A DNA stretch of 64,000 nt, taken from assembly GCA_964304625.1 (NCBI GenBank), contig OZ199840.1:8767487-8831486 (forward strand), in the 5' to 3' direction. A model generated the notes under the pieces. It was given only the letters and a program-made list of their open reading frames with translations, was not told the DNA's origin and ran no database searches. Both the position numbers and the translations under genes were made by a program. Origin of the DNA: Kudoa neothunni. Taxonomy: Eukaryota > Animalia > Cnidaria. Below are positions 1 to 64,000 of this stretch, piece by piece (positions within the stretch are counted from its first letter, which is position 1; every line of letters begins with the position of its first letter).

Positions 1-487
1 TATAAAATACCATACCGCATTTACTCATAGAGACTATAACGGATATGTTCCTTGTTCTAACGCCTCCAACAGGAACGTGAGCTGATGTACCAGCAAGGGA
101 ACGACCTTTTCTAGTTTGTGTAGATACACTAAACCCAACTTCATCGATAAAAGTGAAATTTTTATCTTCAGTCTCAAGAATTTTGAGCATACACAATTCC
201 TTCGCTCGGGGACAATTATAACTATTTTTAACGAATAGTGGAATTGTTTCAAGAATCTGTTAATAATGCTTGCACTTACGTTTACTCCACATTCGTCAAT
301 TAATCGCCACCCCGCTTAAAGATTCGTCCTTTACGTCAATTAGGTAGGCTTTTACAATTGAAGCAACGGTGCATCGATGTACACCGACGTTTTCTGCAAT
401 TATAGAGTCGCTATATTTTTTCTCACATTGGTTAATAATCATTGACCTTGTGACATTTGAGATTGTCTGTCTCGTTTTTATTTCATA
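1..487 (-). pseudogene. Tc1/IS630-family transposase relic (runs off the window edge)
   Basis: Minus-strand fragments read IAENVGVHRCTVASIVK (HTH) and TFIDEVGFS...KGRSLAG...RTRNISVIVSMS (first DDE Asp and the N.SVI motif), broken by stops and frameshifts. Confidence 0.65.
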
Positions 488-937
488 AATATTATAAAAT
501 CAACTATGTTATACATTATTACCACTCGTTTGATATTTTCTGAATTCTCTACCTAATTAGATTCCAAATTTAGACACGTGTTGTTAAAGCTCGAAAAACA
601 CTATAACCTTATCATGCCAAATGTCCACCCTAGTATCCAAAAAATTAAACATCCCCATAAATATACACGTAAAATTTATTTTGATAATTTGTTGAATTAT
701 TACATGATTTAAAAGTTAAATATTTGTTTTCATTAATAACCGATTATGCAAACTAAGAGATCTAGCATTTATAGTAAGTTTATTTGTAATCCTTACATCA
801 ATCCAAATCAATAAGGAATACGAGAAATTCAAAGTTATGAAACTTTAAAATGTGGTTCAATGCGCTAAATTTCGTATGATTTATAACAACCTATCAAAAG
901 ATAATGATTAGTCAACGCGTGGATCTCCAACTTTGAA

Positions 938-1489
938 TGCCTGGACAATATAGCATAGTGGTGTTAGGTCGAGATCGCATACCATGAGGTTGCGAGTTCG
1001 AAGCCTACGTCCAGGTGTTCCAAATCGGAAATTAAGTAGGAAGGCTGTGGTAATCGCAAAGATCTATGATTTATCGTGACCTTGCTTGTAGTTGTAGCTG
1101 GGAGAGCGTGGCGGAAGGGTGGGTAGATCTTGGGTGCTCATAAACGCCGGGGTAAAGAAACGAAATACAACGCAGTAGGTGTAGGTGAAGGTGAAGATGA
1201 AGGTGTGTGTAGGTGTAGGGGGTTTCCGTAGAGCCGACCGACGCCCACATTCAGACGACTTTTCCAGACTAATTCTGGGTTAGTCCAGAGTATGGTTGGG
1301 GTGGTCATTGATTATTGATTGCTACGAAACGAGGATGTTTAGTGGTTAAAATCCCACACTACCGCATACACGTAAAGTCGCCTTAATATGACGCTGCGGT
1401 GCCTAAAGCGTAAATGGAGAAGGTCTAACCGGCCCAACCTTCACAACCTAACACGTTGCACCACGGTTTTGACCTTGTAAACAAAAAAA
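938..1489 (+). mobile_element. tRNA-derived SINE inserted in a piggyBac relic
   Basis: A-box TAGCATAGTGG (951-961), B-box GAGTTCGAAGC (994-1004), acceptor-like stem GCCTGGAC/GTCCAGGT, GC-rich body with (GTAGGT)-like repeats, A-rich tail. Imperfect TSD tccaactttgaa (926-937) / tccgacttttgaa (1490-1502). Confidence 0.75.
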
Positions 1490-1502
1490 TCCGACTTTTG
1501 AA

Positions 1503-2181
1503 CACATGGATCACGATTTGGTTTTTAAATGTTCAAGAGCGAAATACGACAACTGAAAATAATCATGATTGACATTCCATGTCCTGCAGTTTTACACGAA
1601 TATAACCAAAATATGGAGGAGTTGAGTCTTCAGATATACTCGTATCGCTTTATGTAATGAAACATTAATGTAAGAAATATTACATGCAAATTTTCTTTTG
1701 GACCCTCAATACATGTATTATAAATGCGTGGTTATTATATAAACGAAATTGTAACATTCGAAAAGTTCCTAAGAAAGATAAACTGGACTTGATGAATTTT
1801 TCATTGAAAATAAGTGAAAGTCTTCGTTATTACCAAATAGCAAGTGCTCCCAAAAAACGTGGTAGACAGTCTCTTAACAATTTTTTGGTAAAAATCGATG
1901 ATAAATTTGAAAGATAGAAATTATTTTTCAAGTTATCATAGCCAAGTATGTAACGAATTTTCGAATTCATTTTGTTTTTTTTGTGCACAACTCACTGCGC
2001 AAAATCGTTGTTTTACCACCGATGCCAAACTTCCACCTCAGTACCCACATTAAAAAACGGCTGAAATTTTACGTTTCATTAATTTTGATCATAATAAAAT
2101 TAATAAATTTAGTATAGTGAGTGCCTGTAATATATTTTAAAAAAATCATGGAAGGAAATACAAAAATTGAATTCGAAAGGG
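1503..2181 (+). mobile_element. piggyBac (PGBD-like) transposase 3' relic with right terminus
   Basis: IPCPAVLHEYNQN/GGVE..D and ORF 1684-1917 QIFFWTLNTCIINAWLLYKR match the piggyBac C-terminal motifs. The element ends AAAGGG followed by TTAA (2182-2185). Confidence 0.75.
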
Positions 2182-2974
2182 TTAAAATATTTTATTAGGG
2201 GTATCTAACATTGCGTACTAAATGAAGCTATAAATAAGTCAACCTATTTTATAATTATCTGAAAGTAAAAAAATGAATAGAGAATATAATCGATTTAAAA
2301 GTGAGATAAATTGACTCATTATTTTTCTAAATCAAATGGCAGTGAATTTTTAATCATATAATTAATTTGAATTAAGCAGAATTTTTTGGAGAAAATATTA
2401 AAAAATAATCAAACACTATAGCCGATAAATCAGCATGCGTGCGCCAATATTCTGCAATATTTGGTTAATCCAAAAATTTTCTTTAGTATTTCACTTAAAT
2501 AACTTGGAAAATTTGTTTAATACTATTTAGAGTAATTAAATGAAAATAAAATGACATACGTTCCATTTTTATCTAGATGTAACTTTAAGGTAATTAATTA
2601 AATAATATATAGGGTCGTCTCTCGATTTAGCGCACCAAGCCGAGAAGCTCAAGTTAGTGCGTGATGAAAAAGGAGTGCGTAAAATAAAACTTCTGTAGAA
2701 TTTTCCTGAAATGACTAATGCATTGGTTTCAAATAATTCGTTATGGGTTGGACGATAAATTTACCTTTTAATATATTTTGAAATTAATCTTTATTAGTAG
2801 GCAAATTGAGTAAATCCCTAGAATCTACTTTCCTGAAAAAGCTTGGAAGTTTTTGCGATACGTGTATCAATTAGATGGTTGAATTTTCTCCCCCAATCTT
2901 ATTATGATATTAATTTTTTCACCGTATGCGAAAAATTTTTATTAAATGTAAGTTCTCAATAATTATGTAACACA

Positions 2975-3050
2975 TGGTTCGAACTGGGATTCGAACCTGC
3001 GTTATTAGCATTAAAAGGCGGCGGCGCGTTACCGCTCTGCTCTCGATTGG
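2975..3050 (-). pseudogene. Degenerate tRNA-like sequence (pseudo-tRNA or SINE head)
   Basis: Minus strand AATCGAGAGCAGAGCGGTAACGCG...GCAGGTTCGAATCCCAGTTCGAACCA has A-box and B-box/T-loop signatures, but the acceptor and anticodon stems do not pair. Confidence 0.55.
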
Positions 3051-6000
3051 GCGTACGTGATTGGTGGATTACAACCCTTATAATCCACATCTAGATCAAA
3101 ATCCATATGTTCCTCCTTTGAGAGTTTTTATTACTTTTGAATAGAACAATCGTTATTATGATAACACAACCAGTCTATATAGTTATAATAGTATCCGAGG
3201 CAGATCTTATTTTTACATCAAAAATCTTCATTGTTTCAAATTTAGCGTTTGATTTGTTTGTGCGCTACTTTTTGACAATATTTTATAATTTCAACTTTTG
3301 ATGCAAAAGTCATAATTTTCCTCGTTTTGGAGAAAATTCATTACGCTTGATCCATAATTGCGCAAGATACATAATATGCAGAAAACCTATTGTTATTCTA
3401 ATTTTTCTATATAATCATTATTCTATGTTTTACTGTGATATTAATACGACCCTTGTCATTGTACTTCCAAATATGGTTATATATTTTTAACAATTGAGCG
3501 GACATATATATGATTTAGATAAAAAATGTTATCTATTTGTTAATGAGAGAATTTGGCATTATATTCGAGGAATAATGAAATAATCTTCGTAAGGATTTTT
3601 CTTCACATGTATTTTATATACTGAAAATATCTTAATTTAATAGAAATGTTTTTATAATTGTTTGTATCTTATTACTGCCATTAATGTGTCATTTAGTTTT
3701 CAAAAAATGGATACGAACATAATGAAAAATATATATAAACTAAATCAAACATAATTACACTAAAAAACAATATTTTTAACAAAATTTTATATATTCAACT
3801 TGTTAAATATAAAAATTAGAAAAGGTGATCACGTGGATATTGTTTTACTCACAATAAGGAGAGTTCAAGATAATAAAATGAATATAAATATAAATAAGTT
3901 TTTTCAATATGATCAACTAGCAGGAACTACCCAGCTTTGCTTGGAAGTATTAAGCATTGAAAGATCTCTTTATAACATTCCAAAAAGATGTTAATACTTC
4001 AAATTGACTTATAAATATAGATGCAGTCAAACTAAAAAAATTTTCAAGCATTATATTTTAATGACTGGGAATATGAAATTTAAATTATGATAATTTATGT
4101 TCAGTGTAGTATTTGTTGTATTCCCGAATTATGTAAATCCTGTTAAAGTGGTATCTAGAAAGTTTTTTCCATGCTTTTTGGGGGCGGAAAAACAAAATAA
4201 AGAGATATAAGAAAAATATACGTAAATTGATTTCTATTACTCAAATTAATATCTCTTGGCTCGGCATAAACTTTAATGCATTCTTTCTCGAAAACACATA
4301 CAAATCGCGTCAATATCAACATAAATAATTCGAATAATAAGGTGAAGTAAGAGTGTAACCATCTGCATTGAATTTAATCACTGAAAGTTAAACTTAGAGG
4401 ACGATTTCAATGAAATTATAATACATGGTTCTTGTATTATAAAGTTTCAATCTATCTGATAATTGATTTCCTTACCAAATTGCAGTTAATAATTCAAACA
4501 TAGACTTATTGTCATATTTTAAACCATTAATGGAACTTTCAAAATATACTTCTCAAGTCATATACGTTTAAACTCCCTACAAAAGAAGTGTATACGCGCA
4601 GACCTCCAAATGTACACGCCAATATTATATAAAAAGTCAGATAGCAGCAGTTAATCAGCAATCAGCAGATCCTACCAAGGGGGTGTTAATCCGATTGATG
4701 AACTCAAGTAACCTGATAAACAAACTTTGAATCGACAAAACCACTATTTTCTAAACACTATTGGGAAATTTTGAAATGTAGAAACGATTTAAAGATTTTT
4801 TCCGACATTGTGATTTTTAAAAAATTTCATAAATGTCTCTCTTTTATGAAAAATTTTTGACTCGCATGCGTGCTGCAGACAAACACACTGTCACTGTCAC
4901 TTCAGCTTTGTATATATTGTAGATAGTAGATAACAATGTACGCATTGGTACTAGAGCAGCGGTCGGAAACCAATCTGACCGGAATTGCCAATTATTGATG
5001 ATGGGGGAAATTTTTCTACTTTGGGGCCGCACATTGAATATTGGCTCGAAAATCAAAGTATTTACCTTTGAAACCGTGAAAAATACATTCCAGAAAAATT
5101 TTGGTAAATTATCGAATTAGTCCATCTATGCATTTTTTTGTAACCAATTAACCCATTATTTTAATTAATGTTTTTTAACGAAGAAAGAAATAATAAAAAA
5201 TTATACACTTGAATTTTTCGGATTATTTCAAGTAATATTTAAAATTTATTTTCTATAATTTCAATAACCTCTAAACAGCAAATATACGATAAAAATCTGT
5301 TTTTGTGAATATTATCGTCAACACACACAAACAAAATTCCAACTATATAGTTTAATCTTTTACACTAGAAAGAATAACTTCTTTTCGAATGTATTTCATC
5401 AGTTTAATTATTTCTGCGACGTTTCATATGAGGTTTTCTCTGTGGTAACTCTAAAGAACGTTTAATATCACAAAAGAATTCTTTTAATGGATAACAACTA
5501 ATGAAAATGTATGCATAACTATTTTTATGTGAAAAAATTTGCAAACTGGAAGAACTATCAACATTTCCTTTATTCTAATTTAAAGGTTTAAAAAGTTGTG
5601 AATACAAATAAATAAATAAGATGTATTTTGTTTGATATTCGAGAAATTTATTTTTGAGGAGTTTTAGTTTAAGATTAACCCTTCTTTATTATGGAGAAAT
5701 TTTGATTAGTGATAAAAAATAATTTTTTAATTTAAAAACGTGGAAAAATTGAGGACATTTAAAGTTATTGAGACTCATTAATAATTGCAGAAGTATAGGA
5801 TTTTCTTTCGGTGAGGAATTCTTAACATTTATTCATTATCCAAATATTTCCATTAAAAAATGGTTTATGTCTAATGATAATTCAAAATTTGAATGTAATA
5901 ATGAGTTCACCGACCAGGAATTATGTAATTTCTTCTTGTGTCAACTTTAGATATTGTAGTTTATACAATTTACATAAGATGGGGAACCGCACTTATGACT

Positions 6001-6356
6001 TTAAAGAGCCACATGAGTCTCGCGAGTCGCAGGTTGCCGACTCATGTATTAGAGGATTCAAAATTACAAAATTGCCTGTTAAATCATATAGTCAGTTCAA
6101 ACTAACACGATTCTAGTTGAATTCTCGCTTAATTTAAGTCGTTTTAATCTTTGCTAGGACATTCCCAACGAATATAAGGTTACAATAATGACATCAACAA
6201 TAACACTATCTAACATTGCGAAATTAACGTTCCGATACCATGGGGATTTTGAGGCGGAGCGTTAAGCTTTTCAAAAGAGCCAAAGAGGATCAAGTACACG
6301 GGCCACACGGAAAATGTCGTGGAGGTTGGAAAACCGAAGATTGCCGCAATTGTCAT

Positions 6357-9300
6357 ATGGCAGAAGACGTTGGTGTAATGGATCGAAGTGGGGGGTGAAA
6401 CTCAGCAACCCCAACAAACCTCTTTTTTCCGAGAATTTATTCTCACCACTCTTAGAATGTTAGCCATATCGATGGCAGTGCGATACGTGGCTGGTTTATT
6501 CTTTCAGCCGGCTGCCAAACATTCTCAGCATCGTTCCAATTCCACTCAATACCTCCTTGGGTGAGATCTATCAAAATGGTGATAGATACGTAAATAAAAT
6601 TGATGTGGTGGGATTTGTCTAAATTACGATTGAAGGGCGTTTGGGTGTATTTGTTGGAATCGGATTACAATGGTAAAGCCCAAACAGCACCAGAGCCTTA
6701 TTTGGCATATACCATCGTTGTTTTATGGAGATTACTATGGTGGAACTCACAAAAATTCAACCTACACATTGAATTATTCCTTTGATGTTTCCCCAGGTAA
6801 TACCCCAATTTCACTAGCAACAAACATGTTGTGGTTCTCATAGAATCTAATGAGAAATGGAAGTGTAAGTCTATTGACATGTTTCCTTAAAAATGATAAC
6901 GCTGCTCCCGATTTCTCCAAAAATAAAGCCACGGTTGATGATCAAGTGTGCCAACTAAAACGTATGTTGTTATTTTGCGATTTCCTCGAATGCGGCGCGC
7001 AATTAAATTAACTGATGGCCAGATAAAGTTGGACTATCATTTTACTTATTTTTCCATACTAAAATCCCCTATACACGTACATCGAATAATTTTATTGATT
7101 AATCTTCCCAACTATTACAAATAAATTGCTACAATTCCTTAATAAGTTCATCTCATCATATTTGAATCATTATTTTAAATTATTGTTTAAATTTATACTC
7201 AAATATTTAATATTCAAACAGAGCGTGATCAAAATTTTAATTTTTTAGAGAACATGTGTTACACAATTCTATTAGTTGATAATATGAATTCGAACTAGGC
7301 TCTGTTTGCTACTTTATGTGATCATTTGGTATTGTCGTTGTGCCTTGCTAACTACTTTAAGTCGTAATGTGCGTGTTGCCATATCGTTAAATTTAATCTT
7401 TGTTAGCCCACAAAAGAAAAAATTGTCAGTGTCTACGTAAAAACTTTTCCAGCATTTGAAGTAAGTGGAATGTTTTTGACAATTTGTTCAATAAGTATGA
7501 AGAATTCGGTTTAATTTCTTTGTTAAAAAGTGAATTATTTTGCAAAAAAAATATTTTCCTTTCGACACAATCAACTCTGAAAAAAGCTTTGTGATAAAAT
7601 ATTCTTTTACATGTCGATCAGCCAAATAAAACGACATTAATTCCGTTTTTCGGTAGTAATGTATCTAAACTTGTGCTTGGTTGTACAAGTTCAAAGGGTC
7701 TCATTTCGTTTCGATTTTTATGCACACCTTCAGAAGCCCTAAATTCAATACTATGATTTACGGAGTCGTGAACACAACCTAAATGAGTTAAATTCTGATA
7801 AGCAGACCATTTGTCTGCCCACCGAGTTGAGCTTCTAATACAATTTTGGAATTATTATTTCTTCAACAATAGCTTGGTATTGTTCTCGGTAAGGATTTAC
7901 AAAAAATTCCATTCGAATCAATCCCGCACACGATCCAAACATCTTATTTGAAAATGACTTTCAAATAATGGTGTTTTCGTTTACAAATCTGAGGATCCTT
8001 CTAATTTGTACTACAATTACGCCAATACCATAAATATGAGACCTTTGAATGTTAAAATTCTCTGTGTAAATTTCATTTATATAGTTTTTCCAGTCACGTA
8101 TGGTTTCTTGTGACGATATTTTCGTTTGTTCCAATAACATATCATATGACACGAATGTTATCTCTACAAGATACATCAGGAAAAAATCATCTCTATATAA
8201 TAATGATTTGGGCGTCCTTAGAAAGATTCCTTTCCTAATTAAAATCTTTTCCTTGTATTGATAACAACGAAATGCTTAACCTTCCGTTATTTTTAACTTG
8301 TTTCAATGCATACATTGTGGCATTGGTCCAATCTTTCTTTTTAAAGAGGTGATTGATAATGTTGTAAATACGATAAATTTGGTTAAAGTATAGTTTTTCC
8401 CCGTTATTATCTAATCATATTTACTCTGATAAATATAGATATCGGCCGCAGAATATATAATTTAATTAAGGTTTCCATTAATGACGTTAACGTTTCATAA
8501 ACTATTATTGCTTTTATCACATGTACACCCACGATTCATTTTGTTTTGATTCACTAAATAATTATAAAACTTTCTATTTTGAGTTCATGTCGGCTTTTTA
8601 AATTATTCCATCTTTACTTTTGTCGTAATATCATAAAAACCTCATTTGATGTATGATCGTAGATGTATACCGTTTTAATAAACTTGTATGAAACGTTATA
8701 TTTGAGTTTATATAATTTTTAAATAACAATTTAAAGTGAAATTCTATAAATACTAGATACCTAAATACTCATGAATTTTCCCTCATTTTGGAAATTGTTT
8801 TCCGATTACATATCATTTAATATTTTTAAATGTTTAAATGTGTATAACACCGTCGATAAATCTTTAATATTAGGTAATTTTCGAAAGTAAATCGATTATA
8901 TAATTATGAAAATACAATGGAGCATTTAATACAGAGACATGTAATTTAACATAAAAGAACATTGGTTTCTTTAAAAATATTATTTAATAATTCAATTTTG
9001 GACTTCATAATCGACCGAAACCATTCTTCATGGAGATATTGAACCAAATTCTTAGTCGACATTCCTCTTCTTAATCGGAGAATTTTTGTTTTTAAACGGT
9101 GCCAGCAAGCTTCACTCGTATCGTGTGTGGGCCCCGTTTCTTACGTATTCCTTGGAGTGGTTTATTGCTATATCCCAATGATCCCAGATTATTGCAGGCT
9201 GCCCATTCGTCGCTGTAGATCGTTGAACCGGGAATTACTTCAGCCTGGATAATTTGGGTTAACGTCTCCCTATCGCGTCGCTTGACGAAAAAAGTAGCGA

Positions 9301-9406
9301 ATCTCTTACCTTTTTCGTCAACAGTGCAGAGTGCCAACTCAAATATCCATGGAACATCAACAAGATTCCCGTATCTTTCTCTCCGGTTTTCACCTATATT
9401 TAATAA

Positions 9407-9437
<31 letters not shown>

Positions 9438-12400
9438 AAGGATGATTTAATACGGGAATTTTCAAGATGTTTCGTCATCAGAAGAACAATATTTGCCCCT
9501 CACTCATATTCTCCGTAGCTACGCCATTGAAGCCATAATATTTAATCTATTTCAAATCAAAATTATAATCATTTGTTCTCTTCCCACGTAGAAGACTTTC
9601 ATCGATCTCCACAAGGTATCCTTTCCAAATCAATACATGGAATAAAAGATCGTGATTGCTCATTAATGCAAAAAACGAATCGTCATACATGAAACTAAGA
9701 ACTCCATTTTAGGCGGCACCGGGTAAGTTCAATCCATTTAAGACATGTCCCGTCACATTCAAGTTAAACGTTCGTATAAAAATATTTTATAATAAATTCG
9801 AACACTTCAAAATTAATATTTATTAAAATACAAAATAAACTTGATTTCTTCATATTTATCGAACAAAATCAAAGATTAATTGAATGTTTGGATAATGCAA
9901 AAAAAGACTAAGAGTACAACGATTGTTGTCGTTGAATTTTTTCACTTATTATTCTTTTATTTTATTATGAACAATTGTAAAAAAGGAAACAAGAATAAAC
10001 ATACGCAAAAAGGTGTTTTCCGGGTGCCACATACTTTACCATTACCCAAATTCCCTATCATGTATCACAGTTTCGTGAACATGATTGTAACCTAAGTGAG
10101 AGGGGGAGAGAGCGAGAGAGAATTATATGCCGACTATCCATCAGGGTTGGAGCATCTCTCTTATCAGTTTCCACCATAAAAACTCTACCTTCCTCATCCA
10201 CACCACCAACTATCCAAAGACTTTGGTTTCGGAGAATTCTGTCAACCCCAAATTTTCTCTTACAAATTTGACTTTCATCAATTTGTCATTCATACCAGGT
10301 CCTCCAACTTTATTCGGATGTAGTAGGAAATGACTCAACAGATCGCGAATATAGTTTGTCCAGTCTACAATCGTTGAATTTGAAGCAACTCGAAGTTCCT
10401 TCATTAGGAACGATTGTTCAATTGCTCCGGCATTCCATAAATACAATAATTTAAGGAACTGGTGTAAAGAACGTCGAGATTGGTAAAAGAATGTATCTTT
10501 CCGCAGCGATTATTCAGCTCTGCATGTTTTTAAAAACAGAGAAAACTGTATCCGTAAGCACATTTGTTTCTAGCTGAAAGTTTCATTATGCCTCCACATA
10601 TACAATTACTTGATTTAGGAAGAAAACTAAAGTTCCGGAAGAAATCTATTAAATCTTCTTGTTTTGATCTGAAGTAACAGGTATCCTCAAAGTTTATCTA
10701 GATTGTCGATATTTTCAAAAGAATATATCAGGAAGCATGTCGCAAAGTATACCGAAAGGGGGAGGAATTGTACTTTACCCAGAAATTTTTTGTCATTTTT
10801 AAATCTAAAAACATCTTTTGGGAGCAAATACTCAGTAATCAAGGAAGATAAATACATATTTCCGCGCTATTCGTGAACAATAAATGCAAACGTCGAAAAA
10901 CGTCCTTACACCGTATTTCAGACTATTTTTAAAGAATAAGTTTTGGGTTAACTGTAAAGAATTCGAAACTAGGTCATCCATCGTTAACCATAAGTCGTTG
11001 TAACGTCTCATGCGGCATGTGCATCCAATTTTTCGTTGTATATTTTATTTGTTTCGATTGTTTACAAATATAAACTATTCTATTTTTGGTAATGGGGAGC
11101 AGTCAGTTCACCGCGTTGCGCATGTTTGAAACTCCCGATTTTTCGTATATCAACATATTACATTTTTTAAAAATTCATATTTCAACGTATTTTCGAATAT
11201 CCGGCTTTGGGTACCTGAAAAAAATAATAAGAGTGCTAATAATCATCTGGATTTATACGATTTAATTTAGTGTGAATTCGCATCAGGGTTTCTAGGTTAA
11301 AATTTGGATCGATAAAGGTTTAAGCGAATAAAAATTTTTCAATTATTTATATTTAGTTTATATTTTTTTGCATTTTAATTCGAAGATAAATATTAAATAT
11401 CGCAATAATATATATTAAATTTTACGAAAACATTACATATACCTGAACAACATTGTATTACCTTTCAATTTATTACTTATACAAGTAAATTTTTATTTTT
11501 AAGTATAGTTCATAAATTTCATTACATCAGGTCGGTCTGTATAAACACAGCGAAAGATTTTTACCAAACATTTTTTTATCGAATAATTTTCATATCAATA
11601 AAAATTGGGATGGATTTCAATATTTATTATAAACTTTTAAATATATTTTATCTAAATGATCAAAATTTTGTAGGCGGAATATGAAATGGCGTAATTAAAT
11701 GATGGTTTACTTCTAACTTTATTTTCGTACGAATCGTTCAATGATTAAAACCACACACGATTAAACATTAGTAGTTAAAAATATATTAAAATCCACCATT
11801 TTATAAAACGAGTGTCAAGGTGTCATGTCGTGGAAAAAATCATGATCAAAACTAATCTTATTGAATAAAGTATCAGTTATTCTAATGATTTCCGCATATA
11901 TTTGATATTTCGGTTAGTATGTAATCAAAAAACGACTAGCAGTCATTATATCTGGACCGTAACCATTCTTCTTAATATCTTTGTTTTCAGATGGTGTCAT
12001 ATCACCTCAACTAAATAGGTATGATAGCCTTAGTTGGTTACGTATTCACGGGAGTGATTAATCGTTACGTGGTCGTAGCCGTAGATACCATGAGTGTGAT
12101 AGGCCTTCACTCATCGATAAATATTTTGGCATCGAGCTCAACCTCTTACAGTATAAGCGATGTAAGAGTACGTTTGCTTCTTCGTTCCACTATGAAGAAC
12201 CTGCATTCAAGCAGCGTACGCCAACCATCGTTATTGACGAAACATTCGCATATTCCTACTACCCATGGGTCAATTATGCGATTTTTATTTGGTCTGTTTT
12301 CTTTCTTTTTTTAATTCTGATAGCCCCAAAGGGTTAATGTAATATTCTAAAATCAAAGTAATATTATTATTCATAAAATATTAATAAATGATGTAGCGTA

Positions 12401-14464
12401 TATAGACCATTGCATATAAATATAAATGTAAAATTAGTTAATTGCTGTACTATATTTCGAAATTCGAGGAAACGCGATAAATTAATAACCACTTTCTAAC
12501 ACTTATAATGGAATAAAATATAGAAATAAGTCAATACAGAAAGTTTAGTTTCGAGAAAAAAATCAATCTCTTAAAGAATAAAAAAGATGACGAAACTAAT
12601 GAGGAATTTGGAAAAATTAACGAGGAGCTCATCAAAATGTACAACAATTCTATTGTATCGTACTGGCATCCTGCTATATCGATAAGTCCGGTATTTCAAC
12701 TGCCAGCATTATCCGCTCATACGATACCGCCTCCTTTGGATAAATGTGATTTTAGGGGTTTTTGATAATATCAATATATCCCCGATTTAGTTGTTGTTAT
12801 GAACGAAAATCACACCGAAATGTATCCCGTAATATATTACAACAGTTATTGGAATTACTACTCGGACTACCATCCCATATCGAAATTTAACAAGTAATAA
12901 CTGTTTTTTAGCTCATGCACATACATTTTTTATTTTTTCTGATTAAAAAGTCTGATTATATATTTAATTTTTTGAGAGTTATAAAGTTATTCCCGTGCAT
13001 GCACATTCCTATAAAAAGTTAGCTCTAGATTTTTAATTAATATGCCAAAATTTACTAAAACTCATATATTTGAAGATTAATATTTAATATATTTTTTAAG
13101 TAACAAACACCTTTCAAAATGTAATTTAACTTTAATTAAAAATTCTTTTACTCTTATATCAATAGATATTTTAATCAATTTTTTCAATATATAGAACACT
13201 ATCATTAAATATCACATTTTATCCACTCTCATTTTTCAAATGGCAATTTTATATTGCTCAAAATGAGCAGCATCAGTTCTCGTTTCTTCAGCAAAACACT
13301 CAAGCTGATATGGATGGTCTGAAGGTAATTTGTTCACACACACATCAACCATGTAATTGGGATATTACACAATTTAGCGGATGCTGTTGGAAACCAACTT
13401 TTATGTGTTGGTGATGACTATTGCTGTGTCTATTTTGCACAGTGTTTTTGAATTTTTGGCTTTTAAAAATGGTAATTATCTCTCCAAACTAAACCACCTA
13501 TCATCATTACTTTATATTCTATAATTCACACATGTAGATATTCAATTCTGGAAGAATAAAGACAACTATGAAGGAATCTCATTGAGATCGGTCATATTTG
13601 GAATATTTCAACATGTGGTGGTGTTGTTATATGTGCTTGACAACGAAACCAACTTCATGATAACACTTGGTCTGGGTGTTGGATTGTTGATAGAAATTTG
13701 GAAACTCCACAAGATATTCCATATAAGTTTCCGGATGTATTCTCCTCAAATTCCAATTCCAATCCCCGTGTTCACATACAAGTCTACTAGTTACTCTCAA
13801 TCTAAAACTCACGAATATGATGCGGTATATTTTGTCTACTCTCCTATTAATCATTATTTTTTATGACCCCATGTCATGATTCATGATGGTTTAATCTAAT
13901 CGTACCACAATAGATTGCATTCAAATATCTCTCGTTTGTATTGTTTCCACTGGTTGTGGCCTATGCCGGCTACTCACTTGTCTACCACACACACAAAGGT
14001 TGGTACAGTTTTGTACTCAGTGTGTTATATGGCTTTCTATTGTTGTTCGGATTTATTATGATGACGCCACAACTGTTCATCAACTACAAACTGAAAAGTG
14101 TCGCACATCTCCCATGGCGGATGCTCACCTACAAAGCGCTCAACACATTTATAGACGATATCTTTGCGTTTGTGATCACCATGCCAACTCTCTATAGAAT
14201 CGGATGTTTACGAGATGGTAGTGTTCATTTTTAGTTGCTTTTCTGTCTTTTTAATTTCACCGCAATAATAACTGTCACTCACTGCTTTTAGATGTGATCT
14301 TCCTAATCTTCCTCTACCAACGCTGGATCTATCCTACTGACATGAAACGTGTGAATGAGTTTGGAGTGAGTGGCGAAGCTGAGGATATGACGACAGCCGA
14401 ACAACCACCACAACTTCAACAACAGGATGAATCAACCAATGTCGATCATGAGAAACAGGAATAA
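6357..14464 (+). CDS. CLPTM1: Cleft lip and palate transmembrane protein 1 homolog (ER multi-pass lipid scramblase family), multi-exon
   Basis: Exons 6357-6589, 6636-6796 and 6844-6961 (FYGDYYGG; RNGSVSL), then a 5.6-kb intron, then exons from 12524. These encode SYWHP...IPPPLDK, FEFLAFKNDIQFW, FIMMTPQLFINYKLKSVAHLPWRMLTYKALNTFIDDIFAFVI and YQRWIYPTDMKRVNEFG, ending at TAA 14462-14464. Four +1 homopolymer frameshifts lie in the 5' exons. Confidence 0.93.
7600..8330 (-). mobile_element. Merlin/ISXO2-like (IS1595) transposase relic in the CLPTM1 intron
   Basis: Fragments TIRDWKNYINE, DKWSAYQNL..LG..HDSVNHS; many stops. Confidence 0.7.
9000..9620 (-). mobile_element. Merlin/ISXO2-like transposase relic containing a (TA)n insertion
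   Basis: VEIDES; PWIFEL...FFVKRRDRETLTQIIQAEVIPGSTIYSDEWAACNNLGSLGY. Confidence 0.85.
10040..10700 (-). mobile_element. Merlin/ISXO2-like transposase relic
   Basis: STIVDWTNYIRD...KVGGPG, then V.IDESQ..KRK, WVVG and VNH-type fragments across frameshifts. Confidence 0.8.
11960..12314 (-). mobile_element. Merlin/ISXO2-like transposase relic
   Basis: Minus strand DPWVVGICE...FFIVERRSKRTLTSLI...IFIDE*..YGYDHVTINHSREYV..GYHT. Confidence 0.8.
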
Positions 14465-14586
14465 TAAAAAATAACGCTTTTATCATTTGTTTAGAACATA
14501 TCAATTGAATTAATAAGTGCATAAAATTTTTCTACTAACAATTCAAATATGAGTTTTTGTGAACAGTTGAAATCGCAGTGGCACGC

Positions 14587-16490
14587 TTACATTTGTCTTC
14601 TGAAAAACAGTGAGGATCCTCGGTAGAGACGTCCCTAAAAATCAGTCATGTTAAAAATACGAAAATTTTAACCCAGCCAGCTAAAAATACGAAAATTTTA
14701 ACCCAGCCAGCTGAAATCCATATTCATATATCCATATATTCATATATCCATATTCATATATTCATATATTCATATCCATATATCCATATGGGAGGTTATT
14801 ATAATAATTATCATATTAATCATATATTATTTTATTAAATTATTATATTAACTACATGAATACAGAAGGCCTTATCAATTATAATGAATAAGCAATTAGA
14901 TCAGGGGTTAAAGATTAAGTCGAAACTGAGGACATACACTATTCTTTAGATATTTATAGCACTCATAACTACTCTTGAAAGGGTAACCGTTATCAGGCTG
15001 AGCAATTCTTAACCTAAACAAATAATGACAACACGTTCGAGAAAGTGTTTTTTGAATAAATAAACCTTGATCCATTGATCATCATGGCGGTTGTGACAGT
15101 TTGAAAAGGGTAACAGCTATACGAAGAAACCACCTAAGAAAATCATAACAAGACAAACACACACAACTCTATTTTACTGCACTTCCGAACTTTAAAAAAG
15201 TCTTTATTGAGCTTGTGTCGTGGATACCAGTCTAGTAAATTATGAGCAATAAATACGAATAGGTTGGTAATGAATTACATGCTTTTTTAGTATGTGAAGC
15301 GAACTCAGATAAATTAATGTGCTGCCAGCAATGAACCACATGCAAACCTAACAGTGCGGGATACAAACCCGCAAAAAACCCGGCTACTCCCTTCATAATT
15401 CCATATTTCGCTAACAGACTTGATAACGTTTCTATATCAATAGTCAATTGTTAGATTCAACAAACCAATATACGTATAAAGATCTTCGTGTCCAACAAAT
15501 TCAGCGATTGTTCTTGTGGCTATGACTAATTCGAAATGAATTTAAATACAAACGAAATAACACCAACTGAATGTCTACCTCTCAGTGGATGACTAACCAC
15601 AGTTGACATTAGACTAATAATGATCTCTTTTTTTGCACTAAATTCAAAAATAAAGTCATAACGCTAATTTCTGATTTCTAAACCGCATAAATAATAAATG
15701 GGAGAAATTACCTTTTCCCAATTCGATAAGCGTTTCATTGTCTAACAATGGAAACAACTAGAAATGGTTTAAAATAGGTGATCACTCAATTCAAAAATAA
15801 TACAGATGAGTCTGAGTATTGTTCCACTTGTTCCATTTCCGTATCAGAGTAATGCATCTCTATGTTGTCATTGCTGTTGCCCATACACATTGACACACAT
15901 TCATCGTAACACTAACAATTGATTGAGATGATACTGAAGCTGTAAAAACAAAATATGGCTACATTATCCAGCAAATATTCGGCGCAAATTTAGTCAACTC
16001 GTAACCAACGCTAAAATTAAAAATCGAATATTTCAAGAGAACCCCAACCAAAAAGTATGTTACTATGGACTGAAACCTCGATAAACTCCAAAAAATCCAT
16101 CAACTCCGCGTATATATGACCCTATTTTATGAAAATTTGATATATGGATCAAAATAAATTTAGAATGGATGCGAAAAATAACCGTATTTAATCACGTTAG
16201 GCAAATATAGTCTTGGACGCCCACTTATTGAACTTCCAAATGTAGGGGGTAAGGGCTCATATCCTAACTAATCTCAGATTATTATTTCCATAAATAAAAC
16301 AAAAGATTGTTAATTGTGGTTATTGTTATTCGCTAATTACCTGAATAAGTGTGCGGATCATCGATAATGGATACATTCCTATAGATTTAAGTGTAGAGTT
16401 GATCCATTTTTCACGTAGATCTATGGTGGCGATGAGTGAACTTTTCTCAAATATCCTTCTTGCTTAGATGTTGACGATTTTTTGTGCCAT
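14587..16490 (-). CDS. MTCH2: Mitochondrial carrier homolog (MTCH1/2-like outer-membrane protein), multi-exon
   Basis: Spliced translation: YPLSMIRTLIQ|LGYEPLPPTFGSSISGRPRLYLPNV..YIRGVDGFFGVYRGFSP, SHPLR|VIATRTIAEFVGHE, EG.AGFFAGLYPALLG, YPFQTVTTAMMING, and last exon GRLYRGSSLFFRRQM* (14587-14635). Several single-base frameshifts; start codon uncertain. Confidence 0.88.
14651..14788. repeat. 30-bp direct duplication plus ATATTC/ATATCC microsatellite in the last MTCH intron
   Basis: taaaaatacgaaaattttaacccagccagc occurs twice, followed by (CATATATT/CATATATC)n. Confidence 0.9.
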
Positions 16491-16541
16491 TCAACAATAA
16501 AGGATTATTACACGCGTCGTTGTATTAACGAAATGCTTAAT

Positions 16542-16551
16542 TGCGCTTGCG
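16542..16551. promoter_or_regulatory. NRF1-like motif upstream of MTCH
   Basis: TGCGCTTGCG about 50 bp upstream of the putative ATG. Confidence 0.5.
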
Positions 16552-18078
16552 TCATTTTTTACGGTTATGTAAAAATCTGGATTATTCATCAGATATATTG
16601 ATGAAATAAACATTATTTTTATGATCTTGTTATCTAGACATTATAATAATGTTCCAATGTGGTGATCAATCTTAAACCCGTCAGTGACCCCACTTTGGAA
16701 AATCTTATTTTTAATAAGGAAAACCTCATAGATTTCCCTTACAAATTCATTTAATCTTAGAGAATATATTCGTATACTATATGAATTCAAGCTATTGAAA
16801 AATATGAAAATTTATCCTAGAAAAAATGCCTGTATAATTGAGCTCATGTTTAAACTTTGTATTAAAATTATTAAAAGATAAAAACAAACAACGACATATT
16901 ATCACCATTAATATATATTAAACCTTAAAGAAACACTCTAATTGTAGGTTTTCCTTTTTCCTTTTCCTATCGAGGGATTACGATGACGTAATGAGATTAA
17001 ATTAAAGGATTATCGGCTACATGTGTTTTAGACATTAAGAATTAACAAAATATATTATTTAATTTTTGATTATCAATTTAAGAAGAAATTTATAATTAGG
17101 AATGCCGTTTGATAACGATATCCAATAATTTGAGGCTATACTGCAATATAAGTTTACCTACTTAGAGGGGGAGGGAGCATCGTAACTTATCGGTGAATGT
17201 TTGCGCCAGACTTTCAAGAGGAATTATCTTTCGCATTTAAAATATAGATTCGAGCTACTTTATAAATGTATTGATATTGGCGAAAGGCCTAATTTATAGA
17301 AATCATTGATCCACGCAAAAGATCACGATGTTCACTTTGTTAACGAAATATTAATAAAAAAAACTAATATACGGTGTTATGTGTTATGTGTTATATCTAC
17401 AAGGGGCCTATTCGCTCGTCTCAAAAATTTAAAATAAGTGTTTTATACTGCCAGACATATAGTTTAGAATCCGATGGATGTTATCTTTGAAAAAATTGTT
17501 CTCTCTTTAGCAAAAGGAAACCCCTGAATTAATGTGATTTATTTTTAAATACATCCATTTTAAAATTTCATATTTAATTTGATCATTTTGAATGTATACA
17601 CATACTCAAATACTTACAACTACGATTCATACTTAACCTTACTTTTAATTTTGTGATTAATGACTTTTTCCAGAAATCATGCCAGATTTTTGTATGGTCG
17701 CTTGTATGCATTTCTTATCTATACTTGATTTAAATGCTGTTATTATACGTTCTGAAACTTTAAACTATGTAAATATAATAAAACATATATTTTAAACGTA
17801 CAACAACATGCGTTCTGTTGAAGATGTTTATAATAATTTACTAGAAGAATTATTTACTTTTTTTTAAGTTTAATCTCTCCAATGCAGATTTTTAAATAAG
17901 TTAATATAGTTGAGTTATGATTAATAGTTACAATTATACTTTTTGATTCAATTGCGCGATAAAATAAGAAAATAAATCTTGAGATAAGAAACTTATCTTG
18001 ATTTAATGATTGTAGTTAATATAGAAAAGGTTTGAGGTATATGCACTTTACTGCGCATGCGAGAACAAAATATTAGAT

Positions 18079-18384
18079 CAGAGGTCAACAATGTTTTCAA
18101 TTGGTGGGCAAAATTTTAAATTTTTATAAGCACAGAGGGTCGGATTAAAAAAATTTTTTGAAAAGCACATAAAAATTGAACGAAAATAATAAATAAATGA
18201 TGAATTTTAATGAGAAAAGAAGTACATATTAATTGCTTTAAAATTTTGATGTGATAAAGAGCTTTATTCAATGCTACAAACAATTGAAATTATAAAAATA
18301 AATATTTCCGAATGAGGTGAGGCACGGGAATTTCATTCAAGAAAAAATGGGGAGCGATAGAAAAAAAAAGGTTGGGAAACACTG
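18079..18384. mobile_element. hAT (Charlie-like) MITE
   Basis: Left end CAGAGGTCAACAATG; right end GGTTGGGAAACACTG (same end recurs at ~41936-41950); NTNTAGAN-like flanks. Confidence 0.5.
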
Positions 18385-18947
18385 ATTTAGACCATGTAGT
18401 TATTAGTTTGATTTTTAACTATAATTCGCTGCTGGGAGAAATACCAACTCAACAATTTTCAATTCCGCCTGTTGCGTACGCAGTAGATACATAAATAAAT
18501 AATCGGCCACGACAGAATGTAGCCTCCCGATTGAGGATTCGAGACTCATACCATAAGTCGATGAAATTCGTACGTTCAAGCATGTTACGTAAATAATATA
18601 ACGATTCTACGGAATCGGAATCTCTCTCGAGAATGGATCATGTGCGATTCGTGCACCGTCGAAACTTAAATAAGTCTGATAAATAATAGTTATTAGATTA
18701 ATTTTACTGAAAGTTAATTTGCATTTTCAAATTTACTACAGTCAGTCAGTCAGTTAGTTAGTCAGTCAGTGACCGGTTTCGCGCACTTTTTAAAAATCCA
18801 CACAATTTGAATAATCAAATGTACAATCAATATATAATATTTTTTAATGTTTTTATTAGAGAATTTGGATCTAAATAATATAATAAGGTTGGGGAATTTC
18901 AAGATTGTTCGTCACGTGACTGTCTGGTTTCACACTTTTTTCGGAAC

Positions 18948-20002
18948 CAGCGCTGTCAACCCAAATCGGACAAATCAGATTTTTTATAAAAACGGAACTA
19001 ATATTTAATTATGTGTATAAATATTGCGTTAATTTATAATTAACTCAGAAACTTTAAATTTATGACATCATTAGAACAAGATTTTCTACTGTAGAACATC
19101 ATATTCTATGTCTTCTGATTTTTTCGATAATTCCAGATGATAAAATGCCATTTTTGGAGAAGCATTAATCAGAGCTTGAGGAAGTAAGGATGTGCTCTAT
19201 TTTCCGATAGAATAAAATTTATTTGCCGATAAACAATGACCCAAATGGCGATTGTTAATAATTTAGTCAATCAAACTTTTTTTTGAGCCTATTCAATTCA
19301 TTTAATTTCAAACAATTCTACTACAGTCTTTCGTTCTATTTTTGAATAACACATAACAACTATATCTAGATGAGGTTTTATTTTTATGTGCGACCATTCG
19401 TTCATTAAAATTAAGAAAAATTAGTCGAGTAGATAATATTTTGTTAAATTTTAAGTTGTTTAGCTGATACCTAAGGTTAGGATATTTTAACTATTGATAA
19501 CAAACACATGTAATGATAACTTAGCATTGGATATCACCAACATCAGATTCTTTTCAGAATTCAAACTCAAAAATCTCTTCGAAATAATTCCAAAATAGCT
19601 CATGGTCATGATTGAACTGTGTATAGTCTCTAATAATGATAACGGTAAAAAATCCAAAGTGTTGGTCTTAACAGGAGCATCAAATTTAAAAATATGATCA
19701 TTTTGTTAAATTTTTGGCATGTTTTTAAGCTCAATTTTTGTATTACGCGGACTTTAAGAATTATTAGAATACCTAATTGTATCTTGTGTTTGGTGAACTT
19801 CTATTGTAGACATTCTAAATTGAAATAAAGCATTGTTTCAAGTATAAAATTTTCTACTCGAAGATTTCTCGTAATGAAATCAGAAACGATTGAATTCCAT
19901 TTTTGTGAATTTGCAATAACTCCTTGCCGTTGAAACATTGTTTTGCGATTATTCAGTCTTTCGAAGAATATGAGTAAAAATAGGACACGGTTGGCAACAC
20001 TG
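18948..20002. mobile_element. Non-autonomous hAT element
   Basis: TIRs CAGCGCTGTCAACC / GGTTGGCAACACTG; 8-bp TSD ttcggaac / tttggaac (7 of 8 match). Confidence 0.7.
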
Positions 20003-20057
20003 TTTGGAACGTTTTTGAAAAAATAGATAAATTTTGTTTAATAGTCGAAAGAGTTAA

Positions 20058-20306
20058 CCCTTAAAGGATAATCTTCAGTTCCATGCGCCCATCTTTATAT
20101 TATTTTGTTTATAAATTTTGTTGTTATGCATGTTATATTTTGTGTATATTCGTCAGAATTTCATCTACATTTTTAAAAAAGCATTATCTACCGACCGACA
20201 TAATAAAATAAGTTAATGGTTTGGCGAAATTACACAAATTATAACAGGTTTTACAACAAAATAATAGGGAGGTGGACGCGCGAATCCAATGGTTAGCCGG
20301 TAAGGG
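20058..20306. mobile_element. piggyBac-type MITE
   Basis: ~37-bp imperfect TIRs starting CCCTTA, flanked by TTAA / TCAA. Confidence 0.6.
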
Positions 20307-22927
20307 TCAAATGAAATGAAAAAAATTCAATTCAAAACATGAAATGATAAAATACCTCCAAAATATCTTCCCAAGAGCAGCCAATTTTGTTACTATAAAG
20401 AACAAGACATATCCTTCATCTCCAACCCTTATGACATCTTAAAAAAATAAATTTGTTTAAATGATTGAATGCAAACCGATTATTGTTTTCATTTGCGAAT
20501 CTACTAAAATGAGTTTAAAAATTATCCAAGATTGACAAAAAAGGTCGATCAATCAATCATGATCGCGATGATGAAAGCTATATTTTAAAATATTTGGACG
20601 AATTCTGTGTGATCAAAATAACTAATTATTTTATTTCTAAATGAAATAAATTATTTGTTTCTCAAATGTATGCAATTCAATCATAATAAATAACTAGGTG
20701 TTTAGTAACACCCTAAAATTTTGTAATCATTAGTATGCCTATATTAAAACAGAAATTAGATATCATGATCCTCATAAAATTAGTAAATAAATATATTATG
20801 AGAAGATAAATTAAACGATAAACATTCTTTATCACATAAAATTTAATCAAACTTGTTAATCTATTACATAGATGGCATTGTTATGTCGTGGAGTATATCA
20901 CACATATCAGTAATAAATTATTCAATAAAATTATAAAACATGAGTCTTTCAAACGTACGGAAGCCTGTTTTTATGTAGAGGGTTGAATCTAACTAGTGTT
21001 CATAGTGTTTCAAACGGTCTCGTCATTACAAAAACGAATTTCCATTCATGTTTTTAATTCTTGGATTATATTTATTGTTCCTCTAATTTTTAAACTCAAT
21101 GAATTCAGTACAAGTCACGGAACTTCAGATAATTTTTCACATGTATCGTTAAAACTTTCATCAACCACTTAAAAATTAAAAAATGAAATGAATTATCACT
21201 TTTACATTTTTAATAAAAATCAAATTAAGGTTGTAAATTTTTAAAAAGATCATTAAATTTAAGATAAAATTTATATCTCGATATTCAGAGAATATAAAAA
21301 TTACGAACGCCAACAAATGACATTAATAAATATACAAAGTGTCTGCTTATAATAACTGTCATATTTAATGTACAAATATACTGAGAAATTCAGAATCACA
21401 TGTTAATTATTTTTTAAAAATGTCTTTCCGTGGCGTTATTTTATTAAACATACATGATGCTATATAAACAATCCAAAAACAACTATCGATGGAAATACTT
21501 TTAAATTTTTCTCATCATAATTACCACTTAATTTCAGACATAAGTTTTAAAAATCTTGGTGTAAGTTATTGCAAATTCATTATTTACGTAATGGTTAAGG
21601 TTTTGAGAATGCATCGTTGCATTAATGAACAAAAAAGTTTACGCACCACTTCATTAAGAAAACCTTGATTATTAGCGGTCACATTATCCATAAAAAGGAG
21701 ACTTTTTTACTAAATCATCAAGAAACGAAAATATATATAAAATTCCAGAAAGTATATAATTTAGAAATCTAAATTTACTTATTGTGTATCCAACGATAAT
21801 TTTGAATTTAGCTGTTTTATTTCGAACTTTAAACATCTTATCTTTAGTTTACCCACAAAATAAGCCTGATTTAATCAGAAAAAATAATTTTTTACTATCC
21901 AAAATTATTTTAAAATAATTCTACATATTAAAATACAAAATAATTGGATTCCCTCGCTATAAGGTACGGTATTTATTGAATTTACCTCGAAAAAGGGGGC
22001 GAGCTCTTCAATATCTTTTAAGATAAGTATTCAGCTTATTGTTTTTTTATAATCTTTAATGTTAGATTGAGGTTAGAATTGAGTGTTGGGTCTGTTTGAA
22101 TGTATGAAACTTACAGAAAGATAAATTTTAATATCCCGGTATTAAATAGCACACTAATGAACTTTCCAATTAAATATTTGACAAAAAGAGGTAGTTTTCC
22201 AGTAAAATAATAATTAGAACCAAAATCTTAGTGTGTTCGTCGGTAGATAATGTTTTCTCGTATGATTTTGTCATGTATTTCCACTACTTTATCCCTATGA
22301 TATTATTTTTAAGAGTTAATCTTCATACTTTCAAGTATCTGATAATATAAAACAAACATTATTATAATTGAATTGTATCACTTTTTATTGGTTCATTTTG
22401 AACAGTAGTTGTACCCAGGAATCAACATTATCTTTAATTTTACGCCTATCTACCCATAGCTACGATTTTGCTATCGTTGAATTAAATTTGGGGGAAACAT
22501 CTATTTTTAAAACTGCATAGATTTTTCTAATCATTTTAAACTTTTCCCAACAACAATAATAATTGCATACTAAATATGGGTCAATTGTACTGGCTGACTG
22601 CCACAATTTCATTAAGAGTGATACAACAAGAAAATACGTTACCAATAATATCTCAATACTAGAATCAATTAATACTTAAAAAAATTTGGATCTATTTTTT
22701 GCCCAACTAACTTAGAGTCGACTTTTGTCTTTATCAAAAGGGAATTGTTCAATAACAAAATTTATTACATTGTTAAATATAATTACTGATTTAATTAGAA
22801 ATCACAAATATTTGGATCTTTTTTCTCGTGTTTATTTTAAAATTAAAAAAGGAAAGAAAAGAATAAAAATGTAAATATATTTGATATCGATAATATAAAA
22901 AGTAACTAAATATTCAATCTTTATGTT

Positions 22928-25900
22928 TTATAGGTCATAGGCAATATCTTTGGAACGTCTTGAGTAAACCGTGATGCCGACCACCGCAAAAATTGAAGCC
23001 ACGATTGGTATCAGAGCATAAATGCTAAAACAATTCAAAAATAATGGATATTTAAATTTACATGTATCGGACAATCGACCTATTTAAAAGTTAGACAAAT
23101 AATTTGACATAAAAATACGAATTGACATTCTTCGCAGCTGCATGTTCTTGTTTCCGCTTACTATCTAGTCATAATTGGATAGTTTTATAATTAAACTATA
23201 AATACTTTACTAAATATAAATTAATGAACAATTCTACAAATCTATTTTTTAGTTACCTTTGTTCAACTACTTTTATAACTTTTTGAAAAATATCGTCTAC
23301 ATCGATGTTCTCATGCTCACTTCTTATTTGTTGTTCATCTATCAAAAATTGAATAATTTTGTGTTTTTTATTAATTACTAATAAAAATTTAATATTAACG
23401 AACATAATTATAGTTATTACCCTGTTGCTTTTGTAATTTTTGAATCTATTTTATTAATAAATATTAATGATTTCAATATGTAGAATATTTAATTTACATA
23501 AAATTTCATAATTTTCATAGTTAGAATAATCCTTTACTTTTACTGCAAATATATAATCTTTATCTTTTGATAATTTGCTGATATCGATATCACATCCGTT
23601 GGCCGAACAGTCCTCATCGTCGTTACACCAGGTAATTGTCGATGGGATTTGATTATCTGACGTTTTCTCTTTCAATATGAATGGACATCTATTAGTCTTT
23701 TGTTTCCCATGAAAATTCACACGAATTTTTAAATCAGCGCCATCTTTATAATTATAACTAACCGATGTTTCTCCACTCACTAAATTAGGCTTTATTCTTT
23801 TAACTGGTCAGTTTGTCATACCTGTAGTAATATTGTAGGTTTTAATCTTCTTCCCATCAGATGGTTCCACTGTCATATTATAGGTCTTTCCTAATTCTAG
23901 GTTAATGATTTGGAATTCACCGTCGCATTTATTTTCGCAAATCCCCAATCCCTCACAAGTGGCCATATATTTTTTATCCGTCCCACCTTGTTTCTCGAGA
24001 TAAACTCTACAAACTGGTAAAGAGTTTTCATTCTGAAATGGTGTGACTGTAGCCGTTTTATTTTTAATTGCCGCATTTGCCTTATTATCGGATAAATCAT
24101 CACCCTCTTCTAAACTGATTTAGATGTTGAGGAGATTAAATGAGAAATACTTGTTCTGAATATTGCTTTCTTTATGTAATTTCCACTGAAACCAATATTA
24201 GTAATTTTTACTGAAATCACGTAACTCGAACCAGCCTCCAACGAACCAATGGAATAAGAAACATCACAACCGGCACCACAATCACTTCCTTCACATTGAG
24301 CTCTGCTTTCATTGGGAATAATACTGGCTTTATATATATTTATTGTACACATTGGAACACTTGGGCCAGACTGTAAAGGTTTGTAAGAATCAAGTCCATT
24401 AAGTTTCACTCCTGAACTGGTTATCTCAGTTAAAGTAAAACCACTGTCACCTCCTATAAAATGTTAGTGATATAATTGATAAATTCGTTTACTTTTGAAG
24501 TATTGTGTAAATTTGTTGTTATCAAATCTTCTCGTAACGGTTACACCAACTTTTACAGATTCTTCCGTCAAATTAATAATGCCATCTTGACAAAGTTGAT
24601 AACAACCATCTTCAACGTCTTCACATTTATTCAAAATAGCAGTTTCTTGGTTTACACCTTCGCTGTTGACTTTAAACACTTTGATATGGCACATTTCATA
24701 ATTGTAAGGACCAGGTAAGAAATTTATTTTAAGTTGTTTTTGGTTTCCATTAACTCCGCTAATGGAAAATATAATATCAGACTTCAGAGGAATAGTTCCA
24801 TTCAAGTATGTATTATTGATATAATAGATTATTCCTGGCCACATATTTGTAGAATCAATTTTGTAATAACTCATGGATCTATCTATTGAGAAAGAAGCAG
24901 CCTTAATCGACACGATGTCGGAATAACTGGATAGACTTAAGTCATCTTTTTGACTTTGGATAAATGCATCCTTAGTATCATCGACTTGGATCTCCCAATT
25001 TGTCATTGAATTGGATTGATAGGTAAATTTAATTTTGCCATCCGCATGGCTCAAAGAATATAATTGTTTATGTTTGTAATCTACAAAATAAAATAAATAT
25101 TGTAAAATAAATAATTAATCAAATTATAAATAAATTTTCAATCAAAATTGGTAAATAAAATTATTAATTACCCATATTAATTGGAAAAACATTCTTTCTT
25201 TTGCATTTTTTTGCTTCTTCATCACTAACGCCATAGCAAACCGATACGTATCGATAAATTTTTGAGTTGATGAATCCGATCTCATTATCTCTTGAATTGC
25301 AATTCATCAAGCAAAACTCATTATCCGTGGTCGATTTGCATGATGGTTTTACGAAATCAGAGTTATCAAACACTGATAATTTTACGACACATTTGGTGTT
25401 CGCTGGAAATTGGGAAAGTGATATAGAGAATTTATCATGCTTGTCGTCTCCTTTTGGGGCGTATTTTTGCTGAAGTTTCCCACTTCGGGAAAATGCTTAA
25501 AAAGTTATTAAATTTATATTAGTCCATAATTTTACCAGGAATAGAAATCTTAATTGGCTTTGATTTCGCCTCTACGTAAATCATCAACCGATAATTAAAT
25601 TTATTATTGTATAAATTATCCGGAAAATTAATATCATTGCATTTTTTGAAATTTGAATCACCACTTTCACACCCAATGCAGGACTGCACTATTTCAGTAG
25701 GCGAAGCTAAATAGAATTATTATCGTAATATAATATATGTAACTACTGTTATTTCCTTCGTGTTTATATAATTGATAACGGCAATTTGTAGATTCAGCAT
25801 TTGTAATAATGTTTTGAGGTTTTATAACGAGTAGATTTTTCTTCGATTGATCTGAAATTTTAAATGTAATATCCTCACCAACTATATATTATTTATTCAA

Positions 25901-28900
25901 TTTTAATTCATATTCGATACTCGTTTGTTTATCATTTATAATGTTAATGTTATAATTTCCACTCGGCACTATTTTGATACTATATGTGGCACCAGAGTAA
26001 AGCCCAATGATGGTGAATGGAGAGCTGCACTCCTTTACGCACAATTTTTTTTCTAAACATATAGCAGGATAATATCCATTCTTAGAATCTTCTTCTTTTA
26101 CGTAAATTGTGCATGTGTTTGATAACGATGTAGAACCAGGAGTGAACGTGAATCCGTCTGCAGTGGAAGTAACTGAGATTTCTCGAGCTGAAAGATCATT
26201 TGATTGAGCTTAGAAAAATAATGTTTATTATTAATGCTTATCAATAATACTTATTTTATGATAGAAATATTTTCTTGGCTTATAATGAGGTATGTTTGTT
26301 ATGGTTACCATGATATCGTTGGGTAAATCAGTTGATGCAGATGTTATTTCCATCTCAGAGAACGTACATGAAGGGGGATTGACGTCTGCCCCCCTACTTT
26401 CGCTGACTAATGGAACATACGTATTCCAAATCTTCAATGAGCATGTGGCTGCAGATGATAATCCCGAGATAGATTGACCATCTTCATCTTTATTGTTAGC
26501 ACTAATGTTAATTTTGATCTTTTGCAGGTTAGTTTTTGCAGAAGTATCATTTCCGTGTTTAACTAAATTAACTTATTATTTTAAAATATTTATATTATTA
26601 CGTAAATAAATATTATTTTGGTAACCAATGATAGGAATCATCCCATATTTAAGGACACGTATTTTGACTGCTTTTACGCTTGTTGGTATATTTCCGAAAG
26701 TGATTTCACTGCAAATACTGTAAAGGCAGTTAGCTCTGTTTTCACAAATGTTCGAAAAGAATTGATTTGAGCGTGAGAATGTTGCGTCTATCCATTCAAA
26801 ATGTGCAAATATCAGAAGGACTCTCGTTAGTTAATTTCACGGTGAGCTTTTGATTTTCTTCGTTAACAGCCAATTCGTAGTAGAATCTGTTGAAAACCGG
26901 TGCGTGGGTTTTTACAAATGTGTTATCATAAAAATAATGGAAATCGAAATGTTTAGGACAATCTATGTGATAATCGCCGACAAGTTCACCAAACTGTATA
27001 GAGTAATGTCCAAAAGTACAGGGATTTTCACCACTGGTTGTAATTTCTTGTATACCACTTGCGTTATTTACATCCTTATGCAATTTACATGATTGTTCAC
27101 ATTTATTTGTTCCCAGTTTTATTTTGTCTCCGTCTAACTTTGCTACGTAGCTAATTTCCTCGTAAAAATCTTAGAAAAATTACGCTTACAAATTTTTATA
27201 TTTTTTACCTATATAATATGAAAAGACTATCCCTTTCTTGATCGTTTTAGTAGATTGGGTTTGCGATGGTTGATCTGGATTCGTTTTGGCGTCACGGTCA
27301 CCCTCTTCCGCTCTCTCAGTTGCAATGGCTGAAGGAGTATTGATTGTTACGGTATAATCATAAGTGAAAGAAATATAATTTAATTTCTTCGGAGAATTAA
27401 GGTTAATGGAAAATTCATTAGTAAGTTCGTTGCAGGGTTTTTTTAGTTCGTTTCCAGTTTTATCAGCAGTCTCATAACCATTTAAATTAGGGCATGATCT
27501 TTCGACAATACATTCCTTACCAGATTCGCGTATCAGTTCACCTTTCAATTTAACCTTATACTCACTATTTTGTTCGTCAAATCTTAAAACCATACCATCT
27601 TCGGCTTCTACTTTATTTACTAAAAATAATAAATTAAAATCTAGCATATAACAACCATAACTTTTCATATCTTTCTCGATGGGTTGAGCATGATTTTGAT
27701 TTATTACAACTATTTTATAAGGGACGCCAATGGTAAGTTTAGCCCATTGAATGTCTAACACATTTCCCGTAGATTTGTCTACATTGTTTTGACAAGCACC
27801 ATCCAAGCAATCAATGATTATTTTGTTGGACGCTGTTTCAACAATAAAATAAGCCCATGAATTTCCCAAAGTTTCGGCGTTCCCTGCGGTCATAGTAAAC
27901 GTAACCTTTTGTTCCGGGACATTAATTTTTGGAGCAACGGTGAATGTCGCACCGTTAGCTATTTGGAGATAAATATATAATTTGAAATATGGTATTACTT
28001 GTCGCTCGTTGACTTTCTACGCATGTATATCCCTTTGTACACAAGGTTATTTTATATGGTGTTTTTGGGTCGAGGTTAACAATATTGAAAGTACTAGTAC
28101 AAGAATCAAAGCAAAATTTTCTTTGATTATTTATTTCGCAAGTAGCAGGGTATTTGGAGGATAGATCCCCCACTACCGAGTAGTAAAGATTGCACTTTGC
28201 GTCGGAATTAATCTCGCCTGAGATAAAAGTAGCTGGAGTTAGATTTAATTTTGTTGGTTGGTTTATAACAGCTTCTGGAGTAAGTTGATTATTACCGGAA
28301 AACTTAGTTCCTATTTTACAGTTAGAAGGTAATTACTTTATATGAATACCTTCGGTTATGAAATAAATATATCTGTGATAATATTCAACTTCAGGTGAAT
28401 CTAAGGTAGTAAGTTTAGTTATCTTAATTTTTAAAACATATTCTGTTAATGGTTTCAGATCTTTAATTGCGATTTCACTAAAACTCTTGCATTCACTCGA
28501 TGATGCACATTTTGGATCCGCGCCATCAGCTTCGACTCCAAGATATTTTTCTACAATTTTCATTTCGCCTATTGCAGCACCACTTACTAGGTTAGCGTCC
28601 TCATTTTTATTCAAATTGGATAAATTAAAAATGGCTTGATTATTACTATCAATAGTTACACTAGGTTGATTTGTGCCAACTAAACTAAAGTCAAATTTAT
28701 TTTTTGGGGTAAAATATTACATGTCACGAGTTGAATAAATTCCTTATGGGTTGTCGTTCCTTGAGACACAACAATGACTTGAGCAAACTTCAAATCAGAA
28801 TCATGATAGAGAGTAGCTTTATAGCAAGGTTGGAGACAAGGCCCAGCTTTGTTCATATCTGAACAGTGAGAGGAAAAATGAGACTCGTTTATTTCTTTTA

Positions 28901-29753
28901 TTCCAAAGTAACAAATTTTAGATGGTTCTGGATTTTGAAGTTTTATCGTATAAAAATTTCTCTCGTTAAGAGTTTCTTTCGATCCAGTTGCGATAAACCA
29001 ATCTTGATTAGGTTTTTTTGGATTCAGAAATATTTGGGGAGATCGGTTGGTAAACTCAACAAAGGATGTTGTTTCATACGATAGTGAACTTAGTTTAAGA
29101 GTTTTTGTATCGGATTTATTATTATCTTTTTCTACGATAGTTTTGGTTGTGCCATCAACAATAGACTTGAACCCATCATTTACTTTTCTTTTAACGGATA
29201 TATTAAATTCATTATTTTTCTTTTCTACTGTGATATTACTTTTTATAAAAATATCTACAGAAATAATTTTACAACAATTATTAAAAGGCATAAATACCTC
29301 TGAGCGGGTATACTCTTTTGTTAATACATCTTTTTACATCTGTATCATTCTTTCCTTGGCACCATCTTACAAACTTTATTTTCTCCATTTCAGTTCTGTT
29401 CTGTTTATACTAAAGTTGAGTTTGTTGCATTCAAGGAGACACAAATTTGAATCTTGATCTACAGTTGACCCTGTTGTAACAGTGTTACATGATGAAAATG
29501 GCTTTAGTGCCAGTAGCTCACTATCGTAATACTGAAGAGCACATTTCCTGTGAGTATTTTCGATATTGTAACCAGAGATGAAAATTTTGTATTTTCTTTC
29601 ACTACTTATATAAGTTAACTTTAATGTATTGTTGTCAATATTATTTTTAACATTGTCATCAGGAATCACTAAAAATAAATAATAGTGGAATTTTGCGCAT
29701 AAGCTACCTCTATAAATAAATATAAATTTTATAAAAACATATATCAGTATCAT
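22928..29753 (-). CDS. Large (~1,900 aa) type-I membrane protein with ~18 Cys-containing FN3-like domains in three super-repeats; two frame lesions (possible pseudogene)
   Basis: Hydrophobic leader MILIYVFIKFIFIYR. About 20 exons joined by short GT-AG introns, phase 1 throughout the ectodomain, with recurring I..L..G/P..Y.I.V FN3 strand motifs. TM segment IIYALIPIVASIFAVVGITVY, tail SRRSKDIAYDL* (TAA 22928-22930). Lesions: 5-bp duplication at 29396-29405 and +1 T at 26798-26801. Confidence 0.85.
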
Positions 29754-31364
29754 AATATGTTTATGAATGGTTTTAGTCGTTAGACGAGAAATTATACCAA
29801 CTTACAACTTTAATACTCAATTGTTATCATTAAAATGTGATAAATAAATCCTATTAAGTACCTTAATCATGGGTAATAATTAATTTCAACAATATCGATA
29901 TATTTAGTTTCTTAATTGTATTTCTGATACAATAATTGACTAATAGCTTTTTTTCAATAATCAATATTTTATAAAACAGAATTGAAATTTTATATATAAA
30001 TTTGTTTTTTGTGGTAACAAATTAAAGTACAATTCCCTACAAGTTGTATTCGGAAGATTTAATAAACACTCATTCAGTTAATAAATCCAAACCAGCACCT
30101 TCCATTAGACTTATATGATTTAAAAGATATCTAACAAGTTTATTTTCTATTAAAATATGTCGAATTAAAATAAATAAGGAAGCTTAGAGTTTTCGATTTA
30201 CAAAGTTTTGAATTCACCAATCAGAAACTGTAAATAAGATTAAGGTATCCCGTTAATAAAATATCATGGTAGAAATAAAATGTACCGATTTAGTTGAATT
30301 TTAAACATTATATTATTTAATTTTTCTTAATCTAATCTATCTATCTTTTCCTCATACAGTGACTTCCTAGAGTATTTGAGTTTCTTAATATACTTTAAAA
30401 AATACAAAATTAACTACAAAAATATAAGGGGGTTTTCTGCTTTCTTATAAAGTGGTGAATTTGTAGTGTCAACTTTTTGAAAACAGATTAGTGCTGACAA
30501 TAATAAGATTACTTTATCATGTGATTCGCTATAATGTTCAATAATATGCGTATATAACTTTAATTTTTATTATTTAAATACACCTGAAACTTTAACTTTA
30601 CTCTTTTCACACTTTAAACTAAGTTAGCAAGTTCTACAACATTTGTTCGTGCGTAGGCGGAGTTTCGGTGTAAACGAAGATTAATATGCGTGAATAAATT
30701 TTTTACTTAGCACGTTTATTTAAAGTTAATATGTTTTAAATATTTTTTAAATAAACATAAAATTATGTTATATCGTAATAATTAAATAAAACATTGATAA
30801 CAAACTTTTAGATTAGTTAGTTAATCGACGGGTTAGTTAGGTGATTAATACACCACATACGCCACATGAGTTATAAGAACTTATGATTTCTAAATAAAAA
30901 TAAAGTGAAGATGGCCAGGTTATTGCTGTTTATTTCGATCAACACTTTAGTCAAACGAACTAGAAAATAATTATAATTGACTCTTAACATAAAATGACCT
31001 TGACCTATTCTAGGCTTAAGTCGGCGGGGTTTTTGCGCTAGTATACAGATAACTATGTGATTATTATACGCGCGAGCTAATAAATACGTAAAACTAGACG
31101 TTACCAATTTAACACAAATTTTTCCGTGATTACGTAAAACCGTTCACTGACTGTATTTTATATTTATTAGTCCATTAAATAAAAATACCCATTTATTTCC
31201 TTCCTATTCATAAATAAATTGTAAAATTTAAATATTTAAAAATTTAAAATCTATCCCCTATATTTTTTTAAAAAATTAAATGACTTACAATATCAAATCT
31301 AATAATCCGTATCAAATGTTGATTCTAGTTGTATCGCGTGTGTATATTTTTAAGTATATTTAAG

Positions 31365-31373
31365 TGCGCATGC
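31365..31373. promoter_or_regulatory. NRF1-like motif upstream of EAPP
   Basis: TGCGCATGC about 210 bp upstream of the ATG. Confidence 0.5.
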
Positions 31374-31580
31374 TTCGGATGGGTAATAATTTTTGTAAAA
31401 AAGTAAAAATTCCCCATTTATCAAAATTCGATATTTATATCATAATAGCTGTGGTTCCGATTAAAAATCTCAAATATCTCCTCTCTTTCCAAGAGAACAA
31501 AAAAAATCAAAAACCCCCAAAATTAAGGGTATTTTTAATGCTCGCGCAGCTTAACAAGTAAGAACGTAATTCGTAGTGGG

Positions 31581-32391
31581 ATGACTAACAAGATAGAAGA
31601 AGAGTGACTTTATATGCGGCTTTATGTTGTTTCAAATAGATCTTATAGATCAAGCTCAGGCGATGACATATCAACCATGAATGAACAACAACAGGATGAC
31701 TACGTTCAGAAGATGATGGAATTTAGATTTAGTTCGTCTGGTAGTTTTTTTACCTGTGTGAGTTAACAATTTAAAGTTTGTTAGATGGTGAAGATTTCGA
31801 AAATAACATTGCATCATCTTCAGATGACATAGACTTTTATTCGGCCAAACTTGACGATAAAGATACCGATTGGATCACTGAGAAACTCAATCAAGGGTTG
31901 AAAGAGAACGAAAAATATCAAGTATCTTTACTATAAATTATAATATGGGCAACGTCATTATTTTATGCATTTAGATGGGTACAAATTCAAAAAGTGACGC
32001 TATTCTTAGTTGTCCAAGTTGTTTCACAGTAGTTTGCATTGATTGCCAAAGGTAATTTTCTTTGGTGGTGGTGTGTTTTTTTGAAAATTTACGCCATTTT
32101 TAAAGACATCACTATGACAAAAATCGCTACAGAGCAATGTTTGTGATGGAATGCGATGTTATAACCAGCGAAATCTATAAATATCAGCCCGCCGATAAGT
32201 CATCAAGTTCAAGCACCGATACAAATAACTTGAAAATTTTTGAGCCAAATCTAAAAAATCTTGTTGCCACTAACGACTTCACTCAAAATGATTATTACGC
32301 TGTGAGGTGCAATAATTGCTTTCAAATGGTTGGAGTTTTGGACAATGAAGAAGTGTATCACTTCTTCAATGTGATTGCTAGTAACCCGTAG
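31581..32391 (+). CDS. EAPP: E2F-associated phosphoprotein, 5 exons
   Basis: DFYSAKLDDKDTDWI, SDAILSCPSCFTVVCIDCQR|HHYDKNRYRAMFVMEC, YYAVRCNNC...VGVLDNEEVYHFFNVIAS; clean splicing with no frameshift. Confidence 0.92.
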
Positions 32392-35300
32392 TAGAGTTTG
32401 ATATTGTTTTATTTGTAGTGTGTTGTTTTTTATAAGAATGGCTCAGTTAAGTGGTACCAATCAATAATAATAATACATAATAATCGGAATAAATAATAAT
32501 ATTAACAATAATAATAAATTTAACGGTTCTGTTCTCTGTATGCGTGCGCGAAACAAACAATCTCTGAGATGCGATTTTTTTCTTTATTGGATAAATGCAT
32601 TTGATTAATTATTGAAAATCGTCATCTAATATCTGAGTGCAATTGGTATGGAAAATACTGAGCGAATTAATAACTATTACGTTAAGTAATCCTCAAGTTA
32701 ACTACAACTTGGTTTAATCAGGTCGTAATTTCTCGTAATATGCATATTTAAATTTTAAATATATTTGAACGACTTTAAAAAAGTTTATTTCATGCAAAAA
32801 TTCTCATAATCAAACAAGAAAATATATATTGATAATAACTTAAATTATATTTTATTGAAAAAATATAATTTTTGAACAGAAATGGAAATAGAAAATTCTA
32901 CATTTTAAATAGGCAGAGACTATTTGCATTACAATTTTTAATTTTGAATGGCATCCACGCTTGCATAATGCATATTTTTAATTTTATACATTCTTATTTA
33001 CAATAGATTTATAAGGCTTATTACTATGAATCTGCTACATTCAATTATTTTTGGATAGTCACAATCTCCCTTATGATTTAAATATAATTAACTAAAGTCA
33101 AAACTACACTCATCCCCATATATTATGTATGATCCGTGTTAACAGCCATTTTCCATTATAATTTATTTAAGAGATTAAGAGGAAAGAGCGACTTAATTTA
33201 AGTCTACTACTTTAAAATGATTAGAGAAAGGTTAGATATTAATAGGGAACAATTGTAATTCTAACAAATTGAAATAATAATTTTATAATTGATTAAATGA
33301 TTAAATGAGTTTATTTCCAGCCAATACACAGTGGCACCACTATGGTTTTCTTGACGACAGCAAGGGATATTCGTCGAACTAATTCGAATAGGATTATTGA
33401 AGATTAATTTGTGTAATAATTGTTCGTTATCTCAGTATTTTGTGGATATATGTTTTTATAGTTTGGTCCAAAAATTTGAAAAAAATTAATATACAAAATC
33501 GTACAAGAAGTTGTAAGTTTGTGTGCCATTAGTATTTTGGTTTCGGAAGATATATTTTTTAATTTTATAAATTCTTGATTACTGAATTCCATAGTAAGAA
33601 CTTATTTATATATGATTCTATGAGGAATAGAGTGGTATATTGAGATATAAAACACAAAATTACCGTTGTAAGTCACAAGGCTATATATTCAGGTACGAAC
33701 AACTTAACAATTTATCTTGTTGTTTTAATCGCCTTTTTCTCGCATCCGGTCATTTATCAATATCCCTTACCTAATATTACGACTTAAAACATTGTAAGAA
33801 ATGATTTGGAATAAATTTTGCAAAGTTTAAATCTTTTTAATATGTTTCAGTGTTTCAATGTTTGAATACTCGGAAATAATTGCTAATCATAAAGTTAAGA
33901 CATGATGAGATAACTTTGGGACTAAAATACAAATAAATACTTTATATGTTTTTATTGGTACAAATTATTAGAGTAGTTAAATATATTATCGATAGATTTA
34001 ATGTGTTTCTGATTGGCTGTGAATTATAAATTATATTTTATAATGTAGTCTGCTTTTTATGCGACGAAGGTATTTGACGTCGAAGATGAGGGATGATAAT
34101 TTTGAAGTTATTTTGAAATAGACCTCAAATAATTAAACTTTCTAATATAGGAAAATTATATTAATCTTAAAGAAGCTAAGTTATTATTCCATTATCAATA
34201 TTTTATCGATGTTGGGAGGCGACCTTTACTTTATATTTGTGATTGGACAATAAAAATCAAATTGACTATTACTCACTTTAATTTCAAGTTTTCTCTTCCC
34301 ACGAATTATCGCGATATTTTAAATAATAAAACTTAAGAATAAGTGTATCAACCGAGCTAATTCTTTTCTATGAGTCCTTTCAGCCTCGGAACATTCAAAA
34401 ATCCCAAATGGTAATGCTGTGGATTTTCTTAAGGCTGTCTTAATTTGTGAATGTAATAAATATTATTCTGATGATTTAGTTAGTTTAAAAAGAAATCCGA
34501 TGAAGATAGATGACGCTTATATATCATGAAATCACCCAGTTATCTTATCAATTAACTCGCACACAGACAATTAATGTACGGGAAAAATAGAAAGAAATAT
34601 TTGCCGGTATATAATTGTGAGAAATAAAACAATTTTTTAATGAGTAAAAATTCTAATAGTTAACTTTATAAGTTAATATAAAGGAGATGACTGATCAATT
34701 TAAAATATTGTTGATGTATAATAAGAACTTGGAGTTAGTTGCTGGGCACATTAAAGGAAGCCTATGTTATCAAAGATACGCAATCAGAATAGATAAATAT
34801 TGAAAAAGATACGACGTAACTATCAAAAGAATACACTTTCAAAATTATGTTGTTAAAAATTCGTCCAAATATTCGACACAAAAGTTTTTACACATAAATA
34901 TTTGAAAATATATTCTATAGGATTAGTGGTCAAATTCCTGTGGATATTTTTAACGACCGAATTTATTAGAGTTTCATCCACTCCTCTTTTTGTTATTACT
35001 TCATTAAATTCACTCATATATAAAAATGTAATTTAGGAATTACCTCAACACACTATGAGATTGTATATGCAAGGTTTTGTCCATGAAATTTCAGACGAGC
35101 TACACCAAATGTTGAATCCTGTGTGCCAAAGTGCTCCCCATTTGGTAGATCTATTTTATATCCCTTTTCTAATGTTAAATAGTGTCCAATGATACAATCG
35201 ATTTATCACAACTTTACAAGGTCGCTAGACAAGGGTTTAGACCCAGACGTTGATTGTGAAAACAATAGAATCTGTTCAAATGGTCATAGAGGTAACAACA

Positions 35301-37135
35301 ATATAATTAATATTATTTCATTTTCGGTCGCAAGTTTATGCACCTGGCGATGATACATGCCAATTCTGTCTAGTAAATTCTATTTGGAGTAAACGTCATC
35401 GTTGATTAATCTATAGAGTTTTGTCAAGACTGCACAGGATGAAAAGGAGCGTTTGCATCTATTGTTCATGGATGCTAATTTCCAACAATACGCCTGTTCC
35501 ACAATAGAACAAGAGGAAAAACAATATGTACCATGGTTATTTCAGTTGTTTACTGTTAATCATATTTAGTGCAGAGATCTCTTTCATTTGTGTGGGATTC
35601 TTGTGAAGGCATTAAAATATGGCAGATCCGGCCCTGGAGTAGATCCACAGACTCAGTGCACACTAAATAAGCTTTGTCCCCATCAAAACGCACTGCCTCC
35701 TTTCAACTAAAACGAGAAATCGTTGTCTTTAACAATTTTAGTAATTTCGCACATTATGATAAAAAAATTTCAATATATTTTATGCCTAATTTCTCATCCT
35801 AATAGATAATCTATTTTTCGGAGATTTTTAAAATATTAAAAACCTAGCCGATTCGTGAAAAGAAATTTTTTTGATACCTCGAATAGATTATTTTTTCTTA
35901 CTGTGGACTTACGTTTATCACTAATTCTAATGTGTATATCGTTGCAGAAAACTTAAGTAAGAATGTCATAGCCATTTTTGATCTACAATACTCATACATA
36001 ATTTTTTGCTAGCATGAACAATAAAAAAAATACTACAAAATTTTTATTGTTCAAGCATTTCAAAATTAACCTTATTTTATTTTTTCGTATTGTTATTAAT
36101 TATTAATATCATAAAAAGGAGGAATTATTTGACCATCAATCTTCAAAATTGAAGATTTTTGGTAACGCTCAAATTTACTTTGTGCTATATTATATCGTAC
36201 ACTATATTTTTACCAAAATTAGAGGATTATTTACAATCAATGAATAACATTTTTAAATTAATAAAAGAATATATCTCCTTACATTTATACTAAAAAATTA
36301 TAATAAAAATTAGCTAAATTAAGAAGAAAAGAATTATTCTCTTTTATTTTACACAATTTAATTTATATTTAAAAAAATACTGTCTGATTATTTAAATTTA
36401 ATATTTTAACTCATAAAATAATTTTTCCCCAAAATATAGCACTGATACATTTATGATTTCGTGCACATTTAATTTCGACCGTTTATATATTTTCCTAACT
36501 AAAGTTTATAAATAAAAATTTATGTTATTAAAAAATAGATTTTTAGTAAATTCTTGATCTAAGTTAAAAAATTGTCAACATGATGAATAATTTTTGAGTT
36601 TTATTTTACAGTTTGAGGAAAATAACGTGTTACACTCTATTTTTTAGTCGCTTATGTTGAGTTCTAGTAAGAATCTAAACATATAATAATTAATATATTA
36701 TCATATTTTAGACATTATTCAGTGTTTAAATTACCTCAAAAATTTTCATAGTTTGGTTTAAAAAACATATTGACCTCGTAAATGATTATTAATTCAGCGT
36801 GATTAAATTTTTAATCAAATATCATTATGTGTATTAATGTGAAAAAACTCATGTGGGGTTTTTAATTTAATGTATGCAGAAAATTATTATAAACTTATGA
36901 GGAAAATATGGGAAAATTCTGCCCAAGTAACGTTGAGAAAACAATCAATTACTTCATAATTAATCTTCGGTAATCCTCTTCGGCAAGATTAAACAGATAT
37001 CGCGATCAATCGTTTTTATAACGTACAATATGTTTAGTCTTATTTGTAATAATGTACAATAACATGTTAGTACAAAATAAAAGACAAAATATTTTCAATG
37101 GTCCCTAATAAATTTGGTTTTTAATAGCTAACAAT

Positions 37136-39249
37136 TTAGACATTTATTTGACGAATGGGCGCGACAATAGAAACTTCCACATTTTGAGCATTTGGATGAG
37201 GTTTTCTTATCGTTTTCACAAAGACAATGTTCATATCTTCGTTTAGAAGTATTTTAATCTGCAAAGTTGTATGAGATCTTTTTAAACATTTTTTCATTTG
37301 GGAATTTCTTTCCAAAAGAGGTTTATACAACTCTCCAGCCATTTCTTTCAGAAAATCACGTCTCATTTTTGTGAAATCGTCAAATATGTGTTTATACAGA
37401 CAAAATGAATTTATCAAAGTCAAATCCAACATATTGTAAAAGACCGCCATGGGCCAGCGTCGATTAAATCTGCGGACCGAGGCGGAAGCTGGCATCCGAT
37501 CCATGATATCTACTCCTCCTTTAGAACCATTATAATTCATTATTGTTTCAGGCTTTAATTTATGTGTATCGTTGGTTATGTTGGTGTTGGTTGTTCCTGA
37601 GGATAGGAGAATCACTGCTCTTCTTTTTTGTTGACATATGAAGTGATCATATATTTATCAAAAAATGTAAACATAGTGCTGAATAAGGATCGATTTCTAG
37701 ACGGGAGAACACACGGTGGTAAATCTCTCTTATTATGTCGAATTGTTCCAAGATATGTCAGACGTTTGTCTAACAGCTTCTCGGCTAATCTAAGGGAAGA
37801 GAAAAAATTATCTGCAACTATAGTTCTTCCTGAGTTATACAAGGGAGCTGTAAAGGAAAGCACAATATTCTCACCAACACCATAGTTTTGGCTAGCTTGA
37901 GTTCCGCTCTTTCCTAGATAGGGAGAAATGTTTACAACATATTTGTGGACTGGATCGACTGCTAGGAAAAACTTTAGGCCATATTTCGCCGGCTTCATCG
38001 GCATATATTGTCTAAATGAGCATCTTCCTCTAAACGAGACTAACTGCTCGTCAACGGTGACATTTTCACCGGGGAAAAAACATATAGGTAGAGTCTGGAT
38101 CCATATGTTGCGAATTGGACAAAATTTATCCAATTCTCTTCTTTCAGATCTGGTGCTTGGATTATCAAAATGAATAATACATCGTAGAATTTGGTGAAAA
38201 CGATTAAATGAAAAGATTTCGCGATACATCTCTCTCCCTTCCTTTATACTAAACATTTCTAAAAGAGGTTGCTCTCTTTCTTTGTAGACAGCCATAAAAA
38301 TTAGTGTTCCGAAAAATCCTCTTAATTCAACGTCGTCTAAATCATTCCATAAATCAGAAAAGTGTAATTTCCCGTGAACGTTTGTTTGTTTGTTTTATTA
38401 TTTCCTGACAAATTTCATTAGTGAAGAATATAAAAAACAGTCCAACACGTTTTCAACGCTTTGTATGCAATAAGCTGTTGGCCCAGGACGAGGATTCATA
38501 ATATTCTCTTTCAGCATTTTTGATGGAGATGGCTTATTCAATGTCCAAAGTGTTCCTCTTTTGCTTGTCGTAGAATCCGCAGGATGTTCGCAACCTGATG
38601 TGTCATCGGATTCTTCACAATATTCAGGAGCGATTCCATCAATGTCGCTACTTAAAGGTTGATATTCATCGCTAAAACCCTCAGATGGCGCCACGATTAT
38701 CCCAATGTGCGCAACTAACGATAAAATTGGTGTATATTTCGCGTTAACTCGCATATACGGTCATAAGGCTTACATTATCTATAGCTTATTTTGTAATGGA
38801 TTATTTATTGCTAGCACACGCGGGTAATATGTTAATTTTGTTTGTTTTTAGCTAATAAAGATTGACCTTACGATATTCATTCAAACGGTGGTTTACGACA
38901 TGTTGCGATAACATATTTAATCGGATTATATTGATTAATAATTGCTGAATTTCTCAGTATTTGTTAGGAAGAATTTTTTAAAAATTTCCTAATCATCTAC
39001 TAATAATTTTCTACATACATAAATCAAAAAAAATCTGGGGTCTTTTTTACCCCCAAAGCCCGTTGGAAGATAAAAATTTTGTTCAATAAGAAATAATCAA
39101 TATTCCACATTAAAATTTTTATAAATCTATTTATTAAAATAATTTAGGAGAATAGACGAAATTTTAAGTATCCCAGATAATTATTAAATATTCTATGAAC
39201 AAATTAAAATTGTTTTGGGGTCTAAAAGACCCCAAGTCCGTTAGAGGAT
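37136..39249 (-). mobile_element. piggyBac element (PGBD4-like transposase, frameshifted)
   Basis: ORFs 38398-38754, 37612-38295 and 37136-37615 contain VDEQLVSFRGRCSFRQYMPMKPAKYG, DNFFSS, GTIRHNK, KGGVDIMD and RRWPMAVFYNMLD. 5' terminus has GGGGTC..GACCCC palindromes near 39037 and 39217. The other terminus was not resolved. Confidence 0.9.
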
Positions 39250-39352
39250 CCAAGAAATTAATTTCATTTATACACTCATCTACTTTCAGTGAAATAATAC
39301 GTTATTTTTTATTTATATTTTAAAGACGTATGTCGTAATTTTATGATGTTAA

Positions 39353-41806
39353 CCTTCCAAGCATGTCAAAAACGACTATACACATACACCAAGCAATTTT
39401 GGTGTCCAGGAGGACCCCAGATTTTTATTGCTTATTTTGATACATAATATTGTGATATACAAGTTCATTCTTTAAAAAAGTTTTTTATCGGCGCGATAAC
39501 AAAATAATCATAATTTATGAGTTGGCCTATAGTGGTCGAAGTCAGACGAACATTTATTAATTAATTTTAAGTATTTAAATATTGATAAAAGTCTTTTTAA
39601 GTACGCCATATGATTTTTTTACAATGTTATCTAGATACTTAAAAGATAATAGAACTTATTAAATTGCACTAATATCTTAAAACACATATATTCTCTTTCG
39701 GCAACATGATTGCGATTTTACCGATTCTAAAAGTTATTCAATGAAATTTTTCGATTAATTATAAAATATTGCTTAACTGGTATTTTTTGAAATATGAATG
39801 AGTTAGGAAAATCTACGGTTTCTGGCATACATAAGTCAATCATTTATGATAAAATACGGATTAGTAATTATTTATCAAATAATTAATATGATCCTTAACT
39901 AAGCGAAAAACGAATCAAAACTAATGATGAAGTATATAATAAAGAACTAAATATAGTTTACTAATCATTTTTTGTTATGCACTCGCAACAAATAGTTCTC
40001 GAATGTTTGTTGTAACAGAATTGGGAGAAATTGTAACATTGATTTTTTGTTTTTGTATCGGGCAGTCGAGCGCATAAGCTACATCTCTTTTTCGTCATAT
40101 ACATCACGGTTCCATCAGTCGAAATCAGTACAGTTGGGTTGTTGGTGGGCTCCACTAATGAGTCTGCAAGTTGTTCTGAATAATTGCTTCTACAAATATT
40201 AGACTTATTAAATATCGTTTTAAATAGATAAAACGAATTGAATAAACTTATATCGATCATATTATAAAAAATCACCATAGGCCATCTTCTGGTGTATCTT
40301 TTAACGCCAGTCATGGACAGGATACGATCTACCGTATCCACACCCCCCTTAGTTTTGTGTTATAATCAGTGATAACCTGGGGCTTTTTTGTCTTATCTTG
40401 GCATAAATTGACATTATTTGAGGATGTAGCCAATAAAATGACCGCTTTGTTCCTCTTTGAAACATACGACACCATCATTTTTTTGCATGAAAAACGAATA
40501 TAGAACTAAAAATCTCTCTCGATTTCCTAGCTTTAAGAATTAATGGAATGTCTCGTTTATTATGGCGGATAGTCCCCAGAAGGGTTAAGTCAAGGTTAAG
40601 AAGTTTTTTTGCCAACGTAACAGAGGTAAAAAAATTGTCACAAACAATGTTTCTTCCAGATACTTTTAAATGCGACGAGAGCTCTAAGACGACCTTTCCA
40701 CTGACACATTTGTTAATTTCGTTATTGGTTTTTCCAAGATAAACGGAAATATTGTGTGTATAGTTGGTACAAGGGTCAGTTAAAAGAAAGAACTTAATGT
40801 CATAAACTGCAGGCTTAGAGGACATATACTGCCTAAAAGGACACCTGCCCCTAAATGCAACTAACTGTTCATAGACGGTAACATCAGAAGAAGGAATTAC
40901 ACACATCGGCAAACTATTTTTCCATCTATTGAAAACATCGGTTACAGGGCAAAACTTATCATTGTCTCGCCTCAGACTCCTTGTCTCATAATCATCAAAA
41001 TGAGACTTCTATTTACTTGGGTGAATCTATATAATGACATAATTCTACGAAATATATCGCCCTTTATTCAAACTTCAAACTCCATAACTGCTTAAGAGAT
41101 TCCATTTTAGCCTTAAAGATAGACATATATATTAGAATTCCTATATATGATTTAAATTCCACCATATTCAGATCTTTCCATTTTTTCCCGTAATGAAATG
41201 CACAAAATTTGTTAATGTGAATAATGACTGAATTGAAAAACTCATCATCAAAAAAATAGAAAAACAGTCCTGTAAATTGCAAATTCGGGATGTTACAAAT
41301 GTGGTCAAACCTGGAGGTTTGTTTAAGATGTTTTCTTTTTTAACTTTTGTATTTGAAGGTACAACTGAAGACCATAGCACATTGTTTTTGTCCCTATACA
41401 TGTCAGGAACGCCATCATCCGAACTATCACAGCTAGATGTAGAGAAATATTCTTCAATTTCACTATAATCAGAGTCAATATTTGTTAGAAAACCATCATA
41501 TAATTGTTCCATTTCTAACGGTAAGCGCAATCGGTATCATTCGGGTAATGTCGGAAACACAAACCTAGATTTTTCTCATTATTTAGTGGATGTAACCTTT
41601 CGAGATTAAAATATTTTATTTTTTATAATTTTATAAATGTTTCTATGAAATAAAAACGTGGAGTCCTCCTGGGCCCCCAAACTGCTTGGCGTAAGTATTT
41701 GACATAAAATCATAACAAACAAAAAAATCATAATTTTAAAATTAAATTATAAATATATAGAAACTTTTAAAAGAATAATGATTGGACTCCAGAAATGTTT
41801 GGAAGG
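39353..41806 (-). mobile_element. Full-length piggyBac element with decayed transposase
   Basis: TTAA TSDs at 39349-39352 and 41807-41810; TIRs CCTTCCAAGCAT / ATGTTTGGAAGG; subterminal inverted repeats near 39389 and 41658. Transposase is split in four or more ORFs including the C-terminal Cys-rich domain; catalytic DE is changed to YE. Confidence 0.93.
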
Positions 41807-43554
41807 TTAACCACATATTTATTTTAATATTATTTTTTCAAGTCGGCTTATTTTATAGCAAGAAATTCACGAGAGCCCAATTTTTTAAAGGTAAAGACCT
41901 TCTCACAGACCCCTGAAATCAGTGCACGTACCCCAGGTTGGGAAACACTGATCTACGATATAAAGCGAAAAAGATCGACCTATAGTTAGATAATTCTTAT
42001 CTGTAAGTATCTCCTTTGTTGTAAAAGGGAGACAATTAATAAATATTGAGTAGTTTTCGAGTTTTCCATAAACTTGGTTTAATATAATGAAATTAATTCA
42101 ATTTTCTTTAAAGTAAGATACTAACATTAATCGGCGATTTTCAAGCTCAAAAAGGACCGCCCAAATCTTTTATCTTTGAGACTTATATCCAAGCTTTCAA
42201 GCATTATTTTAGTAGGAATAAGGTTTCAAGTCACACCGAAGTCTATATTGAATCAAATCGTAAGGAAAACAGCTTTAATTGTAATGTGTGAAAGATAATA
42301 ATGGAAACCTAATTAGAAAAAATTAAAAACTGTTTCTAAATGATAAAAAAATCGTTTAGATAAATCCTTAAAAACGATTGTTTCGAATTACGTATATTGG
42401 TTTGAAATGAGTACAACTTAGAATAAACCCAGTACTTTAATGGGCTTTAGTTATCAATTGTCGTTCGGCTTCGTTTGAAAAATACCAGATTAATAATTAA
42501 TTTAAAATTATTAGTGGCCATTAGCACCATAAAATTTGATACTAAACGAAATGCAAACTTGGGGGTCATCCTATTTAATCTTTACAACACTCATACATAA
42601 TTTATATGTATGTTTTGTTTTTGGAATGTACATGTATGATTATGTAATGTAAAAACCGGTTTTTGCTGGTCTTCACGACAATTAACGTTAATACCACACT
42701 AATCCTCTAAATATTATTTATGACTCCTGGTGATCATTTCTTCAAATATAATTTCATCTGGCCGAATAAAAATTTCTTTAAATTATTAAAATAAATTCGC
42801 ACATAATTTGTATAGATGTGAGATATTTCACAGGTTGGTATAATTGTTTATGTATCTGGGGAGACTGTAAACAAGATGCACCAAAAAGTCATTTATTTAC
42901 TAGTGAATCAAATATAGTAGGAAATAATTGATAATCCACTTATTACACTACTGGCATCATTAGTCAGTGCTTCTTTATTTTGTTTGTACACAGATCCAAA
43001 GTTACTAGAATTATTCGAGTAAAAATAATCCCATCAAAGTTGATGAGGGTTATAGGGGTGTAACCTCATAAGTGAGATATAATTCAGTTTCAGAAAGAGG
43101 ATATGCTAGTTTAATAATTTTAGATAGGTACTAATTTCCGACGAAATTACTTTAAATCTTCTTACGTTGAAATCAATTAAATAGAAATCTTTGATGCCAT
43201 TAGGTGGGAAAATGGTTGTTTTATGAGTGGAAGTTGTGAGCTAAAAAATAAACTGTTATGTTTGTAAAACATTGGGTATTTAAGTTTTTTATGGTTCTGC
43301 CTCACGAATTAATACGATACAAATAATGCCACTAATCAAGAATATTTGATAGTATTGGGTTAATCCTAGGTTTAGTAGTTAATTCAATTGGTGAGCAGTA
43401 TAATCGCACCATTTTTATACGTAACAAATTGTTGAAAATATCAAATTATCAGCGTTGCAATATCTTGACTGTGAATAATGCCTGTAATTAATCGGTTTAA
43501 TAGTGGTTAAATAATCGTGAGTTTAAACTAACTGAATGTTTTTTTAAATTCTAG

Positions 43555-46500
43555 GCAGATCGAAATGCCCAAAAGACAAAAAAAGAAAAAGAGAAAGGTC
43601 ATTCAAAATTCAAAATTTCATTTTAATTTTCTCATTTTTTAACAACAAAATAGATGTGAATATCAAATATTCCAGTGTGTGTGCGGTTAAAAAAAGAGCA
43701 AGGGGACCCTCGGGAAGAAGCAAACCGAGTATGAATTTCGTAAGAAATCTATCATTAAATCAGGTAGAAATCTAACAATTATATATTGAATGTGGTTATT
43801 TTAACTCAAATTTTTAATTTTAGTCCATTCAAAATGATGAAAATCCCGATTTCTTTGACAACTCAGGTAGATTTGTTATTTACGAATCTTTGGTGATAAA
43901 ACTGTTTGAGAAACAAAATTTTTTTAAGTTATTACAACAAATTAAATTATTTGGCAGCAAGTAAATATCGAAGTTTATTAACAAATGGTATCACCTATCG
44001 AAGTTTAATAGATTGACTTTATGTGGATGATTTGTTTCTATTTCTAAACACCTTTTAATCTATAAAATGACTGTTAAAGAAAAAAACAAGACCATTTCCT
44101 GATTGATTCGGTTTAGAATTCAAGACCTTCCCCGTTCATTCATCAAGCAAGGCCTTAGTAAAAGCGCAAAGTGCACCATCTAAGACAGATGAATATTCGA
44201 CTAGAGTAAGCTAATGATTCACTATTATTAAAATATTTTAATATTTAGGCCGCCACAAAAATAGATACATCAAATTTGTCAAAAAACGACTTTCCAAGTG
44301 CTGCACCCGACTATTCAGCCCAATGTAGTTCAAATTATAGCAATCATTATATAATTAAAACATATTTAGATCACAAAAAGGTGGTTAAAGCATCAAAAGG
44401 TAATAAAAATTTCCCTCTCTAATTAAATATATTTAAAAAAAAAGAGCCTCTATCGACAGATGAAGTTAGCAACGTCGAGGGTGATTTTTCTAATAAGTTC
44501 CCTGTTAATTATTTATTTATTTATTTATCAGGAGATGCTTTTAACAATAATGAAAACAAGGAGATGAATTTGTTCCAAGATAAATTGACAGGCGTTGAAT
44601 CATCAGTTTCTTCTTCCTCCAGAAATCAAACGCCCAGTGGAGATCTGCTAGCACAAAGTTCACACCCAAAGAAAGAAGGTGATTTTTAATTTGATATCGT
44701 TTTGCCGTTTTATTTGAAAATTTATTGTAGAAACCAGGAAAATAAACGATGACGGTAAGTACCTACAATAATTACCTCCAAATGATAAACTCTTGTCGTT
44801 AGATGGTTTCGCAGATAGAAAAATTTCATCAGCATCTAAACTCAAATCAAGTAATATCAATAAAAAAGTGAAAACGAAATTTCATCCGCGTCTTTAGTTG
44901 ATAACAAAGAATCGAGCGACGTAAAAAATGATAAGAAAAATAAAGCAGCTCAAAAGGAGGAAGAAAAAAGGAGGAAACACGCGCTCAAAGAAGAGGAAAA
45001 GCGGCGTAAGATAGCACTGAAAGAAGAAAAATTAAAATATCAAAGACTCAAGGAGGAAGAAAAAATGCGTCAAAAATTGGCTAAAATTGGAAAACATAAA
45101 TCTTCTTATGATAAAAAAGCTTCCGCCAATGTAGAAGTTCCCATAAGTCTAACTACATCAGGTAGCTCACTTTTACAGTCCAAAGACATTATTGCTTACA
45201 ATCTTTAAATTAAAAAATATTTCTGTAGATGTGTCACCAAATGTTGTCATTAAAGAGGAACCACTTCAAGTTGAAAACGACCACGAAGTATCTAAATGCG
45301 TAAAGCAGGAGAAACCATCCGAAGGTGACAAAGGCGAGAAATCATCAAAAGCTACTAAGCAAGAAAAACCTAAGAAACCTGAAAAACCTAAAAAGGAAAA
45401 GAAATCACAAAAAGTTGATAAAAATGAAACCCCAATAAAATCTGATATGGAAAAGAAACCACACGCGACAAATTTCGACGAAAATTCTCCAAAACTGAAC
45501 ATCAAAGATAAATCACCAGAAGCTCCAAACGAAGAGAAACCATCCGAAGATTTCAAAGACGAGAAATCACCCGTAGTTGATATTGAGGGGAAATCTCCAT
45601 ATATGCATAGAGAAGTAAAGTCATTTAGTACTGATAAAACAACAAAATCACTAGAAGCTGCAAGTGAAGAGGAATCATTTTATGCTGACAACGACGAGAA
45701 ATCGCCCGTGGTTGATGTTATTGAGAAGTCTCCAGATATAATTAAAGAAAACAAGTCACTTAGCACTGATAACGAGACAAAAGCACCTGAAGGTGCCAAC
45801 AATGAGGAGTCACTCCTAATTTCTGTTGGAGGCATATCTTCAAATATAAAAGAACAGGACAAGTCACTTAGTCTTAATGAGGAAACAAAAGCATCAGAAG
45901 CCACAAGTGAAGAGAAACCATCTGAAATTGACAACGACGAGAAATCGCCAATAGTGGATGTTAATGAGAAATCTCCAAATATAATTAAACAGGACAAGCC
46001 ACTTAGTATTGACAACGAAATAAAAGCACCTGAAGGTGACAACGACGAGAAATCGCTTGTAATGGATGAAGAGAAGAAATCGTCAAAAGCTGCTATGAAA
46101 GATAAATCATCGAAACATGAAAAATCAAAGAAAGAAAAGAAATCGCAAAAGGTAGAAAGCAAAGATAAATCTTCAACAGTAGACATCGATGAGAAATCAC
46201 CAAAAGCTACGGGTAGAGAGCAACCATCTGAAACTGACAAAGATAAGAAATCGCCCAAAGCTGCTAAGAAAGAAAAAACATCCAAATCTAAAAAAGAAAA
46301 GAAATCCCAAAAAGTTGATAAGGAGACCTCATCAAAACTTAATACGGAAACGAAACTACAAAAGGTGGGCAACGACGAAACATGTCCAAAAGTAGACATT
46401 CGAGATAAATTGCCAGAGGTTACAATTGGAGACAAATCATCCGATGGTGATAAAGACGAGAAATCACCCAGAGCTGCCAAGAATGAAAAACTACCCAAAC

Positions 46501-47063
46501 CTAAAAAAGAAAAGAAATCACGTAAGTTAGATAGCAAAGATAAATCTTCAAAAATAGACATAGATGACAAATCACCAGAGGTTGCAAGGGAAGAGGAACC
46601 ATCTAAAACAGACAAGGGCGAGGTATCGCCCATAATTGAGGAGGGAAAGAAATCGCCGAAAGCTGCTAAGAAAGAAAAACCACCAAAATCCGAAAAAGAA
46701 AAGAAATCACGTAAGTTAGATAGCAAAGATAAATCTTCAAAAATAGACATAGATGACAAATCACCAGAGGTTGCGGGGGAAGAGGAATCATCTAAAATAG
46801 ACAAGGGCGAGGTATCGCCCATAATTGAGGAGGAAAAGAAATCGCCGAAAGCTGCTAAGAAAGAAAAAAAAGAAAAACGTGAAAAATCTAAAAAAGAAAA
46901 GAAATCACACAAAGTTGATAGGAAGGAAGTTGCGCCAAAATCTGATGTGGACACGGAATTACCTAAGGTAGATAGTGTAGAAAAATCTACAACGTTGAGG
47001 AGCGATGACAAATCACCCCACGACGTCAATCAAAATAACGAATCAACGGCAACAGGGAAATAA
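43555..47063 (+). CDS. Lys/Glu/Ser-rich KSP-repeat protein, multi-exon, 5' end unresolved
   Basis: A chain of small GT-AG exons from 43555 leads to a coiled-coil-like exon (~44803-45161) and a ~1.8-kb last exon with 15 KSP motifs and KKEKKS blocks. Probable -1 lesions near 44862-44867 and ~47049. Confidence 0.72.
46503..46890 (+). repeat. Near-perfect 189-bp (63-aa) coding tandem duplication
   Basis: cgtaagttagatagcaaagat starts at 46521 and again at 46710. Confidence 0.9.
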
Positions 47064-47989
47064 CCTCATCAAAAGTTGATAATGAAGTAATAACACCTAC
47101 CTCAAAATATCCATCCAAATTACTTCTTGTTTGATATAAACATTTATAATTATATCCTCTACAAATATTTTTATTTGAATGTTGTTTTACGTTTTATTAT
47201 GTGATTGATTATTTTATTGCTGAGATGTGTCTTTTTTTAATTAAACCCAGTTTATTTCCAAATGATTAACTAATTCTTCCATTCCCTACTTTTTGTTGGC
47301 GATCCGAACAAAATATATTGTGTATAAATGGTTATTTATAACGAATTAAAAAGTTAAAGTGCTCAAATTAATTTTTATCCAACCATTATCATCAAATTAC
47401 AGAATAAAATGAAAATTAAATATAAATCCTATTTCTTTGTATCATAACTACGTGAAAATTTCACACTATCTTTAAAATGCATCAAAGATTTATTTTGTAT
47501 CTTATTCGTAATTAAAGGCTTAATATAATGAATATGTTTACATGGATATTTTTGGTGTATGCGCGCAAATTTTGGTATAAACGTATCATTATTAGAATTA
47601 TTTCGTATCTAAAAATATAAAAAAAGTACAATAGATTGCGTTTTGGTGCATAAATTTTTTTGCTTAAAGCAGATATAATTCTGATTAATGACAGTAATGA
47701 ATTATTAGATAGCACGTAACAAGAGACCTTGTATCTTATTTAAATTAATTTTCCAGTTTTTCAAATATATATAAATAAATTTAAAGACCTAAATTATACC
47801 AAATAATTTTTTTTTAATATGATGCTATTTTAAATTTTGACATGTTTATTTTTGGCAGTGGGTATTTCAAAGGCAATTAATATCTCTAAAATTAACGGAT
47901 AGATTTTATTTTTTTATATTACGATATCTTAAATAAATATAATCTTTTGCAAATTTGTAGATAAATGCATAAACTATATATTTATGATA

Positions 47990-48340
47990 ATATGGTGGTG
48001 GTTAAATCCAAAATAGAACTAGGCAATTCAGTAGACAATCCGTCCTCGGAAACTCTCATAGCAAGCTTAACAGGGAAATTATTTTTAATATTATTTTATT
48101 GCATTTTCCGCTCTTTTATGTCCATTAGTGTCACTGAAAATTCATCAATATGTAATTTCGTTGCGTCGAAAAATGGATTGGTTGACTTAATTATGCTTCT
48201 TTCAATATTTAAGAAGATGCATGTCTAGCATTTATACAAGTTAAAATATGATGTTTTATCGTAAAATTTTATAGCATTTTCTAATCCATCCAAAGAATTA
48301 AACTTCAAACCTACGTTAAATAAATTCTGATTCACCACTC
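47990..48340 (-). mobile_element. Probable MULE/Mutator transposase N-terminal relic
   Basis: LFNVGLKFNSLDGLENAIKFY and PVKLAMRVSEDG resemble the MuDR/FAR1-type N-terminal domain; stops present. Confidence 0.45.
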
Positions 48341-49710
48341 TGGCGTATTAATTAATATGAAACGTGCTTACAGTCACAAAAAATTGTTATTTTCGATTTA
48401 TAAAACCGTTTAATACATTTATTAACAAATTCTTTGATTGTTAATCTGTTTCTAGGGTTAAAGAACCTGTTCACACTCAGTCACGTGCGTTATTTTAGGG
48501 TCATCTATATAACAGCCGTGCATATTTAAAAATTTACAAATTCATTGATCTTTATGAATTGTGTTAACACATAAATTTCCAGTAAATTCGATTGGTTAGT
48601 TTTAGAGATATTAATTATCTATGATGTGGCCACTGCCTTTATTTTATTTTATTGTTCAAAAATACTTAAACATTTGAACCCCCAATTTAATTCAGCGACT
48701 AAAAAAATTTTTTTGCTCATTATGTTCAATTTTATATAAAATATCCAAAAATTGAAGCACTCATTTCAAAAATGAAAAAGATACACACACGGCGCCAAAT
48801 GGCAACATTGGGACAAGGCTTATTTGTATATGCTGGAGTGCGTATGTGCTAGTTTTTATGTTATTTTGTTTTTAAACCAAAAAATTACTCTACCACCATC
48901 AGTGATGGAATATCAAATTAATAATTACAATTTTTATAGTCCAGAAAGTAGTTTCTATTTTTATTGAAGCACAAATGAACATTACACTTAATATAAATAT
49001 ATTAAAACTAAGTCTATCATTGAAGAATCGGTTGAAATAAGTTTAACGTTCAAATATAACATCTTCGACTTGTTAAAAAATATCAATTGTAAAATTAAAT
49101 TTTTCGCGTTCATTGTCTGATTTAAACGGTAGTCATCTTACTCCCCATCACTAGAACTGTATTCGAATACAATATCATCATATTGACTAACCGTATAGAA
49201 TCTGATCCTGGTCCAACGTCTGATTTGTGCCCATCTGGTAATTATATGATTGTAAAATTCTGTTCTGTTTATTCCTTTCTCCAATCTAGTTAGAATCCAT
49301 TCCAAAGAATATAAACAAACTTAAATCGAGGGCCCAATGTTGCCGAATGGTAACATGGATTAATCTGTCTCTACACTATACATATCAAAACATATTTTCT
49401 TCTTAGATTCACTTTTTGAATAAACTTATTTAATAGTATATGTGTATATTTTTTTAATTGTACTGAAACCTCAAAATCCAAGCTCAATTGCGGGATACTT
49501 TACCCTTTTTTGTATTTGTCGTAGAGTTTGATATTCATCTGTATTGCTCTTGATATAAAATATACAAGTTTTTATAATTCATTTGTATAAAGTAAAAGAA
49601 GCATTAACTATATTATTATAATAAAGATATATTTATAATTATACAATTGCTCTAACATGTGTTGAAATTCACTTTATATGGAATATCAATGTTCAGTTTG
49701 TATTAAATTG

Positions 49711-51509
49711 CAATAGATAACCGATTTTCAGTAACTTCAGACTTTCTTCCCTTAAAATACTATTTAATACTTCAAACCATATATTTTATTTTATTTTTAG
49801 ACTTTAATAATAATTTACAAAAATTTTAAAAATTGAACATTCGAAAGTGGTTGTTCCTATTATTAGCGCTTAACCGATTTTTCCTAACTTTTCAGCCATA
49901 GGCGGATTTAGTGGTGTACCTTTTTTAAATTTATAATGTCTGGAAAGTTTAAAAATGGGGAAATAATAAAACTAAAATATAAATTTATTGATTTTTTTAA
50001 ATTACATTAAACAATAGTGCAAAAATACTACTTTTCGTAAATTAAAGCTCCATTTTTGTTCTACTCTAGATACCATCTTGATTAGGAAGGAAGATATAGT
50101 TTTATTTTATGAACTGGCTTGGCTTCTTCAGTGAGAACAAATTTTAAGCAGTGTTCAAATTAAGACATCGATATTTTAGTATATGACTGGGTGAATTACT
50201 TGCGATGAAAAAAATTGAACTATCTGTTCATGATATCGATATCCTACATGAAAGAAACCAATTGACAAAAGAATTGAACCTAAGCGTAGTAATGACCTAT
50301 GATTGATTTCTTGGTTTTAAATCACGATTTAATTTAAAAATATCACTTCCCATGGTGATGATGCTTATGTTGACTAAAGTTTTGTAGAAAATTGGCAATC
50401 TAAAATGAACGACTAAGTCAAAGGTAACAACGATGATTGTATCTATAACTATGATGAAACTGCATTATTTTACTAACAACATTGAGGCCTAGTATTTTTA
50501 GTGCCATATTTTGTCGGGAGAAAAAAATCTAAAATATAGTTACTGTTTTGCGACGTGCATCATCTACACTTGGAGGTTGCATTGAATCTCCTGTGATTGG
50601 CAATCAAAAAAACCATGTTGTTTTAAAGATGCTAAATAAAACATTTCTAGTAAAATACAAATCAAACAGGAAAGAATGGATGACTAGGGAAACATTTAAC
50701 AAATATATTTCTAATTTTGACAATGTATTCCAACCGAAGTACAAGGAAGTTTACTACTTCTTAATAATACCACTTACCACGCCGAAATTCATTTGTTCAA
50801 TATCTCTCTTATATTCCGTATAAAAAATTCAACTAGCATTTTGTAACTATTAGACATTAGACAATGGAATCATTTTCTCATTCATATTAAATTACAAAAA
50901 TAATTTAATAGAAATCCATATTGCTGCAGTTAGCAGTGATATAAATACATCCTCCCAAGGTATGTTTCCAACTTTGTTCCTAATTAAAAAATCATGGGAC
51001 GATGTTTCAAGGATATTGCATTTAACTGATTCAGAAAATATTAATTTAAACAATAGAGAATTCTCAGCTGGAAATTCCGAGATTATTCAAAAGGAAGTCG
51101 TTATGCTTACATCAAAACACTTTGACGAGCTTGCTCCTTTGAATGTTGAATCTGCGGATTCTGAAACTGAAGATTTAGGAGTGGTAGAATTTATATCAGA
51201 AAAAGATGGCTTTAAATATTATAACAAGAAGAATAGATATACGACAGAGAGAAATTGATTATCTATGCGAAATCATGAGTTAAAATGATAAAATTACGAC
51301 ATACGTCTTTAAAAATATAAATAAACAATAACATATTATTTCAATAAAAGGAGATGAATGTATAAATGAAATTAATTTATTTATTTATTTAAAATAGGTA
51401 TATTTTTTATTTTTGTGTGTGCAGAAAGTTACGGAAAATGCGTCAGTGATGCATTTTCAGTAACTTCTGTCTGGTCCCAATGGGCTTACGGCGAATCTAT
51501 TATCTACTG
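49711..51509 (+). mobile_element. Tigger/pogo element with decayed transposase
   Basis: TIRs CAATAGATAA..GATT / AATC..TTATCTACTG; IYNYDETALF, VIG..K.....YKSNRKEWMT and IKKSWDDV motifs. Confidence 0.8.
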
Positions 51510-51752
51510 TTTTAGCAAAATAAAATAATAAATTCTCTATTTTTATTTTTTGTGTAATTCCTTGACTACCATAGAGCATGTTGTTTGGAAGCCGATTAAA
51601 AGCATAGTCTGTAACAAAAATCTATATCGGGGGAAAATATCTAAATATCAGATTTTTTAAAATAGTAGGTATCGACTGAACATTCTGATTCGATCAATGT
51701 GAAGTTTAAATGTTATTTTAAGTACTACTTGTACTGATAAATGATCGTTTAA

Positions 51753-51971
51753 CCTTCCGAGCTCCTCAAAATTGACCCCAAAAGCACTAGGGGTGTATTT
51801 TTTGTATATCTTTGTTTACTCTTTTTTTCAACTTTTTTACTGAGTAGTAGTAAAATACTATTTATTTTAGGAGAACACACCAGACATTACTATAGTTAAA
51901 TTCTTCGGTGCATATAAAACTTGTAATACAATAGGCTCTGGGTCAATTTGACCCCAGAAAAGCTCGGAAAA
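51753..51971. mobile_element. piggyBac-type MITE
   Basis: TTAA-CCTTCCGAGCT...AGCTCGGAAAA-TTAA with internal GGGTCAATTTGACCCC palindrome. Confidence 0.7.
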
Positions 51972-52119
51972 TTAAATTAAAAAATGTTAATGTCAACTAT
52001 AAACAACGACCACATGATTATATAGTTAGATATGAGAGAGAAAACAATAAAATGGGGACAAATATTAAAATATTTATAAAAAGCATAAACACAGAGAGTT
52101 GAGTTATTAGATACTAAAT

Positions 52120-54038
52120 TTAGTTGATAGTTTCTCCACTATTTTGCGGTAGTTCGATAGTTGTGTCATCAGTAGTAGAAAGAGCATCAGTATCATGAGC
52201 AACATCAGAAGAAACATGAGGAGGTTCAGATGCGGAGATGGTCTCACGAGAAACCGTGCAATTCGAGCAATACCATTCTCCTTCGGGAGCAGCCAGCAAG
52301 CCGACACATTCAAGATGAAACCATCCAATATTACACTAAACATACCAAAGTTTTTCCATATAATTAAACAAGTAGAACAACTACATTGTCCGAATCACAG
52401 CCAATCATCTCACCATATGAGGGTTGTTTACAGAAGCAGAATACATCTTGATCACCCTTGGCTGGATCTTCTTGTGAACAGGAGTTTTTAGCGGAATTAA
52501 CGCCTTTCTCATTTAAGGGTTCATTTGGTTGCTGATGTTCCGCTGAATCATTTGCTTTAATCGGTACAATCACAGAGGTTTCAAGGTTGAATTTAATATC
52601 AGCATTTGACTCGTTTTGTGTTGTGTCCTCTGAATGAGATATTAGCCGATAACATTCAATTCCAAAAGCAACCGACCATTAGACCCGGTAGTGAGTACAT
52701 TCGAGTTGGTATCTGTTTTGTTCTGATTAGACAGAGCAGGCATTTTTGCAATATCAACATCGACCGATTTATTCAATTCCTCATCATTATCGACATTTTT
52801 TCTAAAGATAAAGCATCACACAACCTGAAATGACAACAAGGAAATGTGTGCCTTTTTCTTGGATTTTTATTGGGCGTAACAGGAGTAGATTTTACGGAGG
52901 TATTTGACGATATGTGGCCGCTGTTAATAACATTGGTCAGGGCTGACGATTGGCCAGCATTGGAAGAACTGCTTTCGGATTGTTTGGTATCGGTTTTGGT
53001 TTTAGTGCTGGATTTTGTTGTGGAGGTAGCTTTGAGTGATTTGTTGGCTATGTTTTTTCCACGATTTTGTTTGAGTGCTGTAAGCGGCGGTGGTTGAGAC
53101 GATGGCACATTACTGTGTGAATTAGGCGTGGTTCCCAAAGCCGTTCCAGCTACGTTAGCAGCATTATTGAAGCTGGGAATAATCTCGTTGCATGGAGTGA
53201 ACTCGTCGTTCCAATCAAAAGCATTAGAAGAATTTTTTGTCAGTAGACTGATGGATTCATTTTTCTTTTTATCTACCATCCAAAACTATAACCTACCTCA
53301 ATTCAAACAAAAACCTACCAAGTTCTACAGCATCTTCAAGATTATAAAACATTTGACGAAGTGCTAACATTTGGCTGGTAACCTCTATCAAATCAAATCA
53401 AGTTCAGCTCTCTCTCTCCCTCTCAACTAATTATATATAAACTTTTCTCAATATTTTGCGCTGTCCCAGGATAATCTTCATCCATTTTTTCACGAAACAG
53501 CGCCAATTTTTCATTCACTTTAATAACATATTTCCCCAACTAATCAACAGATATATCAATATATTGTTAAGGATAGACAATATCGACAACTTACCAAATG
53601 TCTTGTTTGCTGTACTGTCTCAACTTTTTTTCTCGAGATCTCAAGCACTTTTTTATGCAACTACACCGATTTTATTATAAACGCATCGAGTGATGACAAT
53701 AATAATTTGGAATATATAGCACACCTTCTCTATCTCAAATGCCCCCTCAATTCGATCAAATCTTGATAATTTGGTGATTGTTGAAAAAAAAATTTCATCT
53801 TTTTCCTGGATTATCTTTTTAACCGCTAGGATACGGGATTTTTTATTTCGAGTGGAAAATTTTAATTATACTTTCTACTTCAATATCTAATGCTCTTATT
53901 TCTCTCATCGTTTCAGCGATTTTGGGCATAATTGAATTATACACTAAATCCACACAAATCATAAATTATTATTTTCCGTTTCTTTTCCTGCATTGTATTA
54001 TTACATCTAACAATATCTTCATGTAGTTCTGAAGTCAT
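52120..54038 (-). CDS. ING3: Inhibitor of growth family PHD protein, ING3-like
   Basis: N-terminal MREIRALDIEV...KKVETVQQ...LALFREKMDEDYPGTAQNIEK (ING3-type) and PHD finger FCFCKQPSYGEMIGCDSDN|CNIGWFHLECVGLLAAPEGEWYCSNC. Confidence 0.88.
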
Positions 54039-54087
54039 AATTTTCTATTAAATTGATCTATCCCCTGAAACCAGTCATAAAGATAAA

Positions 54088-54097
54088 CGCATGCGCA
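54088..54097. promoter_or_regulatory. NRF1-like motif upstream of ING3
   Basis: CGCATGCGCA 50 bp upstream of the ATG. Confidence 0.55.
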
Positions 54098-54623
54098 TTG
54101 CAATAACGTCATTTTCCTCTTTTTGACTGTTTGTTTATGATTTATATACATTTTAAAGAATATTCTTTTCAGATGATGCTTTTCAAATGTCTTTTCACTC
54201 GAAACGCTTTTTTCTAACTCAACTTTTTATTTTAAATCTGCAGTCATTTTACATTTTACTGGGGTCAGAGGTGTTCCAAACATTTTTTGCTAAGAATTAA
54301 TTACAAAATTTAAGATTTGAAATTTTAATCTTTTAAAATGACTATAATTATAGCAGTTTTATTTTTTATGTTACTTATTGCTTTTATAATGAAAAATATA
54401 ATATACTTTTAAAATAAATTACAAGTAAGTATATCAATAATTGATATTTTTTAAAAAATATATTTAAAAAGTAATTTTCTAAATCCAACTGAATGTAAAT
54501 TTTTGGCCTCAGCTAATAATTTGTATTATACTTGAATTATGTGCTTTTTAATTAGAATTAATTGTTGACGAAAACTTGTCTTTCTTCTATTTCCCATCTA
54601 AAATCCTAGTGAAGTTAATCACA

Positions 54624-55507
54624 TAGAGTGTCTCAAATGAACGCGGCACATTTTTTGATCTGACCAAAATTCCTATTTAAACGTTAAATTCCATTTCAAG
54701 CTACTAACTATAACATTAATTTTCAACCAAGAATAGTTGTAAAATTTTTGTATATTTTTGATTTGTCATAATATCTTATGATGAAACTACTTTATCTTTA
54801 TATGAAGGAAATACTTTTCTTCAAAAATCATTCTTTTTCATTCAATTTTATTTTACAAATTAAATATCATCATCCATGTAGCATGTAGATTAAAAATAAA
54901 TGTTGGTAGTTAACAAAATTATTAACGAATTTCTGACCTTATTAAAACAATAAAATAAACAACATCCAATTTAATATTTTTATAGGTTTTATTCTGGAAT
55001 AATTTCCCTGCGAAACCTCAATTTTATCAAAAACAAATGAGCTTGGTTGGTTTCCGCCAAATGTGATTAATAGGATGAGAGAATTCTGTTTATAATCCCA
55101 TTATCTGGGATAACAGGGAAACCCAATCAATTTTTTATATTCTTTTATGTTTTCTCTTCACATTTATCACCGTAGTTTGTTAAGATATCTTTTGTTGCTA
55201 CACATTATATTAATGTAAAATCGGCTCATTTTATTCTATATTGTCTTTAGGAATAAAATTTGAACAATAATACCTAAAGCGGACCTATCATACATAGATT
55301 ATAAGTAAAAACTTTTCTAGGTACTTGAAATGAATTCAATCCTAAAATGTAAGTATATAAATTTTCCATTGGGGTATGTCTTTTAAAATAAACATCATAA
55401 AAAATATTTATTTATAGAGATGTTAATGTTTAAATATGAATTTTGGTCAGATCCAAAAATGTGTCACGTTCCAATGCAAATCTGCCGAGTTCAATTGAGA
55501 AACCCTA
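54624..55507. mobile_element. Tc1/mariner-type non-autonomous element with long TIRs
   Basis: TAGAGTGTCTCAAATGAAC...GATCTGACCAAAATTC is mirrored by GAATTTTGGTCAGATC...GTTCAATTGAGAAACCCTA, followed by TA. Confidence 0.75.
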
Positions 55508-56381
55508 TAATGTGAAGATCTAACTAGTCAGGCAGCCTTCGTGAGCATACTGGTATGTACATCAGAAGCGGAGACAGTGATCCCCGCCTTATCCTTCTTC
55601 AATATTTTTGTAAAACAAGCATAATTAACTTATTTATCTAGGGGCGAATTTTATGTAAACCATCGCTTTATCCTGGTTCAGTAATTGAGAATTAAGCGCA
55701 ATAAACACACTTATCTAAAGTACAGCGATGTTGGCTCTATGTGTCGGAATTGCCATACAATTGGTTAAATAACAATTTTTGACTATATATAGGCGCTACA
55801 ATAAATATATTTTTTCACAAAAAAAAATTTAACGATTTTTGTATTTTTATCATAGTTTTACAAAATTTTCTGATAAATACTTTTAGAAATAAAAACATTA
55901 GGATATACCACATTATTTAATTATATTAATTGATACGATCCCATGACATTTGTTTTTTATCTTGAGGTTAAAATTAAACGCCACCTTTCCTAGTTATATA
56001 ATTCAATGTTTCACATTTATGTAGAGATATTTATTATGTTGCTCATAAAAACCGGTGAATACACTGGCTTTATTTTCCTTAAATATTAATGATCAACAGT
56101 ACTCTTTGTTATTAACAGTTTATAAAACAATAACGATAGTTTATATTAAGTTTATAATCGACTAAGAAGGATAAGTTTAATTATTAAAATTGATTTGAAA
56201 CGTGATTATAAAAGCTACGCAAACAAATATAATAATCTGAAGATGTCGATTGAATCCCTGCAGAAATTTCAAAAACTCTTCAAGCGCCCTCTAGCTAACG
56301 AACGTAACCTTTGGCTAAAGATTAAGTTATTCTTATTAACTTTTCTATGTAGGTGTAATTTAATCTTAAAATCTGTCGTTG

Positions 56382-56419
<38 letters not shown>

Positions 56420-57571
56420 AAAGTATGTAACTATAATCATATACAAGCGACCTAACTTGATAGGTCAATTGAATAAGATATATGATGTAAAGTTGATTCA
56501 TTATGGTAAATCTACAAATTTCAAGAATTTCTCTAATATATTTTTATTTTACATCATTAATAAAAGCTTCTTTGGAAGTTAATATAATTACTCATTTTAT
56601 ATATTGGAAATAGAATATTAATGGGATATGTTGCACATATTTTTAATAAAATCTCTGAAAGGGGTAGTCGACCAAGTAAGTTATCTACACAGGGGGTCGA
56701 CGAAAAAAAAGTTTGGAGAACCATGGGATATGATATACGAAGGTTCCAAAACACCGCTTATAACTCTAACGCCTAATTCTTAAACAGATGACCTTTAAAT
56801 TTACTTTTAAAAATAAAAATAAAATGTTAAAAAATTTAGAAAATAGTATATTTCTGTAATGGGAAGTTTATCAAAATTATATTTAACTAAATGAAGTTAT
56901 CGTGTTTAAATTTGTACGCAGTTAAATTAATGGTAAAATTTTCGCGCCCTTATAAATAATGTCGGACAAATTTTTATGTAATAAATATTCACCAATACAT
57001 AAAAAAGGAATTTAGAATATTTCTCTCGAATTGAACTAAAGTAGATTCTCACGATTCCAATTTAAAGGTGTCTAAAAGGACCAAAATTGAATCAATGATA
57101 CATGTTTCAAACTACAAAAAATAATTAATTTTTTATCCAGTTACTTTGTTAGATTCATCAATGGAGCCAAAATAAAAAAAAAATTAAGGATCATTATTAG
57201 AATGACAGTTTCCGGATATCATTTGTCATAATACATGAATATATTGAATGTACATCAAATATTTCAACGTATCCTTTTTCAATTGTAACTCATTCAAAAA
57301 CTTTATTTCTAACTGGTTAAATTATTTTGAGTCAATAAAAGAGATTAGTAGATAATCATATTTTTAAATGAAATATTAAAATTAGTGAAAATAATCCACT
57401 TACAGCTGAACAGTGACAAGTATCATAAAATACCATTAAATTGGAATTTCCAATGTGTAACTAATTTCGTTATTTAACGCATGAAAAGAATATTTTGTAA
57501 GTACGTTAGTTTATTTTGAAATAAAGAAAATACACAAACAAATCGGTACAATATAATATTATAAAAAATTA

Positions 57572-57963
57572 TTATTTGTCATGGAAATATTTATCTCTAT
57601 CTTCAATGTATCTAGGGCGTTTCAAAATAATCAGTCGCACCTGATGATCGGGTACACATCTTCCGGCGGAGTCTATCAGTTTGAATAACCAACTGGGATA
57701 TTGGGAATCATCCAACGCAGGGGGATCTTCGCCACTTGAGTAAAAATTGCATCCTTTGAGTGCTAAATAAAATAAGTAGTTGAGTTTAGGTTATTTCAGA
57801 TTTCACTTTGAGCCGAATTATCACTCACACTATGACTTATAGAATCGTTTGATTTCTCAATTTTTTTGGTGGTTGTCTTGAAACGAACACTCTCAACCCG
57901 GAAGGATAATTGGAGAAATGTTGATTTACAGATAAAATTTTTAAATGTAAACATATTTAGCAT
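57572..57963 (-). CDS. MRPL54: Mitochondrial ribosomal protein mL54, 2 exons
   Basis: Basic, Ser/Thr-rich N-terminus resembling a transit peptide, a 44-nt phase-1 intron, then LKGCNFYSSGEDPPALDDSQYPSWLFKL (mL54 signature). Absent from the ORF track. Confidence 0.82.
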
Positions 57964-58050
57964 CTATTTCGATTTAAACTGAGTGAGAAAATATTTAGAA
58001 TGTATAAAGAAAGAAGCTGGCTGGGCCTAGCCTTGATTTGATTTGATAAG

Positions 58051-58062
58051 TGCGCTTGCGCA
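58051..58062. promoter_or_regulatory. NRF1-like motif upstream of MRPL54
   Basis: TGCGCTTGCGCA about 90 bp upstream of the ATG. Confidence 0.55.
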
Positions 58063-58639
58063 ATTTCATGTGATTATTTTTAAATCACGATGGCTAACAT
58101 GATTATATTCAAACGACTTCGTATGTGACTACAAAAATAAGATTAAGCGTTTAGATTATAGTTAATGTTTGATTGAATTACGTTACTATAGTCTACTAAA
58201 AATTAAATGCATATCGTTTTGTTTCAATCATGGTAATTGTGTCAGATACCCTCGCTAAAATGTTACGTGTTTTCTTTAATTCAGAGATAATATTTGTGTT
58301 GAACTAAGCGTAGAAATTAATGCCAACAAAGAGTTTAATTAATCTATGACGATTTTTCCAAATATTTGATTTTTGATATTTTTGGGTTATTGAGAGAGAC
58401 TTCATATAAGTACTATGAATTTATTAGGCCTATGTAGATCAAGTTATAAAAAATTACCGTTGGTCATCTTTTAGTATATCTCTTCACACTTGTCAGTACA
58501 ATATACGATATATCGTCTCCCCCCACCTTTGAATTTACTATAGTTCACTACAACCTCAGGTTTGTTTGTTTGTTTGTTTGTTTTGTCATCCGTAATATTT
58601 GTGTTTTTTAAGGAGCAGCCAATAAAATAATAGCTTTAT

Positions 58640-59520
58640 TCTTTTACATTACATATGATAACACATTTTTGCAGTTGAATACAAAGAGAGGAAACCCCCA
58701 TTCCTGATTTTCTGGGATTTAATATGAGCGGGATGTCCATTTTAGTATGTCGAAGTGCTCCTAATAATGTTCAACTAGGACCAAGAACTTTTGCTTCGAT
58801 GAAATTGTTGTAAAATAACTCTATAGACAATATTTTCAGCTTTCTCTTGAATAAGAGCATAACTTTGAAACAACATTTTCTTCGATAATTTTTTGCTTTT
58901 AAGGCTTTTTGGTTTAGCATAATGTAAACAGGTTATTATGCGTAGAGCTCATAAGTTTATATGTTAAAAAATTATATGTCTTAATCAGTTGGTTTCGAGG
59001 GCAAATACTGTTTAAATGAACGTCTACCTCAAAATGCAATTAGTTGCTCATCAACACTGAATTCATAATGGGGCATTAGGCACATAGGTCAATTATTTAT
59101 CCATTTTTAAAGAGCAACCCTAATGTAACAGAACTTGTCTCTATCATTACGCATTTCTCTGGTCTCATAATCATAAAAATAAATTCTTTTTTTAATAAAA
59201 TTGCTCTCATTAAAATTTTTGTAATTAGATGAAGATTATTAACATTTTAAAACTATCTTGAATAAAATATTAAAAATAGAACGTCATGGATTTACAAAAT
59301 TTTTCGTGTTCATTTAATATTTACATGAAAATTAAACACGAAACAATTAATGGCATATTTCTTCGGAAAATCTCATACATTCTACCAAAATTTTATCAAC
59401 ACTCCATAATTTTTTGAGCGATTCCAGTTCACATTTTAATATATACATATAAATTCAAATAAAAATATACTCTTTAAATTCAAATATCTTGGTATTTTTC
59501 ATCATAATGGAAAGCCCCAT
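58640..59520 (-). mobile_element. Heavily decayed piggyBac transposase relic
   Basis: SVDEQLIAF*GRRSFKQYLPSKP and ..LRHTKMDIP fragments, paralleling the copies at 37-41 kb. Confidence 0.7.
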
Positions 59521-60245
59521 ATTTTTTAGTATTTATAAACTATAATGACGTTTTGATAAAATTCATCATTGAAAAATAAAATAAAAAATAACCAATATTA
59601 CAAAGTCAAGAATTTTTTATGTGCAGTTACGTCCGGCTGTTTGTCAATATTTCTATTTTATATTTTGTGGTTTTTTGGACATCATTTTAATAAAAATCCT
59701 CATAAAATTAAGTGGTAGATAAATATTCATCTGAAATTCGTCTAAAGTTAAATTAATTTGTAATAATAAACTCATCCATTTCTCAAGGAAGATACAATCG
59801 GATGAAATCGTACACTCGCGGAAACATACAAAATGTAATTTTCTAAAACATTCCAACGATAAAAAAGTCTAAAAAATTCTGTATTTTTATTTTCACGAAT
59901 TTATAACTTATTTTATGAGAAAAAACTCACGGCTCAATTATACCACCTAAAATTCTAAGTGTATAAAATTGAGATAGAATCACGTATACAATGAAATTCC
60001 AAATTATTACAAAATAATTATAAAATTCATTAAATGTCTTAGTAGAATTACTATTCTAAACAATAGATAATCTGCAAAATATTCTTGGTATTCGTGTGCG
60101 GTTCCGATGAACCCCAAAAATGCTCGAAAAATTAACTTTTATATTGAAAACACTTTAAAAATTTCGCTCATACTTTTAATGCAACTAATATCTTTAAAAT
60201 AAATGTTGATTCTAGACTTAAAAAAAAGTAGATAGGTTGGAAATA

Positions 60246-60960
60246 CAGTCATGTCTTGATATTGCGTAACATTTTGGGACCAGAGAGTAATCACGTAATA
60301 TTGAATCATCTACACACACACGATAATATCTAATTTAACATTTCTTACAAAATAACTCATCTACTTTATAATTTTTTATTCATTTATTGATAATTTCGCG
60401 TAAGGCATCCATAAATTGGTGTACAGACAAAAATTCAATAGGATTCTCAATGACACGTTTATTCGCGGATTTATAAGATTTTATACTTGAAACGTTGTAA
60501 CGATTTCATCGTTGTGTATGAGATCAGGATCTTCACTTCAAACAGTAAATTTACCTTGATTATCTCAATTTAAATGTATAATTTCATTTTCTTCCAGCAA
60601 AATAACATCATTACACATTATTATCTACACATATGAATATTAAAATTTTCTATTAATTACTTTAAAGTTTTACCTCGATAATTTTACAATAAAAATCAAT
60701 TATTTTTATTATATCTTCATTAGTTATTTGAAAATTTGCAACGACTTTTATAGTGCATACATCAGATTAAAGGGATTACAATCAAAAAAATGAGTTACGC
60801 AAGGTTTTTCCTAATTTGCTTTATATCTGCTTGTTCAAAATTTTTGTTTTTTCATATAATTATCCATTCAATTATACTGAATATGATGTTTATGTTTTAT
60901 TTAGTGAATTAACGCACATAATGCAAATAAAACTAAATTACGCAGTATCGAGTCACAACC
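60246..60960. mobile_element. Possible Tigger/Tc1-type MITE
   Basis: TA-CAGTCATGTCTTGATATTGCGTAA and TTACGCAGTATCGAGTCACAACC form an imperfect inverted pair. Confidence 0.4.
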
Positions 60961-61118
60961 CCTCCGAAAAAAGGAAAAACGCAACTAACTAACTTAACTT
61001 AACTTATAGGAATAATAATAATAATAATAATTATTATTAATAATAACAACGAATATGAAAATGAATTATACAATATGATTATTATAAACGAATGAATCAA
61101 TCAATAAACATAAAGAAA

Positions 61119-63487
61119 CTACACCCATTTGTTGGACGAGCTTTTTCGTTTTCTCTATCAACAGAAATCAGATTTATCGCAACATTACACCAAACTCACT
61201 TGGTAGTTTACTGCTGTGGCTACCATAGAATCGAGAATATTTGAAAATGATTTCTAAATTATCGTAACTAACCAAACGCGTAATAAACTACAAAACATAC
61301 ATCAGTTTCTGGTAAAGGGATTTCGTTGTTTTCTAATAGAGGACACATTGAAAAATGGTGCATATTACTTTTCAACTATTAAGATAAATACCTCCAGCAG
61401 GGACGGCGGGGGAGGACAAATCAGCCGCAGTTATAGATGGATCACTGATCTCTTTGTTCCCATCTGGATGGTGTTTGTTGCTAAAATAATAGTTGTTTGT
61501 CATTGATTCAACAGCAAAAAGCAGTATATATACCGAAGCATATGATTGTCATAGAGAGTAACTCCAAGAACATGTTTGAGGTCGAATAATGTCAGAATAA
61601 GAGATCTCAATTCGACAAGCATTCCATAAATTTCTTCTGTGGGAGGTGGATAATTCTCTGAATAAGAAGTGAACTCAGTTTTAACAAAGAATTCGAAAAC
61701 CGCCCAATCAATTATCTATTTACCCAATCCAAGGTCGATACACACTTGTTCGAGCATTTTAACTCGTTTCATACCGATATTATGGGTGACAATCATCTAC
61801 GATGAGTCGATTGATAGAAATAAAAATTTCGCACACCAAATAAAACTACTTTTTGACTACGCATATGAACACCGGCGTTTCTGAAGGGTTCAACAATACG
61901 AGTCCTGCTACCAATGCCACCGGATTTAGTATTAGCATTGGAAGCAGTATTGGTGGTGTTGGTTGGAGCGGGTTGACTTGGCACAGTGACGTTAGACTTG
62001 GGAGGGGGTTGATTGGTCGACGTTGGTGTTGATTTTTGTTTTTTCCTACCAAAATTGTTTATCCAACAAAAACAACATTTCAACCAAACAACTTTCTTAT
62101 CGACGACGAACCAGCAGATATTCTTTTTCTGCTAGTACCGGATGCGCTTGAGCGTGGGTTGAAATTATCACCATAATGTTTATCATCATTGTATCCTTCA
62201 CGACCAGCTGTTGTTGATCCAGACGATTTCTGTGCAGAAGCTGAAGTACTAGCTTTGGTTGATTTCGAAATGGGTTTGTCTTTTTCTAATTTAACATTAT
62301 TAACATTTTGTTAAATCAACGTGAATCAGGATATTTTTTTATTCCAACATACCTAGAGATTTATTTCGAATATATTCATCCGCCAAGAGTAGCAAATCGT
62401 TTGTATCGAATCTAACTTTATCCATTTCTTTTTGTTTGGATTGGATTTTTTTAAGTTCATTCGTTAGAAAAGCTTCTTCGGCAATCTAAAAAATTTATTA
62501 AATAAAATAATATTTTATATTATAATTAAATATTTTATATTATTATAATAATTAAGTAATTGAATATTTACAATAAAACAATAGTATTTTATGATTGGCC
62601 AATTAAGAGATTAAAAAAACAAACGTAATACACATCAATCACACTTACTTCTTCCACAGTTCTATAGTAGTATTGTTGGAGTAGAAGTTTTCGTTGTGTT
62701 TCGTGATGAATATCGTATGCTGGAGGAAGCTGGTCTTCTGGTTCCATTTTGATTTCCTAATCCGGATTAGTCACACCATTATCAAGGCTAATTGGCGCAA
62801 TAGAATACTACCTTTCTAACAATTCTATCCACATAATAAAACCTGTGTTTTAATTCTTCGACATTTCTCAGCTATTTTTTAGTTGACTGGATAAATACAA
62901 TAGTAAAAATGAGCCAATAAACTTTGTATTCCCCATTTTGAGCAATTGCTTCATTGTATCGATCTTGAACGACAAAAAATTTAAGCTCATATTTCCTAAC
63001 AAAAATATACATAATAATACAGTATTAGTTAATTAATTAATTAAATAATTATAATTAATTATGTGGTATACTTGCACATTTTCATTAGTAATTCAGTTTC
63101 GTAATAAGTCCAGTCATGAACGCCCAAGTTAAACTCCTATTATGAGATTATTTTACAATATTTAAATGATTTCAAATTGAAAAATTAATATAATTTACAT
63201 CGTACTGTTTTCTATCAAACTCCACTATTTCAACATGCTGAAATCATCCACATTACACAACAACGGTGAAAATTATGGATTACTTTATCAAGCTTTGAAA
63301 AGGGGTAATGATTCTCATTCAATCGATTTAATGGGATCCAGTGATTTAAATTCGGGGCCTTTTCAGGACATTGTTGATATATCGGAGCATGAACCCATTT
63401 TCGAGCAGTTTTATTTAAAAATGCAGGTTTTTTCAACAGCTCTCCGGTCGAGTCGTCTCTCGTTGATTCTTTGATATTTGTGAACAT
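61119..63487 (-). CDS. DMAP1: DNA methyltransferase 1-associated protein 1 (Swc4/Eaf2), multi-exon
   Basis: HW......YPFSKLDK, SANT domain DWTYYETELLMKMCKKYELKFFVVQDRY...RNVEELKHRFY, YDIHHETQRK, AGVHMRSQK and PPTEEIYGMLVELRSLILTLFDLK. Ends RKRKSSSNKWV* at 61119; start codon tentative. Confidence 0.9.
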
Positions 63488-63560
63488 TATTCCAGGTATG
63501 AATACAACGTTTAAATTTCCTCGAATGCAAAAATGCAGGTACCTTTAATGTAATTGTATC

Positions 63561-63570
63561 TGCGTGCGCA
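63561..63570. promoter_or_regulatory. NRF1-like (degenerate) motif upstream of DMAP1
   Basis: TGCGTGCGCA about 75 bp upstream of the putative ATG. Confidence 0.4.
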
Positions 63571-64000
63571 TTATTCACATATTTTTATTGTTTGGCAGGA
63601 GTGATTTTTAAAAAAATAAATACTATAATTTTAGTTGCCAACAAAGGCATGTTAATAAAATAAAGTTAATTATACAATAGGTGAAGGGTAATATGCATTT
63701 TTGGAACGCATGTGTATATTCAAAATTCAATTAATTTTTTATTATTATTATTAATTATTATTGTAATAATTTACTTTAGAGAAGATCTATTAATTTAACT
63801 GGTGTGTTACTCTCAATGTAGACGTAATACAAATCTTCATTTGAGTTCTAAGTGTACTTTTAGAAATAAATAGAACCATTTTTTGTTTTAAATCCTTCTA
63901 TACAATTGAGATATTTATTAATCGACATTTTGTAAATAGGATGTACTAATGTCTTTTGTACAACTGGAAAATTTAGTTATTTGTTCATCCTCTTTTTTCG

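What the first reader, a model, noticed from the sequence alone, without database searches (positions are those of the whole stretch)
22928..29753. Unrecognised giant surface protein built from three copies of a five-exon cassette of Cys-rich FN3-like domains
Seen: about 14 short ORFs splice through phase-1 introns into one protein with a leader, ~18 domains, one TM helix and an 11-aa tail. The exon order A-B(double)-C-D-E repeats three times (~29669-27662, 27619-25538, 25495-23498). D exons align: KCNLY..KYPATCE..KFCFDSCTSTFNIVNLDPKTPYKI / TCTIY..YYPAICLEKKLCVKECSSPFTIIGLYSGATYSI / VCRVY..KYMATCEGLGICENKCDGEFQIINLELGKTYNM. Known: L..G/P..Y.I.V is the FN3 E-F strand signature, but canonical FN3 domains lack a four-Cys pattern, and symmetric phase-1 exons allow shuffling or skipping. 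Inference: a lineage-specific, highly diverged adhesin, receptor or variant surface antigen that could be diversified by exon combination. I recognise no named family.
Basis: partly seen in the sequence, partly recalled or inferred. Interest (0 to 1): 0.82.

Follow-up and report, generated by a model that had tools for sequence, protein, structure and literature searches.

The report
Kudoa giant FN3-like surface protein family
The window holds one member of a large, undescribed gene family of a tuna-muscle parasite (most likely the myxozoan Kudoa neothunni); each gene encodes a membrane-anchored protein of about 1,900 residues built from 18 disulfide-stapled fibronectin-III-like domains, a plausible parasite surface or adhesion coat.

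Summary
The gene is real. It lies on the minus strand (29753-22928) and has 22 exons. All introns from the leader to the third cassette are phase 1 and 39-91 nt long. The order is leader, three A-B-C-D-E cassettes, a short stalk, one TM helix and an 11-aa tail.

Profile comparison supports the triplication (D1/D2/D3 98-99.6%). AlphaFold2 plus Foldseek show that a D exon is an FN3 fold and a B exon is two tandem beta-sandwiches.

It is not a lone orphan. About 65 loci in the same 40.26-Mb genome hold the B3 exon, and 23 of 27 compared loci keep the full 16-exon order. No Pfam family reaches threshold. Outside this genome I found only short exon-sized fragments from other species.

The genome matches the published Kudoa neothunni assembly, whose paper does not mention the family. 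The same scan flagged at least five paralogs at other loci.

The assembled copy carries two frameshifts. Read contigs show the +1 T is an assembly error and the +5 nt is present in only about half of the depth. dN/dS against the nearest paralog is 0.43, so the gene is constrained.

Function is inferred, with no RNA evidence. A candidate nested intron (stwintron) lies in the tail.

The parts
29708..29753 (-). Exon 1: ATG plus a 15-aa hydrophobic leader (MILIYVFIKFIFIYR), ending in phase 1
   Evidence: Conserved in paralogs L001-L004, followed by a 39-nt GT..AG intron. Mean Kyte-Doolittle hydropathy 1.99.
29298..29668 (-). Exon A1 (cassette 1). It has 6 conserved Cys and carries the 5-nt duplication as assembled.
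   Evidence: Aligned to paralogs. A1~A3 profile probability 96.8%.
29393..29397 (-). 5-nt tandem duplication (AACAG) that shifts the frame of the assembled copy
   Evidence: Absent in L001-L004. Left out in one read contig, 7.68 of 16.3 depth. It is a heterozygous or haplotype variant.
28721..29254 (-). Exon B1 (double-size)
   Evidence: Open frame with phase 1 at both ends. The second half of B1 matches the second half of B2 at 95.1%.
28350..28679 (-). Exon C1
   Evidence: C1~C3 84%, C1~C2 78%, C1~D1 86%.
27999..28310 (-). Exon D1 (FN3-like, 6 Cys)
   Evidence: D1~D2 98.9%.
27662..27958 (-). Exon E1
   Evidence: One of the most variable exons among paralogs.
27209..27619 (-). Exon A2, with a variable-length Pro/Thr/Ser/Glu-rich linker
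   Evidence: It has the highest dN/dS of all exons against L001, 0.78.
26602..27169 (-). Exon B2, the most conserved exon. It carries one extra T as assembled.
26798..26798 (-). Extra T in a T run (TTTT versus TTT) that shifts the frame in the assembly
   Evidence: Absent in four paralogs. Left out in all 3 read contigs covering it, 25.8 of 25.8 depth. This includes the contig that matches the locus with no mismatches. It is an assembly error.
26251..26562 (-). Exon C2
25921..26208 (-). Exon D2 (FN3-like, 4 Cys)
   Evidence: D2~D3 99.6%.
25747..25881 (-). Exon E2a (first half of E2)
   Evidence: A 40-nt phase-1 intron (25746-25707) splits E2 in all paralogs.
25536..25706 (-). Exon E2b (second half of E2)
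25172..25495 (-). Exon A3
24493..25080 (-). Exon B3: two tandem beta-sandwich domains
   Evidence: AF2 model pLDDT 78.4, all-beta. Foldseek hits are FN3 pairs and Fab fragments. About 65 genomic loci hold it.
24151..24453 (-). Exon C3 (4 Cys)
   Evidence: C3~D3 97.4%.
23822..24109 (-). Exon D3: FN3 fold with 4 Cys
   Evidence: AF2 pLDDT 80, pTM 0.71. Foldseek top hits are FN3 domains and monobodies, TM 0.6-0.73, rmsd 2.4-3.1. ESM Atlas hits are fn3 clusters.
23498..23779 (-). Exon E3 (4 Cys), the membrane-proximal domain
   Evidence: dN/dS 0.26.
23422..23445 (-). 24-nt micro-exon (YSKITKAT)
   Evidence: Fixed length in 27 paralogs. The 24-nt parse gives an open frame to the TM exon in 25 of 27.
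23339..23421 (-). Candidate nested intron ([D1,2] stwintron). It consists of G (23421), an internal 43-nt intron (23420-23378) and the rest of a 40-nt external intron (23377-23339).
   Evidence: G|GTRA...(Y)nAG|TRA is conserved in all 27 paralogs. Frame logic supports it. The definition of [D1,2] stwintrons is in PMC12403724. There is no RNA confirmation.
23257..23338 (-). Stalk exon (DEQQIRSEHENIDVDDIFQKVIKVVEQ)
   Evidence: It has only one open frame, and the residues are conserved in 27 paralogs.
23119..23160 (-). Stalk exon (SKRKQEHAAAKNVN)
23062..23079 (-). 18-nt micro-exon (SSIVRY)
22928..23024 (-). Last exon: TM helix IIYALIPIVASIFAVVGITVY, tail SRRSKDIAYDL and the stop codon
   Evidence: Best 19-aa hydropathy window 2.45, and no other exon exceeds 1.07. 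The exon and its C-terminal Y-[DE]-L are conserved in most of 27 paralogs.

Best explanation
The locus is one member of a multigene family of about 65 loci that I found only in Kudoa-like myxozoan sequence.

Shown:
- Each gene encodes a type I membrane protein of about 1,940 aa.
- The order is a short signal peptide, three ancient copies of a six-domain cassette (exons A, B as a double domain, C, D, E), a charged stalk, one TM helix and an 11-aa cytoplasmic tail ending in Y-[DE]-L.
- The D exon is an FN3-type sandwich and the B exon is two tandem beta-sandwiches. The C and E exons are related to D by profile only and were not folded. The A fold is undetermined.
- The window exons hold 61 Cys in all, and most are conserved, as expected of extracellular disulfides.
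- The family grew by gene duplication with a fixed exon plan, under moderate purifying selection.

Inferred:
- The protein is a long, rod-like, glycosylated ectodomain on the parasite cell surface (plasmodium, sporoplasm or valve cells).
- It acts by binding, either parasite to host or parasite cell to parasite cell.
- It does not signal by itself, because the tail is too short for an enzymatic domain.
- Diversity between paralogs is greatest in the membrane-distal and middle exons (E1, A2, D1).

The window copy is probably functional in at least one haplotype.
For: Gene model and phases.

Intact paralogs: L004 reads open from ATG to stop. L001 is open through exons 1-17, but it lacks the AG at one tail acceptor.

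Family size and clustering on three chromosomes. The 16-exon order is kept complete in 23 of 27 loci.

Triplication: hhalign D1/D2/D3 98-99.6%, A1~A3 96.8%, B1~B2 91-95%, C1~C3 84%.

Fold:
- D3 AF2 pLDDT 80, with FN3 and monobody hits at TM 0.6-0.73.
- ESM Atlas fn3 clusters.
- B3 AF2 pLDDT 78, with FN3 pairs and Fab fragments as hits.
- The D profile hits titin, Dscam and fibronectin among PDB sequences, and FN3-rich receptor PTPs in the 1.84-billion library.

Topology: only two hydrophobic segments. Conserved Cys counts are even in 11 of 15 exon types (E2a and E2b taken together); B2 and A3 are odd.

Constraint: dN/dS 0.43 against L001 and 0.40-0.41 in two other pairs. Membrane-proximal D3 and E3 are at 0.22-0.33, and A2, E1 and D1 reach 0.8-1.0.

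Frameshifts: the read contigs contradict the +1 T, and only about half of the depth carries the +5 nt.

Organism: 40.26 Mb, N50 12.04 Mb, 3 chromosomes plus an 18.2-kb mitochondrial genome, about 30% GC. This matches K. neothunni in PMC12239612.
Against: - There is no transcript or protein evidence. The RNA runs carrying the same species label gave zero reads.
- Signal-peptide and TM calls rest on hydropathy only.
- The assembled haplotype has a frameshift, so this allele may be null.
- The A-exon fold is undetermined.
- No domain reaches the Pfam fn3 threshold.
- The cellular location and any binding partner are wholly inferred.
- dN/dS below 1 gives no sign of the strong diversifying selection that is typical of many host-exposed antigens.
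Confidence: 0.6

Rival explanations
1. It is a variant surface antigen system. Only one or a few of the ~65 genes would be expressed at a time, and switching would let the parasite evade fish antibodies, as with var, VSG or VSP families.
For: - It is a large family with many clustered, partly chromosome-end-proximal arrays and inverted duplicates.
- Many copies have stops or frameshifts, forming a pseudogene reservoir.
- The distal exons are the more variable ones.
- Other myxozoans have been proposed to carry variant surface families (10.64898/2026.02.11.705288).
Against: - Pairwise dN/dS is 0.4 overall, with no exon clearly above 1.
- There are no expression data.
- K. neothunni is reported from tuna muscle (PMC12239612), and, from general knowledge, Kudoa plasmodia develop inside muscle fibres, where antibody pressure may be low.
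- No conserved switching elements were looked for or found.
Confidence: 0.2
2. It is a structural or cell-cell adhesion component of the parasite's own multicellular body, for example cell-in-cell contacts, valve-cell sutures or the spore coat, rather than a host-interaction molecule.
For: - Metazoan FN3-repeat membrane proteins are classically cell-adhesion molecules. The nearest sequence matches are Dscam, titin, fibronectin and R3 receptor PTPs.
- There is purifying selection, and the membrane-proximal and B2 exons are conserved.
Against: A purely structural role does not explain ~65 diverged paralogs at about 50% identity. There are no proteomic data.
Confidence: 0.15
3. The window copy is a recent pseudogene of the family, and its exons are a decaying relic.
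For: Two frameshifts are present in the assembled sequence. Several other paralogs carry stops.
Against: - The +1 T is contradicted by all read contigs, including the locus-specific one. The +5 nt is absent from about half of the depth.
- There are no stop codons inside any exon frame.
- All splice sites are intact.
- dN/dS against L001 is 0.43.
Confidence: 0.05

Closest known systems
Metazoan FN3-repeat type I membrane proteins, e.g. R3-type receptor tyrosine phosphatases (PTPRB/PTPRJ-like), Dscam and sidekick
   Same: They share a signal peptide, a long string of FN3-type sandwiches, one TM helix, and one domain per symmetric phase-1 exon. The D profile retrieves them (P0028 and P0033 have 12-23 fn3 domains plus a PTP domain). 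The D3 model superposes on FN3.
   Different: This family has no cytoplasmic catalytic or signalling domain, only an 11-aa tail. Most domains carry 4 (2-6) conserved Cys. There is no conserved strand-B Trp. No domain passes the Pfam fn3 cut-off. It has a triplicated six-domain super-repeat and about 65 paralogs.
Apicomplexan 6-Cys (s48/45) proteins such as P230
   Same: They are parasite surface proteins built from many Cys-stapled beta-sandwich domains arranged in repeated units, and they form a lineage-specific family.
   Different: There is no sequence or Pfam match to s48/45. The Cys pattern differs, the topology here is FN3-like, and the organism is an animal with intron-rich genes. The resemblance is one of design only.
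Variant surface families proposed in the myxozoan Sphaerospora molnari (VSP-like, RIFIN/STEVOR-like)
   Same: They are expanded, lineage-specific membrane protein families in a myxozoan, interpreted as host-interaction molecules (10.64898/2026.02.11.705288).
   Different: Those proteins are CXXC-rich VSP-like or small RIFIN-like proteins. That paper does not mention fibronectin or FN3 (0 occurrences). The family here is FN3-like and about 1,940 aa long.
Fungal [D1,2] stwintrons (for the nested intron in the tail)
   Same: An internal GT..AG intron sits between the G and the T of the donor of an external intron. Both halves have normal intron size (definition in PMC12403724).
   Different: This one is in an animal (a myxozoan), not a fungus. 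It is conserved across a gene family. Splicing intermediates have not been observed.

Membership tests
Fibronectin type III (Pfam PF00041 / FN3 fold) | Seven-stranded beta-sandwich of about 90-100 aa with FN3 topology | tested here: met
   D3 AF2 model pLDDT 80. Foldseek top 50 are almost all FN3 domains or monobodies, TM up to 0.73. ESM Atlas hits are fn3 clusters.
Fibronectin type III (Pfam PF00041 / FN3 fold) | Score above the Pfam gathering threshold for fn3 | tested here: not met
   Nine of 53 D exons hit fn3, best E 0.0088, and none reaches the cut-off. The other exons give no hit.
Fibronectin type III (Pfam PF00041 / FN3 fold) | E-F region motif (hydrophobic-x-hydrophobic..L..G/P.T.Y.hydrophobic.V, the tyrosine corner) | tested here: met
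   Invariant F65, L70 and Y76 in 53 D exons. This is the stretch that matches titin, Dscam and fibronectin.
Fibronectin type III (Pfam PF00041 / FN3 fold) | Conserved Trp in strand B | tested here: not met
   There is no conserved Trp column in alignment A2. Strand B carries C-x-[IV]-Y instead.
R3 receptor-type protein tyrosine phosphatases | Cytoplasmic PTP catalytic domain after the TM helix | tested here: not met
   The cytoplasmic tail is 11 aa (SRRSKDIAYDL) before a stop conserved in paralogs.
Apicomplexan 6-Cys (s48/45) | Match to the s48/45 domain profile and its 6-Cys pattern | tested here: not met
   No such Pfam hit at E up to 1 for any exon.
Giardia-type variant-specific surface proteins | More than 10% Cys with many CXXC motifs and a conserved C-terminal pentapeptide after the TM helix | tested here: not met
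   61 Cys in about 1,940 aa (about 3%). The exon consensus sequences are not CXXC-rich. The tail ends in Y-[DE]-L.
[D1,2] stwintron | A canonical internal intron that splits the G|T of the donor of an external intron, so that the donor is regenerated after the first splicing | tested here: met
   The sequence pattern G|GTRA..(Y)nAG|TRA is present in all 27 paralogs. Only this parse keeps the frame, in 25 of 27.
[D1,2] stwintron | Two consecutive splicing reactions, demonstrated by an RNA intermediate | not testable with these tools
   No RNA reads map to the locus.

The most novel reading that the evidence does not exclude
This would be the first FN3-based variant or contingency surface-coat family described in a metazoan parasite. 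About 65 giant paralogs would be expressed selectively to vary the Kudoa surface. A conserved nested intron would act as a switch, because failure of its second splicing step places a stop codon just before the TM exon and so yields a secreted form in place of the membrane-bound one.
Probability: 0.15. Interest if true: 0.85.

Novelty: new variant of a known kind. Interest (0 to 1): 0.55.

Why it matters
Myxozoans are extremely reduced parasitic cnidarians, and most of their lineage-specific genes are uncharacterised.

- A family of about 65 genes of about 7 kb each is roughly 1% of a 40-Mb genome with about 5,300 predicted genes. It is an obvious candidate for the parasite's surface or host interface.
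- It could therefore serve as a source of diagnostic antigens or of targets for studying tissue tropism in Kudoa, which spoils tuna and other fish flesh.
- It is a clean example of domain-per-exon, phase-1 modular growth through an ancient triplication of a five-exon cassette.
- It contains a candidate stwintron outside fungi.
- Protein-hint gene predictions for this genome probably fragment or miss these genes, so the exon model given here is directly usable for re-annotation.

Tried and rejected
- A shortest-path gene model that allowed any GT..AG bridged the two frameshifts with spurious 28-35-nt introns. I dropped it once the paralog alignments showed the indels.
- Brute-force enumeration of splice paths in the tail gave thousands of solutions and was uninformative.
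- Reading the micro-exon as 25 nt, or skipping it, fails the frame test. Skipping gives TAA in most paralogs.
- One script was killed by the sandbox and rerun.
- The Rfam and tRNA scans of the window were blank.
- The Pfam AP2 search, a test for an apicomplexan origin, was blank. The 12 homeobox hits fit a reduced animal.
- The ESM Atlas feature search of exon A3 gave no usable hit.
- The B3 profile's hit to a designed repeat protein in PDB (7ue2) was discarded as a composition artefact.
- RNA and DNA runs carrying the same species label gave zero reads. The label is probably the fish host, so this is no test.
- Literature searches combining Kudoa or myxozoa with fibronectin, surface or multigene terms found no description of the family.
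- A search for leader exons in four loci that lack cassette-1 hits was inconclusive.
- The spliced full-length protein was never sent to any search or fold tool. All searches were made exon by exon, by reference. Exons were concatenated only inside scripts, to check reading-frame continuity. SignalP- or TMHMM-type predictors and a full-length fold were therefore not run.
Full report
**What is in the sequence**

The region is AT-rich eukaryotic DNA of about 30% GC. It holds a string of minus-strand open segments separated by 35-90-nt AT-rich gaps.

My first automatic model was wrong at two places, so I used paralogs to define the gene. A search of the window's own genome with the B3 exon gave 96 matches. 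About 65 are separate loci, most covering the whole exon at 47-78% identity, on all three large contigs.

Four close paralogs were aligned to the window gene: L001 at 86% nucleotide identity over 7.4 kb, plus L002, L003 and L004. The alignment gave a consistent model:
- A leader exon at 29753-29708.
- Sixteen exons: A1, B1, C1, D1, E1, A2, B2, C2, D2, E2a, E2b, A3, B3, C3, D3, E3.
- All are joined by GT..AG introns of 39-91 nt, every one in phase 1.
- L001 and L004 are open through all of these exons.

**The tail**

Downstream of E3 the nucleotide conservation across 27 paralogs marks four small exons and the TM exon. A plain reading fails the frame test:
- With a 25-nt micro-exon, the next exon is entered out of frame. 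That exon has only one open frame and conserved residues.
- Skipping the micro-exon creates TAA in most paralogs.

The frame closes if the micro-exon is 24 nt and the following 83 nt are removed entirely. With that parse, 25 of 27 paralogs read open to the conserved stop.

The 83 nt have the form G | GTRA...(Y)nAG | TRA...AG in all 27 copies, and both halves are of normal intron size. That is the definition of a [D1,2] spliceosomal twin intron (PMC12403724). This rests on sequence and frame logic only. A non-canonical GG donor is the alternative.

The resulting C-terminus is a charged stalk, the helix IIYALIPIVASIFAVVGITVY and the tail SRRSKDIAYDL. Hydropathy finds only this helix (2.45) and the leader (1.99) as hydrophobic segments. 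Discounting the two indels below, the coding length is 5,817 nt, about 1,938 aa.

**Frameshifts**

Relative to four paralogs, the assembled copy has a 5-nt tandem duplication in A1 at about 29393-29397 and one extra T in B2 at about 26798.

I laid public reads on 23800-29790. One run, stored as contigs, probably comes from the sample the genome was assembled from. It covers the whole stretch unspliced, so it is DNA.
- All three contigs over 26798 lack the extra T. One of them matches the locus with no mismatch over 524 nt.
- One contig carrying only two other differences lacks the 5 nt, at 7.68 of 16.3 depth.

So the 1-nt shift is an assembly error. The 5-nt insertion is a haplotype or heterozygous variant, which fits a diploid fish stage and HiFi k-mer coverage of about 7 (PMC12239612).

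dN/dS between the window copy and L001 is 0.43, so the copy has evolved under protein-level constraint.

**The triplication**

Exon peptides from 27 loci were aligned by type and compared profile to profile:

| Pair | Probability |
|---|---|
| D2~D3 | 99.6% |
| D1~D2 | 98.9% |
| D1~D3 | 98.0% |
| A1~A3 | 96.8% |
| B1~B2 | 91% (95% for the second halves) |
| C1~C3 | 84% |
| C1~C2 | 78% |
| B2~B3 | 57% |
| C3~D3 | 97% |
| C1~E3 | 56% |

C, D and E are therefore one domain kind. The A-B-C-D-E unit was triplicated before the paralogs diverged. All 27 loci keep the exons they have in the same order, and 23 show every one of the 16 exon types.

Conserved Cys counts are even in 11 of the 15 exon types, taking E2a and E2b together. 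B2 and A3 are odd, and B1 and E2 are even only near the 80% conservation threshold. The window exons hold 61 Cys in total.

**Fold and family**

- With a 53-sequence alignment (A2), AF2 gives a D3 model of pLDDT 80 and pTM 0.71. Its Foldseek hits are almost all FN3 domains or monobodies, at TM 0.6-0.73 and rmsd 2.4-3.1. ESM Atlas neighbours are fn3 clusters.
- B3 (alignment A1) models as two tandem all-beta domains, pLDDT 78.4. Its hits are FN3 pairs, cytokine receptors and Fab fragments.
- The D profile matches titin (5e-8), Dscam and fibronectin among PDB sequences, through the E-F strand motif.
- No exon reaches a Pfam threshold. Nine of 53 D exons touch fn3, at E 0.009 or weaker.
- The A-exon fold is undetermined.

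**Relatives elsewhere**

- The word-index search with the B3 profile found one protein in 5.8 billion. It sits on a 2-kb metagenome contig that is only 65-73% identical in DNA to any copy here, so it comes from another species with the same exon order.
- The exhaustive profile search of 1.84 billion representatives gave 301 hits. The long ones are ordinary FN3 giants such as receptor PTPs.
- By a strict motif search, only three short fragments among the 150 listed hits carry the 4-Cys D motif. Four more show the same Cys pattern by eye.
- Two of these fragments were compared with this genome. P0007 is at most 63% identical to any copy, and P0019 at most 47%.
- The P0019 search also revealed at least 149 further loci with this domain outside the (ABCDE)x3 genes. 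These include arrays at C3:36-184 kb, C1:16.44-16.56 Mb and C2:9.78-9.87 Mb. The domain is therefore a major building block of this genome.

**Organism**

- The genome is 40,260,978 bp in contigs of 17.15, 12.04 and 11.05 Mb, plus an 18.2-kb contig.
- The small contig encodes a divergent COX1 with 8 in-frame TGA codons and no detectable tRNAs.
- The genome holds 12 homeoboxes and no AP2 domain.
- These figures match the Kudoa neothunni assembly recovered from yellowfin tuna HiFi data: 40.2 Mb, N50 12.0 Mb, three chromosomes plus a circular mitochondrial genome, 30.41% GC, 49-nt introns, k-mer coverage about 7 (PMC12239612).
- That paper does not contain the words surface, fibronectin, paralog or orphan.
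- Other myxozoan papers in the library describe different surface families.
- The identification is an inference from these matching figures.

**Interpretation**

The anatomy, the fold, the family size and the selective constraint are shown. The function is inferred. The long disulfide-stapled FN3-like rod, the single-pass anchor and the tiny tail point to a binding or coat protein on the parasite surface rather than a signalling receptor.

The three rivals (antigenic variation, self-adhesion or a spore-structure role, and pseudogene) are weighed in their own sections.

No RNA was available to test it.

**Limits**

All searches were made exon by exon, by reference.
- Signal-peptide and TM calls are hydropathy-based.
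- Nothing about expression could be tested.

**Earlier notes of this scan**

Five first-stage notes on the same contig describe the same triplicated cassette. Their positions coincide with paralogs found:
- s1-690167 corresponds to L009.
- s1-693019 corresponds to L012.
- s1-693042 corresponds to L014.
- s1-692991 corresponds to the B3 hit at C3:9.498 Mb.
- s1-693015 corresponds to the B3 hit at C3:9.457 Mb.

So the scan has found this family before, on other DNA of the same genome.

Noticed in passing
window 23339-23445 (minus strand); same element in loci L001-L026: Candidate [D1,2] nested intron (stwintron) after a 24-nt micro-exon, conserved in all 27 paralogs examined. If the second splicing step failed, a stop codon would follow at once and give a TM-less protein. 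Stwintrons have so far been described in fungi.
   Followed up: partly
window 26798 and 29393-29397: The assembly has one extra T that every read contig contradicts. It also has a 5-nt duplication seen in only about half of the read depth. Low-coverage consensus errors and unphased indels may break other gene models in this genome.
   Followed up: yes
G000 C3:36-184 kb, C3:2.79-2.84 Mb, C3:4.88-5.03 Mb, C2:9.78-9.87 Mb, C2:10.1-10.9 Mb, C1:16.44-16.56 Mb: At least 149 further matches to a 4-Cys FN3-like domain lie outside the (ABCDE)x3 genes, often in dense arrays. Some are near contig ends. Several related families appear to share this domain.
   Followed up: no
window 37136-38295 and 40475-40912 (minus strand): ORF fragments matching the piggyBac-type transposase DDE_Tnp_1_7 (E 3e-41, 3e-07 and 3e-25), split over adjacent frames. 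They are probably decayed transposon copies.
   Followed up: no
window 45192-47063 (plus strand): A 623-codon open frame rich in Lys, Glu and Ser, with KSPK-type repeats. It has tandem repeats of 135 nt and 189 nt and strong AT skew, and no Pfam match.
   Followed up: no
G000 contig C4 (L028, L029): An 18.2-kb mitochondrial contig with 44% GC against about 30% in the nucleus. Its COX1 is divergent (242 bits) with 8 in-frame TGA codons, and ARAGORN found no tRNA genes.
   Followed up: partly
last exon, window 22928-23024, and the same exon in the paralogs: The 11-12-aa cytoplasmic tail ends in a conserved K/S-[DE]-x-x-Y-[DE]-L-COOH in nearly all paralogs. It may be a sorting or export signal.
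   Followed up: no
loci L010, L017, L018, L021: Four of the 27 fetched paralog loci show no detectable A1 and B1 exons, or no cassette 1 at all, at the expected place. They may be shortened or more divergent N-terminal variants.
   Followed up: partly
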